In this document: positions 1 through 64,000 of the stretch, one piece after another | Position numbering within the stretch: the stretch's first letter is position 1 | How the letters are laid out: each line of letters begins with the position of its first letter | Position numbers and translations under genes: made by a program | IMG/VR virus record: IMGVR_UViG_3300028048_001604 | Length of the DNA stretch: 64,000 bases | From: an uncultured virus (IMG/VR IMGVR_UViG_3300028048_001604) | Taxonomy: Duplodnaviria; Heunggongvirae; Uroviricota; Caudoviricetes | Reading direction: 5' to 3' (one strand) | Notes under the pieces: model-generated | The model's database searches: none | What the model saw: only the letters and a program-made list of their open reading frames with translations | Told to the model about the DNA's origin: nothing

Positions 1-187
1 GTATTTCGTCTAAGTCTTTGTACTCAACATCCTCATCGTTTAAAAGTAACTTCTTGCGTATGTTAGCACAATATTCACACTCAACGTACTTACGCTTGTA
101 TGGGTCTGGATATTTACCTGCATAGCATTGATTCGGGCAACCTTTAAACGATAGTCTACTGCTATCACTAAACTCATAACCCTTCAT
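1..187 (-). CDS. Partial CDS (runs off window start); N-terminal Cys-rich Zn-finger-like protein, possibly DnaC/helicase-loader-like
   Basis: Not in the ORF track. My translation from ATG at 187 (RBS GAAAGGAG upstream) is MKGYEFSDSSRLSFKGCPNQCYAGKYPDPYKRKYVECEYCANIRKKLL..., with CxxxC...CxxC. The product call is inference. Confidence 0.5.
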   Translation of the reverse strand, partial: MKGYEFSDSSRLSFKGCPNQCYAGKYPDPYKRKYVECEYCANIRKKLLLNDEDVEYKDLDEI

Positions 188-356
188 TATTATTTCTCCT
201 TTCAAGGTCTGATAAGAAATTCTGTAAATCTTCAGTTAAATCTTTCGTCTTTACAGTAAAAACTAGATATGGGTCTGCAACAAAGGTTTTATAATTTATT
301 GCCCTTTTGTTGCACTTGAATGTCTTTGTTAGTGTGAATGTACTAGACGGTCTCAT
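174..356 (-). CDS. Small hypothetical protein (60 aa)
   Basis: Fills the gap between the SNF2 gene and the next gene; AGAGGAG lies upstream. Confidence 0.45.
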   Translation of the reverse strand: MRPSSTFTLTKTFKCNKRAINYKTFVADPYLVFTVKTKDLTEDLQNFLSDLERRNNNEGL

Positions 357-360
357 TATA

Positions 361-1968
361 TCAATCTTTCTCCTCTAAAAAATGTTCGTTCTCCGCAAGC
401 AAAATACTCATAATAACAGACAAATCAGTATTCGTCATATCAGATGTAGCCTTTGCACGTTCACGTACTACCTGCTTTAATCGTTTTTCTTCTCTACCCT
501 TGGAGCAGAGTAGATATACGTTTTTATTTACAATATCAAAACTACGAGTTGTTCTACCCTCAAACTGAATCATTCTACTAGGGTTTGCGTCAAAACTGTA
601 GAAGATACAGTAATTACAGTCACCAAAATTCAAACCTTTCTGTACATTTGTAATCAGAATACGAAAAGCACCGTTCTTGAAACCATTTACCACATTTGCA
701 CGTTCAAAAGTAGATGACTCTCCATTTAATACTTCTGCTGAATACCCTTGTTGCGTTAGCCATTCGTACAACAACTTCTGCGTTTCCTTATAATATACAA
801 ACATCAAGATACTGTCTGCGTCTTCACATTCATTTTCAAGCAAAGACCTCAGAGATGCTAACTTTGGTACATTCTCCTCGTTAAATTCAATATCCTCATC
901 TAGATATGTAGGACAATCATATACTAACTGTGGCATTTGAGTTAAAGGTAGCAATCTTTTCTGTGCAACTGATAGCTGGCTATAAATTACCCTACCGTCG
1001 CAGTTTTCCATAACTGCACCTCTATCTTTACGAGTTCTTGCTAGATACCTGTATTTGATTAGCTTTTTGAATTCTTCCTGATTCTTGTATTTGCCTGTTG
1101 GCATATTATAAGAACCCATCCAACGCATTTCACAAAAATGCTCGTTAAATTCAGTCTTTGTTGGTAGGAAACTTGGGTCTAAAAGATTCAACTGATTGTA
1201 AAATATCTCCAACTTTGTATCAAAAGGAGTTGCGTTCAAAAAAATAATACGCTCAAAGTATTTTGCAATAGACTTATACCCCTGAATAATATTATTGGTT
1301 TGCTTACCACCAAGTGGTGCTGATTCATCTACAACTAGCATATCAAATGGAAACTTACCCATAATGTTTCTATACTGCTCTAGCCAAGCAATAAAGCCTG
1401 CTGTGGTAAACAGAGCATGAGTACCCACTACACTTGTATACATAGGCATATCTATTGGGTAATTAGTTGTAAACCCCTTAATATCCTTTACAGTTCCTGT
1501 AGGTATTAACTCAAAGAAATCTCCTGTAAACTTAACTAGCTCTTCACGCAACTGGCTTGCTAGAGTTTTCTCTGTTAGTACTAAAGCACGAACTGGTCTT
1601 TTACCCTGTTTTACTCGCTCTACATTTAACAAATTGTATAAGCCTGCTACCTCAACAGTTTTACCCAAACCTACGGAGTCACCTAAAATACAATTCTTTA
1701 CGGCATACAGATACCCTACACCTATGGTCTGCTCTGGTCGTAAAGTACCGATGTGCTTACAATCATTAGGTATTACATAGGAACTTCGACCTGCTATGAT
1801 GTTTGCAACTGTTGATTTATCATAATCATAAATAACATTACGCAAGTCTGTAATTTCAGAATTTTCAGCCTCGGCAGAAATCAAACTCTCTAAAATATTA
1901 CACGTATTCTCGTCTAGACTACCCTTGTATCTGCCATTATAATAAGTTACTACTTTTCGTTTACTCAA
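361..1968 (-). CDS. SNF2-family (SF2) helicase/ATPase
   Basis: LRPEQ Q-motif, GDSVGLGKT Walker A, VVDESA Walker B, NATP motif III, GLNF motif V, QFEGR motif VI. Confidence 0.9.
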   Translation of the reverse strand: MSKRKVVTYYNGRYKGSLDENTCNILESLISAEAENSEITDLRNVIYDYDKSTVANIIAGRSSYVIPNDCKHIGTLRPEQTIGVGYLYAVKNCILGDSVGLGKTVEVAGLYNLLNVERVKQGKRPVRALVLTEKTLASQLREELVKFTGDFFELIPTGTVKDIKGFTTNYPIDMPMYTSVVGTHALFTTAGFIAWLEQYRNIMGKFPFDMLVVDESAPLGGKQTNNIIQGYKSIAKYFERIIFLNATPFDTKLEIFYNQLNLLDPSFLPTKTEFNEHFCEMRWMGSYNMPTGKYKNQEEFKKLIKYRYLARTRKDRGAVMENCDGRVIYSQLSVAQKRLLPLTQMPQLVYDCPTYLDEDIEFNEENVPKLASLRSLLENECEDADSILMFVYYKETQKLLYEWLTQQGYSAEVLNGESSTFERANVVNGFKNGAFRILITNVQKGLNFGDCNYCIFYSFDANPSRMIQFEGRTTRSFDIVNKNVYLLCSKGREEKRLKQVVRERAKATSDMTNTDLSVIMSILLAENEHFLEEKD

Positions 1969-2236
1969 AATACCTCTCCTCTACATTCACATAGTCAACA
2001 TCCCAATTATAATAATCAAGACGAACACCTAAATCTTTACCGTCAAGGCAGTCTCCAAACAGACTGTTACAAAGTTTTGAACTGTCAAAATACTTATTGT
2101 CCGCAGATACCTTATATGTGCGTTCTTTCTCTGTGTAGTTTTCAGACCAATTACTAGCCTTGTAGACTACATACCCAACTATATCCTTTGACTTTTGGCA
2201 CATGGCTTTGAATTCGTTCCAAGAAATACGTTTCAT
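1961..2236 (-). CDS. Hypothetical protein (start refined to ATG 2236)
   Basis: GGAGG RBS 5' of ATG at 2236; has its own promoter; overlaps the SNF2 start. Confidence 0.7.
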   Translation of the reverse strand: MKRISWNEFKAMCQKSKDIVGYVVYKASNWSENYTEKERTYKVSADNKYFDSSKLCNSLFGDCLDGKDLGVRLDYYNWDVDYVNVEERYFE

Positions 2237-2294
2237 ATAGTACCTCCACAAAATTTACAACTAAAGAGTAAAAATACCCCTTTTAACATAACTT

Positions 2295-2323
2295 ATTATA
2301 ACACAAAACTCCAAAAAAGTAAA
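2295..2323 (-). promoter_or_regulatory. Sigma-A promoter TTTACT-17-TATAAT with extended -10 TG
   Basis: The minus strand reads tttact tttttggagttttgtgt tataat. Confidence 0.65.
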
Positions 2324-2356
2324 TAGGAGATGGTTTTAAATATAAACCATCTCCTA
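2324..2356 (-). terminator. Intrinsic terminator after spoVG-like gene
   Basis: 13-bp stem taggagatggttt/aaaccatctccta followed by a U-rich tract on the minus strand. Confidence 0.8.
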
Positions 2357-2362
2357 AATTAA

Positions 2363-2635
2363 TTATCTATATGATGCTTTTCTGTACGCCTCTAGTACCT
2401 TTTCTGTTATCTCCTCCCTAGACTTATTATCTTTTGGATGGACTATATCGAGGTATTTGCGGTCTCTACCCTTGCCTTCGCAACCTTTATTTGGAAAAGC
2501 GATGAAGATACCCTGATTGCCATTTAGGATTTTTATACCTCGGATTACAATAGCATCATCTACTACTACCGTGGCATACCCTAGCAGGGATGTACTTGGT
2601 TTTACCAAGTTAATTTTAATCTCTGTTATCTTCAT
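2363..2635 (-). CDS. spoVG: SpoVG-family nucleic-acid-binding protein
   Basis: MKITEIKI...GYATVVVDDAIVIRGIKILNGNQGIFIAFP...YLDIVHP...REEITEKVLEAY matches the SpoVG pattern; start refined to ATG 2635 (AAAGGAG RBS). Confidence 0.85.
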   Translation of the reverse strand: MKITEIKINLVKPSTSLLGYATVVVDDAIVIRGIKILNGNQGIFIAFPNKGCEGKGRDRKYLDIVHPKDNKSREEITEKVLEAYRKASYR

Positions 2636-2639
2636 ATGC

Positions 2640-4781
2640 TTACTCCTTTGTACCAATGGCTGACTGTAAGTCGCTCAAAGTTTTATTTAGCTTATCATCT
2701 TTTGTATCTACTGCTTTAAGCAGGTTATTGACCTTTTCTCTAGCTGCATCGGATTCAAGTGTATCTGAATAACGAGAATTTGTAGTATTGAGAATATATG
2801 CTACACATTCCTTATAGGTATCCATATACCCTGTATCTTCTAGAGCCTGCTTGAATGAATCCCAAGAGTCATACCCTTTAATGTAGGTGTTGTATATGCC
2901 CGTCAAATCATCATCAGTAAGAGTAGATGCCTCGAAAAGTACCAAACCTGTATTTGTTGATACATCTCTACCATGAGGGGTATATTCTGTATGCTCAATT
3001 ACATAAGCTCTATCAGAATCAGAATTTGATTTACTAGAGTTGTTTTCTTTAGATTTAACTACTACCTGAGAGTTGTAAGATGCAATCTTCGTAGGTTCTA
3101 TTACATACATCGCACCTACCGTTGTAAGTGTGGTACTATCTAGTTTCACACTACCCAAAACATTATATGATGTTACAAGCCATGAGCCTGACTTCTTAAT
3201 CAGCTGATACTGTACGTTTGCCTCTACAATACTCTTATCTGAATTCTGGAATAATTCTCTAGTTTTCAACTGAGCATAATTTGAAGTACCCTGTTGATAG
3301 TTGGTAAAGAAAATTACTTTCTTTGCACCTTTCAGTGTACTCATATTAGACTTTAAAGTTTCCTGTTCAGATACTGCAATAGAGGTATCAACTACTTCAC
3401 TAAAAGCAGTACCCGAATAATCACCCTGTAACTGAACCATACCAAAATTTCCTAATGTCTTTTCGATACCCTTTTTATTTTCGTCTGTTAAATCAATCTT
3501 ATTTGAAAAACCTGAAATATCGGCACTACGCTCGTTGATTGCTGGCTCTCCTGTAAGTGTTCTATTAATTAGAGTCATATTATTGACCTTAAGATTGTCT
3601 TGGTCTAGAATAATATTACAAAGATATTTATCTTTATAAATAGGGTAAGTCATGTCTGTACCCTTACCGCGCTTTTTGGTTGATACCTCAACACCGCATT
3701 TAATATTTGTACCGTCAATACTAAATATAGTGACTGTATAGCCTTCATGCTTTTGGTATGTAGTCTCGAACATATCCGCCATAGCCTTATCTAGGTTTGC
3801 ATAATTAGTTGTGAGTTTATACAAGCCTGAATGGTTACTTTCATCGATAGCTGTAAAATAGCTATGCATGAGCTGATATACCCTATCTGTGACCGTCTGA
3901 TACCCTTCTTTTTTAAAGGTTTTTAATTTTGCTGTAGGGTCTGAATTCAACTTATAATTTAAGATATACAAGTGTTTACATTTAGCACCCATATCAATAC
4001 CCAAATTGTAGTGGGGTACTAAAATGTACCTAATAGTCATGGTAGCTCCGCCTTGTTCACTTTCATTATCTACCATACCATTATAAGTTATCTGGTTAGC
4101 GGTATCATATACAGTCTTTAACCTAGATGTACCACCTTGAGATGCAATAATATCAGCTGGCTGACCATAATTATCTACAAACTGCTGTTGTAATGTACCT
4201 AGGTCTACACTATCGTCGCCTTTTAATTGAGCGTCTAGTATCTGGATATAACGCTGATACCTAACTTTTAACTTTGTATCATAGTTTGGCTCACCTAAAA
4301 CAATTCTACTATCGCCAACTACTGTCTTTGGATAATTGATTGTTTTGTATGTAACATCTACAACTACTGCCTTGGAGTCACTATCAATACCCTGGATTCG
4401 AGTTTCACTTCTCTGCCAATAGTAAGGTGTTTTCTCAAATTCAGTAAGTACATATTCAGCCATTTCCTTTGAAAGTACAGAAGTATCGTCAGACTGACCT
4501 GTAAGCAGATTATCAATATTATCCATATATGACTTGATTGTTACCAAGTCTTCTTTTTTACACGGCTCCAATGTAGATACATCTAGCAACTGTCTACTTG
4601 AAACCTGAGCATATACCCTTGACTGTTCGTCAGAATACGATAAATTATAGTTTGTAGAGATGCTTGAATCTGTGTTTGCTGCCTGCATTGAATTTAATTC
4701 GCTTACCGTATCGCCACAACCTGACGTAAATAATGCAACTGCTGCACAAAGCAGCGCGACTACTGTTTTTCTATTTCGCAT
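2640..4781 (-). CDS. Large lipoprotein, possibly with NTF2/VirB8(TcpC)-like domains
   Basis: Basic N-terminus, hydrophobic stretch and lipobox FTSG|C. NTF2-like segments (e.g. YQLIKKSGSWLVTSY) are inference. Confidence 0.7.
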   Translation of the reverse strand: MRNRKTVVALLCAAVALFTSGCGDTVSELNSMQAANTDSSISTNYNLSYSDEQSRVYAQVSSRQLLDVSTLEPCKKEDLVTIKSYMDNIDNLLTGQSDDTSVLSKEMAEYVLTEFEKTPYYWQRSETRIQGIDSDSKAVVVDVTYKTINYPKTVVGDSRIVLGEPNYDTKLKVRYQRYIQILDAQLKGDDSVDLGTLQQQFVDNYGQPADIIASQGGTSRLKTVYDTANQITYNGMVDNESEQGGATMTIRYILVPHYNLGIDMGAKCKHLYILNYKLNSDPTAKLKTFKKEGYQTVTDRVYQLMHSYFTAIDESNHSGLYKLTTNYANLDKAMADMFETTYQKHEGYTVTIFSIDGTNIKCGVEVSTKKRGKGTDMTYPIYKDKYLCNIILDQDNLKVNNMTLINRTLTGEPAINERSADISGFSNKIDLTDENKKGIEKTLGNFGMVQLQGDYSGTAFSEVVDTSIAVSEQETLKSNMSTLKGAKKVIFFTNYQQGTSNYAQLKTRELFQNSDKSIVEANVQYQLIKKSGSWLVTSYNVLGSVKLDSTTLTTVGAMYVIEPTKIASYNSQVVVKSKENNSSKSNSDSDRAYVIEHTEYTPHGRDVSTNTGLVLFEASTLTDDDLTGIYNTYIKGYDSWDSFKQALEDTGYMDTYKECVAYILNTTNSRYSDTLESDAAREKVNNLLKAVDTKDDKLNKTLSDLQSAIGTKE

Positions 4782-4791
4782 ATCAACCCTC

Positions 4792-6201
4792 CTAAATAGG
4801 TTTCAGTTTACTACCCTTCTTTATGATTCTGCCACGACTTAACTCTCTAGTAATTTCACGTTTACTAAAATATTTAAGTACCTCGTTATAATCACATCTT
4901 GGATTATTTCTTAAGAACTGACGTAAATCTTTTATATCTGATTCATCAATACCCATTGGCTGGGCTGAGGTTTGACTAGAATTTGCAGTACCCTTTGAAT
5001 TGTTGTTGGTACTTGAATTTTCAACATTTGCATTGAATTTTTCTAAGTCTACCTCGTCATCTGAATCTAGTATATTATCAATTAGAGTACTACTATTATC
5101 TAGCTTATTTCCGTCTCTAGGAGAATTTGAGGTGTGGTGTTTGCTTTGTTGACTTATGCTGTTTTCAGTAGGTTTGGCTACTGTATCGTCTAACTCAATT
5201 TCGTCAATATTTTCTGTGTCCTCTAAATCTTCGTCCTCGGAGTCATCATCTTCTAAATCTTCGTCCTCGGAATCAACATCTTCGTTATCACCTATACCGT
5301 CTTCATCTTCTAAATCTTCATCTTCATCTATACTATCTTCATCTTCTAGGTCTTCATCTTCGTCTTCAAATTCGTCAGTATCATCTGATTCATCAATACC
5401 CTCGAAATCATCTTCGTCTGCCGATTCATCTGTATCGTCTTCTAAATCTTCATCTTCAATGTCGTCTTCATCGTCTACATCTTCTTCATCAGATGCCTCT
5501 TCAAAATCGGAATCTTCTGCGTTATCCTCGGTCTCGGAAGTAGCAGTACCATTGGTTTCAGAGCTATCAGTACCGTTTGAATCAGATTCCTCAATAGGCT
5601 GTACTTCTGCATTAGATTCGTCTATACTAGACTCATCTGCAATATCTTCTGCTTGTATATTTGGTACCTCTAATTCTGTATCAACAGATGTCTTACCCAA
5701 ATGCTCTATCTGGTTTTCGGACGTAACCAAATACTCGTTAGGCTTTATACTACCCTGAACCTTTGTTACTGTACCTAGACCTTTATCAAAATCAGCCTCA
5801 TCATCTAGACCATACTTTTCATATAGGGCTTCAAGGTCTGCTTGCTCTAGATTGTTGTTGTAACTAAAAATACCCTTGAGGCTGGGGTTTACAGTTATGT
5901 CTGCTATACGTTTACTAATACCATCAGATTCATCGTCTGTATCAAGTAAGTATTCATTTACCCGTAGTTGCAGTTCGTTGTTATATTGAACTTGATAGTC
6001 TTCAGAAACTAATCGGCTCAACTCTTTTCTACGTTCTTCTAGTGATGGTAATGGTTTTATGGCTCTTTGTGCCTTAAATACATCCTCACGTAATACATCT
6101 AGAGGTCTTTCTGGTGTTAAAAGACTATCTCGAAGTATGTCTAATTCAAACTTGTACTCTTCTATGTTAGAGTAAGCAGTTTTAACACTAACTACATTCA
6201 T
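4792..6201 (-). CDS. Hypothetical protein with long Asp/Glu-rich tract and short basic C-terminal (wHTH-like) domain
   Basis: DEDLED repeats; C-terminus DLRQFLRNNPRCDYNEVLKYFSKREITRELSRGRIIKKG. Confidence 0.75.
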   Translation of the reverse strand: MNVVSVKTAYSNIEEYKFELDILRDSLLTPERPLDVLREDVFKAQRAIKPLPSLEERRKELSRLVSEDYQVQYNNELQLRVNEYLLDTDDESDGISKRIADITVNPSLKGIFSYNNNLEQADLEALYEKYGLDDEADFDKGLGTVTKVQGSIKPNEYLVTSENQIEHLGKTSVDTELEVPNIQAEDIADESSIDESNAEVQPIEESDSNGTDSSETNGTATSETEDNAEDSDFEEASDEEDVDDEDDIEDEDLEDDTDESADEDDFEGIDESDDTDEFEDEDEDLEDEDSIDEDEDLEDEDGIGDNEDVDSEDEDLEDDDSEDEDLEDTENIDEIELDDTVAKPTENSISQQSKHHTSNSPRDGNKLDNSSTLIDNILDSDDEVDLEKFNANVENSSTNNNSKGTANSSQTSAQPMGIDESDIKDLRQFLRNNPRCDYNEVLKYFSKREITRELSRGRIIKKGSKLKPI

Positions 6202-6216
6202 AAACTACACTCCTGC

Positions 6217-8520
6217 CTATTGTAAGATAGAACTCTTAAAATCAAACTCTATATCATCATCGTCTCCCAATGGATTATAACTGTCTGTAGAGTTTGAATC
6301 ATTAATACCCGTAGGGTTTATTTGAATATGATTTTCATTTGTAGATGTAACTTCTTGTTTAGGCTCAATACCCTCTAGTTTATCCCACAACTTCGTTAGA
6401 TAATCAAAGAAGTTATTATTTTCTACATTACTATCTGTGATAGCTGCACCGTGACTAAAGAATGTGTGAGCCTGAACAGTAGGCATCCTGACTGCCATAT
6501 CACCTACATTAGATAATCTAATATTAAACTCCCTAGGTTTAGTACCAGTTGTACTTTCGATATGGTCTGGACTACCCATAACGGAAATTCTACATTGAAT
6601 CAAATCTGTTGTAGTTTTTGCAATAATATCATTCTTAATAACGTGTGGAATCATAAAGATACGAATACCCAAGGCTGGCAACTGTGATACAAGAACTGTA
6701 AGCATACCTTGGAATCTTGCCTTTGTGTCTTTATCCATACGTTCAGCAAGTGTTACAACTTCATCAATAACTACATAGATTAAAGGTAACTCAACATTAG
6801 GATTAGCCTCTTTATAGTCCCAAATATTAACATTACCATTGTCACCTATCAAACGCTTACGTCTAGGTGCCTCTTTACTAACAATCCAATCGAGTACCCT
6901 GAGGATATCTTCATCTGACTTTGCAAAGTGCTTTACATGAGGGATACTACTAAACTGCTTAAAGTCTGAAATGTCTCCCTTCGGGTCACAAATATAAAAG
7001 TTTAATTCAGATGGGCTTAAGAAACCACACATCTGAGTAAGAGTAGCCTGTACGAACCAAGATTTACCACTTCGTGGCATACCTGTGATTAGAACTGATT
7101 CTACTTTCTTGAAATCTGCAACAATAACTTTTCCGTATTCATTTACCCCAATTACTATTGGCATATAATGATTAGTATCAAGGAAGAATTTTCTAGTATT
7201 TTCTTCTTCCATCATGTCTCTTAAACCAATAAGTGCGGTCTTACCGTTTTTAATAGTGATTCTGCAACGCATACCAATGTTTACTACATTAGCAGAAACT
7301 TTTTCACGCTCAATACCCTCGCTATCAGAGTACATATTACATAACTCGTCTGCTACTGTATCTGGCTTAAAACCTTTAGGTCTATCACATTCAAGAATAA
7401 CTGAAAATAGACTTACCTTTAAATTTGATAGTGTTGGTAGGTAATCTTCGGAACAACCACCTACTTCTGCTGCCTCTTGCAGGAATTCTTCCCAAGCAAG
7501 GAATTCATCATCGTCTGAATCATACTCTTTAATCTTATCAAAAGATGGCTTTAACTTCGGCAGTCTACGAATAAATGCGTCATACAAGTACTGACGTGTG
7601 TACATACCCTTTGGAATATCCTGCAAATTACTTAAAGCTGTTTCTGTATCCTCTCCCTTTACAGGTTCAATATCGAATTCTGACATGAAATCATCTTCAT
7701 CTTCATCTTCATCATCTTCAAGGGTATCCTCGTCTTCATCATCGTCGCCCCCACCAAAACTCTCTTCCTCATCTGCAAATGATGGGGTCTGGCTAAAAGA
7801 ATTTGAATCAAACGTATTTTGTTCTGGCTGGGTGGGTTCTGGTTCAGTTTCTTTATATTCGCTGTCACAATTTTTGGCATCCTCAACATTGAACATCCAA
7901 ATAACTACCCCGATTGCGGATGCGACCAAGCCACCAATCATACATGATACACCAAAACTACTATGTGCCACTAACAAAAGAATAAGTCCAAGTGCAAAAG
8001 CAACTAGACCAACTATGGCTGACTTATAGCCATACCCCATATAGTATAACGGAGTAGCCTCACTAAAAGATGAAATTACGTCTTTTGCAAAAGTTGTAGT
8101 ACCTTTAGCACCTACCTTCATTGCATTATAAAAACGCTCCTCGTCAGACATACCCTGATTCTGAGGTTGTCCAAAGTTTGGCTGCATAGGTGAACCTGCA
8201 AATGGGTTTGGATTACCCTGTCCACTTGGGAAACCTTGTCCGCCAAATTGATTACCCTGACCACCAAACGGGTTGTCTTGTCCGCCAATAGGATTAGCCT
8301 GACCACCAAACGGGTTGTCTTGTCCGCCAATAGGATTAGCCTGACCGCCAAAAGGATTATTGGCAGGACTACTTGTATTATTAAAGAACGTATCTCCTGA
8401 ATTAAAACTAGGCTCCTGACCTGGTTGAAAACTTGCAGGCTGTGTTCTATTCATTCTGTTGTATCGTGCCTCGTCTGCATCGAAGCCTTCTTTAAGTATA
8501 CTCATAAAATATACCCTCAC
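6217..8520 (-). CDS. FtsK/SpoIIIE-family membrane ATPase (TcpA-like coupling-protein candidate)
   Basis: Two TM helices; VLITGMPRSGKS Walker A, ICDPK, YVVIDE Walker B, GDM motif; N-terminal GGQxNP(F/I) repeats. Confidence 0.85.
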   Translation of the reverse strand: MRVYFMSILKEGFDADEARYNRMNRTQPASFQPGQEPSFNSGDTFFNNTSSPANNPFGGQANPIGGQDNPFGGQANPIGGQDNPFGGQGNQFGGQGFPSGQGNPNPFAGSPMQPNFGQPQNQGMSDEERFYNAMKVGAKGTTTFAKDVISSFSEATPLYYMGYGYKSAIVGLVAFALGLILLLVAHSSFGVSCMIGGLVASAIGVVIWMFNVEDAKNCDSEYKETEPEPTQPEQNTFDSNSFSQTPSFADEEESFGGGDDDEDEDTLEDDEDEDEDDFMSEFDIEPVKGEDTETALSNLQDIPKGMYTRQYLYDAFIRRLPKLKPSFDKIKEYDSDDDEFLAWEEFLQEAAEVGGCSEDYLPTLSNLKVSLFSVILECDRPKGFKPDTVADELCNMYSDSEGIEREKVSANVVNIGMRCRITIKNGKTALIGLRDMMEEENTRKFFLDTNHYMPIVIGVNEYGKVIVADFKKVESVLITGMPRSGKSWFVQATLTQMCGFLSPSELNFYICDPKGDISDFKQFSSIPHVKHFAKSDEDILRVLDWIVSKEAPRRKRLIGDNGNVNIWDYKEANPNVELPLIYVVIDEVVTLAERMDKDTKARFQGMLTVLVSQLPALGIRIFMIPHVIKNDIIAKTTTDLIQCRISVMGSPDHIESTTGTKPREFNIRLSNVGDMAVRMPTVQAHTFFSHGAAITDSNVENNNFFDYLTKLWDKLEGIEPKQEVTSTNENHIQINPTGINDSNSTDSYNPLGDDDDIEFDFKSSILQ
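8256..8351. repeat. 42-bp in-frame tandem repeat (2 copies plus partial) encoding ANPIGGQDNPFGGQ
   Basis: cctgaccaccaaacgggttgtcttgtccgccaataggattag starts at 8256 and at 8298. Confidence 0.9.
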
Positions 8521-8825
8521 TATTCTTCATCGTCTTGGTCATCTACTTGGTTGTCATATTCACCTGCTAGTTCGTCTTGAACGACTTGCTCCGAATACCC
8601 TTTGTTATCGTTTGAATCTGGTGTATATACCTTGAAATCTGTTTTGGTTTCATCTTTTACTTCGGTATCGTTTTTAATACCCTTGGTTGTTTTTGTGCTT
8701 GTCTTTGGTATTGAGTGTTCCACTTTATTATGTATTACAACCTTGTTAGCAACTATAAGACTAAACAATAAAATAACACCTATAAGAACGAAAACCAACT
8801 GCCTTCTTGTAACCCCTTTTTTCAT
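8520..8825 (-). CDS. Small single-TM membrane protein
   Basis: N-terminal hydrophobic helix; translationally coupled to its neighbours. Confidence 0.7.
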   Translation of the reverse strand: MKKGVTRRQLVFVLIGVILLFSLIVANKVVIHNKVEHSIPKTSTKTTKGIKNDTEVKDETKTDFKVYTPDSNDNKGYSEQVVQDELAGEYDNQVDDQDDEE

Positions 8826-9409
8826 TACTGTACTACCTCCGCACTAACAATCTTATTATTCTCTACCGTATAAGAATAAGTCTTTGTAGCAGTACCCTCT
8901 AGGTTACTAAATGTAACTGTATGATTTGTTAAATCTGCTGTAGTATTTTCTTCTATAACTGTAGTATCTTCACGACCTGCATACCAAGAACTTAAATCTG
9001 CATCGTCACCAATCAAATCTACTACCGATTTATCTACTGCATCGTCTACATCTGGGTCTGACTCTTTTACCGCCATGCTGGTGAAGATACCCTTGACAAA
9101 TGTTTCATCATTAAATCTTGAATCGTCTTTTAATTCTAGCGTACCGTCATTATTCTGTTCTGACTGACCATTACCAGTATCAGAATTCTTCGATTCAGTA
9201 CCATTATCCTCCTGATTTACTCCGTCTCGTAAATAGAAACCACTATCTGAGTTAACCGCTGAAGAATTTTGCTCCATACGTGCTTTTGCTTTTTTCTTTT
9301 CTGGGCTTGTTCTAGGCATTTTTACCCATATAGTTGCTACGATAAAACCTAATACTAGAACTGCTAATACAATAATTATTTTCTTACGTTTCATTGTGCC
9401 CACCTCCAA
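8825..9409 (-). CDS. Single-TM membrane-anchored protein
   Basis: KRKK followed by a hydrophobic helix; probable start at MKRKK. Confidence 0.7.
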   Translation of the reverse strand: MEVGTMKRKKIIIVLAVLVLGFIVATIWVKMPRTSPEKKKAKARMEQNSSAVNSDSGFYLRDGVNQEDNGTESKNSDTGNGQSEQNNDGTLELKDDSRFNDETFVKGIFTSMAVKESDPDVDDAVDKSVVDLIGDDADLSSWYAGREDTTVIEENTTADLTNHTVTFSNLEGTATKTYSYTVENNKIVSAEVVQ

Positions 9410-10386
9410 ATAGATTTGATTTCCTTCTTACCGTAATATACTTTACCATTACTATCTTTTAATTCTGCACGCCATTCTCTAGCTTTATATTTATCATATT
9501 TCCCATCTGGCTTATCTGTACCAAAGGTCTGGCTGTTAGAACGATTAGTACCCCAACCAAAGTTTTTGCCATCGCCCATCGCTATTTCTACATGACTCGA
9601 CATAACCATAATATCGCCTAGTTTTAAATCATTTTTACTAGATGCTTTAACCTCTGTAAAGCCTGCCGCCTTTAGCGTATCTGCACAACTGTGTGATGAA
9701 AATAATGGAATACCCATGTTTCCGCTTAAATATCTTGCAACGCAAGTAGCAAAACCTGAACAATCTGGTCTTACCTTTTGACTACTGCCTGCCCAAGGTT
9801 TATCACAAGGTTGCATTTTGCTATTGTCTGCTGCATACCCATGTATATTATCGAGATACCAATCTATAATCTCATATACTTTTGATTGTGCGTCTGAAGA
9901 AGATGCTGTAGGTGTGGCTGATTGTGTAGTATTTGTAATAGCATTTGCTGTGCCCGTATCACTTTGTTGACCTTCTCGTACTACATATAGTGCAGATGAT
10001 ATACCTCCAGCGAGAACTGCACATAGCACAATACACATTACCAAGGAAACAAAGCCAACTCCTAACATAGCTGTACCTATTGTGCGTAACCACATGGCTG
10101 TCAGATGTAAAACATGAGATGTCATACGCATTAAGGTTGCCTTTACCTTGTTCTTTAACTTACCCATTTTTGTGGTAGGCTCTTCTTTAGATTTTTTCTT
10201 CTTATCTACTTTATTTAGAACAGGAATTCTAGCCTTTATCTTTTCAAGTGGGTTTTTCTTGAATATCTTACCCATTAAAGACTTTTTATTGTCGAGTTTT
10301 TTGGCTCTGAACTTACCTGCTAATGCAACTGTACTCATTGGTATCGATATTAAAATCATAAAAATACCAACTAACGCACCTATCAT
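9391..10386 (-). CDS. Membrane-anchored NlpC/P60-superfamily peptidoglycan hydrolase (VirB1-like role)
   Basis: PDCSGF catalytic Cys, LGDIMV..SHVEI His, N-terminal TM segments; start refined to ATG 10386, which overlaps the upstream TGA. Confidence 0.8.
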   Translation of the reverse strand: MIGALVGIFMILISIPMSTVALAGKFRAKKLDNKKSLMGKIFKKNPLEKIKARIPVLNKVDKKKKSKEEPTTKMGKLKNKVKATLMRMTSHVLHLTAMWLRTIGTAMLGVGFVSLVMCIVLCAVLAGGISSALYVVREGQQSDTGTANAITNTTQSATPTASSSDAQSKVYEIIDWYLDNIHGYAADNSKMQPCDKPWAGSSQKVRPDCSGFATCVARYLSGNMGIPLFSSHSCADTLKAAGFTEVKASSKNDLKLGDIMVMSSHVEIAMGDGKNFGWGTNRSNSQTFGTDKPDGKYDKYKAREWRAELKDSNGKVYYGKKEIKSIWRWAQ

Positions 10387-10529
10387 AGCAAAACTCCAAT
10401 AAGCAGATACAGTAAAGCACATACCCCTACAACTGCGAAGTAGCCTGCCTTACTACGAGATTCAATTCTTTGGTTTGTTGCAAAGTATGTACTTGTTAGC
10501 AACAAAACTGCTATTACAACTCCGCCCAT
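10383..10529 (-). CDS. 48-aa two-TM small membrane protein (below the ORF-track cutoff)
   Basis: MGGVVIAVLLLTSTYFATNQRIESRSKAGYFAVVGVCALLYLLIGVLL; GGAG RBS, TAATG overlap with the upstream gene and ATGA overlap with the downstream gene. Confidence 0.7.
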   Translation of the reverse strand: MGGVVIAVLLLTSTYFATNQRIESRSKAGYFAVVGVCALLYLLIGVLL

Positions 10530-11473
10530 TAATAATCTCCTTCATCATCGTCATCATCAATACTCTGTGTACTTTTACTAATATCCTTGTTGGTTGCCCA
10601 TTCTGAGTACTGAGAGTTAATATATGATGCTACATCAAAACCTTTCTCATACTGAAGAAGTGGTGCAAGTTCGCCATCGTTTGAAACTAACCAACCTTTG
10701 CCATTACCCTTGGTTAGTACCAATTCAACCTGATACTCTTTTAAACCTACCTTACCCCAATTATTGTCAGCTGTACCATAAGCATCGGTAATATAGTTGT
10801 ATAAATACTGCATTTTCTTGGTATCAGATGATTCTGTTCTATCATAGGTGTACATATCATTGAACAGTTTGTCTTTATCTGCGTACCAAAAATCTCTGTT
10901 AGAAAGGTCTAGCAACTTTAATTTTACAGTAATATTCTGAGTACCATTAGCGAAAACTGCTGTATCAGATACAGACATAATCTGCATAGACGCAAGTGAA
11001 GATTTGAGCTGCTTTCTTAAGAAGTCTGAATAGTAATCATCTACTTTCTTTGTACTATCATCATAGAAATTCTTATAATCAGCAATAACTGTACTATCTT
11101 TTGAATACTTCTCTGCCGTAGAGAAATCTAGAATAGATAAAGCTCTTAAATATCTATAAAGTACTTCTTCTGCTGAGGACTTATCGTCTGTACCCTTTGC
11201 CACAAGATTACCCGTAACATCCCATTCGAACCCTTCTGGTGGATTACCATATTTTTCTACAAGTGATGCCTGTAACTGTGCGTCTGCGTCTACACTAGCA
11301 CTATTATTTGTTTGAGTCTGCTCTTTAGCCTGTTCTTGAGCCTGCTCCTGAGCCTTTTTAATAGCGTTCTGCTTTTTAACATTATTAGATACAATTAAAA
11401 GGATAAGGATTAAAAGTACTACCCCACCTATGATAATTGTTTTCTTACTAAAGTTAAAGTTGCCAATTTTCAT
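10529..11473 (-). CDS. Membrane-anchored protein with NTF2-like extracellular domain (VirB8-like candidate)
   Basis: N-terminal TM; AEEVLYRYLRALSILDFSTAEKY...GWLVSND pattern; adjacent to the VirB4-like gene. Confidence 0.6.
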   Translation of the reverse strand: MKIGNFNFSKKTIIIGGVVLLILILLIVSNNVKKQNAIKKAQEQAQEQAKEQTQTNNSASVDADAQLQASLVEKYGNPPEGFEWDVTGNLVAKGTDDKSSAEEVLYRYLRALSILDFSTAEKYSKDSTVIADYKNFYDDSTKKVDDYYSDFLRKQLKSSLASMQIMSVSDTAVFANGTQNITVKLKLLDLSNRDFWYADKDKLFNDMYTYDRTESSDTKKMQYLYNYITDAYGTADNNWGKVGLKEYQVELVLTKGNGKGWLVSNDGELAPLLQYEKGFDVASYINSQYSEWATNKDISKSTQSIDDDDDEGDY

Positions 11474-11478
11474 ATACC

Positions 11479-13632
11479 TTACTCCTCCTTATCCTTATCC
11501 GTTATTACGCCAGTCTCAAACAGTTCTGGCTCCAACCCCTTAGGAATTTTCATTCTTGTAACAGTATATGCAGTTCTATCTAATCCTACAAGAAATGCTT
11601 TTTTGTACGGGTTTGCACTAATCGTATCACCTGAGATGTAACTACCCAAATCTGTATTGTTTGCGTTTATTGTGTCCAACTCTGGAGTCATCATTGGAAT
11701 AGATAGCCTGTCGCATAATCTTTCACGTACATCTGCGTCATTTATAGCACCTATACAGAAAGAAGTAATATTAGAGAAAATACCGAACCTGTCATTATCA
11801 AGCATTTCTACTACTTTATTTGTAAGTATGATATTAATATCTCCTAACTTACGACCACCTGTGAGTGCTACGTTAATTGTTTTATCTGCACCTGGGAAAC
11901 CACCCCAACGCTGAAACTCTTCCCATAATTTGAAGTTGTATTTACCCTCGTTCTTACTAAAGATTGACCTCAAATGAGAGATATTCGCTGCATACAACTG
12001 CATTAAAGCCATCTGGATTGGGTCTACTGAATCTTCTGATTTTCCTGCCATACCAAAGGAACAGATAATCAACTGAGCGTCTTTAATACTGTCTATTGTG
12101 ATACGCTCTTTGAATAAACTTGCACGTATGCCTGTTGGTTCAAAGTACCTAGATAGCTTAGCAATACACATATCGATGGCTTTCTGATACCCTTCGTTTG
12201 AGGTGATTAAACGGTTTACATCACTTTTTGTCATAGCCTTACCCTTATACATATTCTGCTCTTCCCACAAACTGTGCGAATATGTAGCATTTATGGCTCT
12301 GGATGCGTCACCTGAAGATTTTAACTCTTTCAAAGTTTTATATACATCAAAAAGAGTAAGACCTTTTGACCTAGTCCAAGTTTTCATATCATCTTCATAT
12401 ACCCCTGCCTTTGTATATGTGGTTGCTACTGCATCGTTAATAACGATGTCTATCCAATTATCATCAGAATCTACTGCATCTCCTAAAAGACATCTAAAGA
12501 TAGATAATGTAAATGAAGTACTTAAAGAGTACATATCCTTATCTAATTCGTTGTTACCAATAAGATAAATCTCAACTGGGTCATAGTACTTACCACTACC
12601 CTCGGACATATTTATAACTGCTGCTCTATCTTCATCTGAACCTAAATTGATAATGTCTATTAGAGGTAAATACTCGAAACCCTCGATGTCCATGATTGTA
12701 CCATTAATATATGTTAAGGCTAACAACTGTAGTAATAATGCCTTTACATAATATGATTTACCACCACCTGTTTCAGCAGTAATAAGCCAGTTCTCTGGAC
12801 TTGTTGGAGATAATTTTGGTAACTTGAATACAGGAAAGCCTGAGTGAATGTCTACCCCGAATATGATGCCCTCTTTGCCTATAATACCCTGTTTATATGC
12901 AGTAAAATGAGATAGAAGTTCGTCTGGTAATGTAACCTTACCAACTTTATCATCTACCTCTTTATTGTAAATATTACTGAATGGAGAATAAGAAGTAAGA
13001 TATGCTGGTATATCACCTGTTACCCTTGAAAACTTGATATTCAGAGTTTTCATTTGTGCCTCAAGGTCTTTAATAGTATTATTAAAATTACCTGCGTGCT
13101 CTAGGGTATCACGAGAGCCTGATACAAGCATTAATACCCTAAACTTGAACATCTTACGCTGTCTACGTAATTCTGCAGTACTTAAATATACCAAAGAATC
13201 ACGTCTCCATTCCTGACTATCAAGAGTACCCATATTTTGATACAGATTGTATTCATCTACATCTTCTGTTTGCTCATCAATAGCTCTCCAAGTACGAAGT
13301 CTTGCTCTCATTTGAGGTGACGACCAATCAATTCTTGTATGCTCTAGAGAACGTACAAACGAGATACGTACACCTGCCTGACAAACACCTCGCAGAGTTT
13401 CAAATACGGAATTTTCAATCTCACGTGGATACCCATCTATTGTGTAGAGAAAAGTAACATTACTCTCACCGCTATACAAACCAATAATATCACTATAAAT
13501 ATTGTAACGTCTACGCTCGCCTGCATTACAATTATTTCTACTGATATATGCAGATAAAAATTCATCCCATAACTGTATGAAATTGATAGTCCTTTTCTTG
13601 TGTGGCTTGTTCAATCCACCGAGAATACCCAT
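11479..13632 (-). CDS. VirB4/TcpF-like conjugation ATPase
   Basis: NWLITAETGGGKS Walker A, MDIEGFEY, WEEFQR Walker-B region, GRKLG..IILTN (the RK.G....TQ-type motif). Confidence 0.8.
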   Translation of the reverse strand: MGILGGLNKPHKKRTINFIQLWDEFLSAYISRNNCNAGERRRYNIYSDIIGLYSGESNVTFLYTIDGYPREIENSVFETLRGVCQAGVRISFVRSLEHTRIDWSSPQMRARLRTWRAIDEQTEDVDEYNLYQNMGTLDSQEWRRDSLVYLSTAELRRQRKMFKFRVLMLVSGSRDTLEHAGNFNNTIKDLEAQMKTLNIKFSRVTGDIPAYLTSYSPFSNIYNKEVDDKVGKVTLPDELLSHFTAYKQGIIGKEGIIFGVDIHSGFPVFKLPKLSPTSPENWLITAETGGGKSYYVKALLLQLLALTYINGTIMDIEGFEYLPLIDIINLGSDEDRAAVINMSEGSGKYYDPVEIYLIGNNELDKDMYSLSTSFTLSIFRCLLGDAVDSDDNWIDIVINDAVATTYTKAGVYEDDMKTWTRSKGLTLFDVYKTLKELKSSGDASRAINATYSHSLWEEQNMYKGKAMTKSDVNRLITSNEGYQKAIDMCIAKLSRYFEPTGIRASLFKERITIDSIKDAQLIICSFGMAGKSEDSVDPIQMALMQLYAANISHLRSIFSKNEGKYNFKLWEEFQRWGGFPGADKTINVALTGGRKLGDINIILTNKVVEMLDNDRFGIFSNITSFCIGAINDADVRERLCDRLSIPMMTPELDTINANNTDLGSYISGDTISANPYKKAFLVGLDRTAYTVTRMKIPKGLEPELFETGVITDKDKEE

Positions 13633-13635
13633 CTA

Positions 13636-14943
13636 CTATTCCTCCAACCCTACCAAAGCGTCTATTTTCTTAAAGATTTTTGAAAATGCGTCTGTATAAG
13701 CACTAATTTTAATAGCCTCATCCATGTTAGAAAAATCACGAATGGTTCCAACTGTACCTAAAATAGCTTCAGATGATAAACCATGATTTGATACTGTAGT
13801 TAAAACATTATTTAATGTTTTTATATCAAATATATCTAGGTCATGCTTACTATTTATAGCATAAATAGTTGTAACTTTACCCTTTACTATCGGGTCTTTA
13901 CCGTGCATTTTATCTAATATGATGGTTAAGTCCATATTATCCTGAATCAGTTTTTTGAATGTTTCAGAATGTGGGTGGTCTGTCACAACAATTTCGTTAT
14001 CATATAATCTTTCGATAGACATGGTACTTTTTGTAACTTTAGTACTTGTTGTACCATTTATACTAATACTTTCGTACCTCGCACCTACGGTAGAATCATT
14101 ACCATGAGTTATAATAAGTTTTACCCTCTTGTTTTGACCATAATGCAAATACTGTACATATGCTAGCAGAAAAGTAAGTAAATAAGGTGTATGAGAAAAC
14201 TCACGAACTACCAAAACTTTACCTAATTTATTATAGTTATACGGTGGATAAAACATTAAACCTGAACGATTTGCTTTAGGCTGAGTTTTATGCTCTGAAA
14301 TAAGATTACGAGTTTGTTCCTCTAGTTGAACATTAGCATCTTCAAGAGCTGTGATAGTCTCTATGGCGTCCTTTAGCAAATCGAGAGAACTAGTACCCAT
14401 TGTTGCTAGTTTATGCTCATTTCTTGAACATACAGTTGAGAGTGCGTTCATAGCACTCGATACCTGCCTTTTGAATACAGGTGTATCTACAACCTTATCA
14501 TTATCCATGTAGGCTTGAATATATGCCTGCACCTGACTTACACTATTCTGTAAGGCTAAAGCATTACCGCTGTCATTTGAGGATGTGACCTCTTCAAGTA
14601 GAGCGTCTAACTCTTCTTCATCAGACAAATACATATCACAATCTGAATCGATTATCATTACATTTTTAGTATTACTGATACCGTTTAAGATAAGTGAGAT
14701 TGTGTTATCTGGGTCTTCGTTAATGTAAATATAATTGTCTACCCCATTATCGCAGAGGTCTTTTAACTGAATTGTTAAATCGAAAGTATTGTCTGCTGGG
14801 TCACAAAGTATTATTGCACCTATACTTAATAAGCCTTCTTCTGTACTGCTAGCCTCTTTTACAAGTTCACTTAAACTGCTACGTACAGTATAGTTTCTAA
14901 AGTCATGCTGACTTAATGTTTTGCTTACAATATAGTTTGTCAT
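13636..14943 (-). CDS. Hypothetical protein (central coiled coil, possible degenerate P-loop-fold C-terminus)
   Basis: 435-aa ORF in an operon; no intact motif recognised. Confidence 0.7.
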   Translation of the reverse strand: MTNYIVSKTLSQHDFRNYTVRSSLSELVKEASSTEEGLLSIGAIILCDPADNTFDLTIQLKDLCDNGVDNYIYINEDPDNTISLILNGISNTKNVMIIDSDCDMYLSDEEELDALLEEVTSSNDSGNALALQNSVSQVQAYIQAYMDNDKVVDTPVFKRQVSSAMNALSTVCSRNEHKLATMGTSSLDLLKDAIETITALEDANVQLEEQTRNLISEHKTQPKANRSGLMFYPPYNYNKLGKVLVVREFSHTPYLLTFLLAYVQYLHYGQNKRVKLIITHGNDSTVGARYESISINGTTSTKVTKSTMSIERLYDNEIVVTDHPHSETFKKLIQDNMDLTIILDKMHGKDPIVKGKVTTIYAINSKHDLDIFDIKTLNNVLTTVSNHGLSSEAILGTVGTIRDFSNMDEAIKISAYTDAFSKIFKKIDALVGLEE

Positions 14944-14946
14944 AGA

Positions 14947-17256
14947 TTACCCCTCTAAAATTCTATTTAATAACTCTGGACTTGGTTTACCCGTAAACGG
15001 TGTAGAATCCATAGACACCCAATCAGTGCCTGCAACTTCTGGTGTAAAGATTGATTTGAAGTAATTTACTAACTTCTGTAAATTAACAGATTTAGTCTGT
15101 TTTGTATATAGCATAACTCCACGGGATGCTATACGTTTCTTAAACTTTGCAGAGAGGGTGGAGCTTTCCATCTGACAAAGCATATTCATAATACCCCTAT
15201 TTGTTGACTCTGTACAGATAACTGTATTGCCTACAAGTATAAGGTCTTCTAGTACTTGAATATGTTTGATAGGACAATCGAAAATAACTACCCCGTAATC
15301 ATCGATTACACCTGAAACTGCCTCAGCTGTTGATACCAAATCTTCTTCTGATACATCAACACTAAAGTCTGATGTAAGAATATCGAAATTATCCTCATAT
15401 TTACATACACAATTATGTACGTATTCTGGTCTGCGTAAACGCTTTGTAGCTGAAAGAACAGAATCATCATAGTTATACAAAATTTTTGTATCGATGTAAT
15501 TTAGTAAGCCATGATTATCACAATCGCAGTCTACATAAAGTACAGGCACGTGTGCTGAAAATTCTTTCGCTAGAATAAGAGATGTTGTAGTTACCCCTGT
15601 ATCTCTATCACCTGTTACGATGATAGATTTGTGTGCCCTTCCTGAATATACATTCTCTAGAGCGTTTAATGATGTCTTACCACCTCTATATACCTCTTTG
15701 ATAATAACTTTAGGCTGAGATTCCTGCTCTCTATACTGATTTTCATCACTAGAGATACTGAAACTACCCAAATCATCTTCAACTTCAGTCTCTGGTACAA
15801 AATCAGAGTACTCATGTGCGATATCCTCAAAAGTATAGATAGGAGTTGTAGAGTCAGCAAGACTTGTAGGTTCATTATTTACCTGCGAATTTTTAACTTC
15901 GGACTCGGTGTTATCTACCCTAGAGGTGGGTTGATTCTGCATAGGTGTCTCTACACTTTCAGAAGTATTACTATCAATGTCGTACTCTGAAAGGTCAATG
16001 TCGTCTGTTGCATTTAAGTCCTCCTCTGATAGGGCGTAAGCAGATTTGAATTCTGGCTGTTTTGCCTCATCATTAGGAATTTCTAAAGATGGTTCAATAT
16101 CTTCTTCAGTCTCATCGAAAGCATTTATCTTAGGAAGTTCATCAGATTCAGTCTGTGCTGGACTACCCTGATTGACTGCCTGTTCTAGTGTTTTTGGTGT
16201 ATTATTTGCAGGCTTAAAATTATCATCCTGTGAGTTCGGCTGATTTACCATACTAATTTGATGATTTGTCTGAGCCTGTGTTTCAAAAGGATTACTAGCA
16301 CCAAAAGGATTGGTCTGATTTGCATTTCCAAAAGGATTACCCTGATTCGAGTTTTCAAAAGGATTAGCCTGTGCCTGTGGATTACCATTATGGTTTGGCT
16401 GATTTGTATTTCCAAAAGGATTACCCTGATTCTGAGGATTTGGTCTAGCCTGCTGATTAAAAGGATTACCCTGATGATTGTTTTGTCTAACCTGTGTAAA
16501 AGGATTAGGCTGATTTACGTTTCCGAAAGGATTACCCTGCATTTGAGGGTTTGTACCTGCCTGCCCTCCAAAAGGATTACCCTGCATTTGAGGGTTTGGC
16601 TGATTACCATTAGGGTTTGGCTGATTACTACTAGGCTGTGTCTGAGCCTGCTGATTACCCTGTGGTTGAGCCTGCTTTTGCTTTTTCTTACCACCAAACA
16701 AACTGAACTTCTTTTTAGGCTGTGTAGGCTGTACAGGCTTGGTCTCTTCTACCTTTGGCTCGCTAGGAGTTTCTTCCTGTGCCTCTGCCTTTTGCTCTTC
16801 AGTCTTAGGTGTATATACCAATTCCTGAGCTGCCCAATCGTTAGTCTCTGTCTTTAAACCATACTGTGAACGTAGCTTTGGTACCCTCAAAGATGAAAGT
16901 TCTGCTATTGTCTGTAAAGTTGGTGCCTGAATCAAACAAGCAACAACCTTGTTGGTATTATTGAATACCCCGTCTACGGTCTTGGCAAAAGATTCTTCAG
17001 TCTTTCTACATAAAAAGACGACATCCAACTCTTTTGAAAAGGTATCAATATAGCCTTTCAATGATGTTAAATCACTTTCAGACTTGACCATATTTGAAGA
17101 AATTACTACCCTATCGTAGAATATGGTCATCTTGATACTCTTATCCAAAAAAGAGAGAATATCGTCATATACTTCAATATCTAGGTCAGTTTTATGTTTT
17201 ATTAGACTGTTTGCAATCTGACTGCTTTTATTTCCAACTATTAATGCCAAATTCAT
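14947..17256 (-). CDS. Protein with Q/N/P-rich NPF-repeat linker and C-terminal MinD/ParA-like domain
   Basis: IIVTGDRDTGVTT deviant Walker A, VLYVDCD, VVIFDCP; repeated (G)NPF motifs. Confidence 0.75.
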   Translation of the reverse strand: MNLALIVGNKSSQIANSLIKHKTDLDIEVYDDILSFLDKSIKMTIFYDRVVISSNMVKSESDLTSLKGYIDTFSKELDVVFLCRKTEESFAKTVDGVFNNTNKVVACLIQAPTLQTIAELSSLRVPKLRSQYGLKTETNDWAAQELVYTPKTEEQKAEAQEETPSEPKVEETKPVQPTQPKKKFSLFGGKKKQKQAQPQGNQQAQTQPSSNQPNPNGNQPNPQMQGNPFGGQAGTNPQMQGNPFGNVNQPNPFTQVRQNNHQGNPFNQQARPNPQNQGNPFGNTNQPNHNGNPQAQANPFENSNQGNPFGNANQTNPFGASNPFETQAQTNHQISMVNQPNSQDDNFKPANNTPKTLEQAVNQGSPAQTESDELPKINAFDETEEDIEPSLEIPNDEAKQPEFKSAYALSEEDLNATDDIDLSEYDIDSNTSESVETPMQNQPTSRVDNTESEVKNSQVNNEPTSLADSTTPIYTFEDIAHEYSDFVPETEVEDDLGSFSISSDENQYREQESQPKVIIKEVYRGGKTSLNALENVYSGRAHKSIIVTGDRDTGVTTTSLILAKEFSAHVPVLYVDCDCDNHGLLNYIDTKILYNYDDSVLSATKRLRRPEYVHNCVCKYEDNFDILTSDFSVDVSEEDLVSTAEAVSGVIDDYGVVIFDCPIKHIQVLEDLILVGNTVICTESTNRGIMNMLCQMESSTLSAKFKKRIASRGVMLYTKQTKSVNLQKLVNYFKSIFTPEVAGTDWVSMDSTPFTGKPSPELLNRILEG

Positions 17257-17290
17257 TAGATTTACCGCCTATTCTATTCTATTTTAATAT

Positions 17291-17319
17291 ATTATAGCAT
17301 AGTCTCAACAACTTGTCAA
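17291..17319 (-). promoter_or_regulatory. Sigma-A promoter TTGACA-17-TATAAT (extended -10)
   Basis: The minus strand reads ttgaca agttgttgagactatgc tataat. Confidence 0.85.
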
Positions 17320-17334
17320 GATAACTAGTGGAAA

Positions 17335-18453
17335 TTATTCATTTCCACTATTATCATCATCAAAAATGTCTAACTTTATGCTTTCGAGTGCCTCTTTTTC
17401 TGTATCTACTCCGCCATTACGTTTAATCTGTTTCTTTTTACGTTTCATCTCCTCAGCAGACTTTTTAGAGTCTTCACGCTTACGTCTAGCCTCTTCTAAT
17501 TTCTGCCTACGTTCTTTACTAGTTAGATTCAACTTTTCTGTTTCGCCTGTATCTTCGTGGAAGATAGAAATAGGTGTTACCCCTGAGATTGAATCTTCGT
17601 GCAGAGTTGCCAAATTTGCCTTGCTTACATCAAAATTCGTTAAGTTAAATAAAGCTGCACACATATTTGCAATATCTCGCTCTGCTAACACACTATATGA
17701 AATATAATTTGAACCTAGCATAAGCTGTGCTACCTGAAAAACACTATATACGAACTGCTCTTGATTACCCCTAGATGTAAATAGGTATACATCACTACTA
17801 GAATATTGTAAAGACATATCTAGTTCTAGAGCCTGATATATATAACTTAAATCTGCTGCGAGTACCTCGTTCTCTACGGTTACAAGGTTAGTCATAGCAT
17901 TTTTCAAACGTGTGTCATTACCCACATTATCCATATAATCTACATTTATCAAGTCCATACCCAATGAATGTGCTCGATTATAAGCGTCTGCTAAAATATC
18001 GAAATGGTTAGAATACTCGGTACTGCCTTTACCCGTAACAGTTGTTCTTTCCATTCTAATGAAGATACCCTTTTTACCATTTCTAAAATAGCAAGTATAA
18101 GGGTAGGTCTCGTCTATATCGAATATCTGCCAAATACTAGGTGTCTCTAGCTTAAGGTCTGACTCATGCTGAGTTTCATAAATATCACTAAAAGTAGCCT
18201 CATGTAATAGTGGAAATCTTATAATAAGAAGTACAACATATACATATATGGCTAAAAGTGGTATCTTTTGTATAATGTCTAGACTTCCACTAAATGCAGT
18301 ACCAAAAAACAACACTAGAAAAATAACTACTAATATTGCTATGGTAATGAATGTATGCTTGGAAGTAACACTTCTACCGCCTTTGTAATCAAAGGTTATG
18401 GGGATACTAAAAGAAGTATCCCCCTCCTGAGGTTGCATATCATTATCACCCAT
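17335..18453 (-). CDS. Two-TM membrane protein, PrgI/TcpE (VirB3)-like candidate
   Basis: Two N-terminal TM helices then a cytoplasmic domain; lies between the giant membrane protein and the VirB4-like operon. Function is inference. Confidence 0.6.
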   Translation of the reverse strand: MGDNDMQPQEGDTSFSIPITFDYKGGRSVTSKHTFITIAILVVIFLVLFFGTAFSGSLDIIQKIPLLAIYVYVVLLIIRFPLLHEATFSDIYETQHESDLKLETPSIWQIFDIDETYPYTCYFRNGKKGIFIRMERTTVTGKGSTEYSNHFDILADAYNRAHSLGMDLINVDYMDNVGNDTRLKNAMTNLVTVENEVLAADLSYIYQALELDMSLQYSSSDVYLFTSRGNQEQFVYSVFQVAQLMLGSNYISYSVLAERDIANMCAALFNLTNFDVSKANLATLHEDSISGVTPISIFHEDTGETEKLNLTSKERRQKLEEARRKREDSKKSAEEMKRKKKQIKRNGGVDTEKEALESIKLDIFDDDNSGNE

Positions 18454-18456
18454 AAC

Positions 18457-21400
18457 TTACTTACCTCTCTTTGCTGCATCGTCAATACGTTTACGATTAG
18501 CCTTCTTAACAGCCTCTACGCCTTCTTTACCCAAGGTTGCATGCCGATAGCCTGCAGTTACACCTCGCTTTGCTAAACCAACCAGACCTTCTTGTCTTGC
18601 AATATGTACCCTATCACGCATAGTCTTACCATGCATTACCCTAGTTTCAGCACCTTCTCTAGCCTTTTCGGGGTCTTTGAACTTTACATCTGCCTTAGCC
18701 AATAACTTAGCCTGCTTTTCTTTAAGTTTTCTAATCTGCTTTTCAGAGTAGTTACCCTTCTTCATCTTTTCATCAATGCCAACGGCTTTATTCAATAACT
18801 TATCACCCTGCTTTTTAGACCTTTCAGCCTTTCGTTTAGCCTTAATACCTGCAATCTGGGCTCTATGCTGTCTTTCAAGTTTTGCCTCAGCTGATTCGTT
18901 ATACCAATCGTGTCCAGTAGCTTTCAAAGCACCTGATGCACCTAAACCTGCACCTCCGCCAAAAGCCAAACCTCTTGCAAAACTTCTTCCTGCTGATGCA
19001 CCTTTACCCACGGCTTTTGATACACCACTTGCAACTGTTTTACCACCTCTAGCAACTGCAGTGCCTGCCTTACCAAATGAGCGTTTACCAATATTATCAC
19101 CAGCAACTGCTCCTACAACAGTTCCAACTGCACCACTAATTGCACCAGATATAGAGTTTACAGTAGCCTTAACAAAAGCCTTAAGGTCATTTATAGCCTT
19201 CTTAGTCAACTTGAAATACATAATAAGAGCTAGAACATCGAGTATCAGCAGCATGATAATTGCTGTAGTAGGATCTCCTAGAGAAATAACAGGTGTGGCT
19301 GATTTTGTTACGTCTGTTAAACCATTTGACATAAACAATGATACTAGCAAACTCGTAGCAATATTTATCAGTGTGAATGCTCCTAGAGGTTTTATCAAAC
19401 TCTTCCATGCTACATTGAAGAAGTTCAACTCTACCCCAACTGCTGCGGATAGTATCATCAAAATACTAACAAAGAATATTACCACTATAAATACTAACTT
19501 CAGAAGTGGTACTAAATATACTGCTATAAAGTCGTTTATGACTAACAAAATACTAAAGAATAAACTTGTATTATCCTGAACCCTAGCATAGATACTTCTT
19601 GATGAACCATCTTTAGATGTGTTAGTTAAACTTTCGCCTGATGCCTGAGAAGTTACTAATCGCATATAAGCATCGTAACTGAAAGCCTTTAACTCCCAAC
19701 CTTGAGGATAAAGAGTATAGTCATTAGCTGCGAAACCTGTCTGACTAAATACTTTATCGAAATCAAATAGCTGAACCATAGCAAAAGCATTGATAATATT
19801 CTCATCACTAAAGCCTGCATAATTTGCCAACTGTAGCGAATCTTTGTAAACATCATCTTGAAGTGTAATGATTTTCTGCTCAACTGTAGTAAGCTGTGAC
19901 CATTCAAGACCATAATATTTCATCTCTGAACGAGAGAAAACCATGTATCGACCGTTTACAAGATTACCCTTTTCATCTAGTACAAAGTATGAGTATGGGT
20001 TCAACGGGTCTTCTACGGTATATGTTTTACCTGCTACCGTAATATTTTGTGACTTTGCGTATGAACAGTCATACATTGTGTCTACCCAAGGTGTGTAGCA
20101 ATTTGTCGTAATATAGATGGCATTATAATCATGCCAAAACTTGTACTGCTCTTCCTCTGAAAGGGTAGTATATGTAGAAGAAAATTCTGCAAGTGCATCT
20201 GATGGTCTAGTTGTTCCATCTGATGCAACACCATATGTTTGACCATTGTAAATAAATGTGCCGTCATTATTTACCTTAAGACTATGTGAAGTATATGTAG
20301 TACTGCCGTATGTATCGTCCCACAAATGTACTAAATCATTACCCTCTTTTAACATCGGGATAATGTAATAGAACATATCGTGCATATTCATATAGTCTCG
20401 CATCTCACCATACCCATCATTATTTACAGTGTTATAGAAATAAGCCTGATTTCTATTAGTGAGAAGTTTTAATACGTCTTGTGACTTTGCAGTCTTCTTA
20501 CCCGTAGTACCAACTGCTGCCTCTGGTGTATATGCGTAGTTTAAGCTCAAATTTTGAGCAAAAGAACCAGTCATCTGGTCTTGGATATTGTAACTCATGT
20601 AGTAGAACGGTGATTCTGAATGTAATGCGTAATAAAAATCACTCAAATCTCCATAAGTAGCTGTATCTACACCATACAATGATGTAGCTCCTGCACTTAA
20701 GCCGTCTAGCACATTACCCTCTTTATTCATAGCAATCATATCATTAACTGTTATGAAGAATGAGGAATTTGGTAAACCAAAGAACGCCTTACTATCACTA
20801 CTACTAAAATTAGTAGGACTAATATCAAGTGAATCATTCTTTATAGTATCCTGTAATTTACGTTTCTGCTCTTCAATTCTACCGATTGTACCCGAATAAT
20901 TTAAAAGTGAACTAGCTGCGAATGTATTTGGCGTGAAATATGTCTGTGCTGAACTAGCATTTATATTATCTACCAAGAAACCATTACGCATAGCAGTTAA
21001 ACTAGATGCGTCCTTTAACCCAGCTGGTGCAGAACCATAATAATCTAGAGCAGTTGTATTATTAGCTGACGGAGTATTACTATGTTCTGTATTTGCCATA
21101 ACATAGTCTGTAAGTGCTGTTCCTGTGCCTTCCTTTATATACCCAAGATTTTGGCTATGACCTAAATCGCACTGAACATTAGGAGCATATGACCAGTTAG
21201 TAATAACCGAATTTATATTTGCGTCTGAACCACTTACCCAAAAATGGTCTTTCGCATAGGCTTTTTCTGCATCACTACCATTTACTGCTGTATATTTGTT
21301 TTCCAAATTATACTCATTAAGCAAATTGTAGCTTACAGATGCATACTTATAAATATCTACCAAGTCTCGATATACATACAAAGCAGACGGGTCTTGCCTG

Positions 21401-24183
21401 TTATATGATTCATATGCAATAGTGCTTGCTGCCGTATTCGTGACTGTATTCTTAATGAAATCAGTTGCACTAGATAAAGTAGTGTTCTCTACCGAATTTC
21501 TGATTGCTATTGCATACTGCATTTTCTTCGGTGACATCCACTTCAGACGTACACCCGAATACCCTGCAGTATCTTTGCCTGCTACTGAGTTTTCATTTGC
21601 AAGTGCAGTCATATTACGTACATCTGATGAATTACCTACTGCATATTCATTACTATCCTTTGTACTAGCCATATAAGTTTCCAACTGAGTGATTGCCCAA
21701 TAATCAAATTTAGGACTGAATACCCTGTCGGACACAAAGTTACTTATGTTCGTAGATGCGTTAATCAGATATGGTGGTAAGAAAGACAGTATTGCAAAAG
21801 TTAGAAATCCTAGAAAAGCTCTTGCTATTGTCAAACCACCTGATACCACATAGCATACCAAAATCATAACTATAAACATAAGTACATAAACTATAATACT
21901 ACTATAAAAACCTAGTAGTGAGGACATCCACTCCAAATCAGTTAAGTTAGGTGTAGATGTAAATGTACTAATTGTAAGGTACTTTGTGCCTCCTGTTGTA
22001 TAGTTTGAATCTGATGAACCTACAATATCCTCATGCCATTTCAAGAAGATACCGCCAAGTTTGTTCTTGAACCAAGTACCAACATAATTAATACCCTCAC
22101 TTGGGTGTAGGAAGTAATATGCCATAGACATAACTTGCTTGCTAATCTGGTTTTCATCTGGTTCAAAAGTTAATGTACCATTAACAGTAGGGAAGGTCTC
22201 TTTAGCAAACTTCAAGTCTATGATAGAATCTGTTGCACCTTCGTGAGGGCTTGTAGCGTTTGATGCGACATTCCAGTAGTTCTTACCATAATCAAAATTC
22301 TGATACGCTACAACATACGTTACAAATAAGCGTTTAAGCAACTCGGAACTGATATTTGCATACCCATTAACAGAGCCTAGGTCTGTTTCAGATGCATTAG
22401 TTGTAACAGATGCCATATTTAAACCAGTCAGTAAATCTTTACACTCTGTAATATCTGCTGACTTAAAAATACTTTCTGAACTATAATTTGCTATTGCGTC
22501 AGCATCCCAAGTAACTAGTCTTGATAAGGCGGTTGAGAATGTGTAACGTTGTTTAGATTCATCAAGTTTCATAAATGTACCTAGATATAAATTATTATCG
22601 TTAGTACCGCCATACATTTTGATGGTATCACTAGTCGGTGTGTGCCAACAGTGACCAGACGCTATATCTGATGCAGATGGAGTATCGCCTGCCATAGAAT
22701 ATGGGTCAGGTGTACCGCAATCATCTGTAAATGGCTCACCAACAAATATTGATTTAAAAGACCAACCATACTTGCTTGAAAATGAGTTTTCATTTAAAGA
22801 CCTTTGAAATTCTTTCCAAACATTCTCTTTAAAAAATGGGGCACCTGATTGTACATTATGTATGTCTGTACCATAAGATAATCTTAATTTTGAAGTACCT
22901 GCTATACTACCAACCTTTCCTACCCCATCTGCTGACCAAGAAGTTGCTACCTTATATCTACCATCATAAGTCTCATCATTGAGAACTATTGTTTTGCCCT
23001 CATTATACAGAGCTAAAGCCTTTAGATTTAATAGGTTTATGTTACTTTTTGAACCGTTCTGTCTTACAAGTGAAAATGGGTTCATACAAGCTGGTAGCAA
23101 AATCATATTATCTACCCCTCTTCTATGTAGTATCATATTCCCTACAAAATCTACATAAATCTCGTTTTCAAAAATAGATGACTCAGCAAATGTAAGTGAA
23201 TCCATCTTTTGTAACTGGTCTATTGAATATGGAGATAAAGCCATGCCTTGTCCGTACCAAGAGTTCGCATCACTATATGCTTCCATCAGAGCCTGTGTGC
23301 ACTCAATATTACTATACCAACAATTTATCTTCTTACCACTTTCATCCTTCCAATACATAGGTATTGTTGGTATTTTTTCCCCCTGTCTCGAGTACTTTAC
23401 AGTATTTCCAAGAAAATCTGGATCCTTTTTTTCCACATTACAAGCAAACGGAGCTATCTTCATTACAAGCCAAAATATATACTGTGTTACTCGTACATCG
23501 TCTCCCTCTGCATGATTGTCAAGATATGTTTTAAAGTCTGTAAATCTGTTCCAGCCTGCACAGGCATTATCATATGCCATATCAGCCTTAGCGTACTCCT
23601 TTTTAATCCTATGCGCAAGTCCGAACACGTTTATATATGACAAAGCTTTCACGAAATCGTTTGAATTAGTTTTATCTAAGTCAACATAAAACCAGCTATA
23701 TAAATCCTCTAGTGCTTTTCTAGAGATATACAAAGGTTTTGCTGAAGAATAACTGCCATTAATAACCGCAGTAACTATCTTGTCTGCGGTATCCTCTGTC
23801 ATACCCAGTGTATCTACGCAAGTAGATACCATAGCCTGCTTATAGGCTGTTCTATCCGTCTGTGAATTCTTTTTATCACCACTATCCTTGCTACTGCTTT
23901 CCTTTGAAGATGCGTCAAGGATAGTATTCATAGGCTTATAGTAGTTAGATAAATACAAAGCTAGAGGGCGAATATCGTCTAATGATAATTCATCTATACC
24001 ATCAGCATTTAAGTCTGTGACAGTTTTGCCCTGCATCATCTTAATGTATGTCGCTCTTAAATCGTTACTGTCTGCGTTTACTTTAGGTGGAAAAGCAATA
24101 GACGTAAAAGTAGTCAAGACTGTTACAATGCAAGCAAGTAATGATATTAGCCTTTTTGCCTTTAAAATTTTATGCATACTCAT
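18457..24183 (-). CDS. Giant (1908 aa) polytopic membrane protein, VirB6/TcpH-like candidate
   Basis: Signal peptide (VNA|D), two clusters of TM helices, large extracellular domains, Gly/Ala-rich then Lys/Arg-rich C-terminal tail. Confidence 0.7.
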   Translation of the reverse strand: MSMHKILKAKRLISLLACIVTVLTTFTSIAFPPKVNADSNDLRATYIKMMQGKTVTDLNADGIDELSLDDIRPLALYLSNYYKPMNTILDASSKESSSKDSGDKKNSQTDRTAYKQAMVSTCVDTLGMTEDTADKIVTAVINGSYSSAKPLYISRKALEDLYSWFYVDLDKTNSNDFVKALSYINVFGLAHRIKKEYAKADMAYDNACAGWNRFTDFKTYLDNHAEGDDVRVTQYIFWLVMKIAPFACNVEKKDPDFLGNTVKYSRQGEKIPTIPMYWKDESGKKINCWYSNIECTQALMEAYSDANSWYGQGMALSPYSIDQLQKMDSLTFAESSIFENEIYVDFVGNMILHRRGVDNMILLPACMNPFSLVRQNGSKSNINLLNLKALALYNEGKTIVLNDETYDGRYKVATSWSADGVGKVGSIAGTSKLRLSYGTDIHNVQSGAPFFKENVWKEFQRSLNENSFSSKYGWSFKSIFVGEPFTDDCGTPDPYSMAGDTPSASDIASGHCWHTPTSDTIKMYGGTNDNNLYLGTFMKLDESKQRYTFSTALSRLVTWDADAIANYSSESIFKSADITECKDLLTGLNMASVTTNASETDLGSVNGYANISSELLKRLFVTYVVAYQNFDYGKNYWNVASNATSPHEGATDSIIDLKFAKETFPTVNGTLTFEPDENQISKQVMSMAYYFLHPSEGINYVGTWFKNKLGGIFLKWHEDIVGSSDSNYTTGGTKYLTISTFTSTPNLTDLEWMSSLLGFYSSIIVYVLMFIVMILVCYVVSGGLTIARAFLGFLTFAILSFLPPYLINASTNISNFVSDRVFSPKFDYWAITQLETYMASTKDSNEYAVGNSSDVRNMTALANENSVAGKDTAGYSGVRLKWMSPKKMQYAIAIRNSVENTTLSSATDFIKNTVTNTAASTIAYESYNRQDPSALYVYRDLVDIYKYASVSYNLLNEYNLENKYTAVNGSDAEKAYAKDHFWVSGSDANINSVITNWSYAPNVQCDLGHSQNLGYIKEGTGTALTDYVMANTEHSNTPSANNTTALDYYGSAPAGLKDASSLTAMRNGFLVDNINASSAQTYFTPNTFAASSLLNYSGTIGRIEEQKRKLQDTIKNDSLDISPTNFSSSDSKAFFGLPNSSFFITVNDMIAMNKEGNVLDGLSAGATSLYGVDTATYGDLSDFYYALHSESPFYYMSYNIQDQMTGSFAQNLSLNYAYTPEAAVGTTGKKTAKSQDVLKLLTNRNQAYFYNTVNNDGYGEMRDYMNMHDMFYYIIPMLKEGNDLVHLWDDTYGSTTYTSHSLKVNNDGTFIYNGQTYGVASDGTTRPSDALAEFSSTYTTLSEEEQYKFWHDYNAIYITTNCYTPWVDTMYDCSYAKSQNITVAGKTYTVEDPLNPYSYFVLDEKGNLVNGRYMVFSRSEMKYYGLEWSQLTTVEQKIITLQDDVYKDSLQLANYAGFSDENIINAFAMVQLFDFDKVFSQTGFAANDYTLYPQGWELKAFSYDAYMRLVTSQASGESLTNTSKDGSSRSIYARVQDNTSLFFSILLVINDFIAVYLVPLLKLVFIVVIFFVSILMILSAAVGVELNFFNVAWKSLIKPLGAFTLINIATSLLVSLFMSNGLTDVTKSATPVISLGDPTTAIIMLLILDVLALIMYFKLTKKAINDLKAFVKATVNSISGAISGAVGTVVGAVAGDNIGKRSFGKAGTAVARGGKTVASGVSKAVGKGASAGRSFARGLAFGGGAGLGASGALKATGHDWYNESAEAKLERQHRAQIAGIKAKRKAERSKKQGDKLLNKAVGIDEKMKKGNYSEKQIRKLKEKQAKLLAKADVKFKDPEKAREGAETRVMHGKTMRDRVHIARQEGLVGLAKRGVTAGYRHATLGKEGVEAVKKANRKRIDDAAKRGK

Positions 24184-24204
24184 TAACCTTTCTTACGTTC
24201 TCAA

Positions 24205-25062
24205 CTACTTTGGTAAAAAACCTTGGAACATATCTATCATACCACCGATAAGATAGAAAATCTTACCAGATACTAAATAAAGTAAACAAATAGATAAAAC
24301 TATCATCTGCTTTGTCTTGTACTTCATCCATACGTTTATAGGACTTGTATAACTACCCTTTCCTACGGAATTTTCAGACTCCCTAACTGACTGCCAAGCC
24401 TCTACACTAATAAGTGGTGGTTTTTTGTCCTTTCTGTTTTCGCCACGTTCTGTAAGGAAATCCTGTATTGTAGGAATCGTAATATACGATAAATCAAACA
24501 ATAATGTGAGTGCTAGTAAAGATACTATAAATAGGGATAGTAAACCTAATATTGTACCCAAAATACCCGAAAATGGTTTGAAAATACTATATGCCTTATA
24601 GAAATCAGCATTTACATCTTCATTTAACTGTCTTACCAAATTTGCAGTCGATTCATCATTTTTTGATATAAAATTGTACAACTTGTTTTTATCTGTTGTA
24701 CTCATACTTGAATTAGATATATCATTTAAAAGTGACTGCATAACCTTTTGTTTTGACTTGGTTGTGAGTTTCTGATATGCAGTAGAATCAAAATAAACCG
24801 TAGATGTGTTATCTGTATAAAGTAAACCGTTAGACGCACCTATGGAATCAAAATCTACTACTCTATCTTCTGCCAAGTTTGTATTTGCCTCGGTTACAGC
24901 ACTTTGTATCTTTGTCCAAGCAGTACTATTATTAGTTCTAGATGAATCTGAAAATACTATGGATGGGTTCGACTCGGCTTGCACTGTCTTACAATACAAA
25001 AGGGGTAGTGATAGCACTACCCCCAGTATCAGTAGAAGTGCTGACATGAATCTTTTATACAT
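24205..25062 (-). CDS. Membrane protein, paralog family A (pilin/VirB2-like candidate)
   Basis: Signal peptide plus FSGILGTILG...FDLSYITIP...ISVEAWQSV...LLYLVSGKI. Confidence 0.7.
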   Translation of the reverse strand: MYKRFMSALLLILGVVLSLPLLYCKTVQAESNPSIVFSDSSRTNNSTAWTKIQSAVTEANTNLAEDRVVDFDSIGASNGLLYTDNTSTVYFDSTAYQKLTTKSKQKVMQSLLNDISNSSMSTTDKNKLYNFISKNDESTANLVRQLNEDVNADFYKAYSIFKPFSGILGTILGLLSLFIVSLLALTLLFDLSYITIPTIQDFLTERGENRKDKKPPLISVEAWQSVRESENSVGKGSYTSPINVWMKYKTKQMIVLSICLLYLVSGKIFYLIGGMIDMFQGFLPK

Positions 25063-25095
25063 GGCAACCTCCTAATGTGTCTTTGTTTTACTAAA

Positions 25096-26022
25096 CTAGA
25101 ATCCCAAGAAACCTGATACAAGGTCGAGTAACCAACCAACTAGACTGTAGATATTACCACTTACAAGATAAAGAAGTGCAATACCCAAGATAATTAAGCC
25201 TACAATCTGTGACTTAAGGTAAATACCAATAGCCTGCTTACCGCCTCCATCTTGACCATTAGCTCCACCGCCATTTCCAGCAGATGTTACCGCATTACGA
25301 GCATTATCGGAAATGATTTTACCAAGACCATTTCCTTTTCCGCCTCCTTTAGCATCTCCGCCTTCTGAACCACAAATAAGCTGGAATGTAGGAATCATAA
25401 TATATCCAATATCTAAAGCCATATGAACACCAAGTAGTGCCATAATGATAATAGAGATAATACCCAAGATAGTACCTACAACTCCTGAGAACGGAGCATA
25501 GATTCTATTTGCACTAACGAAGTCTGGTTTTGTATTCTCTAGTAATGATGCAATTAATGTACCACCCATACCAAGGTTATCGCTCATCCAAGATACTAGA
25601 GTATTTACAGTATCATCTGTAACTGCACCATCACCGCCTGTATGAACACCCTTATTGGCTGTCTCCCAAGCACAAGCATTTGCAACTGTGAATACATCTT
25701 CGATAAACTCACGTTTTTCGCCCTTTGTTAGGGAATCAAAGTTTGCACTATTGATTGGGGCTGTTGTATCTGCTGAAACTAGACTGTTCCAAGCAATATA
25801 GCCACCACCTGACTGCTTATACGTCTTCTTTGTATATTTTTCTTTGAACTTACCAAAGTAAGGGCTGTTCTGTGAAACAATATCTGGAGTACCCTTTGTA
25901 ATCTGTGTGCAAAGGTTCTGATATGCGTCTGCTGCATGAACTCTAGGTGTCGTAAAAACTACCCCAAGCAACAGAAGAAACATCAGTACCAATGTACCAA
26001 CTCTGTGTGATAAACTTTTCAT
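25096..26022 (-). CDS. Membrane protein, paralog family A
   Basis: Signal peptide plus FSGVVGTILG...LDIGYIMIP...ISDNARNAV...YLKSQI...LLYLVSGNI. Confidence 0.7.
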   Translation of the reverse strand: MKSLSHRVGTLVLMFLLLLGVVFTTPRVHAADAYQNLCTQITKGTPDIVSQNSPYFGKFKEKYTKKTYKQSGGGYIAWNSLVSADTTAPINSANFDSLTKGEKREFIEDVFTVANACAWETANKGVHTGGDGAVTDDTVNTLVSWMSDNLGMGGTLIASLLENTKPDFVSANRIYAPFSGVVGTILGIISIIIMALLGVHMALDIGYIMIPTFQLICGSEGGDAKGGGKGNGLGKIISDNARNAVTSAGNGGGANGQDGGGKQAIGIYLKSQIVGLIILGIALLYLVSGNIYSLVGWLLDLVSGFLGF

Positions 26023-26024
26023 CT

Positions 26025-26525
26025 TTATTCCTCCTTAAAATTTTTTATCTTGCTACGCAACTGCCTAGCAGTATGCACTCGCACACTAGATATAGTAGTA
26101 TCGGCAGTTTTAATCTTGTCTTTAAATGTAGTAGATATACTGCCATGAACTACATATTCATCTGTTCCGTATACCCCAAAAGGTTTGAGAGTTACTAACC
26201 CACGAATATCTACGGGTGTCTTATCTGTTACCAAAGATTTAAGTATGCTATCAATATATTCATTAATTACAGTATAAACTGATTCTCTAGGTCGCTTTTC
26301 CAAATCTGCAATCTTGTAACAAATATATGCAAAAGTTACATTATATTCTTTTTCAACATCTGGCACTACCGAAACTACACATGGAATTTCTACCCTGTAA
26401 CCTGATAGAAGTAAACTCTGACATACAGTAACAAAATCTGCTACAATATCCTTTACCCCTGAGTATGACAAGCCAAGATTTTCTGCGATTGGTCGTAACC
26501 TATTATTTAACGGTTGTTTATTCAT
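26025..26525 (-). CDS. Tandem HU/IHF-like DNA-binding protein
   Basis: Two HU-like repeats: IAENLGLSYSGVKDIVADF..SLLLSGYRVEIP and IADLEKRPRESVYTVINEY..SLVTDKTPVDIRGLVTL. Confidence 0.6.
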   Translation of the reverse strand: MNKQPLNNRLRPIAENLGLSYSGVKDIVADFVTVCQSLLLSGYRVEIPCVVSVVPDVEKEYNVTFAYICYKIADLEKRPRESVYTVINEYIDSILKSLVTDKTPVDIRGLVTLKPFGVYGTDEYVVHGSISTTFKDKIKTADTTISSVRVHTARQLRSKIKNFKEE

Positions 26526-26796
26526 ACAAATCCAACCCCCTTAACTGAAACTGAAATAATTCTTCAGATACCTGCGTATAAAGATACCTTTCTTGAAACT
26601 TTGGTAACTCAACTGCTGCGATGCAGGCTTGCAATCTATCGGGTCTAAACTCTATTGTAAGAATATCACCCTCTGACTGTAGGTATTGCTGACATAACTT
26701 ATCAATTTCAGTATATACCATATTAACTTCATATCTTTCTGCAGGGGCTGAATCTTTCTGCTTTTTATTTAGTGCAAGTGCATTTAGAAATTTCAT
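26518..26796 (-). CDS. Hypothetical protein (92 aa)
   Basis: ORF in an operon, overlapping the next start. Confidence 0.65.
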   Translation of the reverse strand: MKFLNALALNKKQKDSAPAERYEVNMVYTEIDKLCQQYLQSEGDILTIEFRPDRLQACIAAVELPKFQERYLYTQVSEELFQFQLRGLDLYE

Positions 26797-26807
26797 TTAA
26801 CTACCCC

Positions 26808-27590
26808 TTAGATAGATACCTGAGTAGCGGAACTACCAACTTTATCAATAATCTTGAGGATAAGCAAGCCAACATTGATACCACAATTTGTAAGAACAGA
26901 ACTGAAAAGTACAACTGAGCATACCCCGAACAAAATCAGAGCAAATATTCTAGACTTAAGATAGGCAAGTGCAACTGATTTTCCTTTTGGCTGAGCCTGT
27001 TGCTGTTGCATACCCATGCCCATGCCCATGCCACCTGACATAGGCTGTTGTGTGCCTGCACTAGCCATAGCAACTGCCTGAATAGCCTCGTCTGATACCC
27101 AACGGTGACCTGCTGGCTGGGCTCCACCTGACATACCCATGCCACCGCGCATACCTCCATAACGACCGCCCATCATACCCATACCGCCTGCCTGAGGTGT
27201 TGCTCCACCAACTGCACCACCACCAAGAGCATTTCTTGTAATTGGTACATAGATGTAACACAAATCAAGTGCAGTTACTACACCGATGGCTGCGATTACA
27301 ATAAGCATTACAATGCCTGCTAAGGTACCCAATGCAGATACAACAGGGTTAGCATATTCAGATGCTTTATTCATATTATCATGCGTAATTGGTGTGTAGT
27401 TACGCATATAATTGCTTAATGCTGAACCGTCATCGGTCTGCTGATTTGTACTCTGCTCTGCCTGAGAGCCATTAATATTGTCTAGCGATGTCGCATGAAC
27501 AACTGATACCCCTGCAAATACGGATGTCAACAGAAAGACAAGGCACAAAGCAAAAATAAGGTATCTAGACTTAGTCTTTGGTATACTCAT
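26808..27590 (-). CDS. Membrane protein, paralog family A, with Gly/Met-rich loop
   Basis: Signal peptide plus LGTLAG...LDLCYIYVP...WVSDEAIQAV...YLKSRI; GMGM repeats; AAGGAGG RBS. Confidence 0.75.
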   Translation of the reverse strand: MSIPKTKSRYLIFALCLVFLLTSVFAGVSVVHATSLDNINGSQAEQSTNQQTDDGSALSNYMRNYTPITHDNMNKASEYANPVVSALGTLAGIVMLIVIAAIGVVTALDLCYIYVPITRNALGGGAVGGATPQAGGMGMMGGRYGGMRGGMGMSGGAQPAGHRWVSDEAIQAVAMASAGTQQPMSGGMGMGMGMQQQQAQPKGKSVALAYLKSRIFALILFGVCSVVLFSSVLTNCGINVGLLILKIIDKVGSSATQVSI

Positions 27591-27651
27591 ATGCTCCTCC
27601 TTTGTAAGACTAAATTTTTTCTTATAAATATTATAGTGTTATATCCTAAAA

Positions 27652-28947
27652 TTACTTATTAATCTCCTTACCACCAAACGTGCCTAATATATCTTCCAAG
27701 GACATAGCTTTAGCAAGTTTTGATGCGTTTTCTATACCCTGTTCATCAGACTTCTTTATCTGCTTATCGAATTCAGCGTTAGCATGAGTTACTTCAGCCT
27801 GAAGTTCTTTTGCTTTATCCTCGGTATTAACTTCTACTTTTTGTTGTAATATATTTGATGTGATTAAACCTGAATACCCTAGGGTTAGTAGCTCTATTTC
27901 TATATCAGATTTAGATTTACCAATCTGTATAATCTTATTTAAGAGTGTGAGTACTTGCTCTTCTGTTAAGTCCCCAAATAGTTGTGCATAGGTTTTATAC
28001 TCGTCTGGTGAGATACCCTCTTGCAGTACCCCATTACGGACATAGATACCTCGGACTACAAAACCTTTCAACTCATTCATAAATTCTTCAAAAGTTGTGA
28101 TTGACTTAATATCATTAATAAGACTTACGAATCCTAAAGTGTCTCGTTTTTTCAGACATACAAATATCTTTCGGAGTACGTCTTCAGATACTGTTTCAAA
28201 TATCTGAATAACATCTTCGTATAGTGCAGAGTTTTTCTGCGTAGCACAATCATTTAGATACTGTAAAGAAGTACGAATTGTGCGGTCTGCTCTATTTGCA
28301 ATAAAGTCTAGACCTTGTTTGTTGTATTTTACCCCTTCCTGTTCGCATACATACTTTAATAAGCCACTCAATTCTTTTGTTGTAGGCTTTTTAATATGTA
28401 AACTTAACTGACACCTGTTCTTTAGTGTGTCAAGAATTTTCTCAGGGTTTGTAGTACAGAAACAAATAAGAACGTGTTCTGGTGGTTCCTCGGTAATCTT
28501 TAATAGTCTGTTCTGCAAGCCAATACTAGCTGACTGAACTTCATCTAGAATGAAAACCTTCCATTCATCTCCAAATACAGGTATCGAAATCTGCGTAAAG
28601 AATTCATCTAGGTCATTTTTACCCGATTGGTCTGCTACATTAAACTCCATAATGTTAATGGTATTATCGAGATTACCCGTTGTAATATATTCGTCTATTG
28701 ATTTACAAGTAGGACATACCCCACAAGCACCTTTGAGTGGGTCTCTGTTGGTACAACTGTACTCTTTTGCTAGTAGTCTGGCTAAAGTAGTTTTACCGCA
28801 CCCAGAGTCTCCCCACAGCATGATAACTTGTGGGCGACTATCTTTTTCAAGTGCAGTTATAATCTTTTCTTTTACTTCTTTATTCCCGACATACCCCATC
28901 ATTGTATTCGGTCTGTATTTACGTGCAAAAGATAAGTCCTCACTCAT
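27652..28947 (-). CDS. dnaX: DNA polymerase III gamma/tau-like clamp-loader ATPase
   Basis: ARKYRP, GDSGCGKTT, Zn module C...CGVCPTC, FILDEVQ, LLKITEEPP, TT...TLKNRC. Confidence 0.9.
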   Translation of the reverse strand: MSEDLSFARKYRPNTMMGYVGNKEVKEKIITALEKDSRPQVIMLWGDSGCGKTTLARLLAKEYSCTNRDPLKGACGVCPTCKSIDEYITTGNLDNTINIMEFNVADQSGKNDLDEFFTQISIPVFGDEWKVFILDEVQSASIGLQNRLLKITEEPPEHVLICFCTTNPEKILDTLKNRCQLSLHIKKPTTKELSGLLKYVCEQEGVKYNKQGLDFIANRADRTIRTSLQYLNDCATQKNSALYEDVIQIFETVSEDVLRKIFVCLKKRDTLGFVSLINDIKSITTFEEFMNELKGFVVRGIYVRNGVLQEGISPDEYKTYAQLFGDLTEEQVLTLLNKIIQIGKSKSDIEIELLTLGYSGLITSNILQQKVEVNTEDKAKELQAEVTHANAEFDKQIKKSDEQGIENASKLAKAMSLEDILGTFGGKEINK

Positions 28948-28953
28948 AATAAA

Positions 28954-29166
28954 TTACCTCTTTGTTAAAATAGTACATGAGCCTAAAACATCTACAACTA
29001 AAGGTTCAAAATCATTATACCCATGCTTGATACAAATATCAAGTGGATAATATTCACCTTTTGCATTTATTATAGCATACCTGATGGCAGTTGTCAAGTC
29101 ATGTCTTGTTTTTACTATACCATATCCATGCTTACTTAAAGTTCTGTAGTATAATGCCATGTTCAT
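28954..29166 (-). CDS. Small hypothetical protein
   Basis: Strong AAGGAGGTG RBS before ATG. Confidence 0.65.
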   Translation of the reverse strand: MNMALYYRTLSKHGYGIVKTRHDLTTAIRYAIINAKGEYYPLDICIKHGYNDFEPLVVDVLGSCTILTKR

Positions 29167-29185
29167 GTCTCACCTCCTTATACCT

Positions 29186-29212
29186 AAAAAACCAGCCACC
29201 GAAGTGGCTGGT
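29186..29212 (-). terminator. Intrinsic terminator with UUCG loop
   Basis: accagccac-ttcg-gtggctggt followed by ttttt on the minus strand. Confidence 0.85.
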
Positions 29213-29242
29213 CTTAAAACTATGCAACCTGAACTAATAGAA

Positions 29243-29971
29243 TTAGTTGTTGAGGAATGCGTTGAAAGCTGCTGCGAGGTCTTTCTCGGAAGAATGCTTC
29301 TTCATGCCTGCACGCTTTGCAGATGCAGTTCTTACAAAGAGCTTACCGAACTTTTCAGCATATTCATCCTTAACCTTAGGTGTGCCTCTATGCTCGCCAT
29401 CAGCACCTTCCATGATAGCGATTGTCTCAGCACCATCCTTAATAGAACCTGCATCCTTGTTTGCAAGTCCAAGAGTAGGGATGCAAGAACCTCTCTTCTT
29501 AGATGCTGCTGCACGAAGTACAACTGGATTATCTCCACCAGAGAATCGACCTGCGAACTCAGGCTGAGAAATCAGCTTACCAGTCTCCATGATGTCAAGA
29601 ACGAACTCTTCACCAGCTGCTACGTGAACCTTATCTCCTGTAGAAGTATTTACATACAGGTCTTTAGGAGAGCTGATAGGACATACAGGAACCTCGATAT
29701 CCTCAAGGGCTCTGAACTTATATCCTACTACTACATAACCCTTCTTGGTCTCACCACCGTCAACATAGGACTGTGGCTTTGCAGGATTCCAAAGTGCTCT
29801 TACAAAAGCGACCTTATCGGACTTAGAACCCTCAACCTGCTTTGCCTCATCAGACATCTGGGCACGGAGAGCTGCACCTTCTGCAGTAAATGCCTTAACA
29901 GATACCTGACCACCAGCTGTCTTGGTTACTTCTTCGTTGTTTGTAGTTGCATTAAGTTCCTCTGATAACAT
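29243..29971 (-). CDS. Hypothetical protein, probably highly expressed, monocistronic
   Basis: AGGAGGT RBS, two upstream promoters, own terminator, biased codon usage. Confidence 0.8.
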   Translation of the reverse strand: MLSEELNATTNNEEVTKTAGGQVSVKAFTAEGAALRAQMSDEAKQVEGSKSDKVAFVRALWNPAKPQSYVDGGETKKGYVVVGYKFRALEDIEVPVCPISSPKDLYVNTSTGDKVHVAAGEEFVLDIMETGKLISQPEFAGRFSGGDNPVVLRAAASKKRGSCIPTLGLANKDAGSIKDGAETIAIMEGADGEHRGTPKVKDEYAEKFGKLFVRTASAKRAGMKKHSSEKDLAAAFNAFLNN

Positions 29972-30058
29972 TTGCGTTACCTCCTATAATGAAAAATATT
30001 TTTCTTACCCAAACTACCCGAACTTTTGCTAGGAAGATGGGCTGTTACCTTGATTGAT

Positions 30059-30183
30059 AATATAGCACCTAGTTAAAGAAAAAGCAAGTCTTTTTACAAA
30101 TTTTATTGGAAAATTTTTACAGGACTTTCAAGCCATTAACTATTTACTAAAGTAAATATACCATATAGACGTGCAAAATGCAA
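30059..30183 (-). promoter_or_regulatory. Two tandem sigma-A promoters (TTGCTT-17-TATATT; TTGCAT-17-TATATT)
   Basis: -10/-35 at 30059-64/30082-87 and 30155-60/30178-83, both with extended -10 TG. Confidence 0.6.
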
Positions 30184-30244
30184 GCGAAAAATACAAAAAT
30201 TTATTGTCAGACTTTTTCAAGTAACTGCTACAAATTTCAGTCAA

Positions 30245-31150
30245 TTACTTCACAACAGATTCAACACCGATATACCCATTCTGTGCCACAGAATATGTAA
30301 CTTTAACAGTGCTACCCACGGTGACTGCATCGTATGCAGATTTACTGCAAAAATAAGAACAAACTGCATCGCCATCATTTATGTTTAGCTCTAAATCATA
30401 TACAAGTGAGTTACCTACTACATAAGTCTTTTTTGAAGAAACTATTGCAGATGCTTTCTGTGGAGATGCATAGCTGACTGTACCAGCATTAACCTCTGTA
30501 ATACTTTCGCCTGAAGTAGAATTACCCTCGGTTTGAGTAGAATCTTGAGAATACGTGTTGCTCTGAGTCTTGGTACTACCCTGTACATTGGTGTTTGTGC
30601 TAGTGTTACTTTTAGCCTGCGTACTACCATTTACACTAGAATTACCCTGTTGGGTTTGAGTAATTGGAGTTGTAGTCTGCTGAGGTGTAGTACCTTTAGG
30701 TTTTAATGCTCCTGATATTAAACTTATAACTATGGCTACTACAATAAGTAAGCCTGCTATAAGTAAACCAACAGATTTATACCCTAATTTGAGTTTGTTT
30801 TCTCCATTAGGGTTATTACTACCAATGTTTTCAGTCTGCTCTGCTTGGCTTTGAGTATTTCCAACCGTATTAAAGTTAAAAGTTTGGTCTGCGTTCTCAA
30901 AAGAACTACCCAAATTTGGACTGTTCCAAAAGTCTGCACTACTATTACTCTGAGCCGTGTTCTCTGCAGGACTACCCGAATTGGGGCTGCTCCAAAAGTC
31001 TGCATTGTTATTATTTTGGGCTGGGTCTGTAGTACCAAAAGTCCAGTCATCATTACTAGACGGGGTAGATAATGTTTCTACCCCGTCTTCATTAGGTATC
31101 ATAGGTACGAAGTTATCATCTTCTAAATCATCATAGAAGTTGTCACTCAT
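30245..31150 (-). CDS. Single-TM protein with disordered N-terminus and C-terminal beta (OB-like) domain
   Basis: Repeated ADFW(S/N)SPN, central TM, T/Q/S linker, YDAVTVGSTVKVTY. Confidence 0.7.
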   Translation of the reverse strand: MSDNFYDDLEDDNFVPMIPNEDGVETLSTPSSNDDWTFGTTDPAQNNNNADFWSSPNSGSPAENTAQSNSSADFWNSPNLGSSFENADQTFNFNTVGNTQSQAEQTENIGSNNPNGENKLKLGYKSVGLLIAGLLIVVAIVISLISGALKPKGTTPQQTTTPITQTQQGNSSVNGSTQAKSNTSTNTNVQGSTKTQSNTYSQDSTQTEGNSTSGESITEVNAGTVSYASPQKASAIVSSKKTYVVGNSLVYDLELNINDGDAVCSYFCSKSAYDAVTVGSTVKVTYSVAQNGYIGVESVVK

Positions 31151-31165
31151 AAGCGTACCTCCTGA

Positions 31166-32104
31166 TTACTTTTCAAGAGCCTCAAGAACATCAACCTTTA
31201 CTACTTCATAAGTAGACTTATTGAACGGCTTAAGGGCAACTGAAAGATTACCCTCGGAATCCTTTTCTACAAGAGCGAAGTAATTATCCGTATCTACATA
31301 TCCGATACCTGCCTTCTTACCCTTTACAAGGCTTTCAGCAGACTTATGATAGGTCTCACGGATAATCTTGGAAGCTGTTTTCTTTGTTCTTACATCTGTA
31401 AGAGTTTCTGTAAGAGCATTGTGCTGCTTGATGAACTGAACAGGAGTCTGGCAAGTCTTGAGGTCATCAATAAACTTAGCCTCAGCCTGGTTATACAGAA
31501 TCTTTGTATATTCTGTACCATCTGTACGAACAAGAGCGTCAGCAGAAAGACGAAGTGCAGTCTCCTGCGTTGCAACAAATACAACTTCATCATCTCTGAT
31601 AGATGCTACAAAGGAAGTTGCAGATGGGTTGATTGTGAAGTGAACCTTATACCCTGCCCCTGCCTTATCGCAAAGACCATCAAGAATTGCATTAAGCTCC
31701 TCAACATTTTCCTTTGCAACTGTATTAAGAAGTGCAGATGTAAGAGAATCGATAAATGCTGAACCAATATTCTCTACCGCATTATCGGTAATTCCAATAC
31801 TGTATGTATTCTTAAATGATACAGATGCGTTTCTGCGTGACTTGATTGTAAGGGAGAATACATTTCCACCTGCATAGTCAACAGATACAACATGGTCTGG
31901 AATTGCAAAACCTGCAACTGGAGCCTTAACGATTGCGTCTACTGCTGCTACTTCTTCATCAATAAGGTCAAAGCACTTCTGTACATCACCAACTGCTCCT
32001 ACGATAGCATTAACATTGGCAACCTTACCACGATTTGCAATACCCTCTTTTGCCTTTGCAGTCATTTCTCTAACTGCGGAATGAGCTACTGTGCTTGTAA
32101 TCAT
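31166..32104 (-). CDS. Hypothetical protein (312 aa)
   Basis: AAGGAGGT RBS; long ORF. Confidence 0.75.
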   Translation of the reverse strand: MITSTVAHSAVREMTAKAKEGIANRGKVANVNAIVGAVGDVQKCFDLIDEEVAAVDAIVKAPVAGFAIPDHVVSVDYAGGNVFSLTIKSRRNASVSFKNTYSIGITDNAVENIGSAFIDSLTSALLNTVAKENVEELNAILDGLCDKAGAGYKVHFTINPSATSFVASIRDDEVVFVATQETALRLSADALVRTDGTEYTKILYNQAEAKFIDDLKTCQTPVQFIKQHNALTETLTDVRTKKTASKIIRETYHKSAESLVKGKKAGIGYVDTDNYFALVEKDSEGNLSVALKPFNKSTYEVVKVDVLEALEK

Positions 32105-32174
32105 TTAATTACCTCCTTATTAAATATATTATTATGATTACTTTATATAAATCTGGGAATACCCAAGTTTATAA

Positions 32175-33566
32175 CTACTTCTTCCTGCTAAACAAATTAG
32201 CAAGTTTTTCTACTGACTTATTTGATAATACCCTGTTTATTGCCTTGTTTGTTGCGTCTACCAAGGCATCTGCAGACTGTTCAGATTTTCTACGTTTAGG
32301 TTTTCTCTCTTCCTTTGCTTGAATAAATGAGTTTTCACTTAAACTATTTATTTCTGGACTACTAAAGAAACCTTTTGAATCTACATCATCTTCATCTTCA
32401 TCAATATCGTCATCGTAGTCTACCGAATCGTCTTCATCTTCGTCTTCATCAATATCAGAATCATCTTCTAGGTCTTCTTCATCGTCATAATCTACGGAAT
32501 CGTCTTCATCATCAACATCATCTTCTGATTCTGTATCTTCTAGGTCTTCTTCATCATCGTCATAGTCTAGACTATCCTCTGATTCCGTATCCTCTAAATC
32601 TTCATCAATATCGGAATCATCTTCTAGGTCTTCTTCATCGTCAGAATCATCAATACCCGAATCGTCTTCTAGGTCTTCGTCTATATCAGAATCATCTTCT
32701 AGGTCTTCATCTATATCAGAATCATCTTCTAGGTCTTCATCTATATCAGAATCATCTTCTAGGTCTTCGTCAATATCAGGCTCTGCAAACTCATCATCTT
32801 CATCGTCAATAGAATCATCTTCTAGGTCAGAATCATCATCTGCCTCAGCAAATTCATCATCATCGTCATCAAGATATTCTACTTCTTCGGAATCATCGTC
32901 TGCCTCAGCGAACTCATCATCTGAATCATCTGAATCGTCGATAGAATCTGTATCTTCTAGGTCAGAATCATCATCTGCCTCAGCAAATTCATCGTCTGAA
33001 TCATCTTCCTCAGCAAATTCATCATCTTCAAGATTATCGGAATCATCTGCCTCAGCAAATTCATCATCTGAGTCACTATCATCAATTTCTTCTAATTCAG
33101 AAAAATCTTCATCTGACGTTTCATCATAATCTGAATCCTCTGATATACCCAAAGACGTTAAGAGATTGTCGGAATACCCTTCGTTTGATAGGTTCATTTG
33201 AGATACAAAATCTGCTAGTAATTCACCTGATACAGTTTTAATAGGTGTATTAGGTAATGTACCTGCGTCTGTAGGAGTAGACTCTAGAGAATTATATACC
33301 TTATTCCATTCTTCTTCATACTCTTTCTTGAATTTTTCACTTAAAAATTCAGATACAGACAACTCGGTAAAGCCATGTAAATCGTATATAACAGTATTAG
33401 AGTCTGCACCCATTAAAATATGATTAAACTCTAGGTACTGTGTCAACTTATCGATTTCCCATAGCAACTCGTCTTTCGGTACATCGAATCGTACATCTAG
33501 GTAAATTCCATTCTGTTGAAGTCGGCTATTCAGTTTTTCAAGATAACTAACATAGTTACTTAACAT
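32175..33566 (-). CDS. Extremely acidic repeat protein (start refined to ATG 33566)
   Basis: DDEFAEAD and DEDLEDDSDI repeats; basic C-terminus; the promoter lies inside the track's 5' extension. Confidence 0.75.
   Translation of the reverse strand: MLSNYVSYLEKLNSRLQQNGIYLDVRFDVPKDELLWEIDKLTQYLEFNHILMGADSNTVIYDLHGFTELSVSEFLSEKFKKEYEEEWNKVYNSLESTPTDAGTLPNTPIKTVSGELLADFVSQMNLSNEGYSDNLLTSLGISEDSDYDETSDEDFSELEEIDDSDSDDEFAEADDSDNLEDDEFAEEDDSDDEFAEADDDSDLEDTDSIDDSDDSDDEFAEADDDSEEVEYLDDDDDEFAEADDDSDLEDDSIDDEDDEFAEPDIDEDLEDDSDIDEDLEDDSDIDEDLEDDSDIDEDLEDDSGIDDSDDEEDLEDDSDIDEDLEDTESEDSLDYDDDEEDLEDTESEDDVDDEDDSVDYDDEEDLEDDSDIDEDEDEDDSVDYDDDIDEDEDDVDSKGFFSSPEINSLSENSFIQAKEERKPKRRKSEQSADALVDATNKAINRVLSNKSVEKLANLFSRKK
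32659..32779. repeat. 30-bp in-frame tandem repeat (~4 copies) encoding DIDEDLEDDS
   Basis: gaatcatcttctaggtcttcatctatatca repeated. Confidence 0.9.
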
Positions 33567-33592
33567 TTGACATAATACCCCTACTTTTACAC

Positions 33593-33621
33593 ATTGTAAC
33601 ACATATCTGCATTATTGTCAA
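33593..33621 (-). promoter_or_regulatory. Sigma-A promoter TTGACA-17-TACAAT
   Basis: The minus strand reads ttgaca ataatgcagatatgtgt tacaat. Confidence 0.75.
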
Positions 33622-33642
33622 TAGCATATGCAAAAAACTTTA

Positions 33643-34392
33643 TCAAACTGGTCGATTTAATTCAGCATTTGATAGCTCTTTTATACAATGTATAACTTTC
33701 TTACAATATGCTGCCCCATCTTTTTCATAGAAAACTTTATCTACAATAGACTTGATAGTACCATTTTCAACAATAAATACTACTTTCCTGTCTGTGATAC
33801 TATCATAATCATACCCATTTAGCAGACTAGCATCTGCATTTGCATCTACACTAATATATGTTTTACCGTCTGATTCAATACCCGATTTGGTATCAGACAT
33901 TGGAATATATGTATTACCTACTGTAGACATAAAAAAGTTTGATACAGAGTTATCTGCTGTATCATAAGTTAAAGACTTTACAGTACCCGATGCCTCTACC
34001 CATGTATCGCCAACTTTTTTACTGTGATATTCATTCTGCTTATCGTTGAAATACTCCTCAGAAGAAGTACCTGAGGAGTCATCAGTTTTTATAGCAATAT
34101 ACTCACGTTTATTCTTGGTGTCTACTTGTAGGTCTGTCTCTTTTTGAGCATAAATCTCACATTCAGTTGCGTCTGTTATTTCTGTGCATATAAGCATATC
34201 AATATAAGAGTAGCTTGAAAGCGAGTCGCAAGATACCCTAGAAATCTCTACATTCTTTTCTGTTTCTGCATAATCTTTAAATTTAAAGTCTGTACTACCC
34301 TTTGCATAAACTGTATTACCCGTTGATATGCAGGCTACACAAATCAATGGTAAAATTTTAATAATCTTTTTCATGCTATAAAACCTTCCCAT
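33643..34392 (-). CDS. Secreted protein
   Basis: MKKIIK signal peptide with VYA|K cleavage site; beta-rich body. Confidence 0.7.
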   Translation of the reverse strand: MGRFYSMKKIIKILPLICVACISTGNTVYAKGSTDFKFKDYAETEKNVEISRVSCDSLSSYSYIDMLICTEITDATECEIYAQKETDLQVDTKNKREYIAIKTDDSSGTSSEEYFNDKQNEYHSKKVGDTWVEASGTVKSLTYDTADNSVSNFFMSTVGNTYIPMSDTKSGIESDGKTYISVDANADASLLNGYDYDSITDRKVVFIVENGTIKSIVDKVFYEKDGAAYCKKVIHCIKELSNAELNRPV

Positions 34393-34413
34393 ACGTTATT
34401 TACCTTGAAATTT

Positions 34414-35703
34414 CTATAAATCTACAAATCCTGTAGGTACTTCTGGCATACTTACAGAGGACTGAAATGCAGAAATTTTTAAGCCTGTATAATTTGGGAA
34501 AATCTCGGGGTTAGAAATCATCATGTCATGGACACGTTTTCTTAGGCTTGTACCCATGATAAACTTGTATGTATCAATATAATTATAAAACATACTTACT
34601 AAAGATTCAATGCTAGGATTCGTTACTTTGTCATTACCAGTTAACTGTACATATGCCTTATACAACTTTTCATAGTCAGTAATGTTACCCAAATACTTGT
34701 AAAGGGTATTAAATACGTTATCTAAATCTACCCTGATATAGGACATATTTACGTCTTCTACCGAAAGTTTGCGTATCTTATATACCCTAGATACGTTTAA
34801 GGCTCTTACACCAGTCTCGTCATAGATACTAGCACCAAACTCTGGCAATCTAGCATAGCCTCTAGTTACATTTTGTGGTAACATCATACCACCTTGATTA
34901 ACTGAGCCTATATCTGTATTTCTCATAACCTTGTCAGCAAACTCGGTATCATAATACTTTGCAATAAGGTCATGGTTCAGAGTAGATACTAATACCCTAT
35001 CTTCTCCTGCGTCTTTCTTGTATGTGAACTCTAGCAAATCTGTATCTAAAATAGACTTAAACCCTTGCATAAAAGCATAAGTCATACAGATTGGAATACA
35101 ACTCATTTTTGTAACGTCAACTGCTTTTCTAATAGTACTAACTCCGTTACCCTTTTGTACAGAATAAGTTGGCTTTACAAATCTGATAAGATGCTCGTCA
35201 TATTCTCCTGCAATATATTTTACCTTTGCAGAATACTTTGCCTGACATTCTTCTTCTGACATACCCAACCATAAAGCAAGCAACTTCATATTCTTTGTTG
35301 CTAAATACTTATCATAGGTATTGTGTCCAGAACCATCACGCATTTTTGCGTACTTTGGAATCTCAATATAGCAGATACTAGTACTGAGTAGATAATCGTA
35401 AAACATTTGCTTAATTTCAACTGGGTCTCCAATGTCTACTGAATACCCTTGGGTTTCTAGGAATGGTGCCAAAATAGATACAATCTCCTGTACCATTGTT
35501 TTAGACTCATCTGCAATACCACCAAGCTGTGCAAAGTCTAATACGCCTGCCTTACGCTGATAGTCTTTTGCAAAAATTGCAAATGGCTTAAGATTTTTAC
35601 CCAATGTATAGCATACTTTACTAGCCATCTGCATAAATTCATTAGATATGGCAAAATTTTTAGGCTCAAAGTCTAAACCATAAATATCAACTAGATTTGA
35701 CAT
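34414..35703 (-). CDS. Hypothetical protein with a possible WYL_2/SH3-like domain
   Basis: LEFTYKKDAGEDRVLVSTLN...GVRALNVSRV resembles the WYL_2 pattern (inference). Confidence 0.6.
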   Translation of the reverse strand: MSNLVDIYGLDFEPKNFAISNEFMQMASKVCYTLGKNLKPFAIFAKDYQRKAGVLDFAQLGGIADESKTMVQEIVSILAPFLETQGYSVDIGDPVEIKQMFYDYLLSTSICYIEIPKYAKMRDGSGHNTYDKYLATKNMKLLALWLGMSEEECQAKYSAKVKYIAGEYDEHLIRFVKPTYSVQKGNGVSTIRKAVDVTKMSCIPICMTYAFMQGFKSILDTDLLEFTYKKDAGEDRVLVSTLNHDLIAKYYDTEFADKVMRNTDIGSVNQGGMMLPQNVTRGYARLPEFGASIYDETGVRALNVSRVYKIRKLSVEDVNMSYIRVDLDNVFNTLYKYLGNITDYEKLYKAYVQLTGNDKVTNPSIESLVSMFYNYIDTYKFIMGTSLRKRVHDMMISNPEIFPNYTGLKISAFQSSVSMPEVPTGFVDL

Positions 35704-35706
35704 AAA

Positions 35707-37101
35707 CTAAATCCTCCAAAAATCATCAATTAAATCTTGTAAATTACCTGTATATCTTTTTGCGAAACGTCTATGCTCTATTTCAGTTTCGGTTAAGAGC
35801 ATACCCTTTACACTTTTGTATTCTAGTGAGTGTTCAAGCATATCATATGGGAAATCAGATAGCTGGTCTACAGGAATATCGTAGAACTCATCATCAGAAT
35901 AGATAAATCTTACAGACCTAATGATGCCCTCGTAGGTTAAAGCTACCGCCTCTTTTAATACCCTTGAATTATTCTCAGTTTCCTTAAACTTCTTGGATAA
36001 TTCTGGTTCTACATAACTTTCTAAATCGAACTTGGCAATGGGTGGCTCTTCTTCAGCCTCATCAAGTTCTTCATTATTCTCGATAGGTTCTTCATTATTC
36101 TCGATAGGTTCTTCATTATTCTCGATAGGTTCTTCGCTACCCTTGTTTGGCTCCACACTACTAGGCTCGTCTTCAAAATCTAAGATAGGTTCTTCACCGT
36201 CTAAAACATCATCAAAATTAATGCTGTCTGATACACAATCGAAATTAGGATTATCTGATACATCGCTGAAATTAGAGCCGTCAGATGTATTCTCAGAAGT
36301 AGTATCGTCTAAAAAGTCTAATTTCTGCACATTCATAGATTCGACTTTCATCTCTAAATGCTCTTTAATTGATTTAATGAGAGCAGGAATATCTAGATTG
36401 CTGACTGTGAGCGACATTGTCTCTGCCTTACCATTTATCTCCGTAATATCATATGTTAATAAATTGTTATCAGTAAAGGAAGTAGAACTCTTAAAAGAAA
36501 AGCCGTCATATTCATAAATATATTCAGTACCCTTGATGTGTTTAATATTGATACTAGTATCAGAACCATATGTCTGCTCTAGCAAGAAATGATATGTGTT
36601 GTCATTATAAATTAAATTACCATCGCTAGAATATCTGACTTCAACCTTTGGTTCAGTACCCTGAAGCAGTCTTACGATAAAGTAATCGTTATCTATTTTC
36701 TTAATTACCTGGATAGACCTAGTTTGGTCTCCTAATACCCTGAAGTATGCAAAAGCCGTAGATTTTGTAGACTTCATAGTATCATAAATAATTGAAATAC
36801 CTAAAATCTGACTGAAACTCAAAGCTATCGGTCTTGCCTGTTTAAGAAATACATTATTTAACCAAGTGTATTTCTTGACGTGGAATTCAAAGTCTCCCAT
36901 GCTATCATAGGAATAAGTACCCTCACTCGTAATGAGTTTGAACTGCTGGTCTCTTGCCGAAAAACCTAGTCTTAAATCTAAGCCTTCTTTTGACACGATT
37001 ACAAGTGCCTGATTTGCATTGGTCTTACTTGTTTTGATTGAATACCCATTGGCTTTAAAGACCTGTTCTATTTTAACTAACGCCTCTGTTGCATAAATCA
37101 T
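35707..37101 (-). CDS. Hypothetical protein with acidic linker
   Basis: 464-aa ORF; contains EEPIENN repeats. Confidence 0.7.
   Translation of the reverse strand: MIYATEALVKIEQVFKANGYSIKTSKTNANQALVIVSKEGLDLRLGFSARDQQFKLITSEGTYSYDSMGDFEFHVKKYTWLNNVFLKQARPIALSFSQILGISIIYDTMKSTKSTAFAYFRVLGDQTRSIQVIKKIDNDYFIVRLLQGTEPKVEVRYSSDGNLIYNDNTYHFLLEQTYGSDTSINIKHIKGTEYIYEYDGFSFKSSTSFTDNNLLTYDITEINGKAETMSLTVSNLDIPALIKSIKEHLEMKVESMNVQKLDFLDDTTSENTSDGSNFSDVSDNPNFDCVSDSINFDDVLDGEEPILDFEDEPSSVEPNKGSEEPIENNEEPIENNEEPIENNEELDEAEEEPPIAKFDLESYVEPELSKKFKETENNSRVLKEAVALTYEGIIRSVRFIYSDDEFYDIPVDQLSDFPYDMLEHSLEYKSVKGMLLTETEIEHRRFAKRYTGNLQDLIDDFWRI
36066..36135. repeat. 21-bp in-frame tandem repeat x3 (EEPIENN)
   Basis: gttcttcattattctcgatag occurs three times. 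Confidence 0.9.
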
Positions 37102-37117
37102 TTAAACTGTCACCACC

Positions 37118-38320
37118 TTAATGCCTTGTATATTTAATTGAAAAGTTATCTGCTAACCTTGTTAAAAAGTAACTCATTTCACCACGGCTAACCTCACGTA
37201 AGGGGTTTAAGTAGCCTCCTTCGAAATAGAAAAGGTCTAATACCCCTAATTCTATTAGGCTCATAATCATTGGTAACGGGATTGGTGCTTTACCATTCTT
37301 GATTAGTTTTAGATAGTTCTTCATAGACAGTTTTTCGCCTGAACTCTGTACCAAATAATCCTTGATATTAAGCCTTACTGCTCCTGTTTCATTACGAAGA
37401 ACTCCAATATTATAAGATTCTATGTCTTTGAACATAGATGCAACGTCTGCTGGGTGTAACCAATCGAAATTGATACCCAATTCAAATGCTCCACCAAAAA
37501 GAGCGTCATACTTTTCTAAGAAGCGTCTCCAACAAAGTACAGTAATATATGCTAATTCTAGCCTAGTAACTGGCTGTAATAATTCTTCCTTGGTGTAAAG
37601 ATTGTAAAATGGGCTAGAATACCCATTTACGCACTCTTGATACCCCTCGTTGAAATAATCATTTACATTACTAACCTTGTCTATTGATTCTTTACGCTCT
37701 CTGTTACTATTTGCACCAAACTTAATAGCTGTAAAGCCGTCTAGTAGTTCGGCAATAGGAACTACCCCATTTGGGTTGAAATAATGTATACCATCTTTCT
37801 CCTGAACAACCATAGTGTTTGTACCTACAATCAATGGAATGGTTGGAGTATAGAAAGCATCGTATGGTACGTCTACAGTCTTTGTTAAAGGATTTTCCTT
37901 ATTAAACATATCAGTAGCAATATCCCTTAAATAATCGTCGAGGACGGGGATGCTAACAATGTCTCTAAAAGAAGTACCAATCTTCAACTCTGGAATCTGA
38001 CTTAATTGAGTTCTACTATCAAGTGTATAGTTATAAATACGACTTAAAGGAATAAACTCACTATTATCCTTTAAAACAATAGCACCTAAAGGATTTTGTT
38101 CAAACTGCTCTGCAAGGAACTTCTGCTCCTCGGTTACTTTATTGTCTACCCCCTTGATACTAAATTCTGTAAGGTTTGAATTTTTATATTTATCAATTTC
38201 ATAAGGGTCTAGACGAATATTTACAGAATCTGTACCAGTTGTAAGCATTGTTCTGTTTACTACGGGCTGAGATACCCCTTTATTGACTGACTTAATTACC
38301 TCTCCAAACATAAGCAACAC
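37118..38320 (-). CDS. Protein with SLH (S-layer homology)-like motifs
   Basis: QPVTRLELAYI and GGYLNPLREVSRGEMSYFLTR resemble the SLH P...TRAE motif; no signal peptide seen. Confidence 0.55.
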   Translation of the reverse strand: MLLMFGEVIKSVNKGVSQPVVNRTMLTTGTDSVNIRLDPYEIDKYKNSNLTEFSIKGVDNKVTEEQKFLAEQFEQNPLGAIVLKDNSEFIPLSRIYNYTLDSRTQLSQIPELKIGTSFRDIVSIPVLDDYLRDIATDMFNKENPLTKTVDVPYDAFYTPTIPLIVGTNTMVVQEKDGIHYFNPNGVVPIAELLDGFTAIKFGANSNRERKESIDKVSNVNDYFNEGYQECVNGYSSPFYNLYTKEELLQPVTRLELAYITVLCWRRFLEKYDALFGGAFELGINFDWLHPADVASMFKDIESYNIGVLRNETGAVRLNIKDYLVQSSGEKLSMKNYLKLIKNGKAPIPLPMIMSLIELGVLDLFYFEGGYLNPLREVSRGEMSYFLTRLADNFSIKYTRH

Positions 38321-38938
38321 CTACCTTGTTAATAGACTATATACAAACTTCTCTTTAGAGTTAAGGTTTAGAGAACCTAACTGAGTCTTGATGTTTTCTA
38401 CCAAATCCTTATAGTAATCGTCTGATAAAGCAATACCCGTAAGTTCTTTGTACTTTTTAGTGTTCTTAAGGCTTAAACAAATCAGCTCTGGGTAGATGTT
38501 TCCTCGCATATCTTTAAATGTGCCTGTACCATTATTCTTACCAATTACAGTATATAAATCGCAAAGGAATCTACGATAAGTTCCGTCTGGCTTAATGTCT
38601 ACCCTGATATGTGTAATTACGGTACATCTATTAATATCAATAACAATACCCTTGTGGCTTTTGCAGAATCGCTTTACCATATCTTCGGTCTGCTCGCCTT
38701 CTAATTTACTACTCATAAGGCTATTAAAGTGACCTGTTGCAATATTACTATATTCTGGCATACAAAACTTTGAATGAATATCCAATGGATAAATAAGTTC
38801 TACCCTTGTATAGTCTAGGTTGTTATTTTCGTCTAGATGTCGTACCGCAGTAATATTGCAATACAGACCAATGTCTCCTTCTACGCTAATTCCTGCTCTA
38901 AAATGTGCTTTGTTTCCTTTTGTTACTTTATACCTCAT
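38321..38938 (-). CDS. Hypothetical protein
   Basis: ORF in a tightly packed operon with GGAG RBS. Confidence 0.7.
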   Translation of the reverse strand: MRYKVTKGNKAHFRAGISVEGDIGLYCNITAVRHLDENNNLDYTRVELIYPLDIHSKFCMPEYSNIATGHFNSLMSSKLEGEQTEDMVKRFCKSHKGIVIDINRCTVITHIRVDIKPDGTYRRFLCDLYTVIGKNNGTGTFKDMRGNIYPELICLSLKNTKKYKELTGIALSDDYYKDLVENIKTQLGSLNLNSKEKFVYSLLTR

Positions 38939-38949
38939 TATTCTGTCTC

Positions 38950-39921
38950 CTATCTTGAATATACCGTCTCCATAGGGTCTACCCCATCTAATGATACTAA
39001 AGGATAATATGTGATGCGGTTTACAGTAATACCTCCACCTATTATTTTGAGTTTGTACTTTTGAACATCAAACTCTGATACAAATTCGCCTGATATATGT
39101 ATATCTGGTATAGTTTCACCACTAAAATAGTCAATCGCTTTAGCATACTTATCAAATACATAATCATATTTAGGTGGGCAAATATATCTATCCGCTTTAT
39201 AATTAATAAAACCTACCCGAACATCATAATCTGGTTTTGTAAATTTTCTTATTAAAATATCTATTTCTTTATCTATCTGTTTTTCATGTTTATCGTATAG
39301 TTTTGCCCAGTCTACGCAGGTTTTAGTTAAAGGCAATATTCTACCCGAAAGGATTAAAGGTAAATATACCTTATCTAAATTTGCGTCTTTATCTGGCAAG
39401 AATAAACTCTTATTGTTGATGTACGATGCACCTATTTTACCCTTTAAATATGTTAACATTATATCCATAAAAGAGGAACTAGATTTACCTGCCGCAACTT
39501 TATACGAAGTTAAAACAAATTCTTCCTCGGTTAGAACTACCCTAAATGGGATAGTGTGTCCTCTTCGTACCGAATACGTTAAAGCATATCTGATTACATT
39601 TTCTGCGAAAATTGCGTCACCAACTAATCTGGTTATTTCACGTAATTCCTCATATTCAGAGGGAAGTACATCTGCTATGTATTTATATTCTAAACTACTT
39701 CTAGCTCTTGTAGCCTCAACACCTAAATAGTAGTACTTTACCAGTTCGGGGTAATATGCTTCAAGAGTTTTATAGAACTCGCTTATATTCAATTTGCAAT
39801 AAGTATCGTTAAACCCTTGTTCCGTTAAGTATGTACATATCTTATTATATCTGTAAATGTAGCTTGCACATACCCAACGAGAATAAGCATCTCTACCTGG
39901 TATACCCATTTTATGCTCCAC
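38950..39921 (-). CDS. Hypothetical protein
   Basis: 323-aa ORF overlapping the upstream stop. Confidence 0.7.
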   Translation of the reverse strand: MEHKMGIPGRDAYSRWVCASYIYRYNKICTYLTEQGFNDTYCKLNISEFYKTLEAYYPELVKYYYLGVEATRARSSLEYKYIADVLPSEYEELREITRLVGDAIFAENVIRYALTYSVRRGHTIPFRVVLTEEEFVLTSYKVAAGKSSSSFMDIMLTYLKGKIGASYINNKSLFLPDKDANLDKVYLPLILSGRILPLTKTCVDWAKLYDKHEKQIDKEIDILIRKFTKPDYDVRVGFINYKADRYICPPKYDYVFDKYAKAIDYFSGETIPDIHISGEFVSEFDVQKYKLKIIGGGITVNRITYYPLVSLDGVDPMETVYSR

Positions 39922-40291
39922 TCATTAAACTACCTACATCAGTACCCTCTGGATATACGTATATCTGTTGCATATATGCATGCCCGTCTTGAGTACCCTT
40001 CTTTGATAGTGCTCGTACAATCTTTGTACTCATAGCCTGACTTATTACTGAAACTACTGGTTTTTTACATTTGCTTTGAATAAAAGGCTGGTCTTTACCC
40101 TTGTAGATAAACAACTGAGCTTTTGCACCGTCACATAATATAGATACAATAGGTAAATCTAGCATACCATCAAGGTCTCTAGGCGTGACTTCATGTGTGC
40201 CTGACTGCATACCCATAGTATCGAATTCATATACGATACCGTCTTCTATGATACAACAAGTTGTAGGACTTAAATGTTTGTATCTTAACAT
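39911..40291 (-). CDS. Hypothetical protein
   Basis: AGGAGG RBS; first gene after a promoter. Confidence 0.7.
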   Translation of the reverse strand: MLRYKHLSPTTCCIIEDGIVYEFDTMGMQSGTHEVTPRDLDGMLDLPIVSILCDGAKAQLFIYKGKDQPFIQSKCKKPVVSVISQAMSTKIVRALSKKGTQDGHAYMQQIYVYPEGTDVGSLMSGA

Positions 40292-40318
40292 AAATTCCTC
40301 CTATCTATAACTAGATAT

Positions 40319-40365
40319 ATTATAACATAAAACACAAAAAAAGTCAACCGATTTCTCGGCTGACT
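40319..40365 (-). promoter_or_regulatory. Sigma-A promoter TTGACT-17-TATAAT whose -35 overlaps the upstream terminator hairpin
   Basis: -10 at 40319-24, -35 at 40342-47; hairpin agtcagccg/cggttgact followed by a U-tract. Confidence 0.75.
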
Positions 40366-40370
40366 CCTAG

Positions 40371-40808
40371 TTACTTCAATAAAATTGATAACAACTTTTT
40401 ACAATCCGAAAGGTTATTGCTAATATCTCTTACTAGAACTCCTGTTTTTATCTCCCCTTTACTTCGCAATAGACCATTATGACTATACAATTCGATAGCT
40501 GTTGTAACTTTGAATTGATTGAAACCTAATTGTTCTGCCACACTAGAAGAAATATCAAACTGACCTTTGTTAGTCTTGATGCGATACCCTACTACCCTGT
40601 TCTTGCTACGAAGTAAAACTGCTCTAGCGGAAGTGATACCCTCTGGCAGGTGGCTTGCTATACTCTGCGTAGATTCAATACTATCTGCATTACAAAACAA
40701 TTCTTCATCATCTTCGTCTGCTTCAAAAAATTCGCCTTGGAATTCAGATGTACTTTCTCTTCTAGCTTTTTCAGCATTGATACTTTTTAATAGTTCACTG
40801 CCATTCAT
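40371..40808 (-). CDS. Hypothetical protein
   Basis: GAGGAG RBS; coupled to the upstream gene. Confidence 0.7.
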   Translation of the reverse strand: MNGSELLKSINAEKARRESTSEFQGEFFEADEDDEELFCNADSIESTQSIASHLPEGITSARAVLLRSKNRVVGYRIKTNKGQFDISSSVAEQLGFNQFKVTTAIELYSHNGLLRSKGEIKTGVLVRDISNNLSDCKKLLSILLK

Positions 40809-41725
40809 TATTGCTCCTCCTCGTCAAAACTAAACTTACCTATATTTTCAAAATCTTCCTTTACATTTTCACCTTCAAAATCAAACTCATTTGATTCAAC
40901 AAACTCATCCATAGACTTGTCAGACCTGAAACGCTCAAAGTCTGCTAACACCCCGTTGAATTCTTGGTATGCTAAATTACTTCTGCCTTTTACATCTTCA
41001 TAGAGAACACATTCAGCTGGGTTGAACATGATACCCTGGTTTATCCAAAAGTTTACCAAGGTGTTTATGTCTGTCTCGTAATCAGTATTAGTCTTACAAG
41101 TTAATACCCTATAATTCTTTACTGAAGATGTAATTCGATAAGGAATTACATATAGATATAAATAGTTACCATTCTTTAGACTTAATTGATAGCCTGTATA
41201 ATAAGTACGCAATTTATTCCAAGATAAGACTAGAGCAGTTTGATTCTCTAGGTACAGGTACTTCCTCGGAATTATATAAATATACTTATAACTTCTAGTA
41301 CCATCCGCATTAGTTTTCTCTAGGTAATCTACATAAACAAGCGAGTCTTTATTTTTAGGAGTGTATCTGTTCGGTACCCCTATTTTGGTGTTGCTTACTA
41401 CTGCCAAACACTTATGTGGTAGAATTACATCCTCTAGCAGATAATTACCGTCTTTATCCTTCATAAATTCGCCTTTATAGTCAAACTTACGTCTGTTAAG
41501 GGCTCCTTTATTCCATAAAAGAACCTCGGTATCGTTAAGCTTACCAAAGTATTCATCATCGATACCGTGTATGGCTACTTTATCATGTACCACTGCACCA
41601 GTAAATTTAGACTGCAATTCATTTGGAATTGGTACTTCGTCTAAAGCATGATACCCATTGTAGCCTTTTAGCATCTGCATCATCTGATTAAACTCTTTAT
41701 AAAAGATTTCCTCTAATGTAGCCAT
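40808..41725 (-). CDS. Hypothetical protein
   Basis: AAGGAG RBS; 305 aa. Confidence 0.75.
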   Translation of the reverse strand: MATLEEIFYKEFNQMMQMLKGYNGYHALDEVPIPNELQSKFTGAVVHDKVAIHGIDDEYFGKLNDTEVLLWNKGALNRRKFDYKGEFMKDKDGNYLLEDVILPHKCLAVVSNTKIGVPNRYTPKNKDSLVYVDYLEKTNADGTRSYKYIYIIPRKYLYLENQTALVLSWNKLRTYYTGYQLSLKNGNYLYLYVIPYRITSSVKNYRVLTCKTNTDYETDINTLVNFWINQGIMFNPAECVLYEDVKGRSNLAYQEFNGVLADFERFRSDKSMDEFVESNEFDFEGENVKEDFENIGKFSFDEEEQ

Positions 41726-41808
41726 TGTCTAACTCCTTCAAAATATCTTTATTAATAAGCCATAGGAATATAGAACTGTACTGAATTTTGCCCTTTTACA
41801 TATATCAT

Positions 41809-43575
41809 TTACAAGTCCTCCAAAAATGTGTCACTGTCTAACACTTGCATTTCACTAGTATAAAACGTGTCTGCAATACCCTGAAATAGAGTTTCTAGTG
41901 GGAAAAATACTACCGTTCCTGCATTAATATTAAAATTTGCTATACCTAAGACTACTCTGCCCTTGTCTACCATTAATGACAGGTAGTTTAACATAGACAT
42001 ATTACGATTATGATACCAATCTAAAGTCCCGAAGTTTCCTGTTAATGCGGTTGAAACAATATGAGTACAGTCTACCCATTCTTTTCCATCTTTAATTGAG
42101 AAACGTAAACCATCTTTTTTACTTTTACCTACATGAAACTTAAATTTGATGTCTGTTGCTGGTAAAGTATCTGTCTTGCGTACTAACCAAACTTTAGCAT
42201 TTTGGTTTTTAATACTGCCAGATAATTTCATCTTTAGAACCTGACTTGCTAACTTCTTTGTATCAGCCTCAATAGATGCTCTATATAAATCTATATCAAA
42301 ATCATGCAAGCACGATATACCTAATTCTTCATAAATATGTTTAAGGTTGTCTCCATTGAAATAGTTATATGGAGATACTTCGCCTGTTAATGTGTCTAGT
42401 ATATCTATTGTACCGTCATCATTAATATTCTTCTTATAACGCAGATACTTCGTTACATAAGCATGTCTATCATCTCTAAATGTTATAGTCTGTATGAAAT
42501 CATAATGTGGGTCGCCAAAATAAAGTACCCCATCACACTGTCTGCAATAATATGTGTCGTCAGAGATTCCTACCTCATATGAATGCGTATTTAGAAAATG
42601 TTCTCCGTAAGAAGTATCTTGAAAATACATTCTATTAGATGTTAAATTTCTATATATCCGCAACGCCTTATGCTTTCGATAATCTTCGTGTTTTATGAGT
42701 GCGTATGTATTACCATCATATTTTATGGTATCTAATAACTCTGGAATATAAGAGTAGTCTTCTTCATCTACAACCGTATCTAGACAAAAATCTGTATCAA
42801 ATACAATAGATTCTTTTAATACCCCCTTTGCATAAAACTCATAAGTATTTGGAATACCCTTGCATTTACCAGCGTAATCAATCTTTAATACGTCTACTAA
42901 ATCCTCTAAAGTTTTATCATCGCTACAAAAACTGCAACAACCACCTCTAGACAATACCACAGAGTGTTCTGTTATCATTTGTATGTCAACACTTACTGAA
43001 TTAGCATGCTCAGAATGCCAATGCTGCCTCTGTATATCTAGGCATACGATACTTGTAGGTAACATCTCTACCTTAAAAATTATATCGTCACATATAATCA
43101 ATGCACCTCGTCTGAACTTGAAGTAGTTTGTATACGTTTCTTTATCTGTGATTAATTCAGTATTATGCCCTTCTATTCTATTATTGTTGTACCAATACTT
43201 AATAGTACATTGTATTGCACTAGTTATAAGATTAAATGGACTAATAACAAGATACCCACCTAATGCTATACTGATTTCTGGTCGCATATCTGTTTCCATT
43301 ATAGGAGTAGTGTATAAGGCTCTATATGTCTCCCAATCGTCTGGAGTTACCTCAGCAAATGTTAATACATCATTAACATCATCATAAAATAAACCTGCTA
43401 TCTCCAAGTCTGGGTTTGATAAATATAGCTGATGTAACTGCTCATATGTATACCCCTTTGTTTTGCCATCTTTGGTATTACAAATCTCAATATTATCATA
43501 TATGAAATTAGATGCATAATTACGTGGATTGATTGCATGGATTACTTTAAATCGTGCTTTTTTTACAAAATACAT
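41809..43575 (-). CDS. Hypothetical protein (588 aa)
   Basis: AAGGAGGTG RBS; extended -10 TGcTATAAT at 43598-43606. Confidence 0.75.
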   Translation of the reverse strand: MYFVKKARFKVIHAINPRNYASNFIYDNIEICNTKDGKTKGYTYEQLHQLYLSNPDLEIAGLFYDDVNDVLTFAEVTPDDWETYRALYTTPIMETDMRPEISIALGGYLVISPFNLITSAIQCTIKYWYNNNRIEGHNTELITDKETYTNYFKFRRGALIICDDIIFKVEMLPTSIVCLDIQRQHWHSEHANSVSVDIQMITEHSVVLSRGGCCSFCSDDKTLEDLVDVLKIDYAGKCKGIPNTYEFYAKGVLKESIVFDTDFCLDTVVDEEDYSYIPELLDTIKYDGNTYALIKHEDYRKHKALRIYRNLTSNRMYFQDTSYGEHFLNTHSYEVGISDDTYYCRQCDGVLYFGDPHYDFIQTITFRDDRHAYVTKYLRYKKNINDDGTIDILDTLTGEVSPYNYFNGDNLKHIYEELGISCLHDFDIDLYRASIEADTKKLASQVLKMKLSGSIKNQNAKVWLVRKTDTLPATDIKFKFHVGKSKKDGLRFSIKDGKEWVDCTHIVSTALTGNFGTLDWYHNRNMSMLNYLSLMVDKGRVVLGIANFNINAGTVVFFPLETLFQGIADTFYTSEMQVLDSDTFLEDL

Positions 43576-43645
43576 ATCCGCACCTCCTTTTACAAATATT
43601 ATAGCACTATACCTTTAGATTGAAAGTACAAAAAAAATAAAATAA

Positions 43646-43670
43646 AAGCCTTGTTATAAAAACAAGGCTT
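43646..43670 (-). terminator. Intrinsic terminator after the exonuclease gene
   Basis: aagccttgtt/aacaaggctt stem followed by a long U-rich tract. Confidence 0.75.
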
Positions 43671-43679
43671 ATGCTTATA

Positions 43680-44813
43680 TTATTTAGGGTATGGTAGATG
43701 AATTTTGAGTATAGAAACTGCCTGTTGCAACTTACCCCATTCATAAGGTTTAATCTCGGCTTTTACCCTAGCTGGCATCCTATTATACCCATCTGGTAAA
43801 CCTGTAAACGCACCATTGAGATTTACCCCGTTATATACAAAACGTATATGCTCAATTACCTCTGGCTCTAGATATTTACCTAGTACCTGACAGATTTCTG
43901 TTAACTTTGCAGGTTCGTTGTATCTGTACTTAACGAAACGAGTCTTCTCTTCGTCAGATAACGAATTGAAATACTCCTCAGAAATATCTAAACCCGTACG
44001 AATATCCTGAGGAATTGGTTGTGCAGTATCATATCTGAATAAATTCTTAATGTCTACCCCATCACGAATCATATCTTCTACAAGGTTATTGAACTTTGTA
44101 GGGGTAAACTTTGGATAGCCTGCAATATTATCTGCCTTCTTACCCCTGAGCAACTTCTTTAGTAGTACGCAATTATAAGGTACGCTTAAATTCTTAAACT
44201 CTGTTAAGTCTTCTACAATAGATTCGTAGTTTGCAGGAGTTACCTGAACATAGTGACGCTTTTCTAGGTCTTTTGATTCTGCCCAAGTATATTTTCTACT
44301 TGTTAGGAAAACTGATACCTGTTCATCAACTAGAGGTAGTAAATCTTGGTCTCCTGTTACAACATCAATAGGTGTATTAGGATAAAGCTCTTTTGCTCTA
44401 TCTACTGCTGCTTTTACAAGGTCATCTGCCTCATACTTTTCATGACTGAGTACTGCGATACCCCCTTGATTTAGCAGTTTTGCAGTCCAGTTAATTGAAG
44501 TATAAAACTCGTCATTCTGCGAAACTCTTGTACCCTTGTAGCCTGCCCCTACTTCTTTGCTACCCTGAGCAAAATAAGTCTTTCTTGAACGACCACAACC
44601 TCTAGAATCGAAACAAACTACTGTAGGGTTGTTACCATAGTCTGACCATCTTACAATGGTTTTAACTACCCCATCAATCAGTTTAGTTGGTACAACCTGT
44701 TGAGTAAAACCGCCTGCACCATTTGGCACCATAACTGTTGCAGTTAAATTAGCTGGGTTGCCATACTGCATCTTGTAGAAGATATGCGTAACGTCAACAA
44801 TTAAAACTCTCAC
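43680..44813 (-). CDS. Stand-alone 5'-3' exonuclease/flap endonuclease (PolA N-terminal-like); start refined to GTG 44813
   Basis: VLIVD, VCFD, YKGTR, YEADD, VTGDQDL, GKKADNIAG motifs; GAAGGAGG RBS. Confidence 0.88.
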   Translation of the reverse strand: MRVLIVDVTHIFYKMQYGNPANLTATVMVPNGAGGFTQQVVPTKLIDGVVKTIVRWSDYGNNPTVVCFDSRGCGRSRKTYFAQGSKEVGAGYKGTRVSQNDEFYTSINWTAKLLNQGGIAVLSHEKYEADDLVKAAVDRAKELYPNTPIDVVTGDQDLLPLVDEQVSVFLTSRKYTWAESKDLEKRHYVQVTPANYESIVEDLTEFKNLSVPYNCVLLKKLLRGKKADNIAGYPKFTPTKFNNLVEDMIRDGVDIKNLFRYDTAQPIPQDIRTGLDISEEYFNSLSDEEKTRFVKYRYNEPAKLTEICQVLGKYLEPEVIEHIRFVYNGVNLNGAFTGLPDGYNRMPARVKAEIKPYEWGKLQQAVSILKIHLPYPK

Positions 44814-44852
44814 TAATAAGCCTCCTTCTATGTGCTCTTTTAATATACATAT

Positions 44853-44881
44853 ATTATACCACAAAATAAGACCTTTGTCAA
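44853..44881 (-). promoter_or_regulatory. Sigma-A promoter TTGACA-17-TATAAT
   Basis: The minus strand reads ttgaca aaggtcttattttgtgg tataat; the -35 lies within an inverted repeat at 44868-44910. Confidence 0.85.
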
Positions 44882-45040
44882 TACTATCTTCATAGTTTAA
44901 CAAAGGTCTTTATAATATAGTAAAATTTCTATCTAAAGATAAAGGTCTTAATGCTACCCCTTATGACTAAAAATTAAATCAAGATGTCTGTATAAGATTA
45001 ACGTCATCTTTGATACTTTAATTATAAAGCAAAAGCAGAC

Positions 45041-46096
45041 TCAGTAGTTTAACTGATTAGCATATTTGTTTATAAGATTAACTAAATATTTTTCAACTTC
45101 TCTTTTATCCTTCAGTTCAAAGTATTTAACATTACTAGAATCATCAAATCTAACATCTAACATAAACTTATTTTTAACATCATTATAAAGAACACCATAA
45201 TATGGATATACCCCATCTACTTTCTTAAGGCTTATAAGATTAACCCATAAACCGTATTCATCATCCATTCTTTCTGCCTCATACTCTATATGGGTTCTAC
45301 TATAAACATCAGTTATAACACTTGTAATTATATCTTTAGCAACTTTAGGACTTATTGCTCTAGAATTTGCAAATACTAAATTAGGTAAACTAGTTATTGT
45401 GATACTCTTAATATCTGACTGCTTCAAACAATCTGCCCAACCTCGATTATTGTAAGTAGTTGCAAAAATATCACCATTTACTACCCATCTATCAGATAAA
45501 TTAGGTTTACCATTTGGTAACTTGGCACAAACTACAAAATCGCCCTTACCATGACTTATACCTACCCCATTGATGTTTAAAACTGCACCCCAAGAAGTCT
45601 GAATCTGACCTTTCTGTGCACTAGGTACAAAACAAGCCATATTTTGTGCTGCCATAGCTTGAGGTGATGTTCTAACTAAAGTCCAATCTAAAAGACCATT
45701 TTTCATTCTTTGACCGAAAGATTGTTGATTAATCTGTAAAGGTTGCCCACCTTGTAAGAAATTGTAAGTCTTAGCTAACTTATCTGGACTTATAACCCAC
45801 ATTTCTCCTACCGTACCACAAAGTACAAAAGGAGTAGCATCAGTAACTGCATAAGCTCTACCCTGAGCTATTAGCCGTTGTAACTGAGCAAGCATAGACG
45901 AATTAGACTTTTGCATTTTTTCAACTTGTTTCGCTGTGAAATAAGTCTTACCACCTAACACCTTAACTACATCAGCTTGTTCTAACTTATTTATTACAAC
46001 TGTATTCTTAGGTGGCATACAAACATAAATCTCATATTGCTTTTTTGAGCAATTTTTATAATTACTAGGGTTGTTAATATCTACAAAAGTACGCAT
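45041..46096 (-). CDS. Hypothetical protein with duplicated PGDYG-like motif; immediately downstream of the structured array
   Basis: FVLCGTVGEMWVISPDKLAKTY and GDFVVC...DRWVVNGDIFATTY resemble the GD.II....GE.YP....IF..TY family; AAGGAGGT RBS. Confidence 0.7.
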   Translation of the reverse strand: MRTFVDINNPSNYKNCSKKQYEIYVCMPPKNTVVINKLEQADVVKVLGGKTYFTAKQVEKMQKSNSSMLAQLQRLIAQGRAYAVTDATPFVLCGTVGEMWVISPDKLAKTYNFLQGGQPLQINQQSFGQRMKNGLLDWTLVRTSPQAMAAQNMACFVPSAQKGQIQTSWGAVLNINGVGISHGKGDFVVCAKLPNGKPNLSDRWVVNGDIFATTYNNRGWADCLKQSDIKSITITSLPNLVFANSRAISPKVAKDIITSVITDVYSRTHIEYEAERMDDEYGLWVNLISLKKVDGVYPYYGVLYNDVKNKFMLDVRFDDSSNVKYFELKDKREVEKYLVNLINKYANQLNY

Positions 46097-46116
46097 AAAT
46101 TACCTCCTTCATCCAA

Positions 46117-46633
46117 ATAGTTAACCTGCATTTACTGGGAGTTTTATCAACGTAATTTATTTTTACTCTTTATTAAGGTTATTCTTACTATCTAGTAGTA
46201 AAAACTCAAGTATATTCCACCGTTTGATAGACATATGGTAAATGCAGGAAACTACCTGATTTCGGGGATACTTGCGTACCCCCTATAACAAGTTGAAAAT
46301 TGGAAAACGTTATAGCAACTCACTGACGTGAGGGGCTACCTGTTTTGGGGTACAGATGATGTACCCCAATCTGGAAAGGAAAAATTGAACAGTTGAAACT
46401 GCCCTGCTAATGGAGTTTCGCCTCCTACAATGGGGCTCCGACTGAGTTATATAGTAACTCACTTACGTGAGGAACTACCCGTTTGAAGGGAGTATTTCTA
46501 CCCCCTTCACAGAAAAAGAGGACTCACAAATATAGCAACTCACAAATGTGAGGAACTACCTTGTCTCTTAGGGTACTTGCGTACCCTAGATGAAAGAAAG
46601 ATGCAACCACAAAAATGGGAAACCTCGACTACA
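46117..46633 (-). ncRNA. Putative structured RNA: four tandem double-hairpin units with variable spacers (unknown class)
   Basis: Hairpin A (GGG(G)UA(C)-loop-(G)UACCC; GCAA/GAAA loops) at 46569-88, 46484-509, 46345-69 and 46264-83. Hairpin B (GGUAG..CUCAC-N4-GUGAG-UU-RCUAUA) at 46531-60, 46450-79 and 46311-40, with an expanded copy at 46117-256. G-U pairs and GNRA loops occur on the minus strand only. Confidence 0.75.
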
Positions 46634-46639
46634 AGATAT

Positions 46640-46668
46640 ATTATACACCCAGTCTTGAATATTGTCAA
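46640..46668 (-). promoter_or_regulatory. Perfect sigma-A promoter TTGACA-17-TATAAT driving the array
   Basis: The minus strand reads ttgaca atattcaagactgggtg tataat. Confidence 0.88.
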
Positions 46669-46705
46669 CAATATCTCTAAAAAATTTAAAATTTCTGGGT
46701 GCTAA

Positions 46706-48964
46706 TTATTTGGTACTATCGTCTTTTGTTGTAGTACCCTCGGAAGTTTCACTCGTTGTATCGTCTTTTGTAGTACCATCGGTTGTTTCATTTGTTGTAC
46801 CGTCTTTAGAGCCTTCTTCTGCAGCAGTACCATCTTGAGAACCTTCTTCCGTAACAGTACTGTCTTGAGAGCCTTCCCCTGTTGTCATACCCTCTTTCAG
46901 ACTTCCGTCGCTATTATACATTTCAGAATTTCCTGTAAATTGCTTAAATGCAGAATAACTAGGAATGTCTCCAGTACCTGCTAGAATCTGGAAATATACG
47001 AAAGGATATTCTCTAGCAAAATCTCTACCCCAACATACGTATTTCTGGTCTAGTGTGGTAGACGCATCCCAATCGTTCATAATTACAGACGAGTTTCCGT
47101 TAATAGTTACAGTATCTGAGAAACCATAAAGCGTTCCTGTTCTAGCACTAATATTACTATTATCGTCTGCTAGACACAATTCTGTTCGCTTTAAGATAAT
47201 AGGGTTAGCCTCAAGGTTCTCTACCTCAATCTCATACGTAATAAGTTGAACTACTGAATCAGTTGTAAAGCCTCTATTTCTACCATCTATCTGCTCGGCA
47301 TAGGTAATAGCGTCTTTGCCTGTCCAATACCCCTTCATTGTAATACGTACATCATGGAATACCCCATTTACATCCTGAGCTTTGGTAATGATAGAAGTAC
47401 CAACTCCTGCAGGTGCCTCTTTCTTTCCATTACCTGACTGCTCTACTTTACTACCATTTCCTTTATAAGAAGTACTTATGTAATGAGTACCTACTAGATT
47501 ATAGAGTAATAACTGCTCTGGCTCCCATGTGGCGTCAACTTCACGTTGTTTGGTTACAGTATCCTCAACCTGTTCAGCTGGCTGAATCCAGTCTGTACCG
47601 TCATCATTCTTTACAGAATAATATCGTACTTTTAGAGAGCCGTCTTCATTGTATTGAATATTGCCTGCTTCGTCATATTCATACCAAGGCTCCCATAATG
47701 ATTTATTCTTAACAAAATGACCACCTGCATAACGATTATGCTCAGCATCCCAATACCCACCATCTGCAAAGAATCTTTCTTCAAATTTAGCTTTCCAAGA
47801 ATCATACTCAGGGTTATGTACCATTTCTGTTGTTTGATAATCTTCCATCTTTTTGCCTGTCCAGTCAACAATAACCTGACCGAAAGCATCCTCAAAATTA
47901 TGAAAATCATCAGAACCAAAAAGTAAATCATCTAGTTTAGAATCATCTGCTAAATTTACATTTAAGTCAACAGTTTTTGTTGGAATCTCTTTGAGGTCTG
48001 ATACCCATTGGAACATAAGGTCTGCTACTTCATCCTTATAAGTATAGTCTGTTTCAGCATACTTTGCAGATTTATACAACATTTTTATATTTTTACTATC
48101 AGATTTACACTGCTTTGCTAAAGCATTATAGTCTGGTATAGTAATTTTGTTTGTTGTAACATTTGTAGTACTGCCTATCTTCTTTAAGAAGTCTTCACGT
48201 ACAGTATTTGCGTTTACCCAAGACCACTCTTGTGCTAAATATGAGTCTCCGTTTTTTGAACCTATAACTGCATCGAGTGATTTTGCGTTATACCCATGTA
48301 AAGCTGAGTTTAAAGAACTATAATCCGTTGTTTGTACTACCTGTTTTGGCTTAAACTTTTTGATAGCATATTTTGCACCAAATAAGCCTGCTACAATAAC
48401 TATAATAACTATTAGGAATATTAGCAACTTCGATTTTTTCTTTTTAGGTTTGCTACCCTTAATGTTCGGAGTGATACCCTGCCTGCGTAAAAGTACAAAC
48501 TTATTTTGCATAGTCTCCTGTACAAAACCTAGAGATACAAGGGCTTGCCATGAGTCTGCGTTCAAACCATACCCGTATAGAGTACCCTGTAAATTCTCTA
48601 CCATACTTTTCATAATACCGTGATTACGATAAGTAGGTTCTGCCCATGCGCTATGAATTACAATACAGTTATCTTCGTATGCGTCTAAACCAAATGGATA
48701 GATACCATATACTTTATTTACAAGTTTAGGCTTGTATGCTAACATAAAACCTATCAACTTGTTATCTACAAATGCACCATAGGAAATACCCTGATTGATG
48801 ATAGAGGGTAGCTCAGTCTTGACAGAATTAAAAAGATACACCTTTTTCTGTTTTTTATCCATAGTATCTGGAAATGGAAGTATGTCAGCATAAGTACCGA
48901 CATACATATTTCCAACTGTATTCATATCATTGTACGTTAATACGCGTATTTGCAACTCTGACAT
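46706..48964 (-). CDS. GNAT-acetyltransferase-like domain fused to a TM helix and large extracellular region
   Basis: YGAFVDNKLIGF and AWAEPTYRNHGIMKSM (acetyl-CoA motif A) plus LGF; then KKKKSK and a TM helix; T/D/E-rich C-terminal repeats. Confidence 0.7.
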   Translation of the reverse strand: MSELQIRVLTYNDMNTVGNMYVGTYADILPFPDTMDKKQKKVYLFNSVKTELPSIINQGISYGAFVDNKLIGFMLAYKPKLVNKVYGIYPFGLDAYEDNCIVIHSAWAEPTYRNHGIMKSMVENLQGTLYGYGLNADSWQALVSLGFVQETMQNKFVLLRRQGITPNIKGSKPKKKKSKLLIFLIVIIVIVAGLFGAKYAIKKFKPKQVVQTTDYSSLNSALHGYNAKSLDAVIGSKNGDSYLAQEWSWVNANTVREDFLKKIGSTTNVTTNKITIPDYNALAKQCKSDSKNIKMLYKSAKYAETDYTYKDEVADLMFQWVSDLKEIPTKTVDLNVNLADDSKLDDLLFGSDDFHNFEDAFGQVIVDWTGKKMEDYQTTEMVHNPEYDSWKAKFEERFFADGGYWDAEHNRYAGGHFVKNKSLWEPWYEYDEAGNIQYNEDGSLKVRYYSVKNDDGTDWIQPAEQVEDTVTKQREVDATWEPEQLLLYNLVGTHYISTSYKGNGSKVEQSGNGKKEAPAGVGTSIITKAQDVNGVFHDVRITMKGYWTGKDAITYAEQIDGRNRGFTTDSVVQLITYEIEVENLEANPIILKRTELCLADDNSNISARTGTLYGFSDTVTINGNSSVIMNDWDASTTLDQKYVCWGRDFAREYPFVYFQILAGTGDIPSYSAFKQFTGNSEMYNSDGSLKEGMTTGEGSQDSTVTEEGSQDGTAAEEGSKDGTTNETTDGTTKDDTTSETSEGTTTKDDSTK

Positions 48965-48976
48965 TTAACCAACCTC

Positions 48977-49672
48977 CTAAAAATTCAAACTGCCTAAAAG
49001 GTCATTGATAGAGTCTACCGCTGATTCTTTGTTATCCTCTTCGACAGTTGGTTGTGTTACTGTAGGTTCTTCTTTGACAGGTTGTGCTACTTCTGTTTCA
49101 ACTGACGGCGTTCCAGCTTCAACTTTAGATGGCTCAGTTTCGTCTGCAAATAAATCGTCAGACATAGCTGAGATTACAGCTGTCTCTACCGTTTTATTGC
49201 CACTACCCTGCATACTATCGAGCAGTTTACCCAACTTTTCGTCTAGGATATTATTCAATTCCTCGACAGTTACATAATGAGGGTTTGTAGTTTGAATACC
49301 CAAAGTAAGCTGAGCCTGTGGCTGAGTTTGTGGTTTAGCCTCAGTAGAAGCAGTAGGTGTCTCTACATCGTTCATAATGTCTTGAATGTTTACTACCCCA
49401 TCTGCTAACTGAGCCTTTGCTTGTTGCAGAGCCATCTGCTGTGCCATGATACTTTGATTTATCATCTGCACGGATTGAATAAAGGCTGAATCGTCTTCAG
49501 AGCCTTCCTCATACCCATCTATTGCTCCTGCTACTGTATCATCATTGAGATAAGCCTGTAACATCTTACAAATAAATACACTAATAGACCTATCAGAACA
49601 TTTCTCGCAAACTAAATCGTACACATCACGCATTTCGTCTGGAATCTGTAAACTAATCTGCTTTCTAAACAA
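48977..49672 (-). CDS. N-terminal ribbon-helix-helix-like DNA-binding protein (ParR-like adaptor candidate)
   Basis: KQISLQIPDEM...RSISVFICKMLQAYL beta-alpha-alpha pattern; disordered acidic tail; in the parM operon. Confidence 0.55.
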   Translation of the reverse strand: MFRKQISLQIPDEMRDVYDLVCEKCSDRSISVFICKMLQAYLNDDTVAGAIDGYEEGSEDDSAFIQSVQMINQSIMAQQMALQQAKAQLADGVVNIQDIMNDVETPTASTEAKPQTQPQAQLTLGIQTTNPHYVTVEELNNILDEKLGKLLDSMQGSGNKTVETAVISAMSDDLFADETEPSKVEAGTPSVETEVAQPVKEEPTVTQPTVEEDNKESAVDSINDLLGSLNF

Positions 49673-49683
49673 TTTTTATCACC

Positions 49684-52305
49684 TCACATACTTAAACTAC
49701 CATCTCTAGATACTACAAGTTTATATCGTTTTTGTAGCATTGGAAGAAAAGGATTCTTGATACTCTGACTATACCGTACTAAAGCAATCGTCAAATTCTG
49801 ACTATCTGCATTTGATAAGCCAGTCAACATAAGTATAGTAGTTCTTGTAGCAGACGGGTTTGCTTTTGTTACAATAGCGCATCTCATAAGATTTACTGCA
49901 TTATTTAAGAATATCTTATGTACATAATTGTTTATAGAACCTATATGCAGTATAAATACTGCGTCTTTACCAAAGTAATTCTCTAACTCGTCTAGACGTT
50001 TATCCCAATCTAGGAACAAATACCCTAAATCGTTTGTGTACTTTACAGATGCCGTTAATACAAATGCGTTAGGCAAACTACCCGATTTACAGATGGAATC
50101 CTCTAGTCTTACAGGTCTACCTGACAACCAATCACCAAAAGATTTAATCTTCGATAGTTTGAAATCAATATCCATAGTTGAATCACTAGAAATATCTAAA
50201 ATTACAAACTTCGTGTTTGGATTTGCCTGTACTGTTTTATATATGCTATGTACAGTTTCAACAGAAGATTCTGTTGAACCACTTGCAACTACCCTAAAGT
50301 TATCACGTGCCTTCTTAAACTTTGGCATTACAAACTTGTTAACTGACTGAAGATTCAGCATACCCTCAAAGCCATCTAGAGGACTAGACTCCTTTGCTCT
50401 ACGCAAACCTACTAATTCAGTTTGTAGCTTGACAAGTTCAGACTTTAACTGCTGTACATAAGCATCGTCTACTTTTGGCTGTGCTAACTCTACTTCTTTT
50501 GCACTCAATTCCGTTTCGAGTCGAGCTACCTTGATGTTAGCGTCATTAAGTTTGGACTTAAGGTCGGCTAGTTCAGTAATACACTCAGATTTACTAGAAT
50601 TCAGACTAGTAAGTTCATTCTGCAACTTCTGATTTTCAGACTTAACAGAGTTCATTTCCTCAGTCATACTGGTAATGATATTACCTTTAGAGGTTAATTC
50701 CGTATCCTTGTTTGCAGACTCTGCCTTAATGGTAACAAAATCTTTGTTAAGACTATCGTACTTACTGCGTAGAGAATCATACTCATTACGAATATTTTTA
50801 GCACCCTCTTCCAAACTAGCAAAGTCAGTGGCTTTACCCATATATTCTTGGTTACGTTTGTTTGCCTCTTGTAACTTTATAGTTAAGTCTTTTACCTGAG
50901 TAGTTAATTCTGTTACAGTAGAAGATAAGCCTTCTACACGTTTCTTTTCGGTTGTACCCTGTTTTTCTGAAAGCGATAATTGAGTTTTCAGAGTCTTGAT
51001 TTCAGTAGATTTTTCGTCTAGTTCGGTAATAAGTTTATCTCGCTCTGTTTTGATACCCCTTAAATCGGAATCGGCTTTTTCTAGTTTAGATTTATAGTCT
51101 GCCTCTAAAGATACCAAATCATTATCTTTTTTAGTTAACTGATTATTTAATGTATCTATATTTGTAGTTAAATCTTCTACCCTGGAAGTTAGAGTGCTTA
51201 CCTTGGTTGTTTCAGTCTCTAGAGCGTTAGACTTGGTATCCAAGTCTATACTCATATTCTTTAGACGTAATTCTGCATCTTCTAGAGATTGTTTTACTGC
51301 CTGATGTGTTACCTCTGCGTTCTCAAATTCTACAATACGAGCCTTTAATACCCCAATTTCGCTATTCTCGGCGGTAAGCGTCTTTACCTTATCATTACTT
51401 GATAGTAACTCTGACTTAAGTTTCTTTACACTGCGTTGTAGAGATTCAAAATCTGAGTCTTTTTGTACAATATCTGATTGTAGTGATTGTAACTTAGACA
51501 AATCCATTTCATGTGAACTCTGCAATTTTTCATACTCGAATTGCAGATTACTGTAGTCTGTTTTTACCCTAGTTAAATCGTGTTGTAACTGACGCATTTC
51601 ATCGAGGTCAGTACCTGAACCACCATCAGTTACAGCCTGAGCCTCTAAATCAAGAATACGAGATTCTTTTTCAGAAATAGTTTCACGGAGAGTACGTATT
51701 GTTTCTACCAAAGATGCCTCGGTGGATTCAGTATCTCTATCGTTTAGCTGGTCAGTAAGGTTTTTAATCAATAGCTCTTTTTGAGCCAACTGAGCTTGTA
51801 AACCGCTAATTGTTTTTTCAAGACTTGAAACTTCCTCTGTAGCATTAATCGCCAGAGTTTCTTCGGTTTGACTAGGTACCTCGGAAATTTCAACTTCTTC
51901 TGTAGGTTTTTCTACTACATCTGCACTAGGTTTTTCAGACAAGAAAAGGTCATCTTCAAAGAACGCATCCATCTGGCTAGTAAGACTTTCAGACTGCTTA
52001 TAAAGGTCTACCCCATATTGTTTGCTGAACCATTCATTCAGTTCTAGTGCGTCTCCACGGTAAACGAATATTTTATTTTCTATCTCATCACTCAATTTAC
52101 CCTTTGCCATTACAGAGTTGTACATAGCCTCAGTAAGAATAATAAAAAATACACTAGCGTCTGAGCCATGTCTTATAAGTTTACCGCGAAGAGCCTTATC
52201 AGTGATAGGCTCTTCTTGCAAACCATATTCATCAGCATATAAACTAACTATTGCTTGAGCGTCTGGGTCGATTGGTGCTACATATACGATAGAAGTTACA
52301 CCCAT
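49684..52305 (-). CDS. Long coiled-coil protein with C-terminal globular (degenerate ParA/MinD-like) domain
   Basis: About 480 aa of heptad-rich sequence; C-terminal FRVVASGS...KFVILDIS pattern. Confidence 0.75.
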   Translation of the reverse strand: MGVTSIVYVAPIDPDAQAIVSLYADEYGLQEEPITDKALRGKLIRHGSDASVFFIILTEAMYNSVMAKGKLSDEIENKIFVYRGDALELNEWFSKQYGVDLYKQSESLTSQMDAFFEDDLFLSEKPSADVVEKPTEEVEISEVPSQTEETLAINATEEVSSLEKTISGLQAQLAQKELLIKNLTDQLNDRDTESTEASLVETIRTLRETISEKESRILDLEAQAVTDGGSGTDLDEMRQLQHDLTRVKTDYSNLQFEYEKLQSSHEMDLSKLQSLQSDIVQKDSDFESLQRSVKKLKSELLSSNDKVKTLTAENSEIGVLKARIVEFENAEVTHQAVKQSLEDAELRLKNMSIDLDTKSNALETETTKVSTLTSRVEDLTTNIDTLNNQLTKKDNDLVSLEADYKSKLEKADSDLRGIKTERDKLITELDEKSTEIKTLKTQLSLSEKQGTTEKKRVEGLSSTVTELTTQVKDLTIKLQEANKRNQEYMGKATDFASLEEGAKNIRNEYDSLRSKYDSLNKDFVTIKAESANKDTELTSKGNIITSMTEEMNSVKSENQKLQNELTSLNSSKSECITELADLKSKLNDANIKVARLETELSAKEVELAQPKVDDAYVQQLKSELVKLQTELVGLRRAKESSPLDGFEGMLNLQSVNKFVMPKFKKARDNFRVVASGSTESSVETVHSIYKTVQANPNTKFVILDISSDSTMDIDFKLSKIKSFGDWLSGRPVRLEDSICKSGSLPNAFVLTASVKYTNDLGYLFLDWDKRLDELENYFGKDAVFILHIGSINNYVHKIFLNNAVNLMRCAIVTKANPSATRTTILMLTGLSNADSQNLTIALVRYSQSIKNPFLPMLQKRYKLVVSRDGSLSM

Positions 52306-52321
52306 CTTCTACCCTCCATAA

Positions 52322-53530
52322 TTAGATGCTTTCTGCTAGAATACTTGCTCCAATAAGATTAAGGTCACGTGGAGAAATAGTCTGTTTAACTGGCTTAACA
52401 TCGCCATCATCTTCAGTAACAAGAGTATCCTGCTCTGGCAGATTTACAAGTTCAGCATTAGGTACATAGTCTTTGAACTTATTCATAATAAGTGAGGACA
52501 GAGAATGAATACCCGAATCAGTTGCGTCATCAATAGAACCGCCACCGCAGATGATGAGATACCCGATAGATGACATCATCATATCAGCACCCTCAATATA
52601 AGTTACTACTGAATCGATAATCTTGCCTGCAACTACTTCCTTTGCATTATTTACCTTATCGATAATATCAATATACTTAGAACCTGCCTTAATCTTACCT
52701 GTAATAATACCATCTGAGATAGCCTTTGCGTCAAGCTGATATCCTTCCTGCATGAGAGCAAGTTTTACCTTTGACTCAATGTTATTGCCACCTGCGTCAA
52801 CAGTAAATCTTGAATTCTGTACAAGTTTATTATCTTTGATAACAAGCATATCAGTTGTGCCTGCACCAACATCAAGAACAAGTACAGTTTCATCTTTTAG
52901 GAATTTATAGTCCTTGCGGAAAACAAGACCTGTATCATAGAGTACCCCAGCGTATGCACAAAAACCCTCTGGCAATACGTTAACAGACTTTACCTTAACA
53001 TCAAGTTTTACGTCTGGATACTTACAAATAACTTCCTTAATATCATTAATAATAGCCTTAATCTTATCTGCACCTCTATCAATATCAGCTGGAGGCAGGA
53101 GAGTTACAACTTCCCAATCAACATCAACCTGAGATAGGTCATGTACCCCGTTAATATCGAGCAGTGCTCTGGCTCCTTCATAAAAAGCCATTCTGTATGA
53201 CAGAGGAGTTGTATCGTTATCATACTTCTTACGCTTTGCAGACGGTCTGATAGTTGCCTGATAGAATTCTTTCTCCTGCAACTCGCCAACTGCATAATCG
53301 CCTACAATACGAGTACCATTAAGTTCAGTGTCTACCATAATAATAGTACTACTCATAGGACTATAATCATTACTTACCGTATAGTTCGGGTCTACAACCT
53401 GACCAAATACGTTCGGTACGGTAAATTTCTTTGACTTAGGCTTTCCATTAGCGTTCTTACCATAGATAACCATGCCTTTTGTACTAGAATTTCCCAAATC
53501 AATAATTAATTTTGCATTTCCTGTAATCAT
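52322..53530 (-). CDS. parM: ParM/StbA-family actin-like ATPase (start refined to ATG 53530)
   Basis: IIDLGNSSTK phosphate-1, PEG, VLDVGAGTTD phosphate-2, ICGGGS adenosine motif. Confidence 0.85.
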   Translation of the reverse strand: MITGNAKLIIDLGNSSTKGMVIYGKNANGKPKSKKFTVPNVFGQVVDPNYTVSNDYSPMSSTIIMVDTELNGTRIVGDYAVGELQEKEFYQATIRPSAKRKKYDNDTTPLSYRMAFYEGARALLDINGVHDLSQVDVDWEVVTLLPPADIDRGADKIKAIINDIKEVICKYPDVKLDVKVKSVNVLPEGFCAYAGVLYDTGLVFRKDYKFLKDETVLVLDVGAGTTDMLVIKDNKLVQNSRFTVDAGGNNIESKVKLALMQEGYQLDAKAISDGIITGKIKAGSKYIDIIDKVNNAKEVVAGKIIDSVVTYIEGADMMMSSIGYLIICGGGSIDDATDSGIHSLSSLIMNKFKDYVPNAELVNLPEQDTLVTEDDGDVKPVKQTISPRDLNLIGASILAESI

Positions 53531-53576
53531 CTTCAACCTCCTAAATAATACAGTTGCATAATTCATTTACGAGTAT

Positions 53577-53606
53577 ATTATAGCACAAAAGGGTAGTAAA
53601 AGTCAA
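53577..53606 (-). promoter_or_regulatory. Sigma-A promoter TTGACT-18-TATAAT (extended -10) for the parM operon
   Basis: -10 at 53577-82, -35 at 53601-06. Confidence 0.7.
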
Positions 53607-53633
53607 GTCAGATTTACAAAAAACGCAAAAAAT

Positions 53634-53664
53634 ATCGGTGGATTTTTACTATGCCTCCACCGAT
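53634..53664 (-). terminator. Probable terminator ending the Tad-like operon
   Basis: atcggtgga/tccaccgat stem followed by U-rich sequence. Confidence 0.65.
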
Positions 53665-53672
53665 AAAAAGTA

Positions 53673-54149
53673 TTACATACCCTGTTCTATCATCTTACGG
53701 TACACACTCTCGCTATCTACTATCGATTTGTATATACTTTTTGTAGTCTTTACCCTTTTATCCTTATCTGATACTACGAATTTAGGATTCTTCGATATAT
53801 ACCCGTACATTTTGAATGGGTTTACAGAATCTGTAGGTTTACCTCGTTTCATAACTTTTGCGTCTGCTGGCGTTAAAGTATATACATAACTATCTATACT
53901 ACCAAGCTGACCACGTGTATAGATGGCTAAATTTACTATCTTTGAGCCTGCTTTTGTTACTACTTTATATAGCTTTATTACCTCAGTATTTGTAAATCTA
54001 GTACCATCTAAAAAAATAAGAACTGTAGCAGATGAAAAGTAAGCCATTCGATGTTCAAACATCTCAAGGGAATCAAAATACAGGTCTGCTACTAGACCAT
54101 TTTCTTTAAAGTAGTCATAATTTCTTGACTCGTCTAAAATAACTAGCAT
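53673..54149 (-). CDS. Hypothetical protein
   Basis: AAGGAGGG RBS; last gene of the Tad-like cluster. Confidence 0.7.
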   Translation of the reverse strand: MLVILDESRNYDYFKENGLVADLYFDSLEMFEHRMAYFSSATVLIFLDGTRFTNTEVIKLYKVVTKAGSKIVNLAIYTRGQLGSIDSYVYTLTPADAKVMKRGKPTDSVNPFKMYGYISKNPKFVVSDKDKRVKTTKSIYKSIVDSESVYRKMIEQGM

Positions 54150-54158
54150 ATACCCTCC

Positions 54159-55685
54159 TTAACGAGAAGTGCAATAATACTTTGTAGTCGTATACCAAAC
54201 ACCATCATCATCTTCTTTAATATTACCATTATCTCCTAATAGTTTCATACTAAAATGGTTTGTATTGCCAGACTGATTTGAACATACCCACTGTATAATA
54301 GGGTTTTTATAAGGAATATGTACCTTTATTTTTACACTAATACGTGCAATTACCCTTTGTCCATATTGGTCTACAACCGATTTATCAGACTTATCAGCTC
54401 TGCTATTTAAACCTGTATCTGACTCCTTTAACTGACCTATTGTAAAAGCTAATGGGTCTGTTGCACTACCCGATACTTTTTCAGCAGTTGAACTAGATGC
54501 AGTACCCAAAGCAGATAAGGTTACATTCTTGTTAGCTACATCATAGATATTCAAATTAAAGTAGTCTACCTTAACCTGTAAGGAATTCAAATCAAACTCA
54601 ACGTCACCATTGTTAACAATTTTTTCATCAGAGCCTACCTTATGCTGTAAAGGTTCAGCTGTTGCACTATCATTACCGTCTGAATAAAAAGAAGTACTAA
54701 CACAACCTGTAGCCTGCTGCATCGCAGTATTCATATCTTTGTCTTGATTGTACCCTGCTAATTGCTCTCTACAAACAGTATCAATCTGCGTAAGTAATAC
54801 AGGTTTAAATACCGATACAGGTACATATGTAACACCTAAAGAATAAGGTGTCAAGAAATAGTAAGACCTTTGAGCGGAAGAACCAATCTTATGTTTACCA
54901 ATCTTAACTGAACTAATAAGATTGTTTGTAGTAAAATCAGTTCTATATATGCTATTGCCATTACCCAGTTGGGTTAAACCCATATTATCTAGGGTTGGAA
55001 AAGTACGAGCCTCTGCTGAATACCCATCACCTGAGTGTACCCTAGTGATTGATGTGGTTTTGATTGCACTACCTACATTATTATAATAAGCAGTAAAATC
55101 ATCTAAATACTTGCCTGAGCCTAACAAAGCATTGTATGTATTTGTATTTGCTGAAGTCTGCTGACCTGAACTTTTATTTAATGCCCAAGGTAATGTGCCT
55201 GCATACTGTAAATCACGATTAGATAAACTAGACCAATTTAGTGAGTTATAAGCAGTTTCTCCATATAAGAACTTAAAAACTGATTGAGTATTGTTATACC
55301 CTTGTGCTCTTGCCCATCTAACCTCGTTTTCAGTACTTGGTAATCTGCCATTTTTTGCATAAAACATTGCTATATAATACGGATTCTCTTGAAACATCTG
55401 ATTGTCTGCATAAATAGTAATGTTATTTGCTACTAAACGATTGCCTGCACCAGCATCTTTACCATCTGTAGTACCCATTGATAAAAGAGCTGCGTTATAA
55501 TCGTCTGATAAAAGTTCTTCAGAATTTACAGAGGATGCTAAAGCAACCTCGAAAGCAGTATCCATTGTATTATCAAGCCTTGTAAGCCTTTTAGACAAGT
55601 TTACATATTCTGAAAGTACCGATACAAGTAGCATTGTAAATATTGCTAGGACTGAATATATAAAAATTCGCTTTGAATGATACAT
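54159..55685 (-). CDS. TadG-like large minor pilin/adhesin candidate
   Basis: N-terminal TM followed by RLDNTMDTAFEVALAS (TadG-like helix); located in the Tad cluster. Confidence 0.55.
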   Translation of the reverse strand: MYHSKRIFIYSVLAIFTMLLVSVLSEYVNLSKRLTRLDNTMDTAFEVALASSVNSEELLSDDYNAALLSMGTTDGKDAGAGNRLVANNITIYADNQMFQENPYYIAMFYAKNGRLPSTENEVRWARAQGYNNTQSVFKFLYGETAYNSLNWSSLSNRDLQYAGTLPWALNKSSGQQTSANTNTYNALLGSGKYLDDFTAYYNNVGSAIKTTSITRVHSGDGYSAEARTFPTLDNMGLTQLGNGNSIYRTDFTTNNLISSVKIGKHKIGSSAQRSYYFLTPYSLGVTYVPVSVFKPVLLTQIDTVCREQLAGYNQDKDMNTAMQQATGCVSTSFYSDGNDSATAEPLQHKVGSDEKIVNNGDVEFDLNSLQVKVDYFNLNIYDVANKNVTLSALGTASSSTAEKVSGSATDPLAFTIGQLKESDTGLNSRADKSDKSVVDQYGQRVIARISVKIKVHIPYKNPIIQWVCSNQSGNTNHFSMKLLGDNGNIKEDDDGVWYTTTKYYCTSR

Positions 55686-55698
55686 ACCCTAGTCTCCT

Positions 55699-56271
55699 TT
55701 ACTTCACTACTTTCTGATATTTCGTACATGGTACATAATATACATAATCAAACCAAGTTGTACTGTTATGAGCATTTCTAGTCCAATCTGGTGCATTATT
55801 TTTGCCTGTTGCAAAGAACCAACCTGGCTGATAGACCATTGACTGTACCCTAATGCACATAATATCGCCATAATCTGCTGGCTGTTTCATATCAAGATTT
55901 ACTATATTTTCTTTCGTTGTAGTACCCTTGGAATTTGTTACGTTTGCCTCTAGAGAAGTCCAACTTAAATCAGTACCCTGCATTTTATCTGCTGATACAC
56001 CATAATTCCAATTAAAGCCTGCTACGAAATTGCCATCATTTTTATCACGCATATCTGTCTGCAACTGCTTTAGTACCTCTTTATACATAGTAGCTTGACC
56101 TTCTGGCAGATAATTGTTGTCTTGAACTACTTTCTGCATACTTGTCATTATGCTTTCCATACGCTGATTAAAGGATACAGCCTTATAAAGATAAGATGCC
56201 ATATCAAAGACAAAAACAAATATCATGGCGAACATGATTGTCTTGAAAGCACCTAAAACAAACTTACTCAT
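55699..56271 (-). CDS. TadE-like minor pilin candidate
   Basis: N-terminal hydrophobic helix plus amphipathic helix; YGD...V C-terminal strands; Tad context. Confidence 0.55.
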   Translation of the reverse strand: MSKFVLGAFKTIMFAMIFVFVFDMASYLYKAVSFNQRMESIMTSMQKVVQDNNYLPEGQATMYKEVLKQLQTDMRDKNDGNFVAGFNWNYGVSADKMQGTDLSWTSLEANVTNSKGTTTKENIVNLDMKQPADYGDIMCIRVQSMVYQPGWFFATGKNNAPDWTRNAHNSTTWFDYVYYVPCTKYQKVVK

Positions 56272-56296
56272 AGACTATATCTCCTCAAATCGTATT

Positions 56297-56321
56297 AAAA
56301 AAGCCTGCTGACCACAGGCTT
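56297..56321 (-). terminator. Terminator after the putative major pilin
   Basis: aagcctg/caggctt stem followed by a U-tract. Confidence 0.6.
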
Positions 56322-56327
56322 AAAACT

Positions 56328-56573
56328 TTACTTATTAGTGTCGATGTCAAAACCTTGACCGTTATTATCAGCAATGTCACCATTTTCACCCCATACTGGC
56401 ATTACTTTTTGTCCATCTCCTGCGGCCTTTGCCCACTGAGCATTAACACCATTAGCAAGAGCATTGTAACCTGTACGAAGAATACCGCCTTTGTTGAATA
56501 CCAACTGCCAAATAATGAAGATTACTACAAGTAATCCTACAAGCATGAATACCCTTTTCACTGTCTTATTCAT
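56328..56573 (-). CDS. Flp-like major pilin candidate (81 aa)
   Basis: Short, N-terminal hydrophobic helix, strong AGGAGG RBS, own terminator, Tad context; lacks the G|xxxxE motif. Confidence 0.55.
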   Translation of the reverse strand: MNKTVKRVFMLVGLLVVIFIIWQLVFNKGGILRTGYNALANGVNAQWAKAAGDGQKVMPVWGENGDIADNNGQGFDIDTNK

Positions 56574-56670
56574 ATGATTATCCTCCTAAAAATTATTGAT
56601 AATATATATATATACTATCAAGGTAATATACCTTGACTGCCTAGGGGAGCTGCCCCTAGACTTACATATA

Positions 56671-56994
56671 TTACTCCCAGCCTGTTGAATATTTTGCTTT
56701 AGATGAGATGTCAGATACATCTTTAGAACCTAGGTCAGATACGTTCTGTATTGATGCACCTAACTCCTTATCTATTGCATCATACTCGTGAGCTCTGGGG
56801 TAATATGTGTAATCATAATAATATTTTGCGATTGGAATTTCAGTCTGTTCAGCTGCGTAATACAATACCCCCTTCCAATCGCCTGCTAAAGAGGTTTGGG
56901 AATGAAATGGATTACCAAATAGTACTGCAAATAAAATTGCACCTGCTATGGCAAAACCAAGTATTCCAAATGCAGTTTTAACAAAATTTGTCAA
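56671..56994 (-). CDS. Small pilin-like membrane protein
   Basis: N-terminal TM similar in layout to the neighbouring pilin candidates. Confidence 0.55.
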   Translation of the reverse strand: MTNFVKTAFGILGFAIAGAILFAVLFGNPFHSQTSLAGDWKGVLYYAAEQTEIPIAKYYYDYTYYPRAHEYDAIDKELGASIQNVSDLGSKDVSDISSKAKYSTGWE

Positions 56995-57089
56995 TACAAA
57001 CTGCCTACCTTTCTAGATGAATAGAATATTGTCTGATACCATTATACACATTTAACTAAAAACTACTCTTACAATATAATAGCATAGTC

Positions 57090-58007
57090 TTAGAAAAACC
57101 CTGTAGGTAATTTAGAGATTAAACCTACAAGTACAAATTCAAATAATACAACATAGATAGCATAAATTGAATACTCACCGATTTTTACCAACTTATCAGC
57201 CTTTTTCTGCATATTCTCGGCTTGTTTTCTTGATAAACTCTGACGTAGAGTTAACAAGTTATCTTGGCTATCTACACCTGATAAAGCCTGTGCTGCAATA
57301 TTAGAAAAGTTAACTATTGTTGCACAACGATAGTAGTCTCTTAATTTAACTATTGCAACTTGGTCATCATACAAGGTGAATAGATTTAACAATGTTTTAC
57401 CCAACTTAAGCATAGCCTCTGTTTCTACCGAACTAGAACTATGATTTAACGTCTCGACATATCCTTGTACTGTATCCTGTAATCTTGCTTTACTACCCTG
57501 TCGTAATTTAGAATACAAAAGCAAATACAAATCATTGAAATATATTTCAATATATTTATCTTCTTCACTAATATCGCTAATGTATTTGAATCTGTATGAA
57601 TACATCTGAAATACACCATATGCAAGCGGTATAAGAAAAATTGGGTTTACAAAACCAAATGGTGCTGGGAGCATAGTTATAAACAAAATCATAACGTGTT
57701 TACCAATTACTTCTTCAGGTGTGAGTAATCTATTTAAAGGCTCACTTCGTAATTCCAATCTGCGTATATAGTATAACAGGTCTTGCCTACGATATTCATT
57801 CAAGAAAATACCCTTAAGCAAAGTACCAAAAAATGTATAAGTCTTTAGTATTTGCTGTTCTCTTGATACACTTCTTGTATATTGCTCACGTTTTTCACGT
57901 CTGGTTTTTATCCTAGAAATCTGAAACTTGAAATCTAGTACTCCATATAGCCTTAAAATACCCCACACTGCAAAGATGGTAGCTAAAACTGTTATAAGAC
58001 CTAACAT
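57090..58007 (-). CDS. TadC-like (T2SS F-family) inner membrane platform protein
   Basis: TM layout and position after TadB-like and TadA-like genes. Confidence 0.65.
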   Translation of the reverse strand: MLGLITVLATIFAVWGILRLYGVLDFKFQISRIKTRREKREQYTRSVSREQQILKTYTFFGTLLKGIFLNEYRRQDLLYYIRRLELRSEPLNRLLTPEEVIGKHVMILFITMLPAPFGFVNPIFLIPLAYGVFQMYSYRFKYISDISEEDKYIEIYFNDLYLLLYSKLRQGSKARLQDTVQGYVETLNHSSSSVETEAMLKLGKTLLNLFTLYDDQVAIVKLRDYYRCATIVNFSNIAAQALSGVDSQDNLLTLRQSLSRKQAENMQKKADKLVKIGEYSIYAIYVVLFEFVLVGLISKLPTGFF

Positions 58008-58019
58008 AAACGTACCTCC

Positions 58020-58997
58020 TTACAATGAACTTGACTGAACAATCTGTATATAGATATATACAATTACAATAATTAAAATATCTGCAAATAATAAGATATT
58101 ACCTGCTATATTTTGTAAGAAAAACAGACGCGACCATGTATCTGTTACCATTAAGAAGCAAAAATACCCAAGACATAGCAGAGATGATATACTAAAATCA
58201 CGTTTTAACTGATAAAAAGCCTCTTTGTTCTTTTCACGTAATACCCTACGCAATCTATTTACTTCTATAATATCAGTAAATATATCACGCATATTCTTGT
58301 CTCCTACACGTTCAAAATATATTGATTTAACCGCAAATTGTTCAAATACAGACCCAAGTCTGTCTGACAGAGAAATCATAGCGTCTTCAAATGATAAGCC
58401 TCTATCCTGAATATCTGATTCAAACTGTAGGAAATCACCCTTAATAGATTCATGGTAGTTATCCATATGCTGAATTATAGAAATTTTTACACCATCCATT
58501 ATGGTTGGAATAATAATATCTATGGCATCCATAACGTGTGCCTCTTGTGCTTGTAGCTTGTCTGCTATTACGGCACGTAATACAAATAAGGTAATAGTAT
58601 ATACGACAGGGAAAAGCAAGATTACTAATAATGGAGCCTGTATCAGCAAACAAATTACAAAAGATAAGACAACGGATACAAAAGCCCAAAAAAGCATATA
58701 CCCCGTAACTGTTATACCATCTTTTTTCAGACCTAGTGCTATAATCTGTCTGTTTACAAACTTGTATATTTTTGTAAATGTGGAGTGCTTATGCTCATAT
58801 ACATATCTTTGTACCGCATACTCACGAGTTGTAGAATGAATACCCAGTAATGTAGATACTTTTTTCAGTATGTTAGCGAGAAAGATTTGGATATTCTTTG
58901 AAAAGAAGAATATGAGTACAAATACCATACATACTATTACAAAAAGTATGACTCTACTTGATACTGTAAATACGTTTGAGGTCTCTAAATGAAACAT
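58020..58997 (-). CDS. TadB-like membrane platform protein
   Basis: DAIDII...GLSFEDAMISLSDRL pattern; C-terminal TM pair; follows tadA. Confidence 0.7.
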   Translation of the reverse strand: MFHLETSNVFTVSSRVILFVIVCMVFVLIFFFSKNIQIFLANILKKVSTLLGIHSTTREYAVQRYVYEHKHSTFTKIYKFVNRQIIALGLKKDGITVTGYMLFWAFVSVVLSFVICLLIQAPLLVILLFPVVYTITLFVLRAVIADKLQAQEAHVMDAIDIIIPTIMDGVKISIIQHMDNYHESIKGDFLQFESDIQDRGLSFEDAMISLSDRLGSVFEQFAVKSIYFERVGDKNMRDIFTDIIEVNRLRRVLREKNKEAFYQLKRDFSISSLLCLGYFCFLMVTDTWSRLFFLQNIAGNILLFADILIIVIVYIYIQIVQSSSL

Positions 58998-60518
58998 TTA
59001 CGCCTCCTTACCTTGCTGTGACGGCAAATTAGATTTATTTGGAATCTGAGATGGTACATTTATAAACTCCTCAATTTCTTTCTTCGTAATACCCGTTGCA
59101 TAGAAAGATTGTATCAGTTTTTCACTAATAGGATTTACCTGTTCAAAATACCCATGAATCTTTTGTATTTCGCCAGCCTCATCATAGTCAGTTTCACCTG
59201 TTAGTACATACCTAAATAAGACTTTAGTTTCAGCCTTACCGTCTACAACTCTACCCGTGGACTCCTCGATTGACATAACCTTACGAGAGCCATCACCAAG
59301 TTTCTTCTGCGATACAAATATATCAAACGACTTAGCCATCGACTGTCTGTAATCAGAAATACTACCGCCTAAAGTTGCCAACTCGGTTGCTGCACGTTCA
59401 ATACCGTCAGCACCATCCATAGCGTGCCAAGTAGACATAACCCTATGACCTGTTTTTAAGGCTCTGTGCATTTGATAAAATTCTTCTGGAGTACGAACTT
59501 CACCTGGGATAATAATATCCGGTGTGTTACGCAGAGTATGAGCCATCATATTTGCCATTGTAGGAGATGTAGGGTCTTTAGCACGTTCTGGTGGTACATC
59601 CTGCGCCTCCCAATGAATTGCATTACGCAAGTTAGCTCCCGTAGTTTTATCTCGTTCATAAATCATAATTTCTGTAGGATTCTGAATGAGAATCAAACGT
59701 AAAGATGGGTCTACTTCCCAAACGATAGCGTTTAAAAGAGTTGTCTTACCCGATGAAGTTGGTCCAAGGCAAGCCAAACGAATGTCTGCTTTACCCAATA
59801 ACCTAAGGAATCTACTCATTTCTGGTGTCAAAGTACCAAATGCTTCAAAATCATCAAATGTAAGACGACTAGGTGCATATTTACGAATAGTGATTGAAGT
59901 ACAAGGAAAATCAAAACCTGGAGTTTGGTCTGGAGTAATAGCAGAATAATCTACCGCAGAAATACGATAACCTTTGTTAGCAGTTCTTGTGTTTAATAGA
60001 GGGTTTGTAACTGTTAATCTAGGTGGCGTTGTCTTTGGATTGTAAATAATACGGTTTAAGGTATTCAATAATTCTGTATTACTTACGAATTGATATGGTC
60101 TACCGTGTTCATTAACATAAGGATAAACCTTACCTGATTTAACTACCCAAATTGTTTTGTAGTCATTTATCTGAATTTCCTGTACTTCTGGGTCTTCCAA
60201 AGCATTACGCAAAATACCATAATCACTAATGTCTCTACGCAAATCTTCAATAAGTTTTGACGTATTTATAGTACCGTCATCATTGATATACCCACTAACT
60301 GCTCGAGTATTATGCTTTACAAAGTTTACAATAGTTTCATCTATAAAGCCTAACTGAACTTCCCTAGTCCAACTATAATAATCGAAAGGTGTTCTATCAG
60401 ATACTTCACGTTTACACCGTTCAAGATAATCCTCGTAGGTACATACGTCTGTACTTGATAACAAATCACCTGTAGAGTATTTTTGCTGTGTTTCAAACAG
60501 ATATTTCAAATCTAACAT
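58998..60518 (-). CDS. tadA: TadA/CpaF (VirB11-family) pilus assembly ATPase
   Basis: YGIL..ALEDPEVQEIQIN, SITIRKY, GPTSSGKTTLLNA, LRNTPDIIIPGEVR, TGH..MSTWHA. Confidence 0.9.
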   Translation of the reverse strand: MLDLKYLFETQQKYSTGDLLSSTDVCTYEDYLERCKREVSDRTPFDYYSWTREVQLGFIDETIVNFVKHNTRAVSGYINDDGTINTSKLIEDLRRDISDYGILRNALEDPEVQEIQINDYKTIWVVKSGKVYPYVNEHGRPYQFVSNTELLNTLNRIIYNPKTTPPRLTVTNPLLNTRTANKGYRISAVDYSAITPDQTPGFDFPCTSITIRKYAPSRLTFDDFEAFGTLTPEMSRFLRLLGKADIRLACLGPTSSGKTTLLNAIVWEVDPSLRLILIQNPTEIMIYERDKTTGANLRNAIHWEAQDVPPERAKDPTSPTMANMMAHTLRNTPDIIIPGEVRTPEEFYQMHRALKTGHRVMSTWHAMDGADGIERAATELATLGGSISDYRQSMAKSFDIFVSQKKLGDGSRKVMSIEESTGRVVDGKAETKVLFRYVLTGETDYDEAGEIQKIHGYFEQVNPISEKLIQSFYATGITKKEIEEFINVPSQIPNKSNLPSQQGKEA

Positions 60519-60521
60519 TTA

Positions 60522-61640
60522 TTAACCCTCCTTGAATTCATCAGCGTCAAAACCAAAATCAAAATCATCATCTTCATCATTATTAATAATACCCTTGTTG
60601 GATAATACTGCCTCATCTGTTTGGTCATCCTCAATAAATTCATCAGTAGGAATTTCTCGAATAATAGGTACAGGGGATTCTAACTTTTTATCGGTCTCGG
60701 CAATAATTTCAGCTGAGGTTTTAATACCCGAAACTTCATCTATACTAACCAACTCACGTACCAAATCATAAATTGCTACCGCATATGTATTGATTGCATT
60801 CGAATCACTAGCATAATCTATAATTAACTTACCCTGTTTGATTGCTTTATCGACCTCTTCGGAGAAAACTGTAGTAGCAACCTTTGTATATCTATATCGT
60901 TCTAGCAGAGAATCAAGATTACCCATTAACTTTTGAGAGATACCTGATACAATAACTCTGTTATATTTTGCCATTGGAACTGAGTAAAAAGACATATTGT
61001 CTATAAAAGAATCCAGACTGTCTAGAGCAACAGGAGAATCATTTACAACCTGATATATAATTTGTGCCCTATGCAGTAACTCGACATTAATCTTTGTAAG
61101 TTCGTTAGAAAAATCTATCAAGATAATATCATATTTAGATGATAATGTATCTAGTGCTAGAGTTACTAAAGCCTCATTATCTCGTACAGAAATTGCATCA
61201 AGAACATTACGTGACTTACCATAGAATGCTAAAACTGCAAGGTTGCCTGCATATTTAGAAATATGAGTAACTGAGTTATCTACATAAGGCATATCAAACC
61301 AATCAAGCCTGTCTTTTACAGGAACACTTAAATCTAGAGCTTTTGTACCCAATAGCATATCTTGTGTCGGACTCATAATACTAGTATCAATAACGCAAGT
61401 AGATACCCCTAGTTTGGCTAGAGTTACGGCTGTGTTCGCTACGATATTAGATGTACCAATACCATCACGAACACCCTTAAACCCTACAATACTATTATAC
61501 AAATGATACGTCTTACGAGAATGACCTGTACCTGATGTATATTTTAGTAAATCTTTATATACTTCACTTGAATCTCGTATAGTTAAGTTTTGCAACTTAG
61601 CCGTGGTATCTTCTGATATAAGTTTATTGAATATGCTCAT
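60522..61640 (-). CDS. TadZ/CpaE-like MinD/ParA-family protein
   Basis: GFKGVRDGIGTSNIVAN deviant Walker A, CVID, YDIILID; directly upstream of tadA. Confidence 0.75.
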   Translation of the reverse strand: MSIFNKLISEDTTAKLQNLTIRDSSEVYKDLLKYTSGTGHSRKTYHLYNSIVGFKGVRDGIGTSNIVANTAVTLAKLGVSTCVIDTSIMSPTQDMLLGTKALDLSVPVKDRLDWFDMPYVDNSVTHISKYAGNLAVLAFYGKSRNVLDAISVRDNEALVTLALDTLSSKYDIILIDFSNELTKINVELLHRAQIIYQVVNDSPVALDSLDSFIDNMSFYSVPMAKYNRVIVSGISQKLMGNLDSLLERYRYTKVATTVFSEEVDKAIKQGKLIIDYASDSNAINTYAVAIYDLVRELVSIDEVSGIKTSAEIIAETDKKLESPVPIIREIPTDEFIEDDQTDEAVLSNKGIINNDEDDDFDFGFDADEFKEG

Positions 61641-61650
61641 AATCTACCCC

Positions 61651-62583
61651 TTACTTGTTTGAATTAGACTTATTATTTGTACCACTTAATGCTTCCTGAA
61701 TATCAGCCAAGCTATCTGTGATAGAAGATGAAGAACTTCTAGGTAAAAGAGTAAGTTTATAGGTAGCACCTTTAGACTGCATATCCATATAGCGTTCTAC
61801 CTCTTCGGAAGTACACTCAAGAAGAATACTAGATGGCTTAACAGAGTTAATGAAATCTTCATTTTTGAGTAATGCCTGCTGTTCTTCCTTTGTCTTACTA
61901 ATATAAGAGTAATAAATATCAAAGATAGACGCACCTTCGGAATTCAGCATATCAAGAATGTGTACCTCAGAAAACATAAGTTCATTCTTCTTGATTTCTA
62001 CCCCTTCTGCATTACCCTGTCCGTTTGCTTGACCTAATTGATAAGCCTCTGACGTAGGTAAATCATATGAAGTATCGGTATACGTAGCTCGAACATTTAA
62101 TGTATCACCTGGTACTACCATATCACCGAAATCTTCGGTAGTTGTAAGACTGATATTCAGCAACTCACCAGACATAGAATACAGATATGAATTTTTCTTA
62201 GTCTGCTCACCTAGAGTTGAATCCCAAAACAGGATTGTGTTACCCCGTAAATAGTAGGCTGCATATCTTTTACCTACTACTGCGTCTTTATCAGACCAAC
62301 GAACAATAGTACTTCTAGTCTTACCATCAGAGAATTTCATTGTGCCATACTGTTGAAATTCTTTATAATACATATTATATGGCTCAATCATATCTTCTGT
62401 AATAAGAGCATTGGCTGAAATTGAGTCACCCTTAATACGTACTACCTTGATTGTTTTACGCGTCTCTATACTACCAATAGCAGTAATAATAGAAACAAAA
62501 ATAATAACTCCAAGTGCTAGAAGAATACCTATTGTTCTACTTTTTACAATATTAGCATTTCTAGGTTTCAAATTGATTGCCAT
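61651..62583 (-). CDS. CpaB/RcpC-like SAF-domain protein
   Basis: N-terminal TM; ISANALITEDMI...VVGKRYA (SAF), VVPGDTLNV; Tad context. Confidence 0.7.
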   Translation of the reverse strand: MAINLKPRNANIVKSRTIGILLALGVIIFVSIITAIGSIETRKTIKVVRIKGDSISANALITEDMIEPYNMYYKEFQQYGTMKFSDGKTRSTIVRWSDKDAVVGKRYAAYYLRGNTILFWDSTLGEQTKKNSYLYSMSGELLNISLTTTEDFGDMVVPGDTLNVRATYTDTSYDLPTSEAYQLGQANGQGNAEGVEIKKNELMFSEVHILDMLNSEGASIFDIYYSYISKTKEEQQALLKNEDFINSVKPSSILLECTSEEVERYMDMQSKGATYKLTLLPRSSSSSITDSLADIQEALSGTNNKSNSNK

Positions 62584-62594
62584 TTCAAGCCTCC

Positions 62595-64000
62595 TTAATT
62601 ATTGAAATCTGCTTGTACATACAGTGTTATATACCCTCTATCTAACATGGGTAAAATAAGACCATCTTCTAATAATACCCCGAATGATTTGACGATTTTA
62701 CCGTCTACATTATATTCTATATATTTGTATTGTTTATTACCGTCTGAATCACGTTCAATTTTGAACTTCCTATTTGTACGTGGGTCTACCCTATCTGGAA
62801 TCTCACCTCGTAGAATATCGTTTTCAGTAAGTTCACGTTCTTTGTAACGAGATGCAGTAATAGAGTAATTGTCTCCAGTATAACGATAATAAATTCTATC
62901 TTCATTTACAAGATACGTATTTTCAGTAGCGTCTTGACTACCCCTATTCATTATTGTAAACATCATATTGTTTACATCAATAACAGTAGGATTAGTATGA
63001 TGTTGAACTAGTTCAGCGTCAGCTATTTGATAATTCAACTCATTAAAGATTTTACCGTCTCTATCAGGCTTAAAATTCTTTATACCAAAAGCGTCTTTGT
63101 GCCCTCTAGCGTCTACTCCTAAAGATTGGAAAATCATTTTGTAATCTACGTCTTTATATTTACCACGTACAGATGCTCTTGTAACTACCCCGTGCCTTAT
63201 AGTCAGACCTAGAGTTGTTACATTTTTATGATTATCTTTATACTTACTACAAACTGCACCGATAAAACTTTCTAAAGGTATATTTTGGTCTGCAAAAGCA
63301 TTTGAGCCTATACAAATTACGTGTAGATTTGATAAGGTTAAAGGGTGACTCTTTTCTAGCATAAGACCTACAAGTTCTTTTTGGTCAGCCTGTATGTTTC
63401 CAACAGGAGCTGACTTACCCAAAACGAAGTCTACTGCCTCAGCTTTCATACCATATCTTAACATAGAATTGATAAAAGGACTTAAACTGAAATCAATAAA
63501 ATTTCTAGTAAGACGTGGTGCCCCAAACTGATAATCTTTACGCATACCTGAATAATAGGCAGACATTAGCCACTTAAAATACCCAACCTGTACGCTTTTC
63601 TTATACAAATCTTTTAGATATGTACGAGAATCAGCATTTCCAATGTGTCTTACATCAGAAAGTAATGTAATACCAACCATAGCACGGTGTTCTTGCGTAG
63701 CAAAATCGGGATATAATTTAGATATTACTTCATAGAAAACACCTGCCCCAGACTGATACCGTTTTTCTGGGTCTTCAAAGGTATACTGATTACAAATAAG
63801 AATACCTTCACACCCTGTAGAGTTAGATGTAACGTGAATAAATTCAGATGCGTCATCTTCTTCGGCTATATCGTGATGGTCTGTTGCTAGTACAACAACA
63901 TCTGAATCTACTAATTCTTGCAATTTAGCCTTTGAAATATTAAAATCGGCAGTAATAACCAAATAACCACGCAATTCTTCAACTGGCTTAAGAAAACCAT
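62595..64000 (-). CDS. RecJ-like DHH-family phosphoesterase/exonuclease (5' end beyond the window)
   Basis: LVITAD, TDHH, SGAGV, GITLLSDV, P.INS..R, RASVR and GHKDAFG (DHHA1); the frame stays open to position 64000. Confidence 0.82.
   Translation of the reverse strand, partial: GFLKPVEELRGYLVITADFNISKAKLQELVDSDVVVLATDHHDIAEEDDASEFIHVTSNSTGCEGILICNQYTFEDPEKRYQSGAGVFYEVISKLYPDFATQEHRAMVGITLLSDVRHIGNADSRTYLKDLYKKSVQVGYFKWLMSAYYSGMRKDYQFGAPRLTRNFIDFSLSPFINSMLRYGMKAEAVDFVLGKSAPVGNIQADQKELVGLMLEKSHPLTLSNLHVICIGSNAFADQNIPLESFIGAVCSKYKDNHKNVTTLGLTIRHGVVTRASVRGKYKDVDYKMIFQSLGVDARGHKDAFGIKNFKPDRDGKIFNELNYQIADAELVQHHTNPTVIDVNNMMFTIMNRGSQDATENTYLVNEDRIYYRYTGDNYSITASRYKERELTENDILRGEIPDRVDPRTNRKFKIERDSDGNKQYKYIEYNVDGKIVKSFGVLLEDGLILPMLDRGYITLYVQADFNN

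Follow-up and report, generated by a model that had tools for sequence, protein, structure and literature searches.

We analysed the region upstream of a 351-aa gene in a 64,000-nucleotide stretch of DNA (hereafter the window) from an uncultivated giant rumen element resembling a phage or plasmid, where promoter, RNA-like array and gene all lie on the minus strand. A promoter that agrees with the consensus at 12/12 positions is followed by about 540 non-coding nt and then by the gene. The non-coding segment consists of four diverged modules, each a double hairpin, in the order pyrimidine tract, hairpin A, A-rich linker and hairpin B. The preliminary description of a TTGACA-17-TATAAT promoter pointing into four double-hairpin units is thus borne out, and all eight hairpins could be located, as follows.

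46640..46668, minus strand: sigma-70/sigma-A type promoter (TTGACA 46668-46663, 17-nt spacer, TATAAT 46645-46640)
46592..46601, minus strand: pyrimidine tract Y1, UCUUUCUUUC
46566..46590, minus strand: hairpin A1, core 46588-46569, 8 bp, UAGGGUAC-GCAA-GUACCCUA
46531..46560, minus strand: hairpin B1, basal GUAGU/GCUAU, 2x2 pyrimidine internal loop, upper CUCAC/GUGAG, loop AUUU
46511..46522, minus strand: pyrimidine tract Y2, UCCUCUUUUUCU
46484..46509, minus strand: hairpin A2, 11 bp including one G-U pair, loop GAAA
46450..46479, minus strand: hairpin B2, loop GUAA
46370..46449, minus strand: spacer 3, with small local hairpins, AGGAGG, a weak terminator-like hairpin (46404-46387) and Y3
46384-46373, minus strand: pyrimidine tract Y3, within spacer 3
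46345..46369, minus strand: hairpin A3, 10 bp, 5-nt loop
46311..46340, minus strand: hairpin B3, loop GUCA
46264..46283, minus strand: hairpin A4, 8 bp including one G-U pair, loop GCAA
46117..46256, minus strand: hairpin B4, B-type basal helix below a perfect 11-bp stem that encloses a 102-nt AT-rich insert
46094..46113, minus strand: translation initiation region of the 351-aa gene, GGAUGAAGGAGG, 6 nt (46102-46097), AUG
45041..46096, minus strand: 351-aa gene, PGDYG-like N-terminal domain

The A stems differ in sequence between copies and contain no mismatch, confirming the earlier observation that their pairing survives sequence change; A4 and A1 share 94% identity over 16 nt. B1, B2 and B3 are 30-mers of the pattern GGTAGYYCCTCAC-N4-GTGAGTTRCTATA, which has three matches in the window, while 0 of 100 shuffles reached at least three. 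The consensus proposed for hairpin B stands for these three copies, whereas B4 keeps the basal helix (as GGUAGUU / AACUAU) with a different upper stem, whose arms lie at 46248-46238 and 46135-46125. Across the aligned B copies, 24/34 columns are invariant and mean column identity is 88%. The last basal pair of hairpin B is U-G in B1, U-A in B2 and C-G in B3. Both here and in the A stems, pairing is kept through two-sided changes, which favours the leader reading developed below, in a comparison among four paralogous units that is not an independent one, A1/A4 and B1-B3 being of shared descent. Successive B copies are separated by 51, 109 and 54 nt, each gap containing a hairpin A, and their start-to-start distances are irregular (81, 139 and 84 bp, the last by subtraction of the B3 and B4 starts).

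The 551-nt minus-strand RNA has a predicted folding energy of about -184.7 kcal/mol, compared with -130.4 +/- 7.6 in 100 shuffles (z -7.1), none of which was equally stable. It is also the lowest energy among 41 equal-size upstream windows, the next best being -161.7. However, the plus strand folds well too (-155.5, z -5.2), which counts against a leader. The claim that GNRA loops and G-U wobbles belong to the promoter strand holds for the G-U pairs in A2, A4 and B1-B3, which form on the minus strand only, and agrees with the enrichment of GNRA loops; 6/8 hairpins are also stabler on that strand, but A3 and B3 are marginally stabler on the plus strand. Over the whole 64 kb, the gene strand has 46 hairpins of 8 bp or more; four of them fall within the array, as do three of the four that are GNRA-capped.

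Counted from the predicted start, the first spacer measures about 43 nt; the others are about 21, 80 and 25 nt long, in near agreement with the figures first given. They cannot be described as freely variable: besides being unequal in length, they contain a conserved element that the preliminary description lacked, a 10-12-nt pyrimidine tract directly 5' of A1, A2 and A3. The gene strand has only 19 pyrimidine tracts that reach 9 nt, and these are three of them. Y1, together with 46589-46591, is predicted to pair with the RBS region at 46104-46113, with ensemble pair probabilities of 0.78-0.91 for most of the helix. Masking of the RBS is nevertheless unexceptional: its mean unpaired probability of 0.13 is the third lowest of 41 genes, and the same calculation places four other genes at 0.11-0.15, which argues against the leader reading. 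The AGGAGG of spacer 3 has no canonical start codon 5-10 nt behind it. Two further pairing candidates were set aside. The best exact matches by which a spacer could pair with another transcript of the window are 12-15 nt long, near chance by our own estimate; they include 13 nt between spacer 4 and 45930 in the downstream gene. The B4 insert is also complementary to the start-codon region (79% over 19 nt), but this pairing is not favoured in the ensemble.

The window is a single long co-directional gene array. It contains six TTGAC[AT]-N16-18-TATAAT sites on the gene strand, including the array promoter, and none on the opposite strand; promoters of the same class precede other genes of the element. 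From the promoter sequence, transcription is predicted to start near 46633. At the other end, the last module is followed after 10 nt by the GGAGG of the 351-aa gene (46107-46103), with the ATG at 46096, and no terminator is predicted between array and RBS. Only two terminator-like sites occur in 44000-49000, equal to the shuffle expectation, and none is strong. The next gene downstream has its own 12/12 promoter at 44881, the gene upstream of the array encodes a 752-aa product, and the other intergenic regions of the window have ordinary terminator-promoter layouts. Two ORFs within the array, of 50 and 43 codons, were not credited; their starts are not preceded by an RBS and they overlap hairpins.

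One 1784-nt RNA-library contig spans promoter, array and gene (44947-46731) at a depth of 21, with flanks at 0-4. This gives a weak hint that array and gene form one transcript; the RNA-library runs were used as contigs, in which transcript ends were not seen, and one run yields a 32-kb contig that may be DNA carry-over. Eight RNA-library runs from rumen metatranscriptomes contain the locus. Among four runs analysed, two (X4 and X6) carry a 1-nt homopolymer deletion at codon 19 of the gene, at a site that X10 covers without the deletion, and GGAGG is altered in three. The array is unchanged in all three covering runs, of which X1 and X6 cover it in full and X4 all but about 46250-46289; X10 coverage of the array stops at 46150, and the uncovered parts in X4, X6 and X10 carry no meaning.

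The first ~240 aa of the 351-aa protein are conserved in 72 metagenomic clusters, and the C-terminal ~110 aa are variable. Since the N-terminus of the ORF aligns with its homologues, the array is taken to be untranslated. PGDYG (PF14083) scores 17.7 bits against a cutoff of 27, and beyond this sub-cutoff match the protein has no Pfam, PHROG, NCBIfam or PADLOC match. Atlas structure rows of PGDYG clusters give TM 0.47-0.49. Foldseek against the PDB returned no match at E <= 0.001, including none for the N-terminal domain, and when the structural search was widened, matches were confined to the C-terminal part, which is of low confidence and has a common alpha/beta arrangement. A role as guide RNA or type III antitoxin, as first proposed, finds no counterpart in the protein, which lacks any toxin, nuclease, Cas, Nop or defence-family match.

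At 13 loci encoding homologues (31-75% identity), neither the array (0/13) nor a B-like hairpin (0/13) is present, Cas, ToxN, Nop and nuclease signatures are absent, and the neighbours of the homologue genes are not syntenic. Three of these loci (L002-L004) hold two paralogues of the gene without an array. The suggested functional pairing of array and protein, and with it their linkage among relatives, thus finds no support at any of the 13 loci. Closer homologues of the protein, 87-92% identical (P0002-P0006), are encoded in Logan assemblies. A ROOL RNA lies about 840 nt upstream of more distant gene homologues at two loci (L010 and L012), and tRNA arrays surround another (L013). No relatives turned up in viral contigs, whether the query was the 351-aa protein, an alignment of it or the secretion-type ATPase, and no phage or plasmid record matched the protein in tblastn.

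Searches for related RNAs place the array in one lineage across the phage, plasmid, viral, genome and metagenome collections searched. Rfam 15, covering riboswitches, leaders, sRNAs, CRISPR-DR, ROOL and GOLLD, gave 0 matches at the gathering threshold in the 64 kb, and at E up to 10 only a microRNA model appeared, with 16.2 bits where its gathering score is 119. No related array was found by blastn in phages and plasmids, and the hairpin-B pattern was found in 0 viral and 0 metagenome contigs. A lone copy in an unrelated MAG chromosome among the genome contigs (L001), accompanied by neither a hairpin A nor a second copy, was ascribed to chance. The covariance-model search that had been suggested for finding homologous elements, run with hairpin B on the window and the 13 loci (178,740 bases), recovered only the three array copies; the next hits had E about 1, and one at L002, on the opposite strand and lacking hairpin A, was also judged chance. 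Dispersal of B palindromes in the manner of REP or BIME was not seen in this set. The earlier verdict that the array is not CRISPR and is not recognisable as a known family agrees with the empty Rfam search and with its architecture, in which spacers are non-uniform and hairpin A sits inside the B-to-B gaps. No Cas family was found by PADLOC among 8 neighbours, or by Pfam, which was run on the 6 ORFs next to the array, on 41 other long ORFs and on 9 of the small ones in the window. Likewise, the repeats are not followed by a gene for a ToxN/AbiQ-type endoribonuclease, the Pfam matches include no Nop family, the 544-nt array contains no box C/D (RUGAUGA, CUGA), and the ORFs analysed gave no IS110 match.

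The locus thus has a promoter, eight hairpins that mostly prefer the promoter strand, and no predicted terminator before the RBS. We tentatively favour, at somewhat short of even chances, the reading that the array is a lineage-specific structured 5' leader of the mRNA of the PGDYG-like gene, which would mask the RBS and offer repeated binding or processing sites. This reading is supported by the consensus promoter, the fold z of -7.1, the minus-only G-U pairs and the GNRA enrichment, as well as by the closeness of B4 to GGAGG with no terminator between them, the Y1:RBS helix, the RNA contig joining array and gene, and the untranslated state of the array. It is weakened because the homologous genes (0/13 loci with an array) manage without such a leader, and because no homologous array was found, so that covariation could be judged only among the paralogous units.

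In such a leader, one module (pyrimidine tract, GNRA-capped A, A-rich linker, B) would have given rise to the array by tandem duplication and divergence. Transcription would begin near 46633 and run through the gene. In the folding model, Y1 may pair with GGAUGAAGGA of the ribosome-binding region, closing the four modules into one multibranch fold with a masked RBS, and translation or mRNA life would then require that the leader be opened or cut. In hairpin B, the basal helix with its pyrimidine loop, constrained in sequence even in B4, may be a repeated site for a trans-acting protein or RNase, while hairpin A appears constrained in structure only. If a double-strand RNase cuts the leader, the ~20-bp B4 stem would be its likeliest target.

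The 5' arms of all eight hairpins contain GGGTAC or GGTAG, members of a word family GGGTAC/GGTAGTT that appears as GGGGTAGTT in relatives, where GGGGTAG(TT) has 11-16 copies versus 0 per ~10 kb. GGGTA is the most over-represented gene-strand pentamer of the window (346 versus 21 on the other strand, 16:1) and exceeds synonymous-codon shuffles 3.4-fold (324 versus 95.7 +/- 7.3). Its spacing is even, with a CV of 0.74 compared with 0.99 +/- 0.05, and 0/2000 random sets were as low. Outside the array it lies mostly within genes and outside hairpins. The window also contains an FtsK/SpoIIIE-family gene and, at 2363-2635, a SpoVG homologue that is a candidate for binding the array RNA, and the cumulative GC skew does not turn at the array. 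A literature search for the heptamer returned only primer lists. Being selected at synonymous sites, strand-biased and evenly spaced, GGGTA offers a testable handle on strand or direction marking in such elements, and this side finding may outweigh the array itself in importance.

Several other explanations were weighed against the leader. The array could be a stand-alone non-coding RNA, either one ornate RNA of ~540 nt or the precursor of four small RNAs, acting in trans and not on the gene behind it; the pyrimidine-rich single-stranded 5' segment would then be a possible seed against purine-rich RBSs and the double hairpin a scaffold. We consider this unlikely, though worth keeping in view, given the modular build with a conserved pyrimidine tract before A1-A3, a structure extreme for the element, its own strong promoter, and the presence of distant gene homologues within ncRNA islands (ROOL in L010 and L012, tRNA arrays in L013). 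The length is near that given for ROOL in PMC5737381, but ROOL and all other Rfam models are unmatched. Moreover, only the weak hairpin of spacer 3 resembles a terminator and none is predicted between array and gene, the two are joined in the RNA-library contig, and spacer complementarity is at chance level by our estimate. There is also a slim chance that this is a new modular RNA, either a set of four small RNAs with scaffolds or a single ornate RNA of pseudo-four-fold build, which displays GGGTA(G/C) and GGTAGTT and thereby titrates or programs the putative reader of that word. The same word could instead act in DNA: palindromic or single-stranded sites would concentrate the genome-wide oriented GGGTA(G/C) where a DNA translocase or a recombination or replication factor loads or recognises it, or would make up a single-strand origin. 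The word in all eight 5' arms, its abundance, strand bias, even spacing and recurrence in relatives, and the FtsK/SpoIIIE-family gene are in keeping with this, and G-T pairs are tolerated in DNA hairpins too. Yet a consensus promoter is aimed straight into the array, GNRA loops are enriched, B copies are irregularly spaced, the GC skew does not turn at the site, and the word is elsewhere mostly genic and non-hairpin, so that its sharing may reflect a general sequence bias; a DNA-level element is accordingly improbable.

A cis-acting antiterminator (HK022 put, EAR or conAn2-like) would modify RNA polymerase to pass downstream terminators. The anatomy is put-like, conAn2 RNAs are of a comparable kind (PMC8191782), and the window is a long co-directional gene array. 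However, a strong terminator is predicted neither within the unit nor behind it in 44000-49000, the next gene is preceded by a 12/12 promoter of its own (44881), short of which the RNA contig stops, and the upstream product, at 752 aa, is by its size unlike the small conAn1, making this quite improbable. We give least credence to the initial proposal, in which a repeat-spacer array is cut into scaffolded RNAs acting together with the 351-aa protein, in the manner of type III toxin-antitoxin or guide-RNA systems. The layout of promoter, repeats and gene invites it, and the protein is a PGDYG-like one of unknown function. Against it, 0/13 homologue loci carry the array, the paralogues at L002-L004 included; nothing matched ToxN/AbiQ, Cas, Nop, IS110 or a defence model, and box C/D is absent; and the units are non-identical, non-abutting and unequally spaced. 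In addition, the gene has the 1-nt deletion in X4 and X6 and GGAGG is changed in 3/4 runs, while the array is unchanged.

If the leader reading is true, the locus represents a control region of unusual complexity, built from internal repeats, in a giant rumen-Firmicute mobile element not yet cultivated, and a clean case of RNA module evolution by tandem duplication with compensatory change. An array RNA that acted in trans or read GGGTA would form a new class beside the few large or multi-copy structured RNAs of phages and plasmids (ROOL, GOLLD), and in the latter case would connect a structured RNA with a signal of genome architecture in this giant element of the rumen.

Among known systems, HK022 putL and putR are reportedly cis-acting antiterminators of two adjacent stem-loops, ~60-70 nt, just downstream of a strong promoter; the copies are said to differ in sequence while keeping their structure and to act as RNA on the promoter strand. 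Compared by anatomy alone, the array shares with put the adjacent stem-loop pair after a promoter and a structure that outlasts sequence. In contrast to put, it has four tandem copies, pyrimidine tracts before copies and no evident downstream terminators, and the host lineage is Firmicute-like rather than enterobacterial. ToxI-type repeats are near-identical, abutting units of 34-45 nt that precede a ToxN/AbiQ endoribonuclease. Type III toxin-antitoxin loci resemble the present one in their promoter, tandem RNA repeats and same-strand protein gene, but the units here are ~60 nt, diverged in hairpin A and 21-80 nt apart, and the protein is PGDYG-like.

CRISPR, phage mini-arrays and TIGR likewise combine structured repeats with non-repeated sequence under one promoter. 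TIGR-Tas systems have a Nop-domain Tas protein beside the array, box C and box D flank dual 8-12-nt spacers, and the stem-loop arrays also include variable yet consistently palindromic segments (PMC12045711). The period of all these known arrays is regular, whereas that of the present array is irregular, with unequal spacers, no cas or Nop genes and no box C/D. Further systems to compare are conAn2 RNAs, poorly conserved structured RNAs of 260-600 bp in Gram-positive mobile elements (PMC8191782), and the zipper-type attenuator leader of pLS20-family conjugation operons, in which long-range pairing between the leader ends decides the outcome (PMC13401043). In conAn-type antitermination, a small conAn1 gene lies immediately upstream of the RNA and terminators inside the operon are read through. 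Like the array, these are long structured leaders in Gram-positive mobile elements, and they exert cis control. The array differs in that the gene upstream of it, for 752 aa, is by size unlike conAn1 and in that no intrinsic terminator to switch is predicted, and its module is a repeated double hairpin whereas theirs is one long imperfect stem. Finally, ROOL, with a mean length of 581 nt (PMC5737381), has no model match here even at E up to 10. ROOL and GOLLD are built of multistem junctions and pseudoknots, whereas the array is an internal four-fold repeat of simple hairpins and abuts an RBS with no terminator between; what it shares with them is a rumen origin, a place in phages or mobile elements, a very structured fold and a size of about 540-580 nt.

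The promoter at 46668-46640 (minus strand) scores 12/12 and faces some 540 nt in which no ORF is credible. This region holds four A hairpins, each of 8-11 uninterrupted pairs, and three B hairpins of 30 nt, whose pattern gives three matches here and reached three in none of 100 shuffles. The fourth B hairpin, B4 (46256-46117), shares the internal loop and basal helix of the others, with an 11-bp stem enclosing a 102-nt AT-rich insert in place of the usual B top. Hairpin B is constrained in sequence, its base being retained even in B4, and hairpin A mainly in structure. The preliminary description, a promoter followed by four two-hairpin units, holds in every structural detail. It had also called the spacers variable and unrelated, but they are not free: a pyrimidine tract of 10-12 nt lies directly 5' of A1, A2 and A3 (the gene strand of the window is purine-rich and has only 19 tracts of this kind, these three included), and the linkers between A and B are A-rich. 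The repeat module thus consists of pyrimidine tract, hairpin A, linker and hairpin B.

Minus-strand array RNA has a folding energy of -184.7 kcal/mol (z -7.1), the lowest energy among 41 same-size windows upstream of genes (next best, -161.7). Of the gene strand's 46 long hairpins, 4 fall within these 540 nt, as do three of the only four with a GNRA cap. The proposed bias toward the promoter strand stands in part. All non-Watson-Crick pairs in the seven short stems are G-U on the minus strand, amounting to about four independent events once shared descent is counted (the last basal pair of hairpin B is U-G in B1, U-A in B2 and C-G in B3), folding energy is 29 kcal/mol lower for the minus strand, and six of eight hairpins are more stable on that strand; however, the plus strand still reaches z -5.2, and A3 and B3 are marginally better there. 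The promoter strand is favoured, but not cleanly. The pairing pattern agrees with a nucleic acid that is single-stranded and has the minus-strand sense and, with a promoter in place, RNA is its simplest reading. Searching Rfam 15 with the window gave no match at gathering thresholds and only a chance-level microRNA match at E up to 10, in line with the earlier impression that no known family is involved. As a structured RNA region the array is real, orphan and statistically robust; it is of moderate interest alone, and a link with a genome-wide word adds somewhat to this.

We interrogated the downstream 351-aa protein and its relatives. AlphaFold models its N-terminal domain confidently (pLDDT about 90) and its C-terminal part poorly. 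Foldseek found nothing in the PDB, and a wide structural search matched only residues ~245-350, a common alpha/beta arrangement (best match Z 11.0, rmsd 3.0, 98 residues aligned). The Pfam PGDYG score is under threshold; Atlas rows also point to PGDYG, at TM about 0.5. Its homologues form 72 clusters, all metagenomic and unnamed, that have in common a conserved N-terminal domain of ~240 aa, in which an H-G-x-G-D motif is invariant. Pattern scans for the array returned nothing from the viral and metagenome collections, and from the genome collection no array and one lone, chance-like hairpin-B copy. A hairpin-B covariance model run over 178,740 bases recovered only the three window copies. The array is absent upstream of the homologue gene at all 13 loci, which leaves the proposed array-gene linkage unsupported. 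None of 14 other window proteins tested matched in these loci, so there is no synteny. At the equivalent position, loci L002-L004 have a pair of small ORFs with promoters of their own, and these loci also contain a second paralogue; in the most distant three (L010, L012, L013), the gene lies inside non-coding-RNA islands, which were sought in one scan over nine of the 13 loci and another over all 13.

Features at homologue loci
L002, 7402-8037: second, diverged PGDYG-like paralogue, 31-34% identity, ~2 kb downstream of the first
L003 and L004, 7374-7991: the same paralogue
L010, 3547-4165: ROOL RNA, 288 bits
L012, 3513-4158: ROOL RNA, 263 bits
L010, 3212-3288: tRNA
L012, 3181-3332: tRNA

In L010 and L012, tRNA-Met and the ROOL RNA lie 0.8-1.8 kb upstream of the distant homologue gene, and in L013 tRNAs flank the gene on both sides (eight tRNAs, a tRNA array). 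The RNA-island setting thus recurs as a neighbourhood but does not amount to a conserved partnership. Between two tRNA genes of L013, a ~600-nt G+C-rich stretch (1725-2325) with no obvious ORF has no Rfam match at gathering thresholds and may be another large structured RNA.

GGGTAC or GGTAG(TT) is present in all eight hairpin 5' arms. GGGTA is the top over-represented pentamer of the gene strand (5.9-fold over composition; 346 copies in the window versus 21 on the other strand), occurring in all three reading frames and likewise in intergenic DNA. Within genes it is found 324 times, whereas 100 synonymous-codon shuffles give 95.7 ± 7.3 copies and never more than 117, showing that it is selected at synonymous sites. 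Its spacing is evener than random (CV 0.74 versus 0.99 ± 0.05; none of 2000 random sets as low), and GGGTAGTT has a strand count of 17:0. Among the homologue loci, L002-L008 carry GGGGTAG in 3-16 copies versus 0 per ~10 kb (consensus GGGGTAGTT) and L009 has GGGTAT at 21:0 and GGGTAC at 14:0; L010-L013 do not show the word. Oriented recombination, translocase and priming signals elsewhere also follow the G-rich strand, which the orientation of GGGTA may, by analogy, resemble. GTCTC is absent from the gene strand (synonymous shuffling within genes predicts 16.4 ± 4.1 copies), its complement GAGAC is present 72 times, and GAAGAC stands at 40:0 in the window; therefore all copies of these asymmetric sites point one way, an arrangement known to weaken the action of restriction enzymes whose sites must be in inverse orientation.

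We tentatively read the array as a cis-acting leader. B4 ends 10 nt before GGAGG, with no terminator predicted between B4 and the ribosome-binding site (RBS). In the predicted ensemble, 46598-46589, comprising part of the first pyrimidine tract (Y1) and three flanking bases, forms a 9-10-bp helix with GGAUGAAGGA of the initiation region at a probability of about 0.8-0.9. Pairing between Y1 and GGAUGAAGGA would enclose all four modules in a single multibranch fold and would mask the RBS. Since the RBS accessibility of 0.13 ranks third from the bottom among 41 genes, with similar values at four others, masking by the leader is suggestive only. The obvious candidate for a protein or RNase site is the base of hairpin B, which recurs and is constrained in sequence, and the ~20-bp B4 stem would be a plausible double-strand RNase target. 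Expression and variation were read from assembled contigs of four public runs. One RNA library (X6) yields a 1784-nt contig at depth 21 (44947-46731) comprising promoter, array and gene, flanked by depths of 0-4, a weak hint that all three share a single transcript; in another (X1), the entire stretch lies inside a 32-kb contig that may be DNA. No run covering the array differs from it. Variants between runs and window are limited to G-to-A at the last G of GGAGG (46103; three of four runs) and loss of one A from the A-run at codon 19 (46041; two of four), which would frameshift the conserved N-terminus.

That the array is instead a non-coding RNA, stand-alone or processed, is rather unlikely; the extreme degree of structure suits it, and the contig that joins array to gene suits the leader. 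A cluster of DNA-level sites is improbable: the word in every 5' arm speaks for it, the promoter that faces the array against it. The hairpins may use GGGTA or simply reflect a sequence bias of the element as a whole, so both this reading and that of a word-linked novel RNA keep some weight. We give little credence to a put/conAn2-like antiterminator, which would likewise be a structured RNA behind a promoter. Least credible is a guide or antitoxin array acting with the 351-aa protein, an idea drawn from the layout and over-interpreted: Pfam and fold searches gave no signs of an RNA-guided enzyme, nuclease or toxin, and none of the 13 loci has the array.

The window has 36% G+C, monotonic GC skew throughout and essentially every gene on the minus strand. 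Recognisable genes encode an SNF2 helicase, an FtsK/SpoIIIE-family ATPase, a clamp loader, an HU-like protein, a 5'-3' exonuclease, an actin-like ParM/Alp protein, a secretion-type (T2SSE) ATPase, a ParA-like ATPase, a RecJ/DHH-like protein and a SpoVG homologue; the majority of window ORFs have no match. GGAGG ribosome-binding sites and six near-consensus TTGAC[AT]-N16-18-TATAAT promoters on the gene strand (none on the other) suggest a Firmicute-type host. Isolate phages and plasmids gave no match to the window's nucleotide or protein sequence. The public runs in which the stretch occurs carry the label bovine gut metagenome (24 rows, 14 studies); 11 rows contain half or more of the words sampled, and 8 are recorded as RNA libraries. 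Metagenome contigs with relatives of one window gene reach ~360 kb, which makes the element a giant, uncultivated replicon of phage- or plasmid-like type. Its SpoVG homologue (90 aa, 2363-2635, minus strand; Pfam E 1.9e-22) is a candidate nucleic-acid-binding factor without any link to the array; Firmicute SpoVG proteins bind DNA and RNA. A further promoter bears on the exonuclease gene, whose true start is probably the GTG at ~44813, behind GGAGG:
44853-44881, minus strand: second 12/12 promoter, with TG extension, inside the listed ORF 43680-44903 (TTG start)

Compared with known array systems, the view that this is not CRISPR is upheld by unequal gaps between B copies (51, 109 and 54 nt) and the absence of cas genes among the window ORFs examined. 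A type III toxin-antitoxin locus was rejected, as the units are non-identical and not contiguous and no gene for a ToxN-like protein lies behind them. TIGR-Tas, characterised by a Nop-domain protein and a box C/D motif (PMC12045711), was rejected with both absent, and a ROOL identity was rejected as well. The architecture of the array is new, and its likely role ordinary.
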